Shown here piece after piece: positions 1 through 64,000 of a DNA stretch of 64,000 bases. The DNA is from Paraphysomonas bandaiensis. Lineage: Eukaryota; Protista; Chrysophyceae. The position numbers and the translations under genes were made by a program. Position 1 is the first letter of the stretch; each line of letters opens with the position of its first letter. The stretch lies in NCBI GenBank assembly GCA_965644295.1, contig CBFFRP010000432.1:1-64000 (forward strand), given 5' to 3'. The notes beneath the pieces were generated by a model, which had not been told where the DNA came from, made no database searches, and worked only from the letters and a program-made list of their open reading frames with translations.

Positions 1-140
1 ATGTATGTACCACCGTGTATGTATGAACTCATAGCTATGTAGGTGTTCTGAAATCATGATATAAGGGACTATGAAGGCTACTTGTAAGGGGTTGCAATGA
101 AAGTCTCGTATCTACTATAACGTTTATGTGCGCCATTCAG

Positions 141-1125
141 GCGGCCTTTTCGTTATATCCAAATAGGCATCCTACTAGCCGATGGAGCAGTCTATCAAGC
201 TACTCTCGTCTGTAGTGCATCACCGACAAGCAGTACTCGATTAGTTGATGTTTTAAAATCAACGAGTGATCCCGGTAATACTTCTCATGCGACAGGTATT
301 GAACTCTGTCCTGTTGAAGATCCCATATGCGGAGATAACAGAGGAACTTTTGATTACTCGGTGCTGACCTCATCCGGCGTCAAGCCTACAAACTTAACCG
401 AGATTACGTCTCTATTGAAGCTATCAATTGCTTTTGCATATTCCTACGCCTTATCTCAGCAGCCTGCCCCACGGGACCCCTATATACTGGTGTGTGGTCT
501 ACTGGGAGCATTCTTATCACGGCTAGTTCATTCAACTGATAACTATGATGAGTTCCGTGTCTTCTCTAAGCAGCCAGGTATAGTATACCAATCAAATAAT
601 TAAATTTTTTGTACTTAACATCATGTAGACACGTTGGTTCCACTGATGCGCTCTGTCAGGGACACCAGAACGACAAGCCGACTAGGACGACTATATGGAT
701 TTATAGGTACAACATTCCTATTTATGCACAGTGTAGATGACGTGTTTGTGGGACTGTAGGTGGCTGGGTAGTAAGTTACTTAGTCTCAGATGGAGTCAGA
801 GACGCATTATCCCGGTATGCCTCAATTTGATTAAATATATTGTCAATCCGATGATACATACAACTGAAAGTGTTGAACCGTGAAGTTTGCAATACGTACC
901 AAAGATTATATTTAACTTTATGTATAACTCAGGCTTCCCATGTTGAGCATCCTACGTTCGACCTATTCTCCTATGAGTGGAAGGTTGTCAGACCGTCTTG
1001 TAAGTTTGAAGCTCTTGTGGTCTGTTCGCCGAGCGGTTTGGATTATCTCCAAGGCGTATATCAGGAAACGAAGCAAGAAAGCTTTTTCTACCTTTTGGAG
1101 ATATAGAAATCGAAAGACCAAATAG
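141..1125 (+). CDS. 3' part of a spliced hypothetical protein gene (5' end unresolved)
   Basis: Open frame from ~141 to ~578 can be spliced in frame across GT-AG introns (~579-627, 707-760, ~815-932) into the 940..1125 frame ending TAG. No recognisable domain. Confidence 0.4.
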
Positions 1126-1649
1126 TATTTATCAGTATATGTGTTGTACCATAAACCAGAGTGGGATAATGTGACTTATGTTAATAACTGATATGTAAAT
1201 TTTATTATATTGCAAGTTGACAGCAGTTGTAAATTACATCAACTACGTTGTTACAGATGCTGTGCATTGTTGTCACAGAAGTAGTCAAGCAGATCTCTAT
1301 TTCACCTATAATAGACAATAGACAGAGTTCTGCCTTATTTTTTATTCGCATCAACATGTGCCTCTGCATCCATTGTCGATCCTGTTGCTTGGTTTCCAAA
1401 AAGCGTGTGCTTATATCTTTTTACCCGACTGCTGGCTCTGGTGTAATTCATGTCGGCTACAGAGCAGAGACTGTATGCTAGTTGAATGTTGAATATGTGA
1501 TACATGCGATCAGGACGTCCTTCTTTTAGGCATGAGAGTTTGTCATCTTCTTCTATGATTTTTACATGTTTTTAATTTGCGCTTGGCTTTTGATTCCATC
1601 CACGAATTCTACCTCAGTTTAAGTAAGCTGCATCTCTATAGTGAAGTAG

Positions 1650-1776
1650 TGAATGTCTGATTATTTAGCAATAGGCGTTGAGACCTTGCATCAATTAGTG
1701 GCTAGAAGAATGCTAGTCATACTAGTTAGACCACTACCCGTAACTAATCAATACAAACTCTTTTATCCTACTATTT
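1650..1776. mobile_element. Half-copy of MITE family A
   Basis: About 125 bp (ttatttagcaataggcg...ctagttagacc.ctaccc.taactaatca) aligns by eye with the reverse complement of 14161-14290. Confidence 0.75.
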
Positions 1777-2019
1777 AACGCTACGAAAGCTGCTTGTGCG
1801 TCGCCGTCTCTATAGTGATAAACTTGGTTACTTTTGCCAGATCAGTGCTCTGGGGGATAAGTGCCGGAGATGTTTCTCCGGAAAACTAACGTGAGATGCA
1901 TATTATATAGTCAGCAGATATCTTTCCGCCACTCATAGCCTAATTCTTTTGTGTTGTATGTTGTACAAGGGCAATGAAATCACTTGTGTAGACGTCTTTG
2001 GGCCCTGACAAATAAACAG

Positions 2020-2153
2020 GCATCCGGAAATGGGCCCACCGCAAGAGCATCCGGAGTATTAGACTGCCTGCTGAAGTCAAGGATCCGGGAATGGGCCTAC
2101 TTCAAGGGCATCTGGGATATTGGGCTGCCTGCTGAAGTCAAGCATCCGGGATG
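2020..2153. repeat. Imperfect tandem repeat, 61-bp unit x ~2.2
   Basis: Units start at 2020, 2081 and 2142 with g(c/g)atccgg; the two full units end ctgcctgctgaagtcaa. Confidence 0.8.
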
Positions 2154-2732
2154 TTCATCTTAAGGACTCAATAATCCTGAAGTTAGCAGATGTCAGGTAT
2201 ATCAACATCTTCTGGCTCATTGCGTTTGCTTTGAGTGTGAGAGCTAAAGCACCTTGGTGCTTGCATTAATTATTTATTAATTATCAGAGTTAAGCACTAC
2301 TTATATAGTTAAATTGAAATGCTATATTAATTCTGAATCGTAAAGGCCAATATTGCTAATAATAAGACGTTCACTACGACTGTCGATTACATACTTATAT
2401 AAGGTACAAATACGCCATATCATTTGTCTCGTCCTATTCTCTCTGCAGCTTCATGAACATATTTCGTAGACTTCTTCCCTTCGCTATATGTCCGATTCTT
2501 CCTCTTCTTGAACTGAAGCTCGTAAGTTTCGGAGGTGATGAAGTCTCAGGTTATTCGTACCATGTGTGAAATTTGAGAAAGTAGTTAATTTAGCTAACTT
2601 TTAGTATTTCAGCATGCGGGTGTATATATATTAAAGTTTGAAATAGCTATATTGTCTTAGTTGTTCTAAGTATAATATGCTACAATTACTAAATTGGGTT
2701 TTCAATATGCTTCTTCATGAATACTGCATATA

Positions 2733-4486
2733 TATATGAAAGTCTGATTATTACATGAGTACGGTTGCGTACAGAAACTAGTTTATGTCTATAGACTACT
2801 AGCTAATAACTAGATTTGCTATATACTACTAGTGGCGGGCAACCGTCTCGGGACTGCTTGTGCATCGCTGCGAGCACCATGGTGCAACCGTCCCTTGTAG
2901 TGAGGTTAGTCGGGGTTCTACCTTTGGGCAATGTGTCTGGCGGGCCTGTGCCATGGATTATGTGGGGGGTGGGTGAGGCGAGATGTATATGAGAGTGCAA
3001 GTCGGTGGTGGAGATGGTGCTGGTTGTTGAGGTGGGGTTTCGGCCACAAGTAAGGAGGAGTTGTTTCCGGAGTGGTTGCGCTTGCCTCTGTCGGGTCTGG
3101 GCTCTTGCAGAGAGTTTAGTTCGTGGGGTGGATGTCGCCTGGAGTAGCTGGAGTACTTTTGGTGTCGGGTGGGTATCCTGGGGCTGGCGTTGCTTTGCGT
3201 TTGTCGGGACCGGTGTCGCCTGTGCCGTGTCTACGTTGTGGTGTCTGTGTCCCCTATTGCGAAGCATGCGGAGCCCTCCATCATATAGGGGAAGTAGGAT
3301 AGAGGCGATGGATTTTTCTAGGGCGTGGAATTGATGTTCGAGCAGTGAGCTGGATATGTGGCGTCCGAATGCGTCGGCCATTTGTGTGGCAGTAATGTGG
3401 CCGGTCCAGTAGCGCTCAACCTGGGGGGTGGTTGGGTTCCATGCCGCTTTGGCTAGTTTGGTTATGGCGGTGTAAAACCAGGGATGGGGGAGCGTGCGTG
3501 TGCGAAGTTTGTCAAGCTTATTGTGGTGTGCTTGGTGGACATCTTCACGTATGTGAATGATGTCAGGGTGAGTGCAGGTGAGAAGCATGTGCGCCATGTT
3601 GTCTGTGGGGTGTGCACAGTCTGCGCTTGTGGAAGCCGTTGTGCGATCATGTCCGGATTTTCCTTTGGCTCGGTTTCTACCCATTGCAAAGGATTTGTCC
3701 CAGACGTATGCCGTCTCGCGTATACGCTCTGCGAGGGGGATGTAGTGTTTGGAGGAGTTATGGGTACGGAGGGGATGGAGCTTGTGTGGGAGCCTTGTTC
3801 CGCTGCGTGTCCAATACTGCGGGTCTCGTTGCGTTTGTGCAGCATACATGCTATCTCGTCGGAGGGTGTATTGATGGAGGTCCCACTGGTGGTGGAGATC
3901 TGTAACGTCTCCTAGCATAGGACCGAGGTCTGTGAGGAGGTGTATATCGTATCTACGCCAGTGCCATTGACCCGTGGTGAAGAATTCTTCCAGTATGTGC
4001 GTAGCGTCAGTTGTGACAACACTGTAGTTGGAGGCTCCGAGCACTTTGTCTATAGTGTCTTCCAATCGCCGCTGGCGGCGGCGTCAGCTATATAAATGCC
4101 GTGGTCAGTGTAGGTCCAGTTGCTTTGATCTTGTGTTCTACGTTCGGGGTGCGAGCGCATCCATTGTATTGGACGCTGTTTAAGAGCTGTGGTGTGGCGA
4201 GGCATTCGTAAAATATTCCCTGGGGCTTTGTTCCGAGGGCGCGCCGTCTGTGTGAGAGGGCCTCTTTGGTCCGCGTCTGTACCGCCTGGCAGTCAGTCCA
4301 GATTGGCACGGAAGAGTGGAGTACATTGGAGAATGTCAGTGCTGCTGACATTGCAAGGGTTTCGTAGGTGTAGGCGTTGAGGCCAGGCGCTGTGTGCTGT
4401 GGTGCCGTAAGTTGTAGGATTTTGGTTTGTCTGTGACCCCAGGTGTTCTTGGGCGGGAGCCATACAATTGCAGCTCCTCCGTCGTG
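2733..4486 (-). mobile_element. 5'-truncated non-LTR (LINE-like) retrotransposon fragment with RNase H and C-terminal Zn-knuckle remnant, frameshifted
   Basis: GC-rich island flanked by the 15-bp direct repeat TGAATACTGCATATA (2718-2732 and 4487-4501). Minus-strand frames give RNase H motifs DGGAAIVW, NAYTYETLA, WTDCQAV, QWMRSHP and GIYIADAAA, then DNMAHMLLTC. Frameshifts near 4190 and 4065. The 3' end runs into (TA)n. Confidence 0.85.
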
Positions 4487-4740
4487 TGAATACTGCATAT
4501 ACGCCTATACTTGACTCATATCATAGGCTCTAGACTCTAGAGTATTAATTACGTAGTTGTATTCTAGTACGTAGTATTCTCTGGGTACAACTGTTAGAGT
4601 TTACTGAACGGGAAATGCAATTCAATCTAGTCAAATTTGTTAAATTTTCTACTCAGACTAAAATAAGATTCGTGTAAAAACGTAAAAACCTAGTCAAAGT
4701 AATAAATATTCAAGTTAGCCAATGTTATTTATGTATATAT

Positions 4741-4800
4741 AAAAGTCTTATTGTTAGCAATAGGCATCGAGAATCTGCACCAGCTAAGTAGCTAGATGAA
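4741..4800. mobile_element. Single degenerate terminal repeat of MITE family A
   Basis: aaaagtcttattgttagcaataggcatcgagaatctgcaccag resembles the TIR starting at 14055. Confidence 0.55.
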
Positions 4801-5031
4801 AAATGAGTCAAGCTATTTTCGTTATCAACCTAGCTACGCATTATAGATTATAGACCACTGAAATCACACAGCAGGTAAAGTGAAACTAATCAGCATAGAT
4901 TAGGTCAAAACAAAAAAAAGAGAAATATAGCTTTTTTTCACTAAACTAGCAAGCTAGCTATGAGCTTGTTGACGCAATTTAAGGAGACGTACTTAAGTGT
5001 ACTATGTCCTTGCACTTAACAAAGATATATA

Positions 5032-5351
5032 TGTTGACTAATGACCATTTTCAGATGATTAAGATCGTTGTAAGAGAAGTTTAAGTTAGTCAAACTAGAT
5101 AGATTACTTTATTATGATTGTATACACAATTGTGTGTGTTGTCATGTAACACATGTCAACAACATGATAAATTATTTCGTTCATGTCAACCACTGCTCAA
5201 CTTCCGTATCTTGAATCGTCATGATATAATACTTCAGTTTCACAGTTATAGCTATATAGCACCTTTGACTATTGACTACGTATTACTGTTTTTCACATTG
5301 TATTTAACGTATTCTACAGTACTATCTTAGAGAACCATACGTATTCCAACA
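5032..5351 (-). repeat. 3' LTR of the copia element
   Basis: Identical by eye to 10193-10512. Confidence 0.97.
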
Positions 5352-5361
5352 CTCCTCCTCA
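5352..5361 (-). other. Polypurine tract
   Basis: Minus strand reads TGAGGAGGAG immediately before the TGTTGG start of the 3' LTR. Confidence 0.85.
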
Positions 5362-5517
5362 ATGTAGAAACGAGTAATCGTCGTTATACTGCAGCTATAT
5401 ATATCATCTAGTCATCTTAGGATAAAACGGATGTGAAAATCTTCATAAAGATACTGTGAACATCACACTTCGCTGTAACACAGTTATGTGGGATTCTTAC
5501 CCACTAAAAACACACCC

Positions 5518-8500
5518 TTAACCTTTCTTGAACCGCTTCTTCTGATTCTTCTCAACTTCATTTGAAATGCTCCTCTTTTCCCCTGTGATAGTTTCTTCAT
5601 GGAGTTTAAAGAGCTTTGTAGATAACGCTTTTGTAAATATGTCGGCCGCCATATCCTTAGTCGATACATGAATCAATCTGGCTGTAGGAAACCTTCCATT
5701 TACGTGTTCCCGAACCCAGTGGTACTTTATCTGAATATGTTTTGATCTTTTGTGGTAGACTGGATTTTCTGACAGATCTTTTGCACTCTTGCTGTCCATG
5801 AAGAATGGGGTTGGCTTCGTCAATGCGAGTCCTAGCTCTCGTAACACCCCCCGTAGCCACACCAGTTCTTGCATGGCCGCATATTCTGCCATATACTCGG
5901 ACTCCATACTGGAAGTTGCAACTGTAGTCTGCAGTTTGGACTGCCATGCGATTGCTCCAGCACATAAGAATACAATATAACCGGTAGTTGAACGTCTCGT
6001 TAGTATATCACCTGCCCAGTCCGCATCACTAAATACATGTAAATCAAACTTACTCCCACTGAATTTGATTCCTTTGCTGGTGGTGCCTCTCAAATATTTC
6101 AATAAATGAATAGCTAAACGACACGATGCGTATGTAGGATTACTGCTGTATCTCGATAGTAGTCCGATTGCATAGGCGAGATCTGGTCTTGTGTGGAGTG
6201 CGAGATACAGGATTGCTCCAATAATACTACGATACGGAAATTTTGAGACCCATTCCTCCTGTTCTGATGTAAGTTCCCGTTCTGCAGCTAGTAGTTCTTG
6301 TGCATTTGATGGCAACGGAGCTTCCTTATTCTTTCTACTGTTTCCCATGACATGGTTGAATTTCTGAATCACTTTCTCCGCATACTTCGATTGATCTAGT
6401 TTGAACCAGTCTTCGCCTCTCGTGATTCGAATATTTAGGAAACTTTGGCACTCTCCCATGTCCCTCATTTCAAACGTTTGGCAGAACTTGTTCTTGACAA
6501 AAACAAGGAATTCAAAATCCACAGATGCGATAATGATGTCATCTACATACAGGAGTAATAACGTAAGTTTGCCTTGGTGCCAACGATAATATAAGCAGGT
6601 ATCTAACACGCATGATCTAAACTGCATTGACTTTATGAATTTATCGATGTGGCGATTCCACTGACGCGGTGAGGCTCGTAAACCATATAGTGCTTTGATG
6701 AGTTTAAAGCACCATCCATTGCTGAGCTCCTCATCTGGAGGTGGGTACATGTAGACATCTTCATCTAAATTTGCATAACAAAATGCAGAACTGACATCAA
6801 GCTGGTGTACATGCATATGGAACATAAAAGCAATTGCAATCACGAGCCTGATAGTTATCCCTTTTACGACCGGTGCAAATGTAGATGGCTCCTCCTCAGT
6901 TTTCTCCTGAAGATTTCCTAGTGCGACTAGTCGAGCTTTATACTTCTGTATGTTGCCTAGTATGTCACGCTTGAGTTTGTGAACATACTTACATCTGATT
7001 AATTTGACCCCAGATGGTCGACGTACTATCTTCAAAACGCCTCTTCGTAAAAGAGCTTTCTTCTCTATTCGTCTGGCTGTTCTCCATTCGTCCGCTTGAG
7101 GGGACCTCTCCGCCTCTAGAAAACTGTTCGGTTCATGGACGTGTTCATTCTCAGTACTCTCCTCTGAATCCATGACATTTACATCGGCATCCATTACCTC
7201 TATCATGTTAATTTCTCCTAACACTGAAGCATTAGCTAGCCTCCTCCGTAAACGCTTACGTTTCTCTGCATCCCTTTTAGATACTCTCTGTAGGGTATTA
7301 GTACTGTTAGAATTTATAGTATCAGTATATTCAGGTACTCCCTGAGCTGCATCTTCATCAAGTACTCCTTGAGTCATATCTTCATCAGGTGCTCCCTGAA
7401 TAATACCATGGTTAACTAGCTGCTCCTGATGGCTCTCAGGCGCTGGGATAGTGGACGTACTCCGTCCATCAGTGGTACTAGAGGCGTCCCTCGTTCCCGT
7501 ATATCCCGTGTATCCAGGCGTATTCCTTGTCATTACCTGAACATCTTCTATATGTATGGGTACCTTCTGCTCAATGTGGGTTCTCCCCGCAGTTACAAGT
7601 GACCGATAACCAACAATGACACCCTTTCTTTCTACCACTCTGGTGGTCTTGTACAACAGCCCGTCTTCATCGTCTATGTGAAAAGTCTTCACGAGATGCT
7701 GATAATCATTCACCGTCTTTGGTCTAGGTGCTGTTCGTACTCGGAGAGCGTCGATTTCTGCGTAATATTCTTCGGTGCGGGAAGGTATACTCTCATCTGT
7801 GAGTATGTGTACACACGTAATTACCTTATCGGTTGCTGGGAGATACACCTGGTATCCAACTTTATCTTCCGAATATCCCACTAGGTATCCAATCTTTGAT
7901 TTATCGTCCCAGTCCTTTCGCCTATCCGCCTTAGGTGTCAATATATAAGTTTTGCACCCCCATACTCTAAAATATTTCAAACTGGGTGGCTGACCCGTGA
8001 CATACTCATATGGGGACATGTATCCTCTGTCCGTCCTTGTAGGGAGTCTGATCAGTGTATAGCGAGCAGCATGATACGCGTCTAACCAGAATGGAACCGG
8101 TAGGCCTGACTGCAACAACATCGCCAACGCCATCTCTGATGCAGTCCTGAATTTTCGCTCCTCTACTGCATTCATTTCCGGACTATCTGTTGAAGACCAA
8201 GTATGTTTGTAGCAGCCTTGTGATCTCAAATAGCTCCTAAGTTCTTGATTTATGAGTTCTCCAGCTCCATCAGCGTGGTAGTGGTCCACTCTCAGCTTAT
8301 ATTGCCTAATCTCTCCTTCGAACACCTCTCTAAAAAACTGAATCACTTCTTCTTTAGTACGCTGGTTTACGCCTTTTACCCAGAACATCCTACTCGGGTG
8401 ATGAGTTAGTTTGATCACGTAGCGCTCATCACCTCGAGCGGGAGTATTCAGAAATACTTGCACATCAGCCGATATGTCCGGCTTGACATCCGTATCCTCC

Positions 8501-10209
8501 TTTGTGTGAAACGAAACTCTCGTAATCTTTGATCTGGCACATATGCTACAGAGACAAGATTTTTTTAATGCAGTCTTCGATAGGTGCTTCCTCTGCAGAT
8601 TTGAGCCAGTGAACAACATCCTTCTATGTGCCTCCGTTAGAGCCCCTTTGTTGAAATGGCCCATTCTCCTATGCAGCAGTTCCAGCTCGTCCTCACCAGT
8701 CCTATCGCTAAGATTTACTTCACAATTACTCGGTGTAGACACATCTGGAAGCTCCAACAGCTGCTGAGTTGGAACTGCAGTCATTCCATTCTTCATGGGT
8801 CCCTCCAGTACCAGCTCACCGGTATTACAGTCATAAATTTGGATCCCATACCACACCGTGAATCGATAGCCCATTTCGTTCAGCTTACGTCCGGAGCACA
8901 GGCATCGATTGATCTGATCTGAAATTTCTATGTCTCTCCATGCTCCACGGGAACCCACACTTGTGATATGAATCTCTGATCCCTTCTTAGATCCGTTTAT
9001 CACCTTTGATGTATTCATATGAGTGTCAAGCATGGTCACATCATTCATTAAGAACATTGATGATGAACAGCATGTATCTATGTATGTATAGTGTTCAGCA
9101 GTACCAATCATACAACATGTGTCACTTTTATCATATATATCAACAGCACAGTCATAAAGCATATTCGCTTCGGACTCCGAGTCAGACTCGGTTCCTCCTC
9201 TGCGGATATTCTCGAATGTGAAAACCTTCCCAGATTTCTGGGGTTTCTTGGTCTTTCCAGTCGAATTTCGGGGACATTCGTTCGCGCGATGGTTTTTGGA
9301 TTTGCATACTCTGCATCCTGTATATTCCTTACTGCCCGGTCTTTGTCCCTTCGTTTCCCCCTTTTTCTTCCTACATTGTTCTGTATTATGATTGTGTATT
9401 ATACCTTTCTTCGAGCAATAAGTGCACTTCCTCTTTGTAGATACTCTCTCTTTCTTTCGAGGCTTTTCAATATGATTCAGCTCCTCCGTGCTCTTGCGCT
9501 TCTTCTCTATGATTTTCCTCCCATACTTGGTGTCGTCGAACTGTTCGATACGTTTGGATAGCAATTCATATGGTACATCATCGGGCATTAAATACAGGGC
9601 ATAATTCAAACCGTCATATTCATCACTGATAATTCCCTCCTTCAGCCTACTAATTTTTGATTCTTCCGTTACCGTTTGGTTATGCGCCTGAAGTTCACGA
9701 AGAAGCAGCTCAAAACGCAGTACATACTCTTTCGCGGTCTCCCCTGGCTTCATCTCGAATGATCCAAACTGAGCAAGCAGAGCACTAATCTTGTTTTGTG
9801 TTCCCCCTTCAAAACACGATTTAAGAGTGCTAACCATCTCTCTGGCGCTGAACTTATTAACTCTTCCTTCAGCTGCCTTGAACTCCTTGTGCTTCAGATG
9901 AAACTTCTGCAGCGCCTTCGGAGATCGCTTCACCGCCTCTCTGCAGTATGAGTAAGCAATTGCATTCGCCTTCCAATACTTGTCCACCGCTTCTTTGTAG
10001 GACTTGGTCTCAAGACTATTCAGGGGTTGAATTCCGAAATCCTCTTCCTCTGGTGGCCTTTCTAGAGCCACCTCACTCTGCTCCTTTCTCATAAGGAACG
10101 TCTCAAAGTCTTCGATCCATTGTTCAACGTTGCTCTCGTCGAACCATGGAACATCAGCTCTATCCTCCTTCTCTCCTCCGCATTCGCTACCATGTTGACT
10201 AATGACCAT
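5518..10209 (-). CDS. Copia gag-pol polyprotein
   Basis: Zn knuckle CRVCKSKNHRANEC; protease YIDTCCSS; HHCC LLHRRMGH...CSIC; integrase ADVQ/HADGAGEL/NAVEER; RT KARLVA, QLDVSSAF, LYVDDII; RNase H SDADWAG/ESEY/MDSKSA. First in-frame ATG at 10209; the frame is open from the TTG at 10254. Confidence 0.97.
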   Translation of the reverse strand: MVISQHGSECGGEKEDRADVPWFDESNVEQWIEDFETFLMRKEQSEVALERPPEEEDFGIQPLNSLETKSYKEAVDKYWKANAIAYSYCREAVKRSPKALQKFHLKHKEFKAAEGRVNKFSAREMVSTLKSCFEGGTQNKISALLAQFGSFEMKPGETAKEYVLRFELLLRELQAHNQTVTEESKISRLKEGIISDEYDGLNYALYLMPDDVPYELLSKRIEQFDDTKYGRKIIEKKRKSTEELNHIEKPRKKERVSTKRKCTYCSKKGIIHNHNTEQCRKKKGETKGQRPGSKEYTGCRVCKSKNHRANECPRNSTGKTKKPQKSGKVFTFENIRRGGTESDSESEANMLYDCAVDIYDKSDTCCMIGTAEHYTYIDTCCSSSMFLMNDVTMLDTHMNTSKVINGSKKGSEIHITSVGSRGAWRDIEISDQINRCLCSGRKLNEMGYRFTVWYGIQIYDCNTGELVLEGPMKNGMTAVPTQQLLELPDVSTPSNCEVNLSDRTGEDELELLHRRMGHFNKGALTEAHRRMLFTGSNLQRKHLSKTALKKSCLCSICARSKITRVSFHTKEDTDVKPDISADVQVFLNTPARGDERYVIKLTHHPSRMFWVKGVNQRTKEEVIQFFREVFEGEIRQYKLRVDHYHADGAGELINQELRSYLRSQGCYKHTWSSTDSPEMNAVEERKFRTASEMALAMLLQSGLPVPFWLDAYHAARYTLIRLPTRTDRGYMSPYEYVTGQPPSLKYFRVWGCKTYILTPKADRRKDWDDKSKIGYLVGYSEDKVGYQVYLPATDKVITCVHILTDESIPSRTEEYYAEIDALRVRTAPRPKTVNDYQHLVKTFHIDDEDGLLYKTTRVVERKGVIVGYRSLVTAGRTHIEQKVPIHIEDVQVMTRNTPGYTGYTGTRDASSTTDGRSTSTIPAPESHQEQLVNHGIIQGAPDEDMTQGVLDEDAAQGVPEYTDTINSNSTNTLQRVSKRDAEKRKRLRRRLANASVLGEINMIEVMDADVNVMDSEESTENEHVHEPNSFLEAERSPQADEWRTARRIEKKALLRRGVLKIVRRPSGVKLIRCKYVHKLKRDILGNIQKYKARLVALGNLQEKTEEEPSTFAPVVKGITIRLVIAIAFMFHMHVHQLDVSSAFCYANLDEDVYMYPPPDEELSNGWCFKLIKALYGLRASPRQWNRHIDKFIKSMQFRSCVLDTCLYYRWHQGKLTLLLLYVDDIIIASVDFEFLVFVKNKFCQTFEMRDMGECQSFLNIRITRGEDWFKLDQSKYAEKVIQKFNHVMGNSRKNKEAPLPSNAQELLAAERELTSEQEEWVSKFPYRSIIGAILYLALHTRPDLAYAIGLLSRYSSNPTYASCRLAIHLLKYLRGTTSKGIKFSGSKFDLHVFSDADWAGDILTRRSTTGYIVFLCAGAIAWQSKLQTTVATSSMESEYMAEYAAMQELVWLRGVLRELGLALTKPTPFFMDSKSAKDLSENPVYHKRSKHIQIKYHWVREHVNGRFPTARLIHVSTKDMAADIFTKALSTKLFKLHEETITGEKRSISNEVEKNQKKRFKKG
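10181..10192 (-). other. Primer binding site, probably for initiator tRNA-Met
   Basis: TGGTAGCGAATG directly follows the 5' LTR. TGGTAGC is complementary to the ...GCUACCA 3' end typical of eukaryotic iMet tRNA. Confidence 0.8.
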
Positions 10210-10512
10210 TTTCAGATGATTAAGATCGTTGTAAGAGAAGTTTAAGTTAGTCAAACTAGATAGATTACTTTATTATGATTGTATACACAATTGTGTGTGT
10301 TGTCATGTAACACATGTCAACAACATGATAAATTATTTCGTTCATGTCAACCACTGCTCAACTTCCGTATCTTGAATCGTCATGATATAATACTTCAGTT
10401 TCACAGTTATAGCTATATAGCACCTTTGACTATTGACTACGTATTACTGTTTTTCACATTGTATTTAACGTATTCTACAGTACTATCTTAGAGAACCATA
10501 CGTATTCCAACA
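10193..10512 (-). repeat. 5' LTR of the copia element
   Basis: Identical by eye to 5032-5351; TG...CA ends. Confidence 0.97.
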
Positions 10513-10817
10513 ATATAATTTAAAATTTAAATTATCATGGTTCATGTTTTCTATATTCAATTTTTAGTTTTTCTAACAGCTTGCATGTATGTGCTATTAT
10601 ACCGTAACCACAATGTCGTTCACCTATACTGTCACAGTAATGCTGTAAAAACGAATATTTTACAGAGTATTCTACAACAGTGTATCACAAGCGCTCCGAC
10701 TTAATCACACGCTCAGTACATTAACAGAAAAAGCATTCAAAAGTACCCTTTCCATTGATATGAGAAAAACGGAGTTCAGTCTACATGATCAATCAATAAT
10801 ACACAGAGTACAAAATT

Positions 10818-11879
10818 TCAACTAATTGTTACAAACATTTTATATTTGTTCACTATTACGACTGTCCTCTTCGCTCTTTAGAGATGCAGACTTGGCAAGC
10901 TGATAGAAGACATACCTAGAAAAAATATTCAATAATATATAACAGACAAAGAAAACTCTCATAAATTCTACCTGAAGTCAAATCGCTGTTCATACCAGTA
11001 ATTCACAGCTACTGTGACCTTCGACTGTGTGACTTGGTGGTACCACATGGCAGGAATGTAGAGGGTCTCCCCCGCTCTAACTCGAACACGGATAGGGTGT
11101 GTGTGTTTCAAAGATGGATGCTCGGTGAGAGCAGAGAGTGAGTCTAAGTCGGCGTCAATCCAAGGTATACGCGACGCAGGACATCCATCAGAGGTGACAC
11201 ATATATCACTGACTTTAGGACGAGCACTGGAATTGTAAGGCAAGGAATAGCGAAGAGTAGGGTATTCACACTCACTAAGGAAAGCGATGTCCGTAGGTGG
11301 TAGTAGAGTGAACACCTTTTCACCACTTACAACCACGTACAAGTTCTCAAAGTGGTCTTTATGTAGACTTGAGGTCGACCTTTCATCCCCAATCCAGAGG
11401 TTCACCGCCTCAGCAGACCGGCAACCAAAGGCATCATCTGCCAGTGAAAGTGACTGCTCTATGTCGTCTAAGAGTTCAGGAAAATGCTTAACCAAATTAT
11501 TATCTTGCTGGGACAAATACGGTACAGCATCATCTGGCTCTCTATTACTAAGCATCTTACAGAAGTCAGATATCGCCATATCCACAGCTGCCGGGTACAC
11601 GAAATGGTCGACTCCATCATGAGAAGTAATTGCATCGCCTTTGCCATTTGGCGTAATGTTGATTTCACTACGCATGTCTCCGCAGCGTGACTCAAAGTAA
11701 CTTAATGACCACTTACTCATTGCCGGCCATTCATCAGCTAGATTATTGATGATTACTGGATGCCAGGCAGAAACACCGTCCCTAAGAAACCGCAACGGGT
11801 CAGCATCCATACGAGGAATATTTTCAGTGACCCAAAAGTCGCCAGAATTCTCACTCAACTCTTTCGTACATGTTGTCAT
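10818..11879 (-). CDS. JMJD7: JmjC/cupin-like lysyl hydroxylase, JMJD7-like (2 exons)
   Basis: ITPNGKGDAI, YLSQQDNNL, NLWIGDERSTSSLHKDHFENLY (HxD), LYIPAMWYHQV, AVNYWY. An intron at ~10917-10971 joins RFDFR to YVFYQL. Confidence 0.88.
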
Positions 11880-12446
11880 TTACTCCCAACACTAGTTTTC
11901 CTGTACACAAGCTTATCAGTCTATCGTGATAGTGCTACAATGGGAAGTAGATACATACGATTATGCAATATGTTATAGTTTTTCACCTCCACTGTTATAT
12001 TCTCAGTGTCTTCAGGCTGATGCTATATTCTCAAGGTTTCTTTTATATCGTCGTGTCTTAAGTACTCATCAATAACTGCATAGTAAGCAATCGTCAAGCA
12101 AGATGTATGAGCATGATGGAGAGTTGCATAGAAACGACACGAGAAAATGATTGGCTGAAATACTATTGGGACAAACCGCCGAATATAGCATACTCTACAG
12201 TGGAACATTACGTCAGTAAATCAGATCATTGGAAAAGTACGCATGTGTACGTAATTGTACTGCGTGTCTGGTCATCAATTAAAAATCGGGTTTATTCTAT
12301 AGAAATTATAGATAATTGATACATAAATATCGGAAAATAGGGAGTATTTAGAAGACTGAAGGGAGGTTATTTTAACACATTGGAGCGAAGTGATCGTTCG
12401 TCTTATTCGTGGCACTATTAGCAACATGCATTATCACCATAACAGA

Positions 12447-12509
12447 GTGTGATCACTATGTTCGCAGTTGTGTGAGGGTGTGATCACTGTGTTCGCAGTT
12501 GTGTGATCA
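12447..12509. repeat. 31-bp tandem duplication
   Basis: gtgtgatcact(a/g)tgttcgcagttgtgtga at 12447 and 12478. Confidence 0.85.
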
Positions 12510-12556
12510 ATACACATTTCAATGGTATTACTGTGTTCTCGATTGAAGATCCACTG

Positions 12557-13690
12557 ATGAAAGGTACACAAAGGGACAGTGGAGCACAGGGGAGGCACGA
12601 CTATACACTATCATCCAACCAGAGACTCGTTGATGTTATAAAGTATGGAATAACAGTAACTTCCCAAGTATCAGAGTTTGAAAGAAGTTTTATACGTGGA
12701 ACTCGTGTGTTTGCAGCCATCGATAACTCGAAGATATTCGATAGTTGGTTGGCCTCGTTAACATATTCAGACGGTGTTGTTATGAGTATGTGGAAGCCTA
12801 TAACAGGCGAGACAGTTGAATTACACATGACAAGAGTCAGACATGTGGAAGCTATGGACTCTGAAGATGTGCTATTAGTAAATTTATCCAACACACGAAA
12901 CATTAAATTCGAGGCAAGAGATCGAAACTACCGACAGCAGCTACAAAATCTCTTCGATATTTTTTTAAACCCGAGCTCCATTTGTAGCTCATGTAGCATT
13001 AACTGTAATAGAGAGGATCGCTGTGAATCTGACAGTGGATTTATAGTGATTCCAAAGCATTTCAAAACCACACCCTCCCACTTTACCTTCAGTTCACGGT
13101 CTTCGTTGCCAATACAGTCTAAGTCTGTTTCTTTGGCGCCCCTCACTTTAAGGGTTTCTGAAATGAACCCAGTGATAGACAGTAAGGATGAATCCTCTCT
13201 GAGAAGGCGTTTTTTCTCGCCTTCCAGTCTATTGGAGACGTTGAAAAAGAAACTTCATATGTCATGTTACAACTGCCATTCACGTAATTCCTCATTATCA
13301 CCATTACGTGAAGAAGTGTGGAAGTCAATGCTTGAAAATCCCAGTCAAATTAATCGTCCTCCGTCTCCAACAGCTGAATATGACAATGATACGTGCTGCC
13401 AGACATATTTCACACTATCTGACTGTCAAGAACCTTCATGTTGTGACACTGCATCAACTACTGTAGCAACAGATAAACTACAAACTCTAATTTCTCGCAG
13501 CACTATGGTGCACAAGATGGATATGAAAAGTGGTGGCGTTGTCCGAAGGACTAGATCCAACAGTATTGCCTCAGATACGACTAATCCGGATATGATTAGA
13601 GAAATGGAAGTGTCCTCAGATTCCACAAATCCGGATAAGATTAGAGTAGTGGCATTGGACACGCTAACTAGAGTTGAAGATAACGACTGA
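12557..13690 (+). CDS. Hypothetical single-exon protein with possible N-terminal PH-like fold and Ser/Thr-rich tail
   Basis: Long uninterrupted ORF, first ATG at 12557. Pattern YGITV...MW...LHMTRVRHV...NIKFEARD...QQLQNLF resembles a PH fold. Internal repeat SD(T/S)TNPD(M/K)IR. Confidence 0.65.
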   Translation: MKGTQRDSGAQGRHDYTLSSNQRLVDVIKYGITVTSQVSEFERSFIRGTRVFAAIDNSKIFDSWLASLTYSDGVVMSMWKPITGETVELHMTRVRHVEAMDSEDVLLVNLSNTRNIKFEARDRNYRQQLQNLFDIFLNPSSICSSCSINCNREDRCESDSGFIVIPKHFKTTPSHFTFSSRSSLPIQSKSVSLAPLTLRVSEMNPVIDSKDESSLRRRFFSPSSLLETLKKKLHMSCYNCHSRNSSLSPLREEVWKSMLENPSQINRPPSPTAEYDNDTCCQTYFTLSDCQEPSCCDTASTTVATDKLQTLISRSTMVHKMDMKSGGVVRRTRSNSIASDTTNPDMIREMEVSSDSTNPDKIRVVALDTLTRVEDND

Positions 13691-14054
13691 CATGAAATTA
13701 ACGGCAGGACTTCCTCTAGTGACTCAACCTCGTCACTATTGAATTGAATCAGTATCATTTTGTGCTAACTAGCGCGCTCATATTTTCAATTGACTTATAT
13801 TCACAATAATATCACTGATAAGCCCAGTGAGTGACAATGTTTAATATGGTTACACTTTTGAAAAATTTTCTGAATAAAGAGTAGATTACAGAAGTAAGAA
13901 GTGAAAAATTTAGAGTAGTTATTCTTGACATATAAAACGTAATTGCGTGGTCGTCAGAGACGTGGTAATAAAATGAAAAATAGAGCTTCCAGTGGTGTTG
14001 GCTTCGCATGATGTTGTAGCCTGGCTGCAACACTATATGGATTGGTATTATATA

Positions 14055-14289
14055 TTAAAAGTCTTTTTATTTAGCAATAGGCGTTAAAAACCTGTACCAA
14101 TGTAGTGGCTAGTTGATGGATTGGTGTTATAGTTAACGGAAGTGGTTGCACCTTGGTGCTAAATTGTAGGATAATAGAATTTGTGCTGATTAGTTATGGG
14201 TAGAGGTCTAACTAGTAGAACTAGCATACCATTAGCCACTATATTGGAACGAGTTCTTAGCGCCTATTGCTAAATAAAACGACTTTCAA
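14055..14289. mobile_element. MITE family A, full-length (~235 bp, ~60-bp imperfect TIRs, TA flanks)
   Basis: Left end ttaaaagtctttttatttagcaataggcgttaaaaacctgtaccaatgtagtggctag matches the reverse complement of the right end, ttgaaagtcgttttatttagcaataggcgctaagaactcgttccaatatagtggctaa. TA on both sides; no ORF. Confidence 0.85.
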
Positions 14290-14634
14290 TAATGGTGTTA
14301 TAGATTCAAAATTTTTGTGCAATAGCATGATTACGCACCGTGACTTCACTTTAAAGTATAAAGGATACGTTCTCTAAGTCAAGGAAAACCTCAAATCAAG
14401 AGCACATCAAACTTTTAGGACATAGTTCTACGTGTTAAGAGTAAACGATATCGTGTAGTACCAGATATCTCTAAAGTGTAATTGCTTTGAGGTAACTATC
14501 TTGTGAGAAATTACTGCTTGTGTAGTTCTGTGTTTCTGAATTACATGCTAGTGGTCCAGGAAAGAGAGGTAAGCATCGTGAATACAGTGACCTCGTTAAT
14601 TAAATAATAAAGATATGCGACGTAAGTACACATT

Positions 14635-15475
14635 TCATAGCTCACTGCGTGGAGATCGTACCAGCCATGTCGTGTTTCCATTGGAGTCAGTGGAGACACT
14701 AATCATGCTGCCACTTGCCGGCCTTGACGACGGGTCTGAAATTTATGATAAATTAATGGCAAAACTAAAGAAGTTTAAAAGTAAACTCACCTGTGATGAA
14801 GTCAACACATTTCTGTGATATCTCTTCAGGCTGCCGGAAATTAGAAATGTTAGCTTTCTATCCTAAATAATTACATGCACTACCCACCTTAGTCCAGGAT
14901 TTGTGGTCCGCATCTGGCATAGCTTTTCTGTTGGACGGTGTGTCGATGACGCTGGGAAGAATAGCAAATGCACTGGCAGACTTGTTCTTAAATATCGGGT
15001 CTTTGACGAGGTTGGCCAGCATGTAGTGAGTGGAAACTTTACTAATGCCATACCCTACCATCCCAGGGCACTCCTGCAGAGCTGCTTCCGCTCCGGTCAG
15101 TACCAACACCCCTTCGTTCGTTAAATGCTTTACAGATAAATTGGATGCAAGTGCGGCGGTCTCTAAATTCATCGCATACATTTTTTGCAACACCGTGAGA
15201 AAATTGTCATCGCCAATGGAGCCTCCCATCCATCCACCAGCGGCACAATATACCCCCGACACTTTATAATCCTTCAAATATGCTTCAAGGTTAGTAGACA
15301 CATTGCCATACTGTGAGGCAAGACACCGATTTCCGTCAACGATCAAATTGTGCCCAGCATCGTCATTTTTCAATATATCGATAGATATCGGCAGAATTGA
15401 TTTACTTTTTAAGTTCTTGATGATTGATTTCCCTAGAGCACCAGCTCCGCCGATAACTATAGCACTTGCTTGCAT
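14635..15475 (-). CDS. QDPR: Dihydropteridine reductase (3 exons)
   Basis: VIGGAGALG, CAAGGWMGG, MVGYGISK (YxxxK), LPSVIDTPSNRKAMPDADHKSWT. Spliced tail PEEISQKC...RPASGSMI. Confidence 0.93.
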
Positions 15476-15808
15476 ATTTACTTTTATTTCTTATGGACCT
15501 TAACCTTGTTTACTGTTCTGTTGTTCTACGAATGTTTGATCCTCATGCATACATGCATAGGGCTATCTATGGTACACACAACACCAGAGCAGAACACACG
15601 TACAGCAGGAGTATATCCTGCAGAGTATCTGCTGCAGCCGTAGTGCAAGAAATACGGGCTACATACAACGGCAGGTCAGTCCGGTGCGACGGTAGTTTCA
15701 GCTCAACTTCACCAAATCGAGAAACATCTGCCATATTTCCTGGTTTTCTTCACCAAAGTGGGATTTACAGTGTATAGATTTTCCAGTATTTTCTGTATAT
15801 ATATAAAT

Positions 15809-18800
15809 ATGGTGAAATTCAAAATATGTATGGCATTAACTGCTTAATGAACATGCATAGCTGGAAGATTCAGTATATTGTTATCCACTGAACCATTTTC
15901 ATACTTTCCTGCCGGATAGATGACAGTTATCGTGACATTGTAAGCTTATTTTATTATATATTTGATATGTACATGGACGACTTCTTGTCTTCTAGTTTAA
16001 TTGAGGCGCTGCAGTTGTTTTGGTATGTATTTGTATCGTATATATATATGATTTCTAAGAATTATTTCCACAGCAAGTTGAGGCTGAGAGATGCAACTTC
16101 ACTCCAGTTACTCGATAACGATGAAGTTGAGAAAGTCGTTGAGTGTATCAAAGAAGATGATACTGAATTTATGGATAGCGCTGATCCGAGTGTGATATGG
16201 AGTGCGATCATCAGTGGCTTTTCGGCTGTACCCATTCTAGATATATCAAGTTCCAACTCGACTACTGATGATATTGTCAATGATCTGTCTGAAAATTATA
16301 AGAGAGCATCTGGATCATTGTTATGCACTTCTGAGTTGTTGATTGAGTTCCATCCCCGAAATGCACAGGTTATTGTCCAGTCCCTCTACAAAGCCTTGAT
16401 ATCTCCAGTCCTTTATGGACACTCTAACACCACAACGTTTTTGTTCAATCTTTTGCAGGATTACAAGATGTACTTCCCCTACATGTACACTTTCTGTCGG
16501 CGTATTGGACGTAGTCCGAATATGACACTACAGCAGTGGCGCGAGGCACTGTTTCCAGATATGCCCGAAACGGAGAATAATGTTCAAGCCCTGACGGCGG
16601 ACTGGGACATGTCTGGTCTTGAAGAGGGGGAAGATTCGGATGGTGAGGATCAGGCGTCTCTTAAAGCCACTGCACTTTCAGCAGTATCTCCCAAGCCAAA
16701 GCGCGCCACTCGCATGAGCTCTCTATCACGACGGTCCCCACAGAAGCAGACTATAAAAGACACTCAGGAAGTACGGAGTAGGCACAGAAGCGATTCTGCT
16801 GATGTGCTGATGCAGACTATGTCATCAACGGACGACATGGTGATGGAAATACAAGATATGTCGTTTGGATCCGTGACCTCGGATCAGGGAAGGAGTGTAC
16901 CTTCCCATCGAGGTGCACGAGATGTCGGTAGTCCCATCCATCAGCAATCCAGACATCAATACAGGGAACGAGAGGGATCAAGTAGCACATCCCAGGGCGG
17001 TAACGAGGAGGTTACTTTGGAAGATTTGAGAGCAGCGTTTGAACAGAGTTTAGACGAAGACTCTGATCTGGCAGAGAAAGGGTCAGTTTTGAAATTTATT
17101 CACGCTGACATCAATTCATTATCTTCTGTGTCTGCAGCAAACTAGCTCGTAACTTGCGTTATAATGCCGGTATACCATCCGTTGCTGCTGCGGTTCAACG
17201 TTTTCATGATATCGAGATATCATGGGATGAACTGAAAGATCTTGCGGGGCCGTACATTAAAAGTGCGTATAAGTATGTGTTGTCTAGATGGAGTGTAATG
17301 TGTCAACAACAGAATCTCCTCCGCTGTTGAATGTCCGGGACGATATATCCGACGTTCATGAAGACATTCCTGACATAATTGAATACCATACGGACAAGAA
17401 TGTTAGTCATGAAACGTCGGGCAAGAACTTGTACCGTTCGGAGTGGGCTAACACACGAGTTTATCACAATGTTCAAGTAGAATCTGTGGAGGGCCTTCCT
17501 CAGGAAAGTCTACAATCTTCTAATCTGCCTACAACTGCTATGGACAAACACAGTGATGTGGACCAGCAAACTTCCCCGTATCTATCTATTCCCAAGCAGC
17601 CCCCTCAGCCACAGATGAGTCCCCTTCAGATTGGAGAATATCTGTTTCGCGAAGCCGATAGAAATGCTGACGGTACGATATCTCAATTAGAGCTGATAAA
17701 GTCTCTTCGCAGTCATCCAGATCTTGCAAAGGTAGTGTGAACAATTCTATATTTTTTTGTGCTAACTACCTGATAGCGTTTGAAACTACCAAGTAAAATA
17801 CGACAGGAAGATGGGTCCAGGGACGATTTCGTTGAATGTTTCCACGCAATGGATACTAACGAGTCTGGTGCTATCTGTTTGGACGAGTTTCTGCAATTTT
17901 TACGTGAAAACAGCAGTGAATACTCCAGCCATCGCCCACAGCCTTCAAAGACGGTGGGGTTGCTACCAAGTAGTCGCTGGGAGGACAAGCAGGGCGGTGT
18001 TGCATCTAGGCGGGAAGGCGGTTGGGCAGGAGGGGATGCAGACCGTCCTAACCTCACACGTCTCTCCGCTACATCAGAGGATATCCTCGGTGCCAGTGGG
18101 GGACGCCAGCGAGGCGGTAGTCCTATGAGAGATACAAGGAGCACTGATGCTGATCGGTTAAGTTACGAGTCCGCGGTAGCATCACCAATGGCATCAGCGC
18201 AGAATGGACGGTCCGCCGCTTCATCACCTGTCGCACATCGGGGCGAGCTCTATATCGATACTGGATCAAATCCACCGGGACAGGAGAATTTACTCGCACA
18301 GTCTATGCCAAATATTATGCGCGCTGACCCATCGATAAACTCTCGAAATAACCCTGGAAAAAACTCCGTTCCTTCAGAAGAACGTTATAGACACAGCAGG
18401 TTGCCAGCAAACGCACGGTCTGCAAGTCCAGTGGGATGGGAGGCAAGTCGCCGCCCCCCGCTACACCGCGGAGCATCTGCGGGTGATGAGCATGCTCTAT
18501 TTAAGAAGGGTCAAAATGTACCAGCAGAAGATGTCAAAATCCCATCACCAGACAAGCACCACCCTCCTCCCCCAACTGAACTTGGTGCCGAAATGCATGT
18601 TATCTTGGAGGGCTTTTTAGAGAAAAAGTCTACAGTGACCGGAATGTATCAGAAGGTCTTATTTATTGTTGTCGGCAATGTATGATCATACTGAAGTGTG
18701 TCATAGAGATACTTTGTACTAGCATTCGGAAGTATACTGAGCAATGCGATGCCGTTGTCTCGTGGGCATACCAGTCGCATTGAGTTGAGAATTTTTAAGA

Positions 18801-19372
18801 AATATATAGAATCTGCATGGGGTACCGTTCCAATAGGGGTAAGCAGCGCATATCCTATAATTGTGAGGTTTGAACCACTGTATGTACAGCTTACGCGGGT
18901 GATTGACATCGAATCGATAGAAGAAGTAACTGCACTGCCCAACAAGAAAAAGATAGGTACGTTGGAAATGTGTTGATACATATGCGTTTCACCACATAGC
19001 AAATGTTGCAGATACCATATTCACTATCAGGGAGCGTCTTAAGACGGCCACAAGTGCCTCCAGAGAGCTTCTCAAGAGCAATGACAGGCCCGTTGACCAA
19101 TCTCTGGATGGAAAAGACGAAAATGTGATAAATGTCGAGCGCCAAGATAGTATGGATAGCGCATGTAGTGACCATCAATGGACTGGGAAAAATCGCGTAA
19201 CTACTCTTCGTGCGACTGATCCCGAGGTGAGAGTATTTGTTTTTGGTATCACATTGGAAATGCGATTGACGTTGATTATTATTAGGCAAGATTATTATGG
19301 ATAAATACTCTACGCAAAAGTATGGGTATTGTGAACAGAAGTCGATTATTGCACCAGACCACTGGGAATTAG
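15809..19372 (+). CDS. Multi-exon protein with an EF-hand pair and a C-terminal PH domain (5' exons uncertain)
   Basis: EF loops DRNADGTISQLE and DTNESGAICLDE. PH motifs ILEGFLEKKS...QK|RYFVL, VIDIESIEEV and final helix ARLLWINTLRKSM, joined across GT-AG introns. Confidence 0.75.
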
Positions 19373-20157
19373 CAGCCTCTATTCATGCTTGATGAGTGGA
19401 TGTTAACACTAGTATATAATGATATTGTCTTTTGTACGTGGTTTATAATGTAATTTATATGCAATTTATATTGGCCGTCGTGAAAGATATTTTCATGTGC
19501 GAAATAATGGTACAGTAGACAGACAGCAGACAGTATCAAATGATGGTAGAGCGTAGAGCTATATTTTTTAACTGGCCTGGTCATCTTTTTAAAATTCTAG
19601 TTTTCTAAACTATGTTCGAAATTGAAGTATATAATCACAAAAATACTGTGAATTTGAATTTAAAGCAATAGAGATCTGAATAGTCACAAAGAGGCTCAAC
19701 CATCTACGAATTTAGAACAGCTGAAACATTTTTATGCAAGAATATATATATTTTTATACATGCACTACGTAGAAATTTATGTGAGTTTTAGGTAATATAC
19801 TTTTGCTTGTAGTTGACACTGTCCGACTTGTGAACTGCTGTAACGGAATACCAAAAAATATTGCAATATCAAATACTTGCTGTGTGTGGACAGTTGTAAA
19901 ATGCATCTACCTTGTAGAGTGTAGAGTACAGCACTTTATCTACATGCCCCATCGTAAAATTTTATAACAGCATCATAATATTAATCGACATTAGTATGAA
20001 ATTATATCAGTGTACCACACATACATAGCTTTAAAATATTCTCCGTTCCAACCACAAAGGCCAAATTCAATGAAGAACGTCATTATAGACAAAAATCTGC
20101 ATCTATATCCATAGCACTCCATACCTATCACCGCATCTGACTAATGATGTACATAGG

Positions 20158-20843
20158 TTACGCCTCATTCAGAAGATTTTCCAACTTATGTAGTGCTTTA
20201 TTCCCTCTGCTATTGTGTGATTGCGGTTGTGATTCATCGGTCGAAGACGAGGATGCGGCTTGCGAGCGGAGGACACGCGTTGGTCTTGGTCCACCTTTCC
20301 ATGAGCTTTCTACGACCTGGACGATTCCCTCCAATGATGAGAGACGACTATCAAAATCTTTGGAGAGATTGCTCATCTGGTTCGCCATCATATCCAACTT
20401 TTCATTAATTTTCATGACTTTCGCATGATATCTCCCATCACCACGCTTGCGACCTTTTCCCTTAGATTCCGCGGCTATACAGGGAACAGTGCTGTAGAGC
20501 AACATCAAAAAGGCATAAAAACATAGGCTCGACGCTACCTGAGCTTTTTGGACCACATATTCTTTGCAGTGTCAATTATCTAGAATCGTAGTAGACATAT
20601 ATCAGATATGGAGTACTAATATACGACGAGTTTACCTTTGTCTTTTCTAACTCAATATCTTTTAGGGTCTTGTTTATTTCAGATTTAATATTATCAATAT
20701 CGTGATCTACGATACACAATCAGATAACAACACGACTTATTCGCGTATATATATATCTAACCATCCGATGTGAATACATATCGTGATGAGGCTGATATCT
20801 TTTTCAGGACACTTGAACGCATCTTCGACAGCCATTTTTCAGT
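20158..20843 (-). CDS. Hypothetical multi-exon coiled-coil protein (5' end may extend to an ATG at 21030)
   Basis: Exons splice in frame: TEKWLSKM...SD|DHDIDNIK...EKTK|IIDTAKNMWSKKLS|TVPCIAAE... Heptad-like segment INEKLDMMANQMSNLSKDFDSRLSSLE. Confidence 0.55.
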
Positions 20844-21713
20844 CTAACAAAAAACATTACAAGTGTTAAGTGAGTCACGGATTGACTCTGACCGTTTTTG
20901 TATGTTTTCTAACTGTCTTTAGCTCTGATTGAATTAAACGGTCCATTATAGTGCTCACATACTTGCTGCAATAGAGTTTGGTGGCCTTTGTTCTCTTTGA
21001 ATCACTACGCGGTGTCCGACTCTTTGTCATTGCGAGTTTAAATCCTTACGGTAACCTTAAGATATCCTTACGATAACTACTTCACGTGTTGAGTAACTCA
21101 TATGGAAACAGCACATCAATTGACTGACCCATTCAAAAATAACTCCATACGTACCTATAGGCAGTACACAGTCTACAGAGTTCTCCATACTATATGATAA
21201 GCTACCTCCACTGTACAGTGGTATACGACGGTATACATGAGGAGGTGATTAACGATTATTTTATTGTATATTCAAACTCCGTGTATTCGTATCTGCTGCT
21301 GTATATACCTACAAAGTACACCTATACGGGGATATGTAAACGTCCCAGAGTATCTCGTATATAGCAGTACGGTGTATGTGCAGCAGCAGTGTGTATATAT
21401 ACAGTACCTATACACGCACATACACTCTGTATGTGATATGGCGATAGATAAAACACTCTACCATACATACATAACAACGACATTGATCTAACACTAATGG
21501 ATCAAAACAACATATCCACTCCTTCTCTGCAACAAGATTATCCACATGTATCATCCCTGCGTTAGATCCGTACCTCTGATTGTATTACTCTGCCGATAGA
21601 TATACTTATAACTATAATCTACACGATCATACATACATACATACAGCTAGTAGTAATTAGGTTATAAAAAACGATTACATTTCATACGATCGAACTGATC
21701 CACCGCTGAGATT

Positions 21714-24700
21714 ATGTCTGAAAAACGAGGTAGCTTTAAGGGAGTTCCAGTTAAAGGCAGTGGTCAGAGGAACTCCATATCCAAACAGAAGAGTGAACTG
21801 AAAGCATCTTCTGGAGACAATGCGGTTACAGTTTGTGTTCGAATTCGTCCACCGAATCCGAAAGAAATAGCTGCCTCTATGAGGTCTTGTTTTGAACCAT
21901 CGGTGAGGAGATGATAGTGGTATTTTTTTTGTAAAGTGTTGATAGGAAGAGGGCGACGCTGTCATGGAAATAGACGAAGAATACTCTGGCCCTCCTAAAA
22001 CATGGCACTATGATCATGTGTTTGGACCCGCCTGTGACAATGAGTTTGTCTTTAACCGCACCGCGAAACATCTCGTTACTAACGCACTGGATGGGTACAA
22101 TACTGTCTTGTTTATGTATGGCCAAACTTCATCCGGTACAGTCTATGTCGAGTACTTTTGCTACTGCTAACCTTTCTGGTAGGCAAAACATTTACCTTGT
22201 TTGGTGGCGGCGGAATTGCAGGTCTTGTGGATCACTCATTACGGGAAGTATATGAGTGCGCTATGAATAGCCAGGACACTGAGTATGTCATCAAAATGAA
22301 TTTCGTTGAGCTGTATAATGAAGAATTAAAGGTGTGCTTCGTACCCGTGAAATACAGATTTGTTGTAATGATGTTACCAGGACTTACTTACGGATGAGCC
22401 CAAGGGTCCTCTTGGTATAGTGGACGACCCGGATCTTGGACCACTGATACAAAACATTACTGAGGTGAATTTCACCAGTGTTGACAGCATGCGTCGACAA
22501 TTGGATGAAGGTGACCAGCGAAGGCACTTTGGCGTGACAAATATGAACGCTCATAGTAGCCGCTCACATGTGATGGTGCGACTGAACATAGAATCACGGA
22601 AGGTGACGGCGCCTCCTGAAAGTCCCCTCCGGCAGAGCTGGGGCAAGGACAAACCGACCTGCTTTTCTACATTAAATCTAGTTGATTTAGCTGGATCGGA
22701 GCGTGCAAACAAGTCCGGAACATCCGGTCAAAGTTTGAAAGAAGGGAGTTTTATCAACAAATCTCTTCTTACGTTAGGTACTGTTATTTCTAATTTGAGT
22801 CAAGGAAAAACACGACATGTTCCATATCGCGACAGTAAGCTTACTCGATTGCTGCAGTCGGCTCTTGGTGGAAATGCAAAGACCTGTATGATAACATGTG
22901 TGTCCCCTGCATCTGGCAACCTTGCGGAATCTCATAGCACTTTGAGATTCGCTTCTCGCGCGAAGCAAATTGTTAATCACGTCAAGAAAAATGAATTTGA
23001 CGACGCGAAGAGCCTTGCACAGAAGTTGCTTATGAAACAGCAGGAAGTTGAGCAACTGCGAGCCGAACTGGAGCAGGGAGGTGGAGGTGGCGGGGTTTTC
23101 AAAGAAAAAGCTCTTTCGGCTCAGAGAAAGTTTAGAACTCTCAAATTTCTTGTTATGAACTCAGCACAGGTGGTGAAGTCACTGACCAAAGCGGGAAAAG
23201 TTGACCTTGCGAAACAAGTTCGGGATGATGTTCGTTGCGCGCTGGAAGGAAGTAGAAGTTTGGAGGATGTTCTTGAGGAGCACAACGAATTATTAACCAC
23301 CCACCTTGGAAACGAGCAGACATTGTTGCGCAAAATGAGTCATATTACACGAGCCAATAGTGTTGAGGCTGTGGTTGATGATGATGACATGGATAGCATC
23401 TGTGAGTCTGAAGCAGTTACGGAGTACATGGATGACTTTCAGAACGATGAATATATGGAGCAAATCGAATGTGCACTGATGATGACCGAGGACGTAGTTG
23501 TACGATATGAGAACAAAATACACAAACTCCTATTGGAGCAGCAGGTTGTCGCTTCACATGAACGACGGTATAGACAGAGTACCGAGGACTTGAATAAGAA
23601 GCTCAGTGATGCCAATGATGACCTGAAGAATGTCAGGGATGAGCTCACTGCTATCAAACATAAGCATGACAGATTTACGAAAAAGGCCAAAGAGGAAAGC
23701 AACTCATCAAAACTTGAGATTGATAACTTGACTAAGCACACGCAAAATTTAGAAGCCTTGCTAAAGGAAAAAGAAAAAATAATCGAGGACTACCTTCAGG
23801 AAATCGCAGAAAAAGATACAACTACCACTGAGCAGAAGCAGCAGATTGAAAAGCTTGAAAAGGATTTGCATGTAAGACATGGCCTGATGGTGTTATTTGT
23901 GTTAATGAAATTTTAGACTGCTAACACAATGAGGCTAAATTTTGAGAACGAGGCTAAGCGCACTCGAAATGAGTTGAGGACTCAGATGGACAGACTAAGG
24001 AGTAATATGCATAACATGCTGGAACAGGGAGATCAGGAGTCGAAGGTGCTTGAGATGCAAAATTCACTTCTCTTCAACGATTTGAAAACGGCGCAAGACG
24101 AGTGTGACTCCCTGAAACGCATCAAGTCCCAAGTGGAAGAAGAGATGAAGTATCTCAGGAAAGAGCTTTTATCAACTCAGGAGAACTCGAAAGCTGCCAT
24201 GGCAGAATCCAAAGAACTTAGACAACAGGTAAAGGTCGCTTGATTTTGATACAATTAGGCTAATAGGAGTTTTAGTGTACGAAGGCACAGCAAACCGCAC
24301 AGGTATTGCACATAGACAACGCGAAGCTTCTTGCAAAGCTTGAAGTGAGTGAAGGTGAAGCGGAAAGGCTCCGAGCTAGGGTTACCGAAGAACTAGCTAA
24401 TTACACCAAAGAGTTGGATGAGGTGTGCTGGCATGCATGTCTTGTTACCCTGCTCACCATTACTGGCAGCTCAAAAAAGAGCTTAAGTCGGAACAAGCTA
24501 AATTTAGGGCAGAGCTCGAGGACAAAGAAACTGAGCTGACAATGACGAAGGCTGAGGTGGAGCGCGCCGAAGTACTTCTTGAAGCGAAACAGACAGCTTA
24601 TGTCAAGCTGGAGCAGCAAGGACATTTCGAGATACTGAAATTGGAAAAGAAGATATCTGCTCAGGTATATATATTAGATTCGAACGGGCGGTTGTGTTCA

Positions 24701-25827
24701 TGGTACAACAATATCAGATGAAATCACTCGAGGACATTACTCAGGAGCATATTCAGATCCAGAAGAACCTGCGGGATAGGATCAAAGATTTGACTGAAGA
24801 TAAAAAAGCTTTAAATCGAAAAATCACCGAGCAGGAGATATGGGTTGACTCTGTGAATACCTTTCTGCAGGAGCACGAGGAGGAGCGGGATGGACAGGAG
24901 CGGACATATACTGACGTTTATGACACAGAAGATGATGGTTACGCAAGTGCAATTTCATCACCTAAGCGAGTTCCCTTCACCACTGATATCACAGAAGAAT
25001 CAGACGATGAAAATGACTCTCTGAATATCGAGTATGAGAACGGGAGACCCCGCAGTGACTCGAATTCTAGTAACACTCCGAAGAGAAGTGTGAACGGTCG
25101 AGTTGTTCCAAGCGTGATACCATCTCCGAAACAGGGACAGGTGTCGATATCGTCTCCGCGTAAGAATTCCATCGTGCTCTCCACTCTAAATGAGAGCAGT
25201 GCACGATTCAAGCTAGTGAAGCTTGGGCTCAGAACATGTACTCGCGCTATGCAATATGTTTTTGAGGAGGAAATGATACAACAGCAGGAGCGTTTATCTG
25301 CATTGCATAAAATGGGTGGACGGCTCGACAGCAAGATCTCTGAGGTGCACAGAACTGCTGCAGAGTTGGAGGCTGCTCGAGAGTTGACAGAGCACATTCG
25401 CCAGAATCTTCGGGAAAGCCATGAAAGGGAGCGGGTATTGGAGGAGCAGATATCTGATCTAGAAGCAAAGCTACGAGAGATGCAAAGGGAGAAGAGCGAA
25501 ATGTTATCATCGGAAGATTGTACTAAGACAAAGTTTATCCAACTTGAATTCGAGAGGTCTAGTCTTCGTGCCCAGCTTGTTAAAGCGAAAGCCGATCTGG
25601 AGGAACTTATGCTTGAGAATAGACATCTTGAATCTGTTGTAGCGGACCTCAATGAGCGCTTAGATGCAAAGACAGAGGAGAATATCATGCTCATCAGTGA
25701 CTTGGATCTGGCGGAACAAAGAAATAGTGTGGTAGTGGCCGAGAGGGATGAGCTCGTTCTTCAGTTTATTAAAGGGGGACGACACGTAGTGGATGAAAAC
25801 GGTGTTGAAACGTTGTATACTGACTAG
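21714..25827 (+). CDS. Kinesin, kinesin-7/CENP-E-like motor with long coiled coil (8 exons)
   Basis: VTVCVRIRP, P-loop YGQTSSG|KT, NAHSSRSH, LVDLAGSE, HVPYRDSKLTRLLQSALGG, then extended coiled coil. Confidence 0.95.
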
Positions 25828-26643
25828 TGTAAGTAGTTCGAGGACGAGGCAGCAGTATTTCCGTGTACCTGTGCTGTCAGTTAGCAGTATATTGTGGTAA
25901 TCGCTGTGATAGTGATATATGTACTGTTGCAGTTACTGTCTATTATACTTCTGCGATTATGTGTGAAAATATGGACCGTATATATAAAACCGGTAGGCTG
26001 AAAATAGAAATGTGCATTACTTGAATCTATACTGTACTCTAACTGAAAGCGAAAAAGTATATATGCTACCTGGTTCTTCTTTACGTTCATCGATGAAGCC
26101 CGTGGAATCTACACTGTACCTAACGCAACAGAAAACTCGTAACAGAATTTGAAGAGTTAGATATAGAATTACCTGACATATTAGTTATATAGGTTTTTTA
26201 AGACTTAAGAAAAGCACTTCTCAAAGTCAATAGTATTTTCAATTTGTGTATATCAGACATCAGTGAAAGAGTTGCACAAGATATTAGCAATTGACGGAGC
26301 ATGTATAACTGAGCATGATATTTAAGTGTGTATTATTCAGGAAAGGCTTCTGTTATTTCACCTTTACCACTGTGCTGCAGTATCCAATGCTCCAGAAATA
26401 TATGTACAGCTTCCTATAATCTTAGTTTAGTGTATGATACATAATCAACACAACTGACTATTTACACAAAAGTATAACAGCTTGCTACTTACTACTTACT
26501 ATAAATAAGTTGTTACCATCTCTGGGTTACAACCTTGGTGCAGAAACGTAGTATTACTACTATTATGACATGAAATATATGCCACAAAACGAAACAACAC
26601 AATACGTGTTGGAATAGCGAACAATTCAAATACATACGACGTA

Positions 26644-27200
26644 TTAGCTTAGGGATACAGGTTCACTTCTACTCACATCAGTTTTGCACATGGTAGCTAC
26701 AAAATCAGTCATGAGCTTCGTGGTATTGGGAGACATGGCTTCATTGTCATGCCCAACCCCTTCAACAATTTCCATACGCCAGATGAAAGGGACGCCGTAC
26801 CGAGTTGCCATTTCCTGCCCCACTCAAAACGAGGCTTTACTCGTTTTTAAATGGCTTTGTCCCTACTCGTAAGCGCTTTTGGTTTGGCAGCAATTGCAAG
26901 CAGGAGTGGATGGTCGGGATCAAGTCCATCAAAGCACCCTGATGAAATCGTGTTGTGCTTATTCTTCATCATATACAACACCAGGAATGTGATACTTCAG
27001 CGGCACTGTCTTTCGAATTAGGTTACTCCTGTTTCGAATATATCTCCTGAGTTACTTCATTCTGTTCCAGGGATACGATCCTGACAATGACAGGGCGACA
27101 ACAGAGTGGTCGTGCTCTAGAGTAAGCTCAATATACGTCGGGTTTGCGATAACACCATAACAACATGGTCCCAGTCGTCAGCTTGTAGTGCTCATGGTTT
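26644..27200 (-). pseudogene. Decayed alpha/beta-hydrolase-like gene, C-terminal half
   Basis: Pieces across stops and shifts: VIANPTY...SYPW, DPDHPLL, AYE*GQS, then VGQEMATRYGVPFIWRMEIVEGVGHDNEAMSP. This recalls bacterial hydrolases ending QG..R..RG..FF....FNW....VPGVGH...M. Confidence 0.55.
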
Positions 27201-27336
27201 ATGTAATCGACCAGTATAGTCCTTATATCTCAATGACTCCCACATACTCTCATCACCCTCAGAATCTCTCTATAGTATAGGATACAGTGATTCCTGTGTC
27301 GTATATGGGTAGTATCTTACAAGTGGTATAGGTATG

Positions 27337-27533
27337 CCATGGAGACGTTTTTCGACAAAGCGGACGAGTCTGGTCCCACTTCATTTTTTTGTATTGTGTT
27401 TTTTCGTATGGAATGTGAGTGTAGAGCTTTGAAATTGTGGTCAAAATGACCACAATTTTTTTATTTCGAGTGGGACCAAATACAGTCCGACAAGTGGAGG
27501 GCTGGTCCACTTTGTCAAAAAGCGTCTCCATGG
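27337..27533. mobile_element. MITE family B (~197 bp, ~33-bp TIRs)
   Basis: Left ccatggagacgtttttcgacaaagcggacgagtc versus reverse complement of right ccatggagacgctttttgacaaagtggaccagcc. Inner inverted pair tggtcccact/agtgggacca. Confidence 0.8.
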
Positions 27534-27688
27534 TATGGTAGGTAGAGTGAGGTACAGTACTGTATATTCACATATAAGAGCATGAGGCGGTGACTTCCCT
27601 CTTCTTATATGAGACATGGAGGAGTATCTTCGTGGGCTACTCTGGATAAGATGTACAGGGCGGGAGTCCCATATCTATCTGGACGTAT

Positions 27689-27826
27689 GCATCTTCTTTT
27701 TCGGAAATAAATTGAAGCAAAATCTTGTATATTACTGAAATACAATTACGGCTGGAATACACATAATTGTTGCCTCAATATTAGAGGCATCTCTGATCAA
27801 AAATATATAGAAAGGATGCGATACGG
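27689..27826 (+). repeat. Dispersed repeat, copy 1 (matches 49798-49917)
   Basis: Shared gcatctt...attgaagcaaa...ataattgttg.ctcaatattagaggcatct.tga.caaaaatata...aaaggatgc.gatacgg. Confidence 0.85.
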
Positions 27827-28227
27827 ATATCTGTATATTGGTGTATGGAGATGCTATGCTATGGGGATGCCCATATGTTCATATCAGCCATGTAGTAATA
27901 CCTGGAATACCGTACGACACCATATGGATAATACATACATTGCCAAGTCCTCCATATGGTATACTCAACTGTATACATCTGTTGTCCACATCACGAGCAG
28001 CAGTCCACTCTCCCTCCAATCAATCCCACCTCCTAGTTACCAACCAATCCATAATACTGTCCTTTTATTGGATAATATCTTCCAAACAGATGTTATCATG
28101 AGAGAATCATATACAGCAGCGTATGTATGGACACTCCCACATCTCTCTCTCTAGACTCACATCAAGTTAGTCAGGTAGTTAATCCATCAAACCACAATTA
28201 CACTCTGAACTATTTCATTCATTCATC

Positions 28228-29700
28228 ATGAATTTTGTTGAAGAGATGACTGAGGGAGCAGTGGCAGTGTCCAGGAACTACACAGAGCATAACACGGACC
28301 TGTCGTGTCGTGGGTTTGACTCTTTTCAGGATGCAGTATTCTTTCACTCTCCAGTTATCGGTCAAGGGGAATCTTTTGAAGAAGGCAGTGAGGCAAAAGC
28401 GAAGTGGTTAGCGAAGTATAATAAGAAACGTGGATATTTTCCTGCGAGAGCTTTGGCACTATTGCAGCCGTTGAGAGGAAAAGTCATACTGCCGCTGGGC
28501 ATTCCTCACCTTGAGGAGCTATGGAAGTTCTTTCAAAATCAATTAAAGCTAGATGATGATCAGGTTATATGGTTTCATCATGAACAAGGAAATACCTTTG
28601 AATATGATCTCATGAGAGACGAATCTGCCGTGGCAACACTGAAAAATATCATTGCCACCAGCGCTCCTGGTGATGCAACACGCACATTATTCTTGTTCTC
28701 GAATCGTCCTGAAATTACACCATGGGCAGAAGATCTTGGCTTTCATGTAGTGAAGGATAGTCGAAGCTGGCGTGATATATATGGGTTTAAGGACATTCTG
28801 CACCCCCGCCCTGGTGCTGAATCCTCTGTATTGCAAGATATCACCATTAATTGTGGTGTTGAAATGCCTGTACCACGAGGATACGTCTGCTCTAATACTG
28901 CTGAGCTAATGCAAGCTGTGGACTTAATGCGCACTCGCACAAGGAGTGGTGGTAGTCAGGATCTTGTCACGGATGTTCTCCTTAAGCCTGTAAGTGGATC
29001 AGATGGGGACGGTATCGAATTTTATTCTCTTAGCGATACTAAGGCCTTCGAAGAATACCGTTTTTCAATGGGGGAGATTTTGTTGGAGGAAAAGTTGAAC
29101 TTAGAGAGATATCCGGATGGATCTGTAATGTCTATTGTGACCCACTATTTTGGTGATAAGCTCTTAGGTCCCTCGTGCGATCAACTCCTCGGCAGTGCTA
29201 CCAGTAGCACTGCATTCAATGGAAATATATTTCCATCAGCTATTTCCCGCCCCCTGCGAAAGCAGTGCGAGGAAGTGGCGGAGGCGATCATGAAAGTGAC
29301 TTTACCTCAGGGTCCTGGGGGATTCGATTTCCTATTCCAGGATGGGAAACCATACCTGGTAGACGTAAATGCTGGCAGGTTCAATGGGGGTATGTACCCA
29401 AAAGCTTTCCATAAACAGTACGCATCCCGACAAAGTGCATATGTCTCATTCAAACACGTTCCCAATTGTTCAGTTGACGAGATGTGGGAGGTACTCAAGA
29501 GGCACAATATGGATTTCATTCCTATTCTTCCCTCAGATATCTCGGACGCTAATGGCGAATCGGATGATCCCAGACGCGGCACATATGGCGTATTTCCTCT
29601 TGTACACTTGCCTGGAAACTTTGGTTCTTATCTGGCTATTGCACAAACAAGAGAGGAAGTATTGCAACTAAAAGATAGATTTCTTGAATTCAGATTTTAA
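28228..29700 (+). CDS. Intronless ATP-grasp ligase with pre-ATP-grasp-like N-terminus (PGM1-like)
   Basis: 490-aa ORF with MPVPRGY, VLLKPVSGSDGDGI, ILLEEKL, FNGNIFP and GPGGFDFL...YLVDVNAGRFNGG. Confidence 0.85.
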   Translation: MNFVEEMTEGAVAVSRNYTEHNTDLSCRGFDSFQDAVFFHSPVIGQGESFEEGSEAKAKWLAKYNKKRGYFPARALALLQPLRGKVILPLGIPHLEELWKFFQNQLKLDDDQVIWFHHEQGNTFEYDLMRDESAVATLKNIIATSAPGDATRTLFLFSNRPEITPWAEDLGFHVVKDSRSWRDIYGFKDILHPRPGAESSVLQDITINCGVEMPVPRGYVCSNTAELMQAVDLMRTRTRSGGSQDLVTDVLLKPVSGSDGDGIEFYSLSDTKAFEEYRFSMGEILLEEKLNLERYPDGSVMSIVTHYFGDKLLGPSCDQLLGSATSSTAFNGNIFPSAISRPLRKQCEEVAEAIMKVTLPQGPGGFDFLFQDGKPYLVDVNAGRFNGGMYPKAFHKQYASRQSAYVSFKHVPNCSVDEMWEVLKRHNMDFIPILPSDISDANGESDDPRRGTYGVFPLVHLPGNFGSYLAIAQTREEVLQLKDRFLEFRF

Positions 29701-30499
29701 TATTTTTGATATTGTGGAACCGAAAGGTAGTTTTTAGGCGTATACAACTGTCTATGACGGGGTGTACTGCTGTTATAACCGTAGAAAGAGTACACACCAA
29801 TGATGTAAATTAAAACAGTGTAATATTTTTCAAGATACAGAGTCAAGAAAACAATTAATATTTGAGCACCTAGTATTATAAAATTCAACGGTAGCAATAT
29901 ATGAGCGTTTCTACGAGAGATTGTGTGCATGGTTTCTGGTAAATAGTTGATGATTTGCATTATAGTTGGCATGTAAAGTAAACACTTAACTCATTTTGAA
30001 CTTATCCTTCCACCTTCCAATCATTAAATTTTAGTATATATTATATACATGAGAGGTTCCTCATTGCTATGTAATTTTAAAAGCTAGCACTAGTAGCACA
30101 AAGTATTTGATTTTAGGAATTTAGTAAATATTTGTTAGGAATTCCGTGCAACATGTCGTTTCTTGCATTACACAAAAAAGCAACACTTTCTTTATATTTC
30201 ATCGCACATGTTTTGATATTCATGTGAAGAAATAAAAGAATTTCTTACGGCTGTACTATGTAAGTATATGATTTTATCGCTATACGTATGTATTATATAT
30301 AATGTTTATGTCGTATACAACATAAAACGATAACTAGCGAAACAAAGAAGAAAACGACAAGTTGAAGAGTGGAAGATGGCCCTCACTGCTCAAAATTATG
30401 TTGTTCGTATGCTAATAGGTATGTATTAAATAAGGAAAAGTCAGCTTCTGCACACATCTCCAATATTCATCTAATTTCTAGCTATTTTAAACTCACAAT

Positions 30500-33400
30500 T
30501 CAAATCGTATCAACTTCAGCTATAAGGGAGACTTTGCGCACGCCCTTCCACAATGCAATTCCCTGGACAGCCATCCGCCACCACACCTTCTTTGCGTTTA
30601 TGTTGTTGGGATTATTATTCTCCGGACTACTCTGGAACCATCGCACATCTTCCATATTTCGTTTCTGAAGCCATTCGATAGGGTAAAGAGGTGCTTGCGG
30701 TGCGACACTGGCAGAAATGCCATCTATATACTGGTCCATGGCCAACTGAAGCTGTAATAATAGATGATTTATTCAATTTTTTAAACATCAACAGACGCAC
30801 CTGGCAAGCAAGAATCTGGTTTTCGTAGCTGCCTACTAAAAGCAGGGTCTCACATACTTCTGAGACTGCACGGGCAACAGAGGATACATCGCCCAGGGCG
30901 TAAAGCTTCTTCGACATGGCGCTCTCCTGCTTGAGCCCGAATACGTCTCTACCACCACCTTCGTGTTTGAGGTGTCGCTTCTGTCGCCTTTTGCGAAGCT
31001 TTGGATGCTCATACTGAGAAAACTCTGTCTTGTCTGTCTTCCCACGACTCAATAGGTTATGGTCGAGTCCTTCGATGGCGAAGGACTTCGAGTCATCTCT
31101 GCGAGACCCGTCCACATTGCTACTCGAGAGAGAGATATTGGACAGCATGGACAGGGTAGACGATGCAGTTGACGACTCAGACATATTCGACGCTAGAGAT
31201 ATATCACTGTAAACACTCGCCCCGCCACCAAAGTCGCTCCTGCTATCCTCAGCCTCTTCATGCATAGCGCCCTGAATAGCGGCTAGGAGACTCGCGTCCA
31301 CACCAGAAACTGAAGTTAGTCTGCCAGGGGCATCCACCCACAATGCAGACAGCTTCTCCACTAACTCAAGATGTTTCTCTTGGCGAACCTTCAGAAGACG
31401 TATCATAGTCTTGGCCTCTGTCTTCGCAACTCCGCCAACCTATAGACGAAAACGATAGTCAGAGTAATTCAACATACAGTACAATCTCGTCACCTCCTCT
31501 CGGAGTAGGTCAAGTCGTCTTTTGCGAGATGCCAGCTGGGCAGCTTGTAACCATCGTTTTGACAACAGAAGAATACCAACAGCGCCCTCAACATCATCGA
31601 AGTAGTCAAGACAAAGGTTGCATGCCTCCATCGCCCGGTCATGAGTAGTCACCGTCGCAGAAGAAGCATCACCGCTGGTAGAGTTCGATACATCATTGGA
31701 ATTGCTACCATGCTGGAAAGCCGTCACATGTTCGCTTTCAGGATCCTCTCCACCAAATCCCTGTTCTAACGTAGAGCGGTAGTCGTCAATTAGCTGCTGA
31801 GCAATTGTCTTGGGGTCAAGAGAGCTAACAGTCTGAGTCTGAAAGAAGGGGTTCTCATCTTCTTCCTGTAGCTCAGCTGCTTCCGGATCAAAGTACTTCC
31901 CTCCAATGCCAAGAGCAAGAGACCAGTCCCCACTCTGAATAGCACATTGCACGGCTGCTCGAGGACTATCTCTTTCCGAACTGGACAAGTACGCAGACAC
32001 AGCCTCAGAGTATTCACCTTTGGAACCACAGGACTCTCCATATGAGTGGTACACCTTGGAGAGAAGAGACGATACGAGGACGATGGCAGGATGGTTGGAA
32101 GACGCTGCCTTTTTTCGTGGACGGAGTTGAAGTCCGCCACTCCGTGGGACAGCAGCCGCTGATTCGGTTATCGCAGTAGCCACTTTCTGTCGTAGCCGCC
32201 TCAAGATAGGAAAACACATTGAGTGAAGACTCTGGGTAGACACTGTTGAGAGAATATCTTGCACCAGGGCATTAGTATCAACACAATCGCCGTTGTCCTC
32301 CGCTGGTGTAACTAACCTGTGGGCAAGAACATCTAGACACTGCAGGGCCCAGAGAAGTCCTTGGTCGTACCTCTTGAGGTGACTGTAAACAGTAAACCTC
32401 ATCCAGCAGTATTGAGCAACGCTTCGTAGAGGACTCGTTTCTAGTGCTGTGTCAAAGGTATCAATCGCAACGATCCGGTGTGAGTTATCAGTGGTCTCAT
32501 CACTTGGCTTGAAGGTCTGGAGTTTCTGTAGTAGTGGTAAATATACCTTGGGGTCCATTTGACTGTCTTGTTTGGCAACAGCACGTGCCATATCGAAATC
32601 ACACTCCCCTAATGCAGCATCGAAGAGTTCTTTGTAATCACATAAAAATGCAATGTACTTCAAACATTTCTGAGCCCTTGCTGTACTCAGGGCAGTTGCC
32701 ATAGAGTGTTGAGAGGCAGTGGTTGTAGAGGGCTCTGACCGGGGAGTAATTGGTAGTGAAAGTGCGTACCTCTTAATGACATAAAGGCCGTGCGCTAGCA
32801 ATGGCGGTTTCTGCTTCGCGTAGCAGCACAGCAAAGGCAACAGTATGTGCGTAGTATCCACGTTAGTCTGGCTTTTCTGAACAACACTGTCTTTTGCGTG
32901 CATGTCATACAAGGCTGAACGAATATGCGCACACACCGTGTTTACTTTTTCATCCCAGTTAAATTGCACCATACTAGAGGCATCTACGGAGACGTCTGTC
33001 GCATGTGCCGTGGGCAAAGCATCGCCCAACGACGTTGCAGAATGGGCGATCGTGCTCATTGGTGCCACTTTAGTCAAGTACATCTCGGGGAGAGGATATT
33101 TGGTAGCACATACATTTCCGTTCTCAAGGCCCGAGACTAACAGCGGGAGAAGGTCCGAGCTTTTCCCCACGGCCTCTATGACGAACTGCGGAACATGTGC
33201 AATGAATCTGGAGGGGCTATGATCCACTAGCAAATTTAAGTCAACCCTTTGTTTTCGCAGTAGCATCAGGCACTCTAGGTATTTGTTTGCATCCAATAAG
33301 AGCCTGGAACGGATCAGAACTAAAGGACGGGGGTCACACCCCTCTAGATTACCCCGTGGCATCTGCAGTACTACCTGGGAGGATCCATTGGGCGATCCAA

Positions 33401-35640
33401 CTATACGACATCCTCTTTCTACAGGACGGGGCGCAGAAAAGGTGTAGGAGGGCTGTGCCCCAGCTTCCCCCGCCAGCAAATTGGACTCAATGTCGTGCAC
33501 CATTCCGTGCAGAGAGTTGAGAGATATAAAATGCAGCAATGGTTTCGACGTCGCCGTCACGAACATCAGTACCCCCAAAGCGGGATTTACTGCAAAAGAA
33601 GACACATGGGATGCGGATAGCAAGTTGTCACAACAATAAAATCGTGAGGTATGTGGTGCAGAGGTTAGACCCACGCAAACATACTTCCTGTCACAACTTG
33701 TGGGCGATCCTTCGCCATCAACTTTGTGAGTAGCATCGCAAGTATCAAAACCAACTACAGACAATTTTCGTCCACAATTCTCTGCGAATGTGAACTCAGT
33801 GGAGAATTCTACACCACCATCAGAATGGAATGACATCTTCACTACATCAAATGAGGACACGACACCACTACCCGTACTGAGTCCTATGCCAATGCAATCG
33901 ACGTCATCCGCCCAGGAGATGAGACGCAAGACCCGGCCAGATGCCTGTATGGGATACGTATCCATGCGCCAGGTTGATTCCACCTTGTGGAGCACAAGCA
34001 CATCGTCACCAGTTGCCAAGGGATTTTCAGCATTGGCGATACGCCCTGCTATACAAACAATAACCAGGTTACCGTGACATTCAGTAGAAGAAGAAGAATA
34101 TGAAGTGCACTCCACTGCCTGCACGGAGCGGAAGCAATACACAGACGAGTCGATACCGCACTTCTGGGCAACATCGGATAAAGAAATGTCTTCGCAGCAC
34201 GAAGGCTTCACGTGTCGTTTATCTTCCACTGATCCGCTCCAGAGGCGGATGACATCCCCATCACACAAAACACACATTCCCCATGGAAAGGAGCTGCTTC
34301 GGAGGGTATTCCAGAAGGATAGGTGGCGTGAAGGAGATGGGAGGAGTAGCTGGTGCATACTCATAGGCGGTGGAACTAGAGCTTTACCCAAAGGGGTAAG
34401 GAGAACCTCTTTCCCATCCGCAACAGCCACCGTGCAATCTGCAGAATTAGATACCACGGTGTCCCACACAAGGTCTATTACGCGCAGACATAAGCCAGAC
34501 ATGCTGTCACCCTGACTAGCAGGCAGTTTCATACTCATGAACAGTCTGTCAGATAGTTCCGCATCGAAGCCGTGACAATACAATCCTTTTCCAGACCATT
34601 GCTGTTTCAAATACCAGTGCGCATTGTTTCGGTAGTACACCTGCACGAACTGGTCGGAATTAGGATTCTCAGTGGATTGAAGACAGGCGGCTAACAGAGT
34701 CGTCTCGATGTTATAGCACAGCTTCGTAACACGAAACGCTGATCCATCTACACCGGGTACAGGACTCTGAAAACACGAAGCATTACAATAATATTGGATA
34801 TTCAAAAAACTGTATACAGCACTAATTTATAAGTTAGAAACGAACCTGAACGTCGAATTCACCGTGCCTGAGTCCACTGCGCTCAAAAAATACGACTTGC
34901 TGCTTTTTAGGGGTCCGCATCTGAGGAACAGCTATAAGGCTCCCATTCGGGGCGTACGCCATTGCAGGGAGGAGGTTTTTTACTATCGCACCAGATCCTT
35001 CAGCTACAGTCTTTCCTGTACTCAGGAGATTCAGATCACGATCGTATATGCGTACACGGGCAATGCCATCGGACGCGTCGGTTGAAAAGAGAGAGAATTG
35101 CATTCCATCCCCACGCCAAGTCAGCACACATGGAGAATTCGGAGATCGTGTTTCAATCGGGACTTCATTAATTACGTCGACAGTATTAGTCATCAACAGC
35201 AAGGAATCATTGTTAGTTACAAGGGCTAGGCAGGTTTGGTCCGGACTCCATGAGGCATCACCAATGCCATCGTCCACACAACCCTCATGCTCAGGTAGCA
35301 CGTTCCATTCATCTGTACTTCTATCGCTCTGAATTGAACAGATCGATCCAGAGCGAGATATGCACACAACAGACTGTACTTCATTTATAACTTGAACAGA
35401 AAACCATTTGCTGTCATCAGAAGCAGTAGATATGAGCTGCCATGGCTCATGAGATATATGAGGCTCATCAGATATATTATAGACGAGAAGCACACCATCT
35501 TTTGTTAGGACAAAGACTTCTTCTTTATCTGTATTGGCGCATACATCAACAATGAGGCTATCATCTCTAAGGGATAATTCAGGCGTTAGTTGACTGGGAA
35601 AATTCCATATGAGGTCCTGCAATACAATGGTGTTTCTCAT
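30500..35640 (-). CDS. ELP1: Elongator complex protein 1 (4 exons)
   Basis: WSPDQ, WRGDG, FFERSGLRHGEF, NAHWYLKQ, VPPPMS, RPVERG, LQMPRGNLE, RKQRVDLNL, SQMDPKVYLPLL and a basic Ser-rich C-terminus. Confidence 0.96.
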
Positions 35641-36162
35641 GGCTTATCTGACACTGCTACAGAGCTTAACAGATAACGAGAAGAGTGATACACAAACGAG
35701 AGTCTATATCTCACGAGGTATCATATACTTGTAATAACAATATGAGCTCTGACCACTTCTACGTACCACTTAATCAATATACGTCTATGTATACGTCCAG
35801 TACCTATGCATATATATATATATGGACTACTCGTACAGTCCCATACAGCAGCACAGTGCTGTGGACTATTATTGGATGGTGTACTTCCTCTTCATATGCA
35901 ATCAGAGCCCCATGTCTGGTATACAGGTATACACTACTGTAGTCCCATCACAGATGCGGAGTTTGTATGTCAGAGAATACAATGATAATACAGAGAATCC
36001 AGAAGAAGGCGATGATGCAAGCGAAGCATCTATCTACAGTATGTATATATATAGGCAGCACGTATATGGTATACTATGACACCTACATACCTCCACTTGT
36101 CTCTTGCTTCCTGCAACATATCTGCACTAATAGTATTGATTAAGTCACTCTCGATTGAACTA

Positions 36163-36921
36163 ATGATTTCTACATTGATTTCGAAGCCAAGACCATTGTC
36201 TGCTCTCCTTCCGAGCAAATTGAGATATCGCAATATGAGCAGTGCGACCAAGAAAGTTGCCGTTGTGTTATCTGGAAATGGTGTGTTTGATGGTACTGAA
36301 TGCACAGAAGGTGTTGCAACTTTAGTCCACTTGTCAAGAAATGGTGTTGAGTATAATTGCTATGCTCCTGATATGGAACAAATGCATGCTCTTGACCACA
36401 CAACTGGGTCAGAACATGCTACTAATCGCAATGTACTTCAAGAATCTGCAAGAATTGCGCGTGGTAATGTTCAACCGTTATCTAAACTTGTAGCTTCTTC
36501 TTATCATGCACTGATCATCCCTGGTGGGTTTGGCGCTGCGAAAAACCTCAGTAGCTGGGCTGTCGATGGTCCTCAAGCATCTGTACAGCCGGATGTGGCA
36601 CGTGTCATCAGAGATTTTCACGATTCTGATAAAGTTATTGGTGCATGTTGTATTGCACCCACACTACTTGCACTAACCTTGAAGAAAGACATCGAGATTA
36701 CTGTTGGAATGGCGGAAGGCGATAAGTGGCCCTATGCTGGCACTGCTAATCAACTTGCTGATCTCGGTGCTGTTCACAAACCCTGTTCAATCGAAGAAAT
36801 TGCTGTTGATTCGAAAAATAAATTAGTTACTGCACCGGCTTATATGTATGACGGGAAGCCGCATGAAGTGTATGACTCAGTTGGGAAAATGGTAGATGCG
36901 GTTCTGAACCTTACAAAGTAG
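36163..36921 (+). CDS. GATD3: ES1/ElbB-type class I glutamine amidotransferase-like (DJ-1 superfamily) protein, probably mitochondrial
   Basis: KKVAVVLSGNGVFDGTE, RNVLQESARIARG, PGGFGAAKNLS, CCIAP, LVTAPAYM. Basic, Ser-rich, acid-free leader from the ATG at 36163. Confidence 0.92.
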   Translation: MISTLISKPRPLSALLPSKLRYRNMSSATKKVAVVLSGNGVFDGTECTEGVATLVHLSRNGVEYNCYAPDMEQMHALDHTTGSEHATNRNVLQESARIARGNVQPLSKLVASSYHALIIPGGFGAAKNLSSWAVDGPQASVQPDVARVIRDFHDSDKVIGACCIAPTLLALTLKKDIEITVGMAEGDKWPYAGTANQLADLGAVHKPCSIEEIAVDSKNKLVTAPAYMYDGKPHEVYDSVGKMVDAVLNLTK

Positions 36922-37453
36922 AAATTATAACTATAATGGCTAAAGTGAGATATAATCAATTCCTGTCTGGATAATAGCTAGCTTGCTGTGACTGTGAGCT
37001 CTGGATAAGCATGATATAGCGAATTCATTTAGGGCACATGTAAGCCTGCGATACCTATTGTACAAGCTCTTTGATCGCCAAACAGTCGTAGCAAATAACT
37101 TACTGTAGTGACATCACGTTGTAATATAACGAGCATCTAATGTAACCCGAAGTATGAACGTCCTATGGAAGTTATTTTTATTTCAAAATAAGAAAGTTTT
37201 CATTAGGTGATATGTAAAATCACGGAGCAATCTATATAATACTTTGTAAGCAAAATGTTCTTTACACAAAAAAGATGTTTTTACGTGAGATGCAAGAATG
37301 CTATTAACTTCGTTATACGTTACCCACCACTACTACATAAAGAGCATTAAAAAACACAACATAGACGAACATAAAACACACAGAGAGAACATGTAGATTA
37401 AATGGCATTGCATAGAATACCAAATAAATATTTTGCGCTAATTTACGCCGTTA

Positions 37454-38224
37454 TCAAGTCCAGTGACTTATATCTGGGACTGTTGATGGACGACTCTTTT
37501 TCTTTATCGGGGAGCTCATTAAGCGGTATGATGTCTCACGTTGTGATTGCGCACTGACGCGAACATTATTTCCCTTGTATTTGTATCTCGCATTACGCGA
37601 GATCGTATTACTCCCATACACAAACCCTTCACATCTTTCCGGAATAGTGGATTGTGGACGATAGTAATTCGGATTCTGAAATGAGTCCCTTCCTGATCCT
37701 AAAAATCGACAAAGGAATAAAAAAGTTACACTAGAAAAACAACACATACCAGTTGCAACAAATTTAGGTGGTGGTGAAGTTCGCCGTTTTGGCACAGGAG
37801 AAGGGGGCAATGTCTTGAAACCACGTGAACGAGGAGCATAAGCTGCATCGTAGCCACAAATGATAAATAAATCTCGACCAGAGCCAACAGGTTTATAAGT
37901 TGGAGATGGTATATGCCGCTTTGCACCAGTATAATCTTGCTTACGAACCACCGCTGGTTTAGCATATGATATAGCAGGCATGACTTTATCCTCAGTAACT
38001 TGACAGAATAAGTCCCTTCCAGTTCCGCTGGGCACAAATCTCGGCATTATTGCGGGATGTTTGGCAGGCGCCCCCTTGGGACAAGCGAATTTACACTTCG
38101 GTAATAGCGATGGTGCACGCCCACCGTCTGCGAAGGTAATGAAACTATCCCTCCCCTTCCCATCAGACATATACTTCGGAGGAACACCTGTTGGTCGAGC
38201 AGCCTTAGAGAGATAGCTTGGCAT
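37454..38224 (-). CDS. Basic Pro-rich protein with four G-x-G-R-D repeats (one 51-nt intron)
   Basis: PKYMSDGKGRDSFI, PRFVPSGTGRDLFC, PTYKPVGSGRDLFI, PKFVATG|SGRDSFQ. Removing intron 37699-37749 restores the fourth repeat. Confidence 0.85.
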   Translation of the reverse strand: MPSYLSKAARPTGVPPKYMSDGKGRDSFITFADGGRAPSLLPKCKFACPKGAPAKHPAIMPRFVPSGTGRDLFCQVTEDKVMPAISYAKPAVVRKQDYTGAKRHIPSPTYKPVGSGRDLFIICGYDAAYAPRSRGFKTLPPSPVPKRRTSPPPKFVATGMCCFSSVTFLFLCRFLGSGRDSFQNPNYYRPQSTIPERCEGFVYGSNTISRNARYKYKGNNVRVSAQSQRETSYRLMSSPIKKKSRPSTVPDISHWT

Positions 38225-38752
38225 TTCTGCTACAATGGTGGTGGCAATACCCTATCTACCGTGTTAAAACTGTAAGGACGTATTGCATAAGAATGTCTAT
38301 GGTATAACATCCTGATGAGAGGTGCTGGTGCGATGACTGCGCAAACGCATTAATCCCTCTGCTGAAAAAGCTGTGTGTCCAATCACATCAAAGGAAACTC
38401 ATTACACTTATCTGTGCTGCAGACATGTAACCCGTACCCGGTCGGCAGACCGTGTACTGATAGAGTCGCTGAAGTGCTGTGAAATACTACAAGCAATACA
38501 ATTGCGGTTTCGACTTCGTCAATTGAAGTGTGAGGTGTATCTGCAATATATACAGCACACACCCATGAAGACACTTTCACTCCCTGCGATTGGATTAACC
38601 GGATTGTTCTATGAGTACATGTGAAGTGTAATATGCATATGAGTCATCGTACCTGCAAGTGTATGTAGACAATTCTAAGTATCCACACACACAGAGCAAC
38701 CCTCATATTTATAATATTATCAGTGAATAATAGCCTCTAACTTGTAACACAT

Positions 38753-41700
38753 ATGGAGGCAATTGACGAACTAGAACCTGCGTTAAGTTCCTACATAGAT
38801 GAAATAGCCGGGGAGGGGTTTGAGTCCGATATCCCTGTTAGTGAACAGCAGTTAATTGATGTGGAATTTACACGATTTTTTAATAAAGTAGTGGGAAGAA
38901 TGGAAACAGGTGTAGAGGACATTATCCATCATATACAAACAGCCGATCGCCTCTCTAAAGACGAGTGTGATGAGGATATTGAGCCGGTGGATCTGCCGCG
39001 TATGTTACTGGAAGATATTCGAGCCTTCAGAGACGAGTCTCTTGCGGAGATTTCGAATTTTTTGGATGTGAAATTTACTAAATTTCGTCGATCACTTCAG
39101 GCTACTCGAAAGAAAATGCTGGATAAACTCTATAATACACGAACTGCAGTTACTGAGTTCAAGAGGACTTATGCCTTGGCGGCACAGAAGTGTGAAGAGG
39201 ATCGGCTAAAACATTTAAGAGAGAATACGGAGGCCGCCTATAAAATCAAAATAAATGAGCTAACAGCATCTCGGGATGAATATCGCTCTTCCTATGAATC
39301 AGTGTCTAGCCGTGCAACTGCTATGGAGATGGAAAGAATCGACACGCAGGACAAAATTAGTCGCTTGGAAAAAGAGCTAGGTAGAGCTCGAGTTGACTTA
39401 CTCAAGGTCTTATCCTGAATTTTATTAGTATGAGGACTAACGGTACAACCGCTCTGTCTATTTATATCACAGGGTGCTGCGCAAGTAGAAAGGCTGGAAG
39501 GCACTATTCAGTCTCAACAGAAAGAGATCGATGATCTAACAACTCATAAAATGTTGAGGCAGCAAATGGTGGCACGGAAGCAATCAATCAAGCAGGGAGG
39601 TGGAAAGTCGCCTGCTTCTAAATTGTCTGTGCGACGGTCCTCGTCAATATCATCTGATGATACGTGCTCTAAGTGCAAGGTCTATGAGGAGATGTTGAAT
39701 GGTGCGAAGAAGCAAATTGATGAGGTGATAAGTTTATCATGCTTAAATTTCTTATGTTATTGCTTGTAGCTGGTGAAAGAGAAGAAGCAGATAGAAAGTC
39801 AAAGTATGCTAACACAATCTAGTTTAGATAGTCATGATAGTACTTACCTTCTTGACAATAGCCTTGTAAGTACCCAATCTGCTAAACCCGCCGAAGCGAG
39901 CACTGTCCTTGACAAATCTCCCGACCCTGACATTAGCCCAAGGGGTGCGCAGATTCCCAGTACTTCCCTTTCAGTAGATACGAATGCCAGTGCTGCTCAA
40001 TCGACTGATGAACTGCCAACAGTTCATGAGGAAAACGCTCTGTCAGAAGATAACTCGACTGAGGAAGTGGGCAACTCGGCTCTTCCTCCTATCCTATCAC
40101 CAGGAAACGGCGCTCCAGTCACCCCTGCGGGTGGTACTTCTAATGGGACAGCAGGTACTGCAAAATCCACCGAATTGGTTCAAAATAAGGTTGCGGAAGA
40201 CTCGTTTCCTGTACCCAAAGCCCTCAAACCACCCCCTGGAAATGTTGTTTTACCACCTCCAGATCCTGATTTAGTAATGGCTGCGCAAGTCATCACCCCT
40301 ACTTATGTGCGCCGTGGTTCATCCAGATTTTTATCAGAGCAGCGTTCTAGAACTATCGATACAACGCAATTCGACGATTCTCCTAGAGACATATCTCAGC
40401 CGGCAACTCCAGAAAATGTGGTTTTTGTAAAGTCACCGGAGATCCAGCTTGTGAGGCGGTCGCCTAGTGATGCGGAAGTGTTGAGTGAGGCGTCAAAAGA
40501 CCCACCTGTTAGTGTTCCCACCAAGGAAGATAACCCTATATCTGTAGAAGAGACAGACGAACGTGTTGCTGAGGAGTATCAAACAGCTACTCAAGCCTTG
40601 GAGAAGCAACGTCTTTCCCTCCGCCAGCAAGTTGTGGATGCGGACGATGTTGGTATAGAACACACTGCCACCAATGATATGATAGACTCTGAGGCCGTGT
40701 CTTCCTGGTTGAAGGCTCCCGTGCCACAAGTCTTGTCACAGGGAACAACTCAAATGGAAGACTCAATTTTTACTGGGACGGTCCGTACTACATATTCTTG
40801 AATTGTTTATATATGATATATGCATGTATGTTGCTACAGCACTTCACGTGGCTAGTATCATGTATTTTATCAGTGTATATTAGGCTGTCGATATGTGCGC
40901 TTACTCTATTTGTATACTGCAGAGTCAAAACGATATGAGTGAATCAGTACTTCGAATGCTTCAAGAATCCATCAGTGCGCAGAGGGCTTTGGAAGCAGAA
41001 AACTCAAAACTCCGAGTTGAAAATGAACGGCTTGATAAACGTGTAGAAGAAATGATCACGTTTGTGCGGACGCAGGATCATATTTATTCTTTGAAACTTA
41101 AAGAGCGCGACCTATTGCTGAAGGAATTGACTGAACAAGTTCACGAGCTTCGTACTCAAGTGGTTAGAGATAAGAAACTCCTGCATGATATAGAGCGCGG
41201 AACGACGTCGCTTCCAACGTTGCAAGTGAAGAAGAGGCGGTTCAAGAGAACTAATAGTCAAGATATACCTCGAAAGGTACCCCGTAAAAATTTGTTAATT
41301 CATCAAATTGATAAATTTTGTGCGATTAGGAGGCGCATCTCTACAAATTGGATATTCGAATGGATGACACCACCCCTACTCTTTTACCTCGTCCTATGAC
41401 AGCCTCTGCTTCACGAAAGCTAATGACCATGGCCGAACGCCCTTCTACCTCACCTGGGCTGTCTAACACCAGGGATCAGTCAACGCCGGTCAATATATCA
41501 CATAGTCTAAAGACGTTCTGTGGTTCGGCATCTCCCAACAAAGCAGCTTTATTTACGAGTTCAGGGAGAGGAGCCTATGAAAATTGTGAACTTGTAGTGG
41601 ACGGTGATATGACATACGATCTGCAGTCCAAAGCTCCATATATGACAGCAGAATCGGAATCACGACAAAACAATGTGTAAGTCATTCTTTTGTGCACTGA

Positions 41701-41819
41701 TGTTTTGTGATGTCGCCGTGTGCAGGAAAAAGGAGGCTGCGGAGTTAAGGAAGAAAATAGCTTTACTTATTGCTCACCAAGAAATTGTAATGAAGCGTGT
41801 AAATGTTGGACACAAATAA
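38753..41819 (+). CDS. Hypothetical multi-exon coiled-coil / low-complexity protein
   Basis: ORFs at 38753, 39551, 39773, 40893 and 41348 are separated by GT-AG introns. Last exon V|KKEAAELRKK...GHK*. Confidence 0.75.
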
Positions 41820-44616
41820 TAGGAACTGTGGACGTCCGTGCGTATTTTTGTTAGGAAATAGTGATTTGTGTGTGTTAGTGACTTGGGTTTTGAATAGCAA
41901 ATGACAGTAAGCTTGTTGTTCAAACTATCTGGTACTTTGTGTCATTGGGTTAAATAATGATATATAAACTCCAATTTTTTGCCGTAATCTTGAATCGTTG
42001 TTGTATTCATTGTGAGTTTAGCTGTACTTGGACGTTTACAGTGAACTAGATGGATGCCTATTCATACAATAGAGGTTATCAGTTTATACTCCTCTGTACA
42101 TTCCTCGTGTTAAACTGTACAACGTTATAATATCATTGTGATACTCTACGTCGAACGTGGACTGGAGACGTTGTGTCACGTCGCTCTACCATTAGGTTCG
42201 TGATTACGTGAATCCTGATCTTTCATATATTTGGTTTTTGTGTTTGGTATCCGTCAGTTATGCCTCGTGATGAATTGAGAGGAATTGTTGAGCTTTGCTG
42301 TTCGAGAGAAATCAAAAGCTGTAGTTCTAATGTATTAGAATAATAGTGATCGTTACATGAAGATACAGTAGTGATTAACTGAGGTATTAAATAAAATATT
42401 GAGGTGATAAAAATAGTTGTGAAACTGAAATATACTGAATGTATAAGATCGTGTCTAAATAAGAAAGACCGTATGAAAATGATTGGTAACTGAGATAACA
42501 TGTGAATGACAAGGAATTATAAGTGAGATTGATCATAATTTATAATTAAAGCATTGAGTACGTATCACGCTCAGTTAATAAGCTTCAACCACCGAAATAA
42601 TGTCAAATATTGACATGATGATCTGATTTTGAGAGGTGAGTCATCATTGTGGCTTCCCTATAATTACATCATTCAAATGACTGTTAATATCATAGTTAGA
42701 TAGAAGATTGTTTCTGTTCGAAGACATTTCATATCATATCTGAATGTCTACATTTTCCTGGTGCTGATATGAGCGTTCTGTTGAACAAAATTCAGATCAA
42801 GATGACGATACTGATATAAGAAAACAATCCCCTGAACTGGTTCTTCATTCTACCATTACATACTTCTCACACAACAGATCATTCTTTCTGAAAAGACTCA
42901 TCCGAAACATCACTCCTTTACGTTATCGTGTTGCCGTGCACTGAGCAACATCATTCGAAACATCGTAACTCGGGTCTCGAATGCCATGAACCATGAATTA
43001 CACAAAAAAAGTATGTCAGAGTCAGGCGAAAATGAAAAATTTGATTGAAAAGCTTGCTAACTGTTACTTACATTACAATCAACAACACTGACTTGGAACG
43101 ATTCGTGGTTTCAGTTTCCGCTCTGTTTTAGTGTATCATCCAAATATACATGCCCTCCAAGATAGTCTAAGGAGTAAGTCAAGAACAAATGAGGAATCTC
43201 TCTGCCAACATTGCCAGAAACTATCACAATTTTTTATTATCTATGGGTTAGGGTTAGTGTGGAACCGTCAGCTCACTAAAAGTATTCAACGAAAAAGTAT
43301 TGGTTTGCTGCGTATGCCCCAAGTGGTCACGAGAATTTCCACAAGAAAGCACCAACATTGTCATAGTACACATTATTCCCCTTCGAAAACAAAATTTTCA
43401 ATATCACAGAATGTTAGAAGTATTCTAACGTGAGCATCAACATACAGATAAAATGTATATGGCCACAGATGCTAATTATCACTATTCATCACATAACCAT
43501 ACGACTACTACCAATGGCATACTAATTTGTCAAATATATAACTTACAAAGTAGCGGCATCCGCTAAAAGTAGCCTCATATTAATACATACATGTGTGATA
43601 GGGTGAATCTTCTCCCTTATTAACGCGTGCATGAGAACGTTTGAAACATACTGAAACACTTAGAAACGTTCTAGTAGAAACTGTTGATGAATAAGGCGCC
43701 CATGCCTGAAACAGTACATTTCATCTATTTCTTGTATGAGTCTATTAATTAAAGCAGCTTTCTAACTATATAATATCACTTTTATTCATTTTACAGCATT
43801 CACGAAGCTAATAAAACACTGGTCAACCTAATCTGTCGACTTGTCAAACACTTCACACATAAGCACTTAATTCGTCTACTAGGTCTCATCACCAAATATA
43901 CCAAGAGGAAGCATCAACATTCATAATCTTAGTATTATTCAACACTGTACGGGCTCCTAGACTAAGGGCATTTGTTGGAAGTATTTTCAGAGACGGCCTG
44001 AATTCAGACTCATGGCAACACATAGTCACACGAGAAGAGTAGTCGTAGTAGAACATACATGTTGAGCCCCCTTATAATTCACAGCAATCACTGCGCATAT
44101 ACTCTACACAAGCCCCACTTGAAACCGAACAATAAGCGCAATCACTGAACGCAATTCATCTCGTTCGCTACCTAAATACATGTGTTCATATATATATACA
44201 TATGACAGCATAGGCTACTGATAATGCCACTTATGATCTGAGTTCTTAGTAGGAAGCAATGGCTGCAAACACAGCACTATCCTCATATTGACAGTATCAC
44301 ATTCTAATTGTAGCACTTTCTACTATAGAACTACGAGTGACAGCACTGGCATTGAGGTGCACGTGTCGGATGATATCTACAGCACATACTGCTGTGGAAT
44401 ATGCATGAGCTACAAAGTTTTTTCCTACTTTTTTATGATTGTCGCACACTTCTACAGAGTTCTAGAGTAGATTTTCGGGTTTCGTCGGGATATTTCCCCC
44501 CTTTTTTCTTGAAATGGTGTTTTCTAGTTTCCAGCCCAACTTCCCATAATAATAATTGCAGTTGTCAGAGCAACATTTCACCTCTGCATTTTCTATTACT
44601 TCATACTGGCTCAAGA

Positions 44617-45338
44617 ATGGCAAGTTTCGTACGTATATCTTTTATTATCACGGCCCTGGTGTCTGCGCTGGTGAGTGCAGATGATGAGAGCGCAACAAAA
44701 TCCAGCGATGTGGTGATATTAACCACAAAAAACTTTGAAATGGAAACGCAAGCATCCACCGGAGCTACCACTGGAGACTGGCTAGTTGAATTTTATGCAC
44801 CTTGGTGTGGACATTGTAAGCGGCTGCAGCCGATATGGGAGGAATTGGCAACGGAGTTGAAAGGTGATGTAAACGTGGGGAAGGTTGATGTCACGGGAAA
44901 CAGACCATTGGGCTCCAGGTTAGATAATGGTTTTATTTCATCTCTTCCTGTAACGTTTTGCGTAGATTTGAAATTAAAGGGTTCCCAACGATTAAATTCT
45001 TTCACCATGGTAAAGTATATAGCTACCAAGGCCGCCGAACAAAAGAGGACTTTATTGCATTTGTTAAGGGTGGATACAAAGATGCCACAGGAAGCGATGT
45101 TCCTCCCATGCCCACTTGGCTTGATGAGATTACTAAGTCGATAACTGATCCGTTTAAGGCCGCGGTCAAAGATATTAACAACGGAAAGTACTTCACACCG
45201 AATGTCTTCGTCGTAGCGATGCCCATACTGGTTCTTGTGGTCATTACTTTCACAATACTCGTCTTGCCTGAGCCTGTTGCCACCCCTAGAAAATTCAGAG
45301 CCAGTGATGCACTTAAGAAAGACGAGAAAAAAGATTAG
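44617..45338 (+). CDS. Membrane-anchored thioredoxin/PDI-family protein (2 exons)
   Basis: Signal peptide, [13 protein letters not shown], intron 44919-44965, [10 protein letters not shown]-terminal TM helix and lysine-rich tail KKDEKKD. Confidence 0.93.
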
Positions 45339-46047
45339 ATAGTGGTATTGGTGTTTGATACACAACTCTTTGTGATGCAGCACTTATTTCATGTGCTTTT
45401 CGGTAGCCCGTTCGTTCTTGGGAGTAGCTACCTGTAATACTGAAAGCCGTCTCATTATTTCCAAGTGAATTACGGACTATTGTACTTAGCATAGTTGTAT
45501 CAAACGTAGAATTAACTATTAGACTGATAATACGACTGCAATAGTGTCTGACAAAATTAGACTTCCCTACACAAATATCGAAGAATATACCACCTCAAGC
45601 ATACTCCTTCCAACAATATATACATCAAAAATAAAGATGTGGTATTTAATAAGATCAGGGTAAACGAAAATTAATCTATCAATATACATTAAAGAGTATG
45701 CTCCTCCACCGCTTATGCAGTGCTCCTCTAATTCCTTTGGTTCCAGTTTCGCAACTGTACTCCCAATCCGGAGTGTTAACGCGCTAGCTTCAACTCATTT
45801 TTTGACTGATAGAGAATTAACAATCGTTTTCGTACCCTCACATAGCAGTGATATACAGAGTGTGTATAGTGTATGCATGTATACTATACACTATTGATGC
45901 ATACATGCGTACTATTTGCATTATGTCATCGAGTAGCACAGTAAAATATTGATCAAGATCATTTTATCACATTATTAATCACTAACTACACCAAGCAGTA
46001 ATATCTATCACCAGATGCTCCTCCCATTTGCACGTTTGACTCCAGCA

Positions 46048-46665
46048 CTATGGAATAGGCTTGATTTTGAAGTGCAGAGTAATGAGTGAGAACACAAGGC
46101 ACTTCAAGTCTTGGACCAAGTAGTAAAAAATTCGCAGACCCTCAGGATCATTGCTTTCTTGTACATTCAATAGTGATCCAATCTTGGCACACTGAAAACA
46201 AGCAATACAATTAATAGTGGCATCGGATGCTGCAAGTAGCTAATTTACCGCGAAAGATATGTGATCGTTGCCTATCTTTATCTCAAGTTCCTGGCGGCCT
46301 ACCCTATCTGGCGCAGGCCAGTTGCGATCATCTTCTTTCGTTACCTCGCTATCCAATATGATTCTTTTGATTTCCTCCATCACAGTTGGGCTCAATGTGA
46401 CTAACACAGTATATAAGTGACCACAAATCAACATATCAATCGTCTAACCTTCTTTACGAATCATGACGTCATTCTTGTAGTTAGAATTGTTCGCATATCG
46501 TAATTTTCCATTTGGTGTGATCTCGAACTCCATGAACTCATGACCAAACTTGCCTTTATGGCCCACACTGAACACATAACAAGACAATTACAAGTTAATG
46601 TATACCAAGGACTGAGTTCGAAATGATATCACTTACTAATAACGGCAATAAAATTCTTCGTCCAT
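46048..46665 (-). CDS. MAGOH: Mago nashi, exon junction complex core protein (4 exons)
   Basis: Exons 46665-46637, 46567-46449, 46400-46249 and 46191-46048 give [21 protein letters not shown]...[12 protein letters not shown]...[14 protein letters not shown]...[26 protein letters not shown]. Confidence 0.98.
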
Positions 46666-46810
46666 TCAATACTTTGGGGGTTGTTTCGATATTCAACTGA
46701 GAGATACTTGCTTGTTATTTAGCTAGTACTTATTAGTGCCCTGAGCATAAACATATAATGCAGCCACTGTAGTGTTGCTGCAGCGGTACATTGTTATCAC
46801 TGTATTCGTG

Positions 46811-47114
46811 TGTATGTATGTATGTATGTATGTATGTATGTATGTATGTATGTATGTATGTATGTATGTATGTATGTATGTATGTATGTATGTATGTATG
46901 TATGTATGTATGTATGTATGTATGTATGTATGTATGTATGTATGTATGTATGTATGTATGTATGTATGTATGTATGTATGTATGTATGTATGTATGTATG
47001 TATGTATGTATGTATGTATGTATGTATGTATGTATGTATGTATGTATGTATGTATGTATGTATGTATGTATGTATGTATGTATGTATGTATGTATGTATA
47101 TGTATGTATGTATG

Positions 47115-47148
<34 letters not shown>

Positions 47149-47231
47149 TGTATGTATGTATGTATGTATGTATGTATGTATGTATGTATGTATGTTTGTA
47201 TGTATGTATGTATGTATGTATGTATGTATGT
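46811..47231. repeat. (TATG)n microsatellite, ~420 bp
   Basis: Directly visible, with a few variant units near 47097-47120 and 47195. Confidence 0.99.
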
Positions 47232-49557
47232 TCCTACCAGACAAGTCCAGAAAAACGAGAAAAGTTCTCACTCATCATCACCACTCACTATTCCCCACAC
47301 CCTCAGATTAAAGAATGACGGCAATTTATTTTTTTCTCCCATTTTTACTATTTTTACCCTAAAAATACAGCATTCTATTAAGAAAAGGGTAGATGTAAAA
47401 AAGTAATTTATTGCATACGGTTTACCCCAATAATGGAGCTCTATCTGTGGAAGAGATAAAAGACGTGATAGACACATTAAAAGATAGCAACAAATACAAG
47501 ACAATATCGACATAAGACAGCAATGTCACAACCCTTTAAAGGAAAGATAAGACGAGGTTTATTCGTGGCATCATTAAGTGGGTTATTCCAGTCGTTATTA
47601 AGCATCTTATTGAGCAAGCAGGCGATCTGGTAAGTATGAAGAAGAAGAGCAGTAGAAGGCCAAAAGTTGACTTAAATATACGGAGTCTATGTATATTTAT
47701 ACTCATAGAGCGTATAACTTTTATCTTTTCTATAGTGAGAGTATGGAAATATGTACAGAGTTGAAACACATTGACACACGCTCACACCCTTAATATGCAT
47801 ATCACCAGTATTCATCACAGTGAGCCCTTGAGCCGAGTGCACCTTCATAGATATCGTAAAAACATATAAATCATAAGTATATATACTGTGACAGCAGGTA
47901 ACCCAAGAAATAATAATAATAAGCTTGTAATTTACTATTCCAATACAGATATAGTTCTCCTCTATATGTCAACCACCAGAGGCTGTTAGGTGACCTCCAG
48001 ATGATGAAAAACATGACAAGTACATTGTATACAATATGAACATTGTATGTTTAGCTATATTTTGGCTTTATACACATGTTGACACGTATGGAAACTCTTT
48101 TCACACCAACTACTAATTGTACATTATACCCCAATCACAAGCACTTACATGCACCACCCCATCAGCCCCCATATCACCCCCAGAGGAAACCAAAGCATCA
48201 AAGTACACTCTATGCTATGTCTATAATGCTTTTATAATCTTGAAAATATATATATATATTATAACAATTGAATATTATGCACTCCTCTCTCCTAATTCTG
48301 CGTATTGCCTAGGTATAGCCACTAGCCAAGGCACCCATGTATGCTACCTCATTGCCTTACAACCTCCCCTCAGTACCCCTGTATGCTTTTATTATATTAT
48401 TACCCCATTATGGAGTTGGTTGTAGTTTAATGTGTGGATATAACTCAATACATACGCACTACAAAATCTATAAATATTAAAACTACCGGAAACTTTCTCG
48501 GACAGCACTTCAACACCCCCAAGCGATGATTCAAACACTTAATTACGGAAATAATAATCATAGGCAAGATTGGCTTACTAAAAATATATATATCCAAACT
48601 AATCGAAGTTAATTTCTTTGCTTTCTCATTTAGAAATTCATGTACACCTTTGTGCCAAGTTTAAACCTTTCACAAGTTGTACATTCCATGAAGCTTTGGA
48701 CTATAATTCTTGATACTGGATAGTTCTTGACTTGGATCACTATCAATAATAACTCTTGTTTTGTCCTCTCGATATATATGCTTCTAATTGATCTTATGAA
48801 GGTTTTGGTACATCCCGATATTTAACGTTTCAACACATGCAAACATTAAAAAGTAATTTGACGGCATCACTGACATTGCCGTTCGGCATACGCATCAACA
48901 CGTCTCTCAACTGTAGCACTACAAAGGCTTGCTTCGATTGCCAATCAATTCGAAGGCAGTGGCCACAGTCAATGCATTTCCTGGCTCGGATCGCAAAAAC
49001 AACAACTGACAGGCATTAAGCACTCCCCCATCACCTGTTTGTGCACATCTCTATGAAACTACAACAATTCTAATTATCATCAATCAATTTACACTGCCCT
49101 GACTGACCCTGGTAAGTGTAATACCAGACACCTTTGTGGCAACCGTAGTGGAGTATGAAGCCACCCAATGAGAGGTAGGGGATATTAGACTGCCTAGTAT
49201 CGATACTTAAACAGTTCTTAGGTGTTGTCATCGCGCCTTATGGTGGCCACTGGAACATATTTGTTATTTCATGACGTTCGCTTATTCACTGGGAATACTG
49301 ACCTGATTACACACGGTAGATATTGTCAGTAAGGCACATAGTAGTAATAAGAGTCCTCTACAAGAATATATATATACATAAGTACTTTTACGCAGCCATA
49401 CGCTCGATATGGTCGTTAAGAGGGACGTACATTAACGCTGAATCACGTACATAAACGCTGAATTCTGCAGACCAGAATATCTCCACTGCAACCCCCCCCC
49501 TACACACACTCCCATACAAAAAAAACAGAATTCATTTTTCTGGACTTGTGTGGTAGG

Positions 49558-49558
<1 letters not shown>
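47232..49558. mobile_element. Non-autonomous or decayed TIR element embedded in (TATG)n
   Basis: 47232-47255 tcctaccagacaagtccagaaaaa is the reverse complement (1 mismatch in 24) of 49535-49558 tttttctggacttgtgtggtagga. Each end abuts a (TATG)n array. No intact ORF inside. Confidence 0.85.
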
Positions 49559-49588
<30 letters not shown>

Positions 49589-49755
49589 TGTATGTATGTA
49601 TGTATGTATGTATGTATGTATGTATGTATGTATGTATGTATGTATGTATGTATGTATGTATGTATGTATGTATGTATGTATGTATGTATGTATGTATGTA
49701 TGTATGTATGTATGTATGTATGTATGTATGTATGTATGTATGTATGTATGTATGT
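49559..49755. repeat. (TATG)n microsatellite, ~197 bp
   Basis: Directly visible; same orientation as the left array. Confidence 0.99.
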
Positions 49756-49797
49756 GGTATCATTCGCCGCACAACACTGCTGCAGGCATGGCAGTCA

Positions 49798-49917
49798 GCA
49801 TCTTATTTTCGGGAATATATTGAAGCAAATATACTCTATATTTCTGAGATACAGATAATTGTTGTCTCAATATTAGAGGCATCTATGAACAAAAATATAC
49901 AAAGGATGCCGATACGG
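49798..49917 (+). repeat. Dispersed repeat, copy 2 (matches 27689-27826)
   Basis: Same shared sequence as copy 1, but lacks a ~17-bp internal segment. Confidence 0.85.
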
Positions 49918-50959
49918 TAGGAATTCCTATCTGTTCAGCAGTGGATTGCTCCTCATGGGGATGGATTTTGGGTTCTTCAACGTGGCGTGTCTCATGTTTC
50001 TTTGAGCGCTGGCATTCATTATGAACATTGATTGTATGCACCGACAGGCTCTACTTGAAGGTAGTGAATCCTCGGATTGACAAACACATACCAAAGTACA
50101 CACTGAGGAGAATAGATACTGTTGAACAATAACTTAGTGTTTATGGGTATAGGATGGTGAAGTGCTGAATTTACTACTACTTCACCACCCTATACCCATC
50201 AACAGAAGCAGTAGTACAATGCAACAAGAGCTGGTAAGGAGTCTTTCTTAAGCATCGACTTGGTATAACGTAGTTTATCACGGATATGTAAGTGTAATTG
50301 ATATGAGATAATAGAAATGAATCGTATCCGTTGAATACAGACTACCTTGGCTCGACGTTGAAGACTTAGGACTTAGAATTAAACAACCTAGAATTTAAAG
50401 GATGAATTAAACTTTACTACAGTTACATGCATAACTAATAACAAACCATCAATCTTTGTGTTTCAACTATGACGACAGATTATATAATTCGTAATATGTA
50501 ACCTTTATAAAAAAATTAATATACTTCTGCATTCGAACACGGCACTTCTTCTGCCACCTGGAGAAGTTCTTCGCATCAAATTTCGGCATTGAGTCTTCTC
50601 GTTTGTCGAATCCGAGTCGGTTGAGTCGTAACTTGTAACTCTAACTGACATCACGCTACCAAATAAAGAATGATTGATCTTTATAATAGTAAAACAATGT
50701 TGTGATGATTAGAGTGTAAGTAATGAACACGATAGAGTGAGAATTATGAATGACAATATAGAACATAACTATCATGCACAACGAAATAGTTAGAAGTGTA
50801 ACTGATAATGGCGACGTTATGATGACGATCATGTATCTTCGACAGATACTCTCTCTAATTCAGTTCATGATATATTTCATTGAACATTATAACTCACAGA
50901 TACAATCTTGTATTAAGCTGAATCCTTATAAACACTGAGTAGTTTTCAATGATCTCATA

Positions 50960-52000
50960 CTACAAATCTATATCCATTTTATCTAATAAAACACTATCGT
51001 CGTCAATCGTTCTTGCTAGAACATATGTATCTTCCATTGTACTTCGTGTGTCTAAACTCACTACGATAGTGCACAGAAACACTAACACACAGCCTAAGAT
51101 CTCACTTCCTCCAAGAGAGTCTCCGAAGATAAAGTACGCCAGTGCTGCTGTGAATGGGGCCTCTAGAGTAATGAACAATATTCCTCGAGATGAGCCCATA
51201 TGCTTGACACCATGAGTTTCAAGTAACCATGCCACAGACTCAACAAATCCAACTGAAAAAGTACAAAAAATATCTGTCCAATGTAACTGAAAAATAATAG
51301 AAAAAATACTGTGATCCGAGGAATAGCAAAATAAAGCAAGCGTCGCCAAAAGAACAATGCATGAGACGCCTAAGGCACCTTGAGTGAGCCTCGAAGATTC
51401 TACGTAGCTCGACCCAAGCTCTATAGTTATTGTATAGATACTATAAAAGAATGCTGCACCAAGGGCTATTCCATCGTATAATGTGGTCACTGAGCCACAC
51501 TCAGTGACTGTTTTGCCACCACATCCAACCAAAAAGTATGTGCCAATAAGACTGACACAGACAGAAAGCCAACCAACATACCCTAACTTCTTACTAGTTG
51601 GAACAAACTGTCCAATGCACGGTGTTATTACTACACATAGGCACAGCAAAAAACTAAACTTTGCTGTGTTCAAACGAGCCAGCGCTAAGCCGCTGCAAGT
51701 CATTCCCAGTGCATTTGCAATTCCGCAGACAACTGACCAAAACAAACAGCTTCTATTGCTGCTATGAATACCTGTACCGTGGTGACCGTCACTGCTGCGA
51801 AAGCATACACGCATAATCTTGAGGTTTACACATGCAAATATAAAAGCCAGTAAATTTCTAACGCTATTGAACATAAACACATTAAAGCCATCTGTCAGTG
51901 CAATTTTCGCAATGACTATTGCTAAAGCAAACAGAAATGGCGATAACAGAAGAGATATTTCACCTCTCATTACGACGTCGGATCCACAACGCCCCAACAT
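50960..52000 (-). CDS. EamA/DMT-superfamily transporter
   Basis: About 10 hydrophobic helices in two repeats: FNSVRNLLA, AKFSFLLCLCVVITP, SSRGILFITLEAPFTAALAYFIFGDSL. Confidence 0.88.
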   Translation of the reverse strand: MLGRCGSDVVMRGEISLLLSPFLFALAIVIAKIALTDGFNVFMFNSVRNLLAFIFACVNLKIMRVCFRSSDGHHGTGIHSSNRSCLFWSVVCGIANALGMTCSGLALARLNTAKFSFLLCLCVVITPCIGQFVPTSKKLGYVGWLSVCVSLIGTYFLVGCGGKTVTECGSVTTLYDGIALGAAFFYSIYTITIELGSSYVESSRLTQGALGVSCIVLLATLALFCYSSDHSIFSIIFQLHWTDIFCTFSVGFVESVAWLLETHGVKHMGSSRGILFITLEAPFTAALAYFIFGDSLGGSEILGCVLVFLCTIVVSLDTRSTMEDTYVLARTIDDDSVLLDKMDIDL

Positions 52001-52380
52001 AAGATCTCATAGCTAGTAAAGCCACAGTGTATGGAGACAGCAGCAACTATTCCTCCATGATGATGATGTCCGGTCGCAGAAACACATTTTTTTGTTCCTG
52101 CACTGCTGATGATGATGTCCGAACACAATATACTGCTATGTAGCTCCTCTGCTGTAGTATATGAAACACAACGTAATCGATCCAATCAGTGGAATCTGAC
52201 GAAATTTTGCGTTATTCCATTCGAAAGGAATATTTTCATAACATCGCGCAGTATCAACCACACTGTTACTCCGCTCACCTCATAGCTAACTTAGAGTCAC
52301 TCATTGGATGCACTGATTGTCTGATTGTCTGATTGTATGACATAAAGTACACTGTAGTCAGTCATTGTAACTTATATAGT

Positions 52381-53613
52381 ATGCCATCGAAAGATATCGA
52401 GAAGAGACGAGAACAGATATATAAGAGTTTCGACCTAGAGACGTATTTCAATGGCAATATTCCATCCCGAGTAAAGATATGTGAGGTCGTCTTGTTTCCC
52501 CCATTAGTGTGGTGTTTGTGATGTGGTCTATAGGTGGGCCCTCGAGACGGTCTACAGCATGAGGAAACACTGGTGTCAGTGGAAGCTAAAGTGAAGTTAA
52601 TTGAGATGTTGGCATCAGCGGGTCTGTCCCATATTGAGGTTGGATCATTCGTGAGTCCTAAGTGGGTTCCACAGATGGCCAACACGCTAGAGCTTTTCAA
52701 TCACTTGAATGATATCAATTCGACGGCCTTGACAATGTCAGTTCTTACTCCCAACATGAAAGGTCTCAGTTATGCAATGGATGTACAAGTTCCAGAGGTA
52801 GCCATCTTTGCAGCAGCCTCCGAGGAATTTTCTAGAAGGAACATAAATTGCTCTATCGAGGAGTCTTTGGTCAAGTATAGCACAGTGTGTTCCGTAGCAC
52901 TACAACAAGGTGAGAGCTGTTGTTTAATTTGAAATTCGCTGATGTTGACTGTGAATCAGGCATACGAGTGAGAGGCTATGTGTCCTGCGTATTAGGTAAA
53001 GACTTGCATTCGGGGTGTACTGCATTCATTATTTATCGACTGATAGGGTGTCCCTACGAAGGAGAGATTAGCAATGAAAAAGTGATGCGGATTACGAGGG
53101 AGCTTCTTCGCATGGGGTGTTACGAAGTATCGCTCGGAGACACTGTTGGATTAGGTACTCCGCTTACCACGCACCGGCTGCTTCGGCACTTAAACGATAA
53201 TAGTATACCTCTGGAACGGTAGGATAGTTTGAAACTGTTCGTATGTATATATAATCCGATTTGCCTCGTGCACATACTTTGCGAATTCTGTATTGTTTTA
53301 CGCATGATTTGTCAGACTGGCGGTGCATTTCCATGATACTCATAGCACTGCGATACCTAACATTCTAGTGGCTCTGCACCATGGTGTTGCAGTTATCGAT
53401 TCCTCAGTCTCCGGACTTGGTGGATGCCCATATGCTGATGGGGCGACTGGAAATATAGCTACTGAGGATGTTGTCTATCTCCTCGATAAACTGGGCATTG
53501 AGTGTGGTGTGAGTCTCAGTAAGCTTCTTGAGGCGTCACGATTCATTGATGCACTTCTTCGGAGACAGACTGCTGCGAAACTTATCTCGGGCAATTTGGG
53601 TAGAACGATTTAA
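52381..53613 (+). CDS. HMGCL: Hydroxymethylglutaryl-CoA lyase (5 exons)
   Basis: VKICE|[29 protein letters not shown]|[34 protein letters not shown]. Confidence 0.96.
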
Positions 53614-54270
53614 ATTATCCCGTATAACTCTTGGCATTGTGCGTTTTAACTGTCACACTGCTATAACCGTGCGCTCACTGTGATATTGTTGCTGTGTATA
53701 ATATATTAGGGCTAGGAAACAATATATTGCAATATATTGTGACGTTGGCATCCGTTTATAAGTAATACGATATCATGGGAGGTGGTCCACAATCTTTTCC
53801 CATAATGCCATCAAAAATCTAGTTTAATGAATATATTATATTATTTATAAAGAGTTCACTATACCACAAATAAACAATAAACCCAAGTACATGATAGTAA
53901 CCACGTGATAACTACGCACGACGTACTAAAGCAAAATTTTCTACAAGTCATCGTCCGAATTAAGAGAGCTGGGATTAGGGTTGACAAATGGTTGTGACGA
54001 TATGGTTATTCACATTGAATAGCATAATTGTTCATTGATTGTTCAGTTGTTCAGTACTAGTAGGCGTAAAAGGAGTACTACCTGACCAAACTACGACCAA
54101 CACAATGACACAACACTGAACGTTAGAATCACTATTAAACACTATTCAATTTTCTTATTAGAAACTCATACGCATTTGAGAAAAATTGTTTCAATTTCCA
54201 GACAGAAAACTAAAACTGAAGCGAACTCCTAAGAGCAGAATTATCATGCCACGAAAAAATCGCATGCACT

Positions 54271-57200
54271 CTACGACAGAAGAGTCTTAGCGGTTTGAAT
54301 TGTAGCAGTGGTAGCAGCAGGCAACACAGTCCTACTCGTCACACGAAGGACGTTAGATTGGGCATTGATTTCAATCTTGATAAGGCATCCCAGTGTAATC
54401 TTCTCTCCAGAGTTCTCCTTGACAGTTCCTGTGCGGAGAGAGGCAGACCCATAAACGACATTATCAGAACCCATAGGAAGACCATCAGACACTCTGTGAA
54501 ACTTCAGAGCCTGAGGTTAACAATAATTACGTTAGGAACGCACACTATATACGTAGAACACCACTTACAGAAGAGAGGGCTTTCGCAACGCTATCCTTGT
54601 CCACTGTGTGGGAAGGCCGGAACTCTTCAACACCTTCCTGTCCTGGTCCGACCAGCATGTTCCACCTTGAGTTGAAATCTGCAAAATTGAGAGCGAGCGG
54701 TTCGTTAAAAGACATCACGGTGACAGGTAAGTTGAAGGTGTTGTTCCTGAGCCTATTATCAGATGCTCTGTAGGATACAGTCAAGGTAGGTCCAGGTGAA
54801 ACCGGTGTCATGCACTCTACCATGATTTGCTGATCAGTTTGTCCCAATGGATTTATATTAGCCGCCAGTGAACCCAATTGTTTACGAAGCAGGCCAGCGG
54901 GGTCATTCATTTCTGTCGCAAGTTCAGTGATATTGGCATCCCCTGATTTATTGCGGAAGAAGAGTGTCAACCTAGCCTGCGATCCCCGAACCTCAAGCTT
55001 GCAGGCAATCTGAAGGATTCCATCATCATACAGAGGTCCCACTCCGCTCAGAGTAGCAGCCTGTAACCAAGCCTTGTGCTGTGCTACTTGAGCATCAGTT
55101 AACTGTACAGTTTGAGATTTCTCTCCCTGTGAGTTTCCGAATCCAAAGGAATCGTCGTTAAACGCATTGAACTGATTCATATTTGCGTCCGGGGGAGGAG
55201 GAGGAGCAGATTCTCCGAAAAAGTCCAAATCGTTAGCGTTAGTGGCAGGGGGAGCAGGTGGAGCGCTCGCCCTGGGAGAGTCGTCAGTATCAAATCCGAG
55301 CAAATCACCTTCTTGAGTCTGGTGCTGCTGATGGGGGGCATCCTCTTCCCAATCCTCTGCTGCTGCGTGTTTCATTTTGTGGTGTTCTTCGGCCGCTTCA
55401 TCCATACCATCCTCTAGTAGCTCCAGCTGAATGTGCATAGCAGTCATAAATTTCTCGATAAAAAACTCAATGGCAGTGGCTAAACGCACGGCCTCTTTGG
55501 TTCGGAAGATGAACTCCATGCGCTTACTGAATGTTGCATCAGAGAACACGTTCACCAACAGTGCTAACTTGCCGTTCTGCGACAGCAGAGACCACTTATA
55601 AAAGTCGGTATAGACCCAAAAACACTGTTGTCTGAGATTGAAACTTCCAGGGGGATCTGGGGCGACCACGCAAACAGCATTTGCGGAGACCATCACACTT
55701 GTAGAATAATCCATCGCATTGAAGACCCCCAGAGGATCAACTTTAGCCTTGACTTTGAACTCTATGTCCTCATCAGGAATGATAGCCACATCCTCGTCCA
55801 CTGCGCGAGTGAGCATTTGCAGGCACTTGTAGGCGTTTTCCTGCGTCTCTGCGCAAAGAGTCCACTCTCTCTCCGTAGTCTGTATGTCGAATGAATGCGG
55901 TGGGGTGTCCGATGATTCTTGCTTGTTCGAACCAGGTCTGATGAATGTCGTCTTTGCCAAGTCAACGACGTTTCGCTGGACATGTTCAGTTGTGTACATG
56001 GGGCACTCGAGTAGGTCGGAGTAATAGACGAGGAAATGGCCCTGGGAGGTGCTGTACAAAACAAAGTACCGCTTAATCCACTGCTTTGTCGGACCTACAC
56101 CAACACCACCCTTTTTGAGTAGCCACCCTTGATGCTTTACAATTGATCGCCAATGATACTTGACCTTAGTCTCGTGAGGAAGGGGCTGAGGCTCGGAGGA
56201 CAAAGAGAAGCCGAGTGATGCCCGTCTGAACAGAGTACAGAGTATTTAATAGTAACATAAAAGTATTTTCAGTAACCTACCGTTGTACGCCAGATACAGC
56301 ACCCTTCTTGGAGGCCACTATAGAGGTGCGATGCCCTGTCTTAACCATTTGCCCGGCACGCACAACAAGGCCATCGCTGTCAACGATGTCAATTTGACCT
56401 TGAGGTGCCTCAGGGGCTGGGACCTCACCCGACAATGTGTGAATAGTCTCCAACGGCCGTCCATGGGTAGAACCAAGCTTAACAGACCGCCCATTGGCAA
56501 CCTGGTACTTATTCCAAAAAAACTCCATGGTATGTTTCACGTCACGTATGTGCTTAAACCCGAGGTAGAGGTCATCCTTCTTCGGAGCTTGATCAACGAA
56601 GTGGAAGAATATGCCACTGACGTCCTTGTCAATTCGTGTCTCTCTGTCCTCCACAGTCCAGTCACTCAACTGGTCGAATTGAATCTCCATGTCTGGCCCA
56701 TTGATGCCACGCGGAAGGAATACCATCTTGGACTCCGTGACAAGAAACACTGATTCTGTAGTCCACCGATTGGTATATTCTGAGTTGCCTCGAACATGAG
56801 TCACTGGAAAAGTGTTATGTCCTTCGAAAATATGCTGAACGGCAAGCTCAATACGCCTAGAACTCCCAGGAGGACATGGCATATAGCTACCCTGGTGGCG
56901 TTTCTCAGCCATTTCTCGCATTTGTGCGAGGGGGGGAAGCTTGCCGGCAGGAATGCGAGAAATATTGGGTCTCTTTCGCTGAAAAGGCTTTGGCTTGGTA
57001 GAACCTGCGAACATGCCTACGTAGTGAAATGGAGGAATTTTGGCACCTTGACGGGTGGATGATATATTTGTGTAGCGAAGTTTAAGCTCGTGTTCCAGCT
57101 CGACGGAGGTTGGTACGTGCAGAATAACGAAACTATCTTCAGTCTCGGGACGCTTCATAACTAATTTGACTTCACAAAGTGCATGATCCCATCCCACTTC

Positions 57201-57569
57201 AGCAACCTGTACAATATTATAAGTACCATTGGAACACAATAATTTAATGATCTATATAACCTCAGTGTAAGAAATGGCAACTTTCTTGCGGTCAGCAGAG
57301 GCAAGAGCGTCGACCAATATTTCAAAAGAATCCGACTGACATGTCAGTTGAACCTCTTTATTCTCTCCTTTCATTTCCCCAAAAGTAGACATCATCGGTC
57401 CATGTGTTGTATGCAAAAATGCCTTGTAGGAGTGATCGAAATGAGCCAACCTGCTAGCGGCAGCATCATTCTCATCTCCATCGCCCTGTTAATTATATAT
57501 AATATAAATATAGAGAGATTATCATTAATAAAAGCTGATACGCACCAATGCAGATCCTTGATTACCCAT
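54271..57569 (-). CDS. Myristoylation-motif, multi-PH-fold protein with C-terminal alpha-adaptin appendage (5 exons, 1023 aa)
   Basis: Exons 57569-57546, 57485-57261, 57206-56281, 56225-54569 and 54510-54271 splice in frame (3072 nt). Start MGNQGS; PH HQGWLLKKGG...WIKRYFVL; ear motifs GPLYDDGILQIACKLEVRGSQARLTLFFRNK, LPVTVMSFNEP...FNSRWNML, GCLIKIEINAQSNVLRVTSRT. Confidence 0.9.
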
Positions 57570-58463
57570 CCTTAATATCCAGTCACAGAATTATTGAGTG
57601 ACACAAGGAAATCACTAACGAACCCCGTAAAGTATGAAATAATGATGCAAGGTTATAATAGCTAAAATCCTGCAGTGTTGTAGTAGCACGTAGGTATGAT
57701 ACAGTATGTATGTATGTATGTATGTGCATGTGTTGTGATGTTGCACGCATGCTGCTGATGAGCGATGATGTCTAGATGTTGCGTGAGGTAGATACCTCCA
57801 TATGTAAAAAAAAACATGGTGTGACAAATTTTACATCAACTCTGTGTCTACAAGAAACTTCTGTAGATCCCAAAATACGTATGCTTACGTATTTTATGAG
57901 ATATCCAGATCAAAAAATAGCGATTTTTACAGATTCTGCCACCTTCAAGTTCAAAATCGTTGAAATCAGGAAGACAAAAACGGACAGTACCCGGACTTCG
58001 CACGTGGTCACCCACCGTACTACTAACCGGGCCAGATGCAACTTAACTTCCGCGAGCGGAACGAGAGCGGGTGCGGTTTGCATTGTATGACCGTCCATGC
58101 TGAAGTCGGTATGTTTTGATCAATAGGAATACATACAGTATCAAACATCACTTCTAGATTATTCTCGTGAAATTCCATACACATACATATAAAATTATAC
58201 TCAACTGTTTTTGACACCAAAATCATACTGCGGCAGTATACGAGTGTACTGTACTGATATACTCCCATAGTGTTGAATACACACATATACTGCTGTAGGC
58301 TGTACATATACATCCTTAAAGCAGTCGATAAGATTATATACCTGCATACACGATGGCGAACACACCCATGACACATCCACACTAGTGCATTGGGTGAGAA
58401 CCCGAGCCATTCACATCATCTATTGGATCTAATTAATGCTGAGTGGGATTTACGTGTAATCGA

Positions 58464-61400
58464 ATGGAATCGAGTCGTATTGCGGATTATTTCGTAGTTA
58501 TCGGGTGCTCTCCCAACTCACTCACTCCACAGCCTTCATACGACCAACCATTCCCTACGAATGATCCATTTCATATGACTTATACGCCAGAAATCATGGA
58601 TCGATATCCTCTGGAGGACAGGAGCGATATATCTCTGCCCACTGGACTGACTCTGTTTTGTCTTCCAGATGGTATGCATATTTCAACCACAGCACGATCA
58701 CCTTCTTTCTTTTCATTTGTTCAGACTTCAGAATCAGGTGCTCAGCTCATTGGATGTTGTTTGACATTTCACGAAGAACTAAATGACAAACAGCGTGCGT
58801 CTTTGGGTGCTTTGTTGGACAGTACAGACAATTCAGATATTTCATCTACAGCGCTTAAAGATATGAAGCTTTACCTGCCACGATGTTTGTGTTTGCTGAG
58901 TCAATGGCCATTCGTTTCCTCGTTCAAGAAGTTTCTCTGCCATATATATCGACTATCCTTGACCCCATGTGTTGTTCCCGTCGAGCGGTACATATGCAAT
59001 TTTCTTGATGACGTTCCTGCACCCCCACCTGGCCGAGTGGAAGTGTCGTACTTTATAGGTAGCGAAGTCGTCCTCTTCAAGCGGCCTCCTGCCAACGAGC
59101 CCAACGCATGGTCCACTATGCCAATGACGCCTCTATTCGAGTGTTTATCTCTTCAGAATGTTGTTGCTCTCTTTTCGGCGGTGTTGTGTGAGCGCCAGAT
59201 CGTCTTTGTGTCCTCCCAGTACTCGCTCTTGACTTCATGTGCGGAGAGCATTGTGTCGCTTATGTACCCCCTGAAATGGACCCATGTCTATATCCCGATA
59301 CTTCCTCGTAGGCTGTTAGGTATGTCTTACTCCGCATGGCGCCATTGTGTTGCTAAATGTCATTTTTATAACTACTGTAGGTGTACTGGGTGCACCCCTA
59401 CCAATAATGGTGGGCATCCACTCTTCCTTTATTTATGACCCTGCTCGTGCCAAAGCTTCATTCGCGGATGCGTCCTCGTCCTCACTGCCACCCTCCGCCG
59501 CTTGCTACGATGGATACGCGTCTTTGTCCAGCGAGAGTGTAAAGGTGTATTTGGACGAGAACAGAATTGATTTTGGGTCCCTGGGCCGTCCTCCTGATCT
59601 GCCAGAGGGCAGACACAAGAAGTTACTCAACGATCTTACGTAAGTCTTCAACCTCATCTGTTGAGTGCGCGTAATTTGTGTATTGCATCATGGGGGTGCA
59701 TCCATTTAATACTTCATGTCTGGATGTAGTGTGATGGCGCCGGCGTTCAATATGCGCCTGCCTGATTGGGAGAAAAACCAGCTTCCATTCTACGATTCGG
59801 CCTTTGAAATGTCAGTTCGACCTGATCTTGCAGATGGGACGCTGGCCAACAAGGACAAAGTTGACGAAAAGGGAGTTAGGGCGACTTTTCTCAAGTTCTT
59901 TGTGAGCATCATGCGAGACTATAAACAGTAAGAACCTTGTAGTAGTAGTTGTTGTTGTATTCTATCTTACAGTAGCGCTTGTACCACAGATACTTGATAA
60001 CCCCAACCCAGAGTGACCCATTCCCGCTGACTAAGTTTAGAACCGCGGATTATATAAACGGTATAGTTCTCCTGTTCGAATGCCTATGGTAAATTACTTC
60101 CTGTACCTGCAGATCACCCTTCTGACTGGACCCCATTACTGGAGGTTCTTCTCCGGTCACAGGCATTCTATCAGTTTGTGGATGCCCGTGTGTCGCCGAG
60201 TGGTTGGACCGATCCTGGTGTGTTTACTCATATTTAACTTTTTCTTCTCTCACTATGCTTGAAGAGATACTATTTTTCGATGAGTCGATAGAAGCCAAGA
60301 TAAATCGGTATACGTTCAGATTGCACAAGCGCGATACACCATTTTTATTGGACGATTCGAACAAGCACTGCAAGACAGTAGTTGCTCCTACTGTTGATGC
60401 TGATGGTCTCGATGTATTGAGTGATGTTGACGAGGTGGAAGCGGCGACAGCAGGAAACACATGTGTAACCCGTGATGGTAAAGGACGCAGAGTGTATATA
60501 TACAGCTCATTCCCTTCTTTAAAGTACGTGTTTCGACAAATACTAACAATTTAATGACTAATATGAAATCGCAGCCCTAAGTTGTATATAAAGAAGCAGA
60601 ACAATAATTCACAACCACGACCAGTAGCAAGTGCTCATATTGCCCAGCCTCGTCTGTCGACCCTCGGCAGACTGAAGCGCGCAAATGTACTTCGCATTGG
60701 AAGCTCTCGCAAGATGGCAGATGTCGACTCAAGCAGTCCAGAGTCATGTGTTTATAGCACTTTTCTTATTATGTTTTCGAGAGTTGTGTCGTGTGGGCTG
60801 TCACCTCCCACTGTACGTCGAGCACCACCTAGTCTATCGCAAGTGCTAAGTAAACTCAATATGACTTCACCGACAAATCTAGATGGTCGTAAGTCCGACC
60901 CGATGACAACATCGTTCACAGATAATTCTTCGGATCTGGCGGATAAAACGCTGTCAAGAGTTGATGGTGATGTCGAAGCCATCCAGCAAGCTTCCGTCAG
61001 TAAGAACTCTCCAGCTTGTGGAGATGGCGCTGGTGTGGAACTTAATCCTCCTATATCTGAGCTTTCTATACACACCGATTGCGATACGTGCCCAAGCCCG
61101 TCGAACGTGACAACAGACATGTCATCCAATGAAGCACCATCACCCAAAAATGGTACAACCTTTTCATTACTGACTGCACCTGGAGATATGATTTCGTCTG
61201 GTACTGACTCCGGAGGATTCGTTAATTACAATGATGACATACGCGAGGAGTATGTGACGATCGCTCGGGCGGCTATAGATGTTAGTTACTTTATCGTTGT
61301 TATCCCCCATAAATGTGAAGTAATGTGCTTGTATTATTCAGATAGCATTTGAGCTTTTCTCAACGATGGAGAGTAATGGATACTCTGTGGACGAAGATGT

Positions 61401-62543
61401 ATATAGGTAAGCCACGATATACTAATTGACTGTGACATCAGTAATAGAATGTAATTTGTAGAGCACTTACGGATGCTTGTGCTGTTTGTGGCGCGGGTGA
61501 ACGGTATTTTTTCCGATTTACCCTAAATTTAATGGAGTTGACTTTCTGTCAGGGCTGTGGATGTCCTGGAGTCAATGACAGCCGCCGGAATGCTACCAGA
61601 TATGCAGATAACCAGTGGCGTAGCACGGGCTATTTCATTTTCATCCAGCACAAGCCAGGGAGACGAGGAGGCTTCCGGACTAGGCCTTTTACCTGTAACC
61701 CCAAAAGACGTGTCCGAGGCTGCGGTTAACAGAGACTTCAGGCGACTCAGAAAGTACTGTACTGCTAGTGACCAGCATATGGCAAGCCCAGTGATACCCA
61801 GTCGAGATGCATCGAGGGATCATCGTATGCACTCTTCTCCCGCTCGTGTGACGGTTTTCACCAATGAAAAGGAATCTGAACGGAATTTTTTCGGGTTTAA
61901 AAAGTCGCGAGCGAAATCATCTTTGAGGGCGACAGCTGCGGACAACGGAATCAAGTTAAGGACGGCGTCCGATTCAATGCAATCCGATGCATGTATGAGT
62001 GTAATGAGTATTGGTACAAGACAAAATTTTTTGTCGTCATCACGTTTTGCGACTCAGGTGTTAATAGCAGATCGAACTCTAGATATGATATATCCCAATC
62101 TTTTGATTGATTTAAACAACCCCAATGGGACAGCGTGTCCGAAGTACTCGTGTGGAAAGTCGCTTAATATTTTGCAGATCATTGCCGCCTTCGAGCCAGA
62201 TGCAAATAAATACACTGTGAAATGTCCATACTGTGGTACTGAATATGTCCCACGCTTTACAGTGCACTCGTCATCTGATGATTGGACTGGAAGCGAAGGT
62301 GAAGGAAGTCTTCTTTGGTGTGAGCTGCTGAGTCCTTGGGTCTTACAAAAAGAAGTTTTAAATGTCATCACAGGAAGTGGGGTCGAAACACTATTATCTT
62401 CGACTTTCAGAAACTCGTCCCTGAATATGCAGTACGCGGTTATATTTTGGAACCTAATTATATATTTTCGCCTGTACGGTTTACCGTATGCCTTCCTGAT
62501 AACTGAAAAGTCAAGTATGGCATTTCTAATCCCATTAGATTAG
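58464..62543 (+). CDS. DENN-domain Rab GEF, DENND4/CRAG-like (multi-exon)
   Basis: uDENN RIADYFVVIG and LFCLPDG; cDENN ERQIVFVS...YPLKWTHVYIPILP; dDENN FLRSQAFYQFVDAR; PPR-like AFELFSTM...YRALTDAC; C-terminal CPKYSC/CPYC...LLSPWVLQKE...IFWNLIIYF. Confidence 0.92.
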
Positions 62544-63003
62544 TTGGTAGTTGTGTTGGTGGTATTTATACATCGTAAAAATAATATATGTTCCAGTAAA
62601 TTTTGATGATAACACACTGATATATGGAGATATATGTTTTACTGCACGACATCAATTTAATTGCACCACGCTCTTCAATCCACAATAATAAAATACATTG
62701 TGTGTTCGAATCCTTTCAGCATACCATGAATTGCCTCAGCATAATTTATTTTGCACCTACTATATATCTATATATAGCAGTAGCATATACATAAAATCAG
62801 TGTATCGCTTTAACATATCGTGTTCTCTGAAAGAAGAACCGAAATATATTCATATATTCCATGAGAATGACACCAGCTTGAATAATAATTTCGTTGAGAG
62901 GTGAATATAACACACAAATTGTTAAGAGTAAAGATTACTACAAATATTCTGGTGCTATAGCTATATAAAAACGTAGATCAATTAATGACATTAACTGCAT
63001 TTT

Positions 63004-64000
63004 TTACGCTCCATACAACTCATTAGCATCGTCTTCTCTATGCTGTAAAATTCTTTCATGCCACATTTCAATATAGTACAAAAAATTCATACTATCAGTA
63101 TTCACAATACCATCATCCACAGGGTTCCACACCACTGCCATTGTCTGTATTGGTGACTGTCCGATAAATTTGTAGGCATCTAGCGACGTAAATCCAAGAT
63201 TGATCTGGTGCACACATGTAAGTCTCAATATCGAAACAACAAAAGCATTACCATCATGGTTCCGAGGTTCAAGACATGTTGATAAAAATCAAACGTATAA
63301 ACTAATATATACGTAAAATTAAAGAACATGGGCAAATGATAAACTCACCAAGTTTAGGGTCGTAAGTGTATTTAGCTAGTTCTTTTCTGCGTATCCAGTG
63401 AGAACAGCAACGCGATAAATAACAATTTACCGTTTCGATAACAAAGATGTTCGACTAGAGCTGGAAAGTCCTGAGAATACTTCCCGGTCAACCAAAGACA
63501 TGTCCTCAACAATATGGCCAATATTTTCTGTTATGCTGGGCTCATTCCCAGGTTCAGTCACCACTACATCAACAGGTACCATGACGAGGAATACATATGT
63601 CTGGGTAGCCCACCTATAGCCTTAGCAGTTGAAACAAGAGGAGAAACTAAATAAGGGTGATCCCCTTCGAGGTTGATGCGCACAGCTGGCTGCATACTCC
63701 GCAGTATCCTTTGTATCTAACGTGAAACAACATCATGCTCGAAGACAAAAGCGCAGAGTAGGACCTACCCATCTGACTATCCATTGAGGTGGCAACGATG
63801 AGAAGGCGTGACTATATATTTGCCCTGTGTATACCTCAGAGAAAGCTATTGTACGTTTAAATCGACCCTGTACAACAGCCTCAAACACACGCTTTTTGCC
63901 ACTGCATATGCACAGAGAAATCAGTCTTCGTCAGTCAATGCCAAGTTACTGACCTGAAAAATTCCTTAGGTGAGTCTGCGAGCCCATCTACCAGGATGTA
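63004..64000 (-). CDS. DUF1769-like protein, 3' part (runs off the window)
   Basis: Spliced pieces SGKKRVFEAVVQGRFKR...VYTGQ...LPP and FIGQSPIQTMA...IEMWHERIL. Confidence 0.75.

What the first reader, a model, noticed from the sequence alone, without database searches (positions are those of the whole stretch)
54271..57569. Candidate new monomeric clathrin adaptor: myristoyl motif + up to four PH/PTB folds + clathrin box + AP-2 alpha-ear, no adaptin trunk
Seen: the spliced protein begins MGNQGS (G2/S6 myristoylation consensus, in a 24-nt first exon the ORF track misses) and has one canonical PH domain. An acidic linker follows with LLGFD (55289-55303, fitting the clathrin box L-phi-x-phi-D/E) plus DLDFF and FNDDSF motifs, and the protein ends in both subdomains of an alpha-adaptin appendage. 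Established: the alpha ear normally sits on the AP-2 alpha HEAT trunk, and GGAs are monomeric adaptors that reuse the gamma ear. Inference: three further beta-rich, helix-capped segments (two upstream of the PH, one FERM-F3/PTB-like downstream: FWVYTDFYKW...FIFRTKEAVRLATAIEFFI) are PH-superfold modules. That would make this a GGA-like but alpha-ear-based adaptor. I do not know a described protein with this architecture.
Basis: partly seen in the sequence, partly recalled or inferred. Interest (0 to 1): 0.85.

Follow-up and report, generated by a model that had tools for sequence, protein, structure and literature searches.

The report
Ochrophyte four-PH alpha-ear clathrin adaptor
Golden algae, brown algae and their relatives share an apparently undescribed protein that combines a membrane anchor, four PH-type folds, a clathrin-binding motif and the 'ear' of the AP-2 complex in one chain, and it probably helps build clathrin-coated uptake vesicles.

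Summary
The gene is real. Five exons on the minus strand give 1023 aa; single RNA contigs from two studies contain all four junctions. The C-terminus is an AP-2 alpha ear (profile vs PDB: alpha 6e-47, beta2 1e-3) with no adaptin trunk, and an intact AP2A lies elsewhere in this chrysophyte genome. Confident AlphaFold models support four PH-superfold domains: two N-terminal, a canonical PH, and a PTB/FERM-F3-like domain. The architecture is conserved in chrysophytes, synurophytes, pelagophytes, dictyochophytes, Parmales and a brown alga. Family linkers are enriched in clathrin boxes (86/131 vs about 7 shuffled) and DPF/DPW (110/131 vs about 10). The ear keeps the platform pocket but not the WxxF sandwich-pocket residues. 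Trunkless alpha-ear proteins are already known in alveolates (KAE, KIC4/KIC5), but none is described with PH folds, and no paper on this family was found. Best reading: an ochrophyte monomeric endocytic adaptor and hub, made by grafting the AP2A hinge and ear onto a PH/PTB module. It resembles ARH/Dab2 plus an ear more than a GGA. Function is inferred, not tested.

The parts
57546..57569 (-). Exon 1 (aa 1-8): start codon and N-myristoylation consensus MGNQGS
   Evidence: Spliced in RNA contigs; no upstream ATG; Gly2 in most full-length homologues
57261..57485 (-). Exon 2 (aa 9-83)
56281..57206 (-). Exon 3 (aa 84-392)
   Evidence: 121 relatives among 1.84 billion representatives
54569..56225 (-). 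Exon 4 (aa 392-944)
   Evidence: 182 homologues
54271..54510 (-). Exon 5 (aa 945-1023 and stop); poly(A) site near 54135
57057..57443 (-). Domain 1 (aa 23-133): PH-superfold, PTB/FERM-F3-like; spans intron 2
   Evidence: Homologue P0121 model pLDDT 87.5; VIA Z 11.1, rmsd 1.9 to SNX17 FERM; Z 11.0 to IRS-1 PTB; no Pfam match
56958..57023 (-). Strongly conserved basic segment between domains 1 and 2 (aa 145-166, containing KPKPFQRKRP); role unexplained
   Evidence: Holds most of the near-invariant columns of alignment A1
56493..56822 (-). Domain 2 (aa 212-321): PH-superfold
   Evidence: topology; VIA Z 10.7 to myosin VIIa FERM, 9.0 to Vps36 PH
55784..56143 (-). Domain 3 (aa 420-539): canonical PH domain, with conserved basic residues in strands 1-2
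   Evidence: Pfam PH 2.6e-12; VIA Z 14.9, rmsd 1.8 to TAPP1 PH; conservation
55421..55768 (-). Domain 4 (aa 545-660): PTB/FERM-F3-like; conserved residues cluster at the strand 4-5 junction and the C-terminal helix
   Evidence: Model pLDDT 92.4; VIA Z 13.3 to myosin VIIa FERM, 12.1 to IRS-1 PTB; Foldseek best Dok7 and IRS-1 PH-PTB, 1e-8; Atlas IRS-type PTB 0.91
55094..55420 (-). Acidic, Pro-rich linker (aa 661-769)
   Evidence: motif enrichment across 131 homologue linkers
55289..55303 (-). Clathrin box LLGFD (aa 700-704)
   Evidence: Fits L-phi-x-phi-[DE] (PMC5694535); a strict form lies mostly 27-50 aa after domain 4 in 81/131 linkers vs 0.5 shuffled
54725..55093 (-). Alpha-ear sandwich subdomain (aa 770-892); Gly725 and Gly742 positions (mouse numbering) replaced
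   Evidence: Pfam 9.7e-13; PDB alpha ears only; residue table
54274..54724 (-). Alpha-ear platform subdomain (aa 893-1023; spans intron 4); F909, W913, E991, R1000, R1004 correspond to mouse F836, W840, E907, R916, R920

Best explanation
A single-copy, expressed member of an ochrophyte-wide family of monomeric clathrin-coat adaptors, made by fusing the hinge and ear of AP-2 alpha onto a four-PH-fold module. Shown: gene structure, transcription, alpha-type ear without trunk, conservation of architecture and motifs, coexistence with intact AP2A and clathrin. Predicted with high confidence: four PH-superfold domains. Inferred mechanism: the N-myristoyl group (or an amphipathic N-terminal peptide in some lineages) and the basic PH domain bind a phosphoinositide-rich membrane, most likely the plasma membrane. 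The PTB-like domain 4, and perhaps domains 1-2, bind short peptide signals in cargo tails or partners. The clathrin box and DLL-type motifs recruit clathrin terminal domains. The ear platform pocket gathers DPF/DPW/FxDxF accessory proteins. Because most members carry DPF motifs in their own linker, they can also dock on AP-2 ears or on each other, or fold back on their own ear as an off state. It would act beside AP-2 as a cargo-specific adaptor and second hub in clathrin-mediated endocytosis.
For: RNA contigs join all exons; 17 synonymous vs 5 non-synonymous differences, p 9e-8 against random change. Ear is alpha, not beta. Folds. Same architecture in Paraphysomonas, Ochromonas, Chrysophaeum, Aureococcus, Pelagophyceae CCMP2097, Pteridomonas, Tetraparma and the brown alga Discosporangium, with partial matches in Synura and Mallomonas; the N-terminal tree groups members by class. 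Linker motifs vs shuffles, of 131: clathrin box 86 vs 6.7, DP[FW] 110 vs 9.8, DLL-type 119 vs 12.5, WxxF 0 vs 2.2. Platform pocket kept in 51 ears: F836 49, W840 50, R920 49, E907 43. Genome holds AP2A with ear, clathrin heavy chain, EH-domain and NECAP-type genes. Motif definitions: PMC5694535. KAE shows a detached alpha ear can work at endocytic sites (PMC10105704).
Against: No binding, localisation or knockout data. A PH fold does not show lipid or cargo binding, and identity to solved PTB domains is only 7-14%. The 131 linkers are mostly chrysophyte-like and not independent; a strict clathrin box is seen in chrysophytes and Parmales, while pelagophytes and dictyochophytes mostly have looser DLL-type motifs. 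The window protein lacks DPF. One related clade has no ear (P0176). Gly2 is not universal.
Confidence: 0.62

Rival explanations
1. A coat scaffold or hub rather than a cargo adaptor, like KAE at the micropore: it holds accessory proteins at a fixed uptake site or at another clathrin-coated membrane (endosome, Golgi, contractile vacuole), and its PTB-like folds bind partner proteins, not cargo tails.
For: KAE is a trunkless alpha-ear scaffold at stable endocytic structures; PH-superfold domains often bind proteins, e.g. NECAP PHear (PMC3794858); a permanent lipid anchor suits a fixed site.
Against: Domain 4 conservation concentrates at the strand 4-5 junction and C-terminal helix, where PTB domains bind peptides (groove position from my own knowledge); KAE lacks folded domains besides the ear; the family occurs in walled brown algae as well as phagotrophs.
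Confidence: 0.2
2. A signalling docking protein of the IRS/Dok/FRS2 type (lipid anchor plus PH-PTB) that binds receptor tails and uses the ear and clathrin box only secondarily, to route signalling complexes into endocytosis.
For: Best Foldseek matches of the PH3-domain 4 pair are Dok7 and IRS-1 PH-PTB tandems; Atlas features point to IRS-type PTB; an earless relative with an inserted PDZ domain exists.
Against: Overall tandem TM-score is only about 0.36, so domain order is shared but not packing; the earless relative still has a DPF/NPF-rich tail typical of endocytic proteins; the linker's conserved motifs are coat motifs.
Confidence: 0.1
3. A negative regulator or decoy: the free ear competes with AP-2 for DPF-bearing accessory proteins and the linker competes for clathrin, tuning pit size or number.
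For: Ear and ear-binding motifs lie in the same chain in most homologues; NECAP regulates AP-2 by competition.
Against: Four conserved folded domains and a membrane anchor are more than a decoy needs.
Confidence: 0.07
4. An artefact: two neighbouring genes, or a truncated AP2A, joined by the gene model.
For: JGI names ear-containing fragments of this family 'AP-2 complex subunit alpha'.
Against: One transcript contig spans all exons; single-ORF full-length homologues exist; the true AP2A is on another contig.
Confidence: 0.01

Closest known systems
KAE (TGME49_272600) and Plasmodium KIC4/KIC5
   Same: Large protein ending in an adaptin ear with no Adaptin_N trunk; KAE derives from a duplication of the AP-2 alpha ear and coexists with AP2A (PMC10105704; PMC10718435).
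   Different: KAE is reported only in alveolates, has coiled coils and no other conserved domain, and binds Eps15 through the WxxF sandwich pocket. KIC4 has VHS-GAT. This family is ochrophyte, has four PH folds and a clathrin box, and lacks the two glycines of the WxxF pocket in all 51 ears. Orthology of the ears could not be tested.
AP-2 alpha adaptin (AP2A)
   Same: Both ear subdomains; platform pocket; a platform insertion shared with Saprolegnia and own-genome AP2A but absent from mouse; stramenopile AP2A hinges also hold a clathrin-box-like motif.
   Different: No trunk, so it cannot join the heterotetramer; ear only 26% identical to this genome's AP2A ear and 34.5% to Saprolegnia's.
GGA adaptors
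   Same: Monomeric plan: folded N-terminal modules, hinge with clathrin box, reused adaptin ear.
   Different: GGAs are VHS-GAT-hinge-gamma ear (single subdomain) at the TGN; here PH/PTB folds and a two-subdomain alpha ear.
PTB-type clathrin-associated sorting proteins (ARH, Dab2, Numb, GULP)
   Same: PTB-like fold (VIA Z 10-12 to ARH, Dab2, GULP) followed by a disordered region with clathrin box and AP-2-ear-binding motifs.
   Different: Those have one PTB and no ear of their own, and are animal proteins; no sequence similarity detected.
IRS-1 / Dok7 PH-PTB docking proteins
   Same: Canonical PH directly followed by an IRS-type PTB fold.
   Different: Different packing (TM about 0.36); no ear or clathrin box in IRS/Dok; probably convergent domain order.

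Membership tests
AP-2 alpha adaptin | Adaptin_N trunk | tested here: not met
   No Adaptin_N in any exon or full-length homologue; none at this locus in the genome scan
AP-2 alpha adaptin | Alpha-type two-subdomain ear | tested here: met
   (alpha 6e-47, beta2 1e-3)
AP-2 alpha adaptin | Platform pocket around W840 | tested here: met
   W840 50/51, F836 49/51, R920 49/51
AP-2 alpha adaptin | WxxF sandwich pocket (G725, F740, G742; residue roles from my own knowledge, source papers not held) | tested here: not met
   Gly is not among the six commonest residues at either position in 51 ears (Ala 30 at 725; Arg/Lys 38 at 742); F740 13/51
KAE | Alpha ear without trunk | tested here: met
KAE | No other conserved domain; coiled coils | tested here: not met
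   Four PH-superfold domains
KAE | Ear falls in the alveolate KAE clade | not testable with these tools
   No KAE sequence was retrieved; the ear tree holds only three AP2A rows
KAE | Association with Kelch13 at the micropore | not testable with these tools
   Needs cell biology; K13 is reported only in myzozoans
GGA | VHS and GAT domains | tested here: not met
   No Pfam match; N-terminal half is beta-rich PH fold
GGA | Gamma-type single-subdomain ear | tested here: not met
   Alpha platform present; no gamma ear among PDB matches
PTB-type sorting adaptors (works-like comparison) | PTB-like fold plus clathrin box and ear-binding motifs | tested here: met
   (DPF absent from the window protein itself)
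PTB-type sorting adaptors (works-like comparison) | Binds cargo tail signals and clathrin | not testable with these tools
   Needs binding assays

The most novel reading that the evidence does not exclude
A one-chain substitute for the whole AP-2 complex: membrane anchor, cargo recognition, clathrin recruitment and accessory hub in one polypeptide, able to start coated pits without AP-2 and to network through its own DPF motifs binding neighbouring ears. It would be an ancient ochrophyte invention, independent of KAE and GGA, reading a cargo signal of its own.
Probability: 0.25. Interest if true: 0.82.

Novelty: new variant of a known kind. Interest (0 to 1): 0.63.

Why it matters
Endocytosis in ochrophytes (brown algae, bloom-forming pelagophytes, bacterivorous chrysophytes) is almost unstudied at the level of adaptors. 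This family is a conserved, lineage-wide candidate hidden under labels such as 'PH domain-containing protein' or mis-named AP-2 alpha. With GGAs (gamma ear) and KAE (alpha ear, alveolates) it would be a further case of an adaptin ear leaving its complex to build a new adaptor, and its front end converges on animal PTB adaptors. It gives concrete tests: the clathrin box, the W913 pocket and the domain 4 groove.

Tried and rejected
Alternative splice choices: all 15 others break the frame. Gene fusion artefact: rejected. Beta-type ear, suggested by a clathrin box before an ear: rejected. Compensation for an earless AP2A: rejected, own AP2A has a full ear. KAE-style division of labour, with the new protein keeping the WxxF pocket: not supported, both ears in this genome deviate there. 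Link to phagotrophy: not supported, brown algae and synurophytes have homologues. Internal duplication among the PH folds: profile comparison found only the overlap of the two alignments. Paralogues in the genome: none. Metagenome scan for more AP2A ears returned six family loci and one ear-only fragment, so the ear tree is thin. Atlas search with a full-length homologue gave nothing usable; the earlier-findings search was empty. The primary structural papers on ear pockets were not held. A 167-row tree did not finish; the ear tree is the quick version. Literature searches found no description of this family; most subscription journals are not covered.

Full report
Gene model. The region holds a five-exon gene on the minus strand: 57569-57546, 57485-57261, 57206-56281, 56225-54569, 54510-54271, with GT-AG introns of 60, 54, 55 and 58 nt. 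Of 16 donor and acceptor combinations only this one gives an open frame, 1023 aa. One 3281-nt contig in run X1 (RNA by the tool's guess) and one 3219-nt contig in poly(A) metatranscriptome X3, from different studies, each skip all four introns and run from the 5' UTR to the 3' UTR; X10 shows the poly(A) tail at 54135. The 5' UTR has in-frame stops and no ATG, so MGNQGS is the N-terminus. The RNA contigs differ from the window at 17 synonymous and 5 non-synonymous sites, against 23% synonymous expected at random. Following the operators' note, the joined protein was not sent to any search or folding tool: searches were made exon by exon or with natural full-length homologues, and the joined model was used only in local scripts to map positions and compare fetched sequences.

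Organism and range. The nearest named homologues are from Paraphysomonas, so this is most likely a chrysophyte genome. The gene is single-copy. Named homologues come from Paraphysomonas, Ochromonas, Synura, Mallomonas, Aureococcus, Chrysophaeum, Pelagophyceae CCMP2097, Pteridomonas, Tetraparma and the brown alga Discosporangium. The brown algal locus shows the whole plan: MGNVAG start, N-terminal module, PH, domain 4, linker and ear. 168 fetched proteins, with redundancy, carry N-terminal module, PH-PTB and ear together. A tree of the four-domain region groups members by class, which fits vertical descent from an early ochrophyte (quick method, unrooted). No named diatom, eustigmatophyte or oomycete member appeared, but most hits are unnamed, so absence is not shown.

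The ear. Pfam finds Alpha_adaptinC2 (9.7e-13) and a weak Alpha_adaptin_C in the last exon; homologues reach 3e-14 for the platform. A profile of 54 family ears matches solved alpha ears at 6e-47 and beta2 ears at 1e-3. There is no trunk. The genome's own AP2A, trunk and ear, is on contig C425, so the protein is an addition to AP-2, not a split of it. Its ear is 26% identical to that AP2A ear and 34.5% to Saprolegnia AP2A; the three AP2A rows stand apart from the family at support 80, which argues against a recent duplication but is a thin test. Family ears share with the stramenopile AP2As a platform insertion that mouse lacks, and both stramenopile AP2A hinges hold a clathrin-box-like motif. 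The simplest history is therefore duplication of hinge plus ear from a stramenopile AP2A (inference). In 51 ears the platform pocket is kept (mouse F836 49, W840 50, E907 43, R916 36, R920 49). The sandwich pocket is not: position 725 is mostly Ala, 742 mostly Arg or Lys, and F740 is kept in 13. That the platform site centres on W840 and binds DPF/DPW/FxDxF, and that the sandwich binds WxxF, is from PMC5694535; the roles of the other individual residues are from my own knowledge.

The four PH folds. Residues 1-400 of homologue P0121 (58% identical over exon 3) modelled at pLDDT 87.5 as two seven-stranded, helix-capped domains. Domain 1 aligns with SNX17 FERM (Z 11.1, rmsd 1.9, 95 residues), IRS-1 PTB (11.0) and other PTB domains; domain 2 with myosin VIIa FERM (10.7) and Vps36 PH (9.0). 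Neither has a Pfam match. Window bases 55400-56176 modelled at pLDDT 92.4: a canonical PH (Z 14.9 to TAPP1), then a PTB/FERM-F3-like domain (Z 13.3 to myosin VIIa FERM, 12.1 to IRS-1 PTB, 11.9 to ARH PTB). Foldseek ranks the Dok7 and IRS-1 PH-PTB tandems first, with low overall TM, and the Atlas gives IRS-type PTB. In a diverse subset of 21 sequences, conservation in domain 4 centres on the F-W-x-Y-T-D-x-x-K-W stretch and the C-terminal helix, the region where PTB domains bind peptides (own knowledge; surface exposure was not checked). A basic segment between domains 1 and 2 is the best conserved part of the N-terminal half and is unexplained.

Anchor and linker. Most complete N-termini have Gly2, in chrysophytes, pelagophytes and the brown alga; others start with short basic, hydrophobic peptides such as MNRLFG or MKSLFG, which look like an alternative membrane anchor (inference). 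In 131 linkers, the clathrin box occurs in 86 (6.7 in shuffles), a strict form in 81 (0.5), DP[FW] in 110 (9.8), DLL-type in 119 (12.5), NPF in 21 (3.9) and WxxF in none. These sequences are related and mostly chrysophyte-like, so the counts overstate independence; the strict box is also present in Parmales, whereas pelagophytes and dictyochophytes mostly show looser DLL-type motifs. The window linker has LLGFD and DFF but no DPF, and FNDDSF is not a strict FxDxF.

How it probably works. The parts map onto the four jobs of an endocytic adaptor: membrane binding (lipid anchor, PH), peptide recognition (PTB-like folds), clathrin recruitment (linker) and accessory-protein gathering (ear platform). 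Clathrin heavy chain, EH-domain and NECAP-type genes are present in the genome. Since most members carry both the DPF ligand and its pocket, they may dock on AP-2, associate with each other, or self-inhibit. All of these functional steps are inferred. I put the adaptor and hub reading at 0.62, a KAE-like scaffold or non-surface coat role at 0.2, a signalling docking role at 0.1 and a decoy role at 0.07.

Comparison with what is known. Trunkless ear proteins exist: KAE, reported only in alveolates, has an alpha ear, coiled coils and no other conserved domain, and binds Eps15 through WxxF (PMC10105704 and its preprint); KIC4 and KIC5 are the Plasmodium cases (PMC10718435). This family fails the tests for AP2A (no trunk), GGA (no VHS, GAT or gamma ear) and KAE (different front end, WxxF pocket not kept); common origin of its ear with KAE could not be tested. 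Databases call members 'PH domain-containing protein' or 'hypothetical', and ear fragments 'AP-2 complex subunit alpha'. Paper searches found no description, within the library's limits.

Verdict. Observation confirmed; interpretation largely right on architecture, less so on 'GGA-like' and on the novelty of a free alpha ear. A new variant of a known kind: an undescribed, conserved ochrophyte adaptor family. Interest 0.63.

Noticed in passing
window 55823 (aa 526): The window encodes Cys where all four RNA runs and nearly all homologues have the conserved PH-domain Trp; possibly an assembly error or a rare allele.
   Followed up: partly
G000:C425:140724-143658 (L023): The genome's own AP2A ear also deviates at the WxxF sandwich pocket (Thr, Ala, Val, Asn at mouse 725, 727, 740, 742) while Saprolegnia AP2A keeps it; WxxF binding may be lost from both ears in this lineage.
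   Followed up: partly
G000:C168:31971-32315 (L022 about 3960-4300, minus): A close, broken copy of the AP2A platform subdomain with a stop and a frame change; looks like a pseudogene fragment.
   Followed up: partly
P0176 / P0256 (L047, L048); P0188 (L049): Relatives in 67-68% GC contigs without an ear: P0176 has a PDZ domain inserted in domain 1 and a DPF/NPF-rich tail; P0188 ends near its contig end, so its lack of an ear is unsure. Lineage unknown; either ear loss or a pre-fusion form.
   Followed up: partly
P0135, P0152, P0170, P0267, P0298 N-termini: Gly2 is replaced by short basic, hydrophobic starts in several lineages, suggesting a swapped membrane anchor.
   Followed up: no
window 58443-62543 (+): A uDENN-DENN gene (Rab GEF family) starts head to head with the adaptor gene, under 1 kb away; no sign of conserved linkage in the few homologue loci seen.
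   Followed up: partly
window 52333-53613 (+) and 50960-52000 (-): HMG-CoA lyase-like gene and EamA transporter downstream; ordinary.
   Followed up: yes
window 5518-10254 (+ coordinates, minus strand): Copia-type LTR retrotransposon with one open gag-pol frame of 1578 aa.
   Followed up: partly
G000:C80 and C214; C145 and C247: Two clathrin heavy-chain loci and two similar-scoring Adaptin_N loci; paralogues or haplotigs, not checked.
   Followed up: no
window 28228-29700 (+): A 490-aa uninterrupted ATP-grasp ORF, family not resolved.
   Followed up: no
L026 5058-6158: An ArfGAP gene lies directly downstream of a pelagophyte-like homologue.
   Followed up: no
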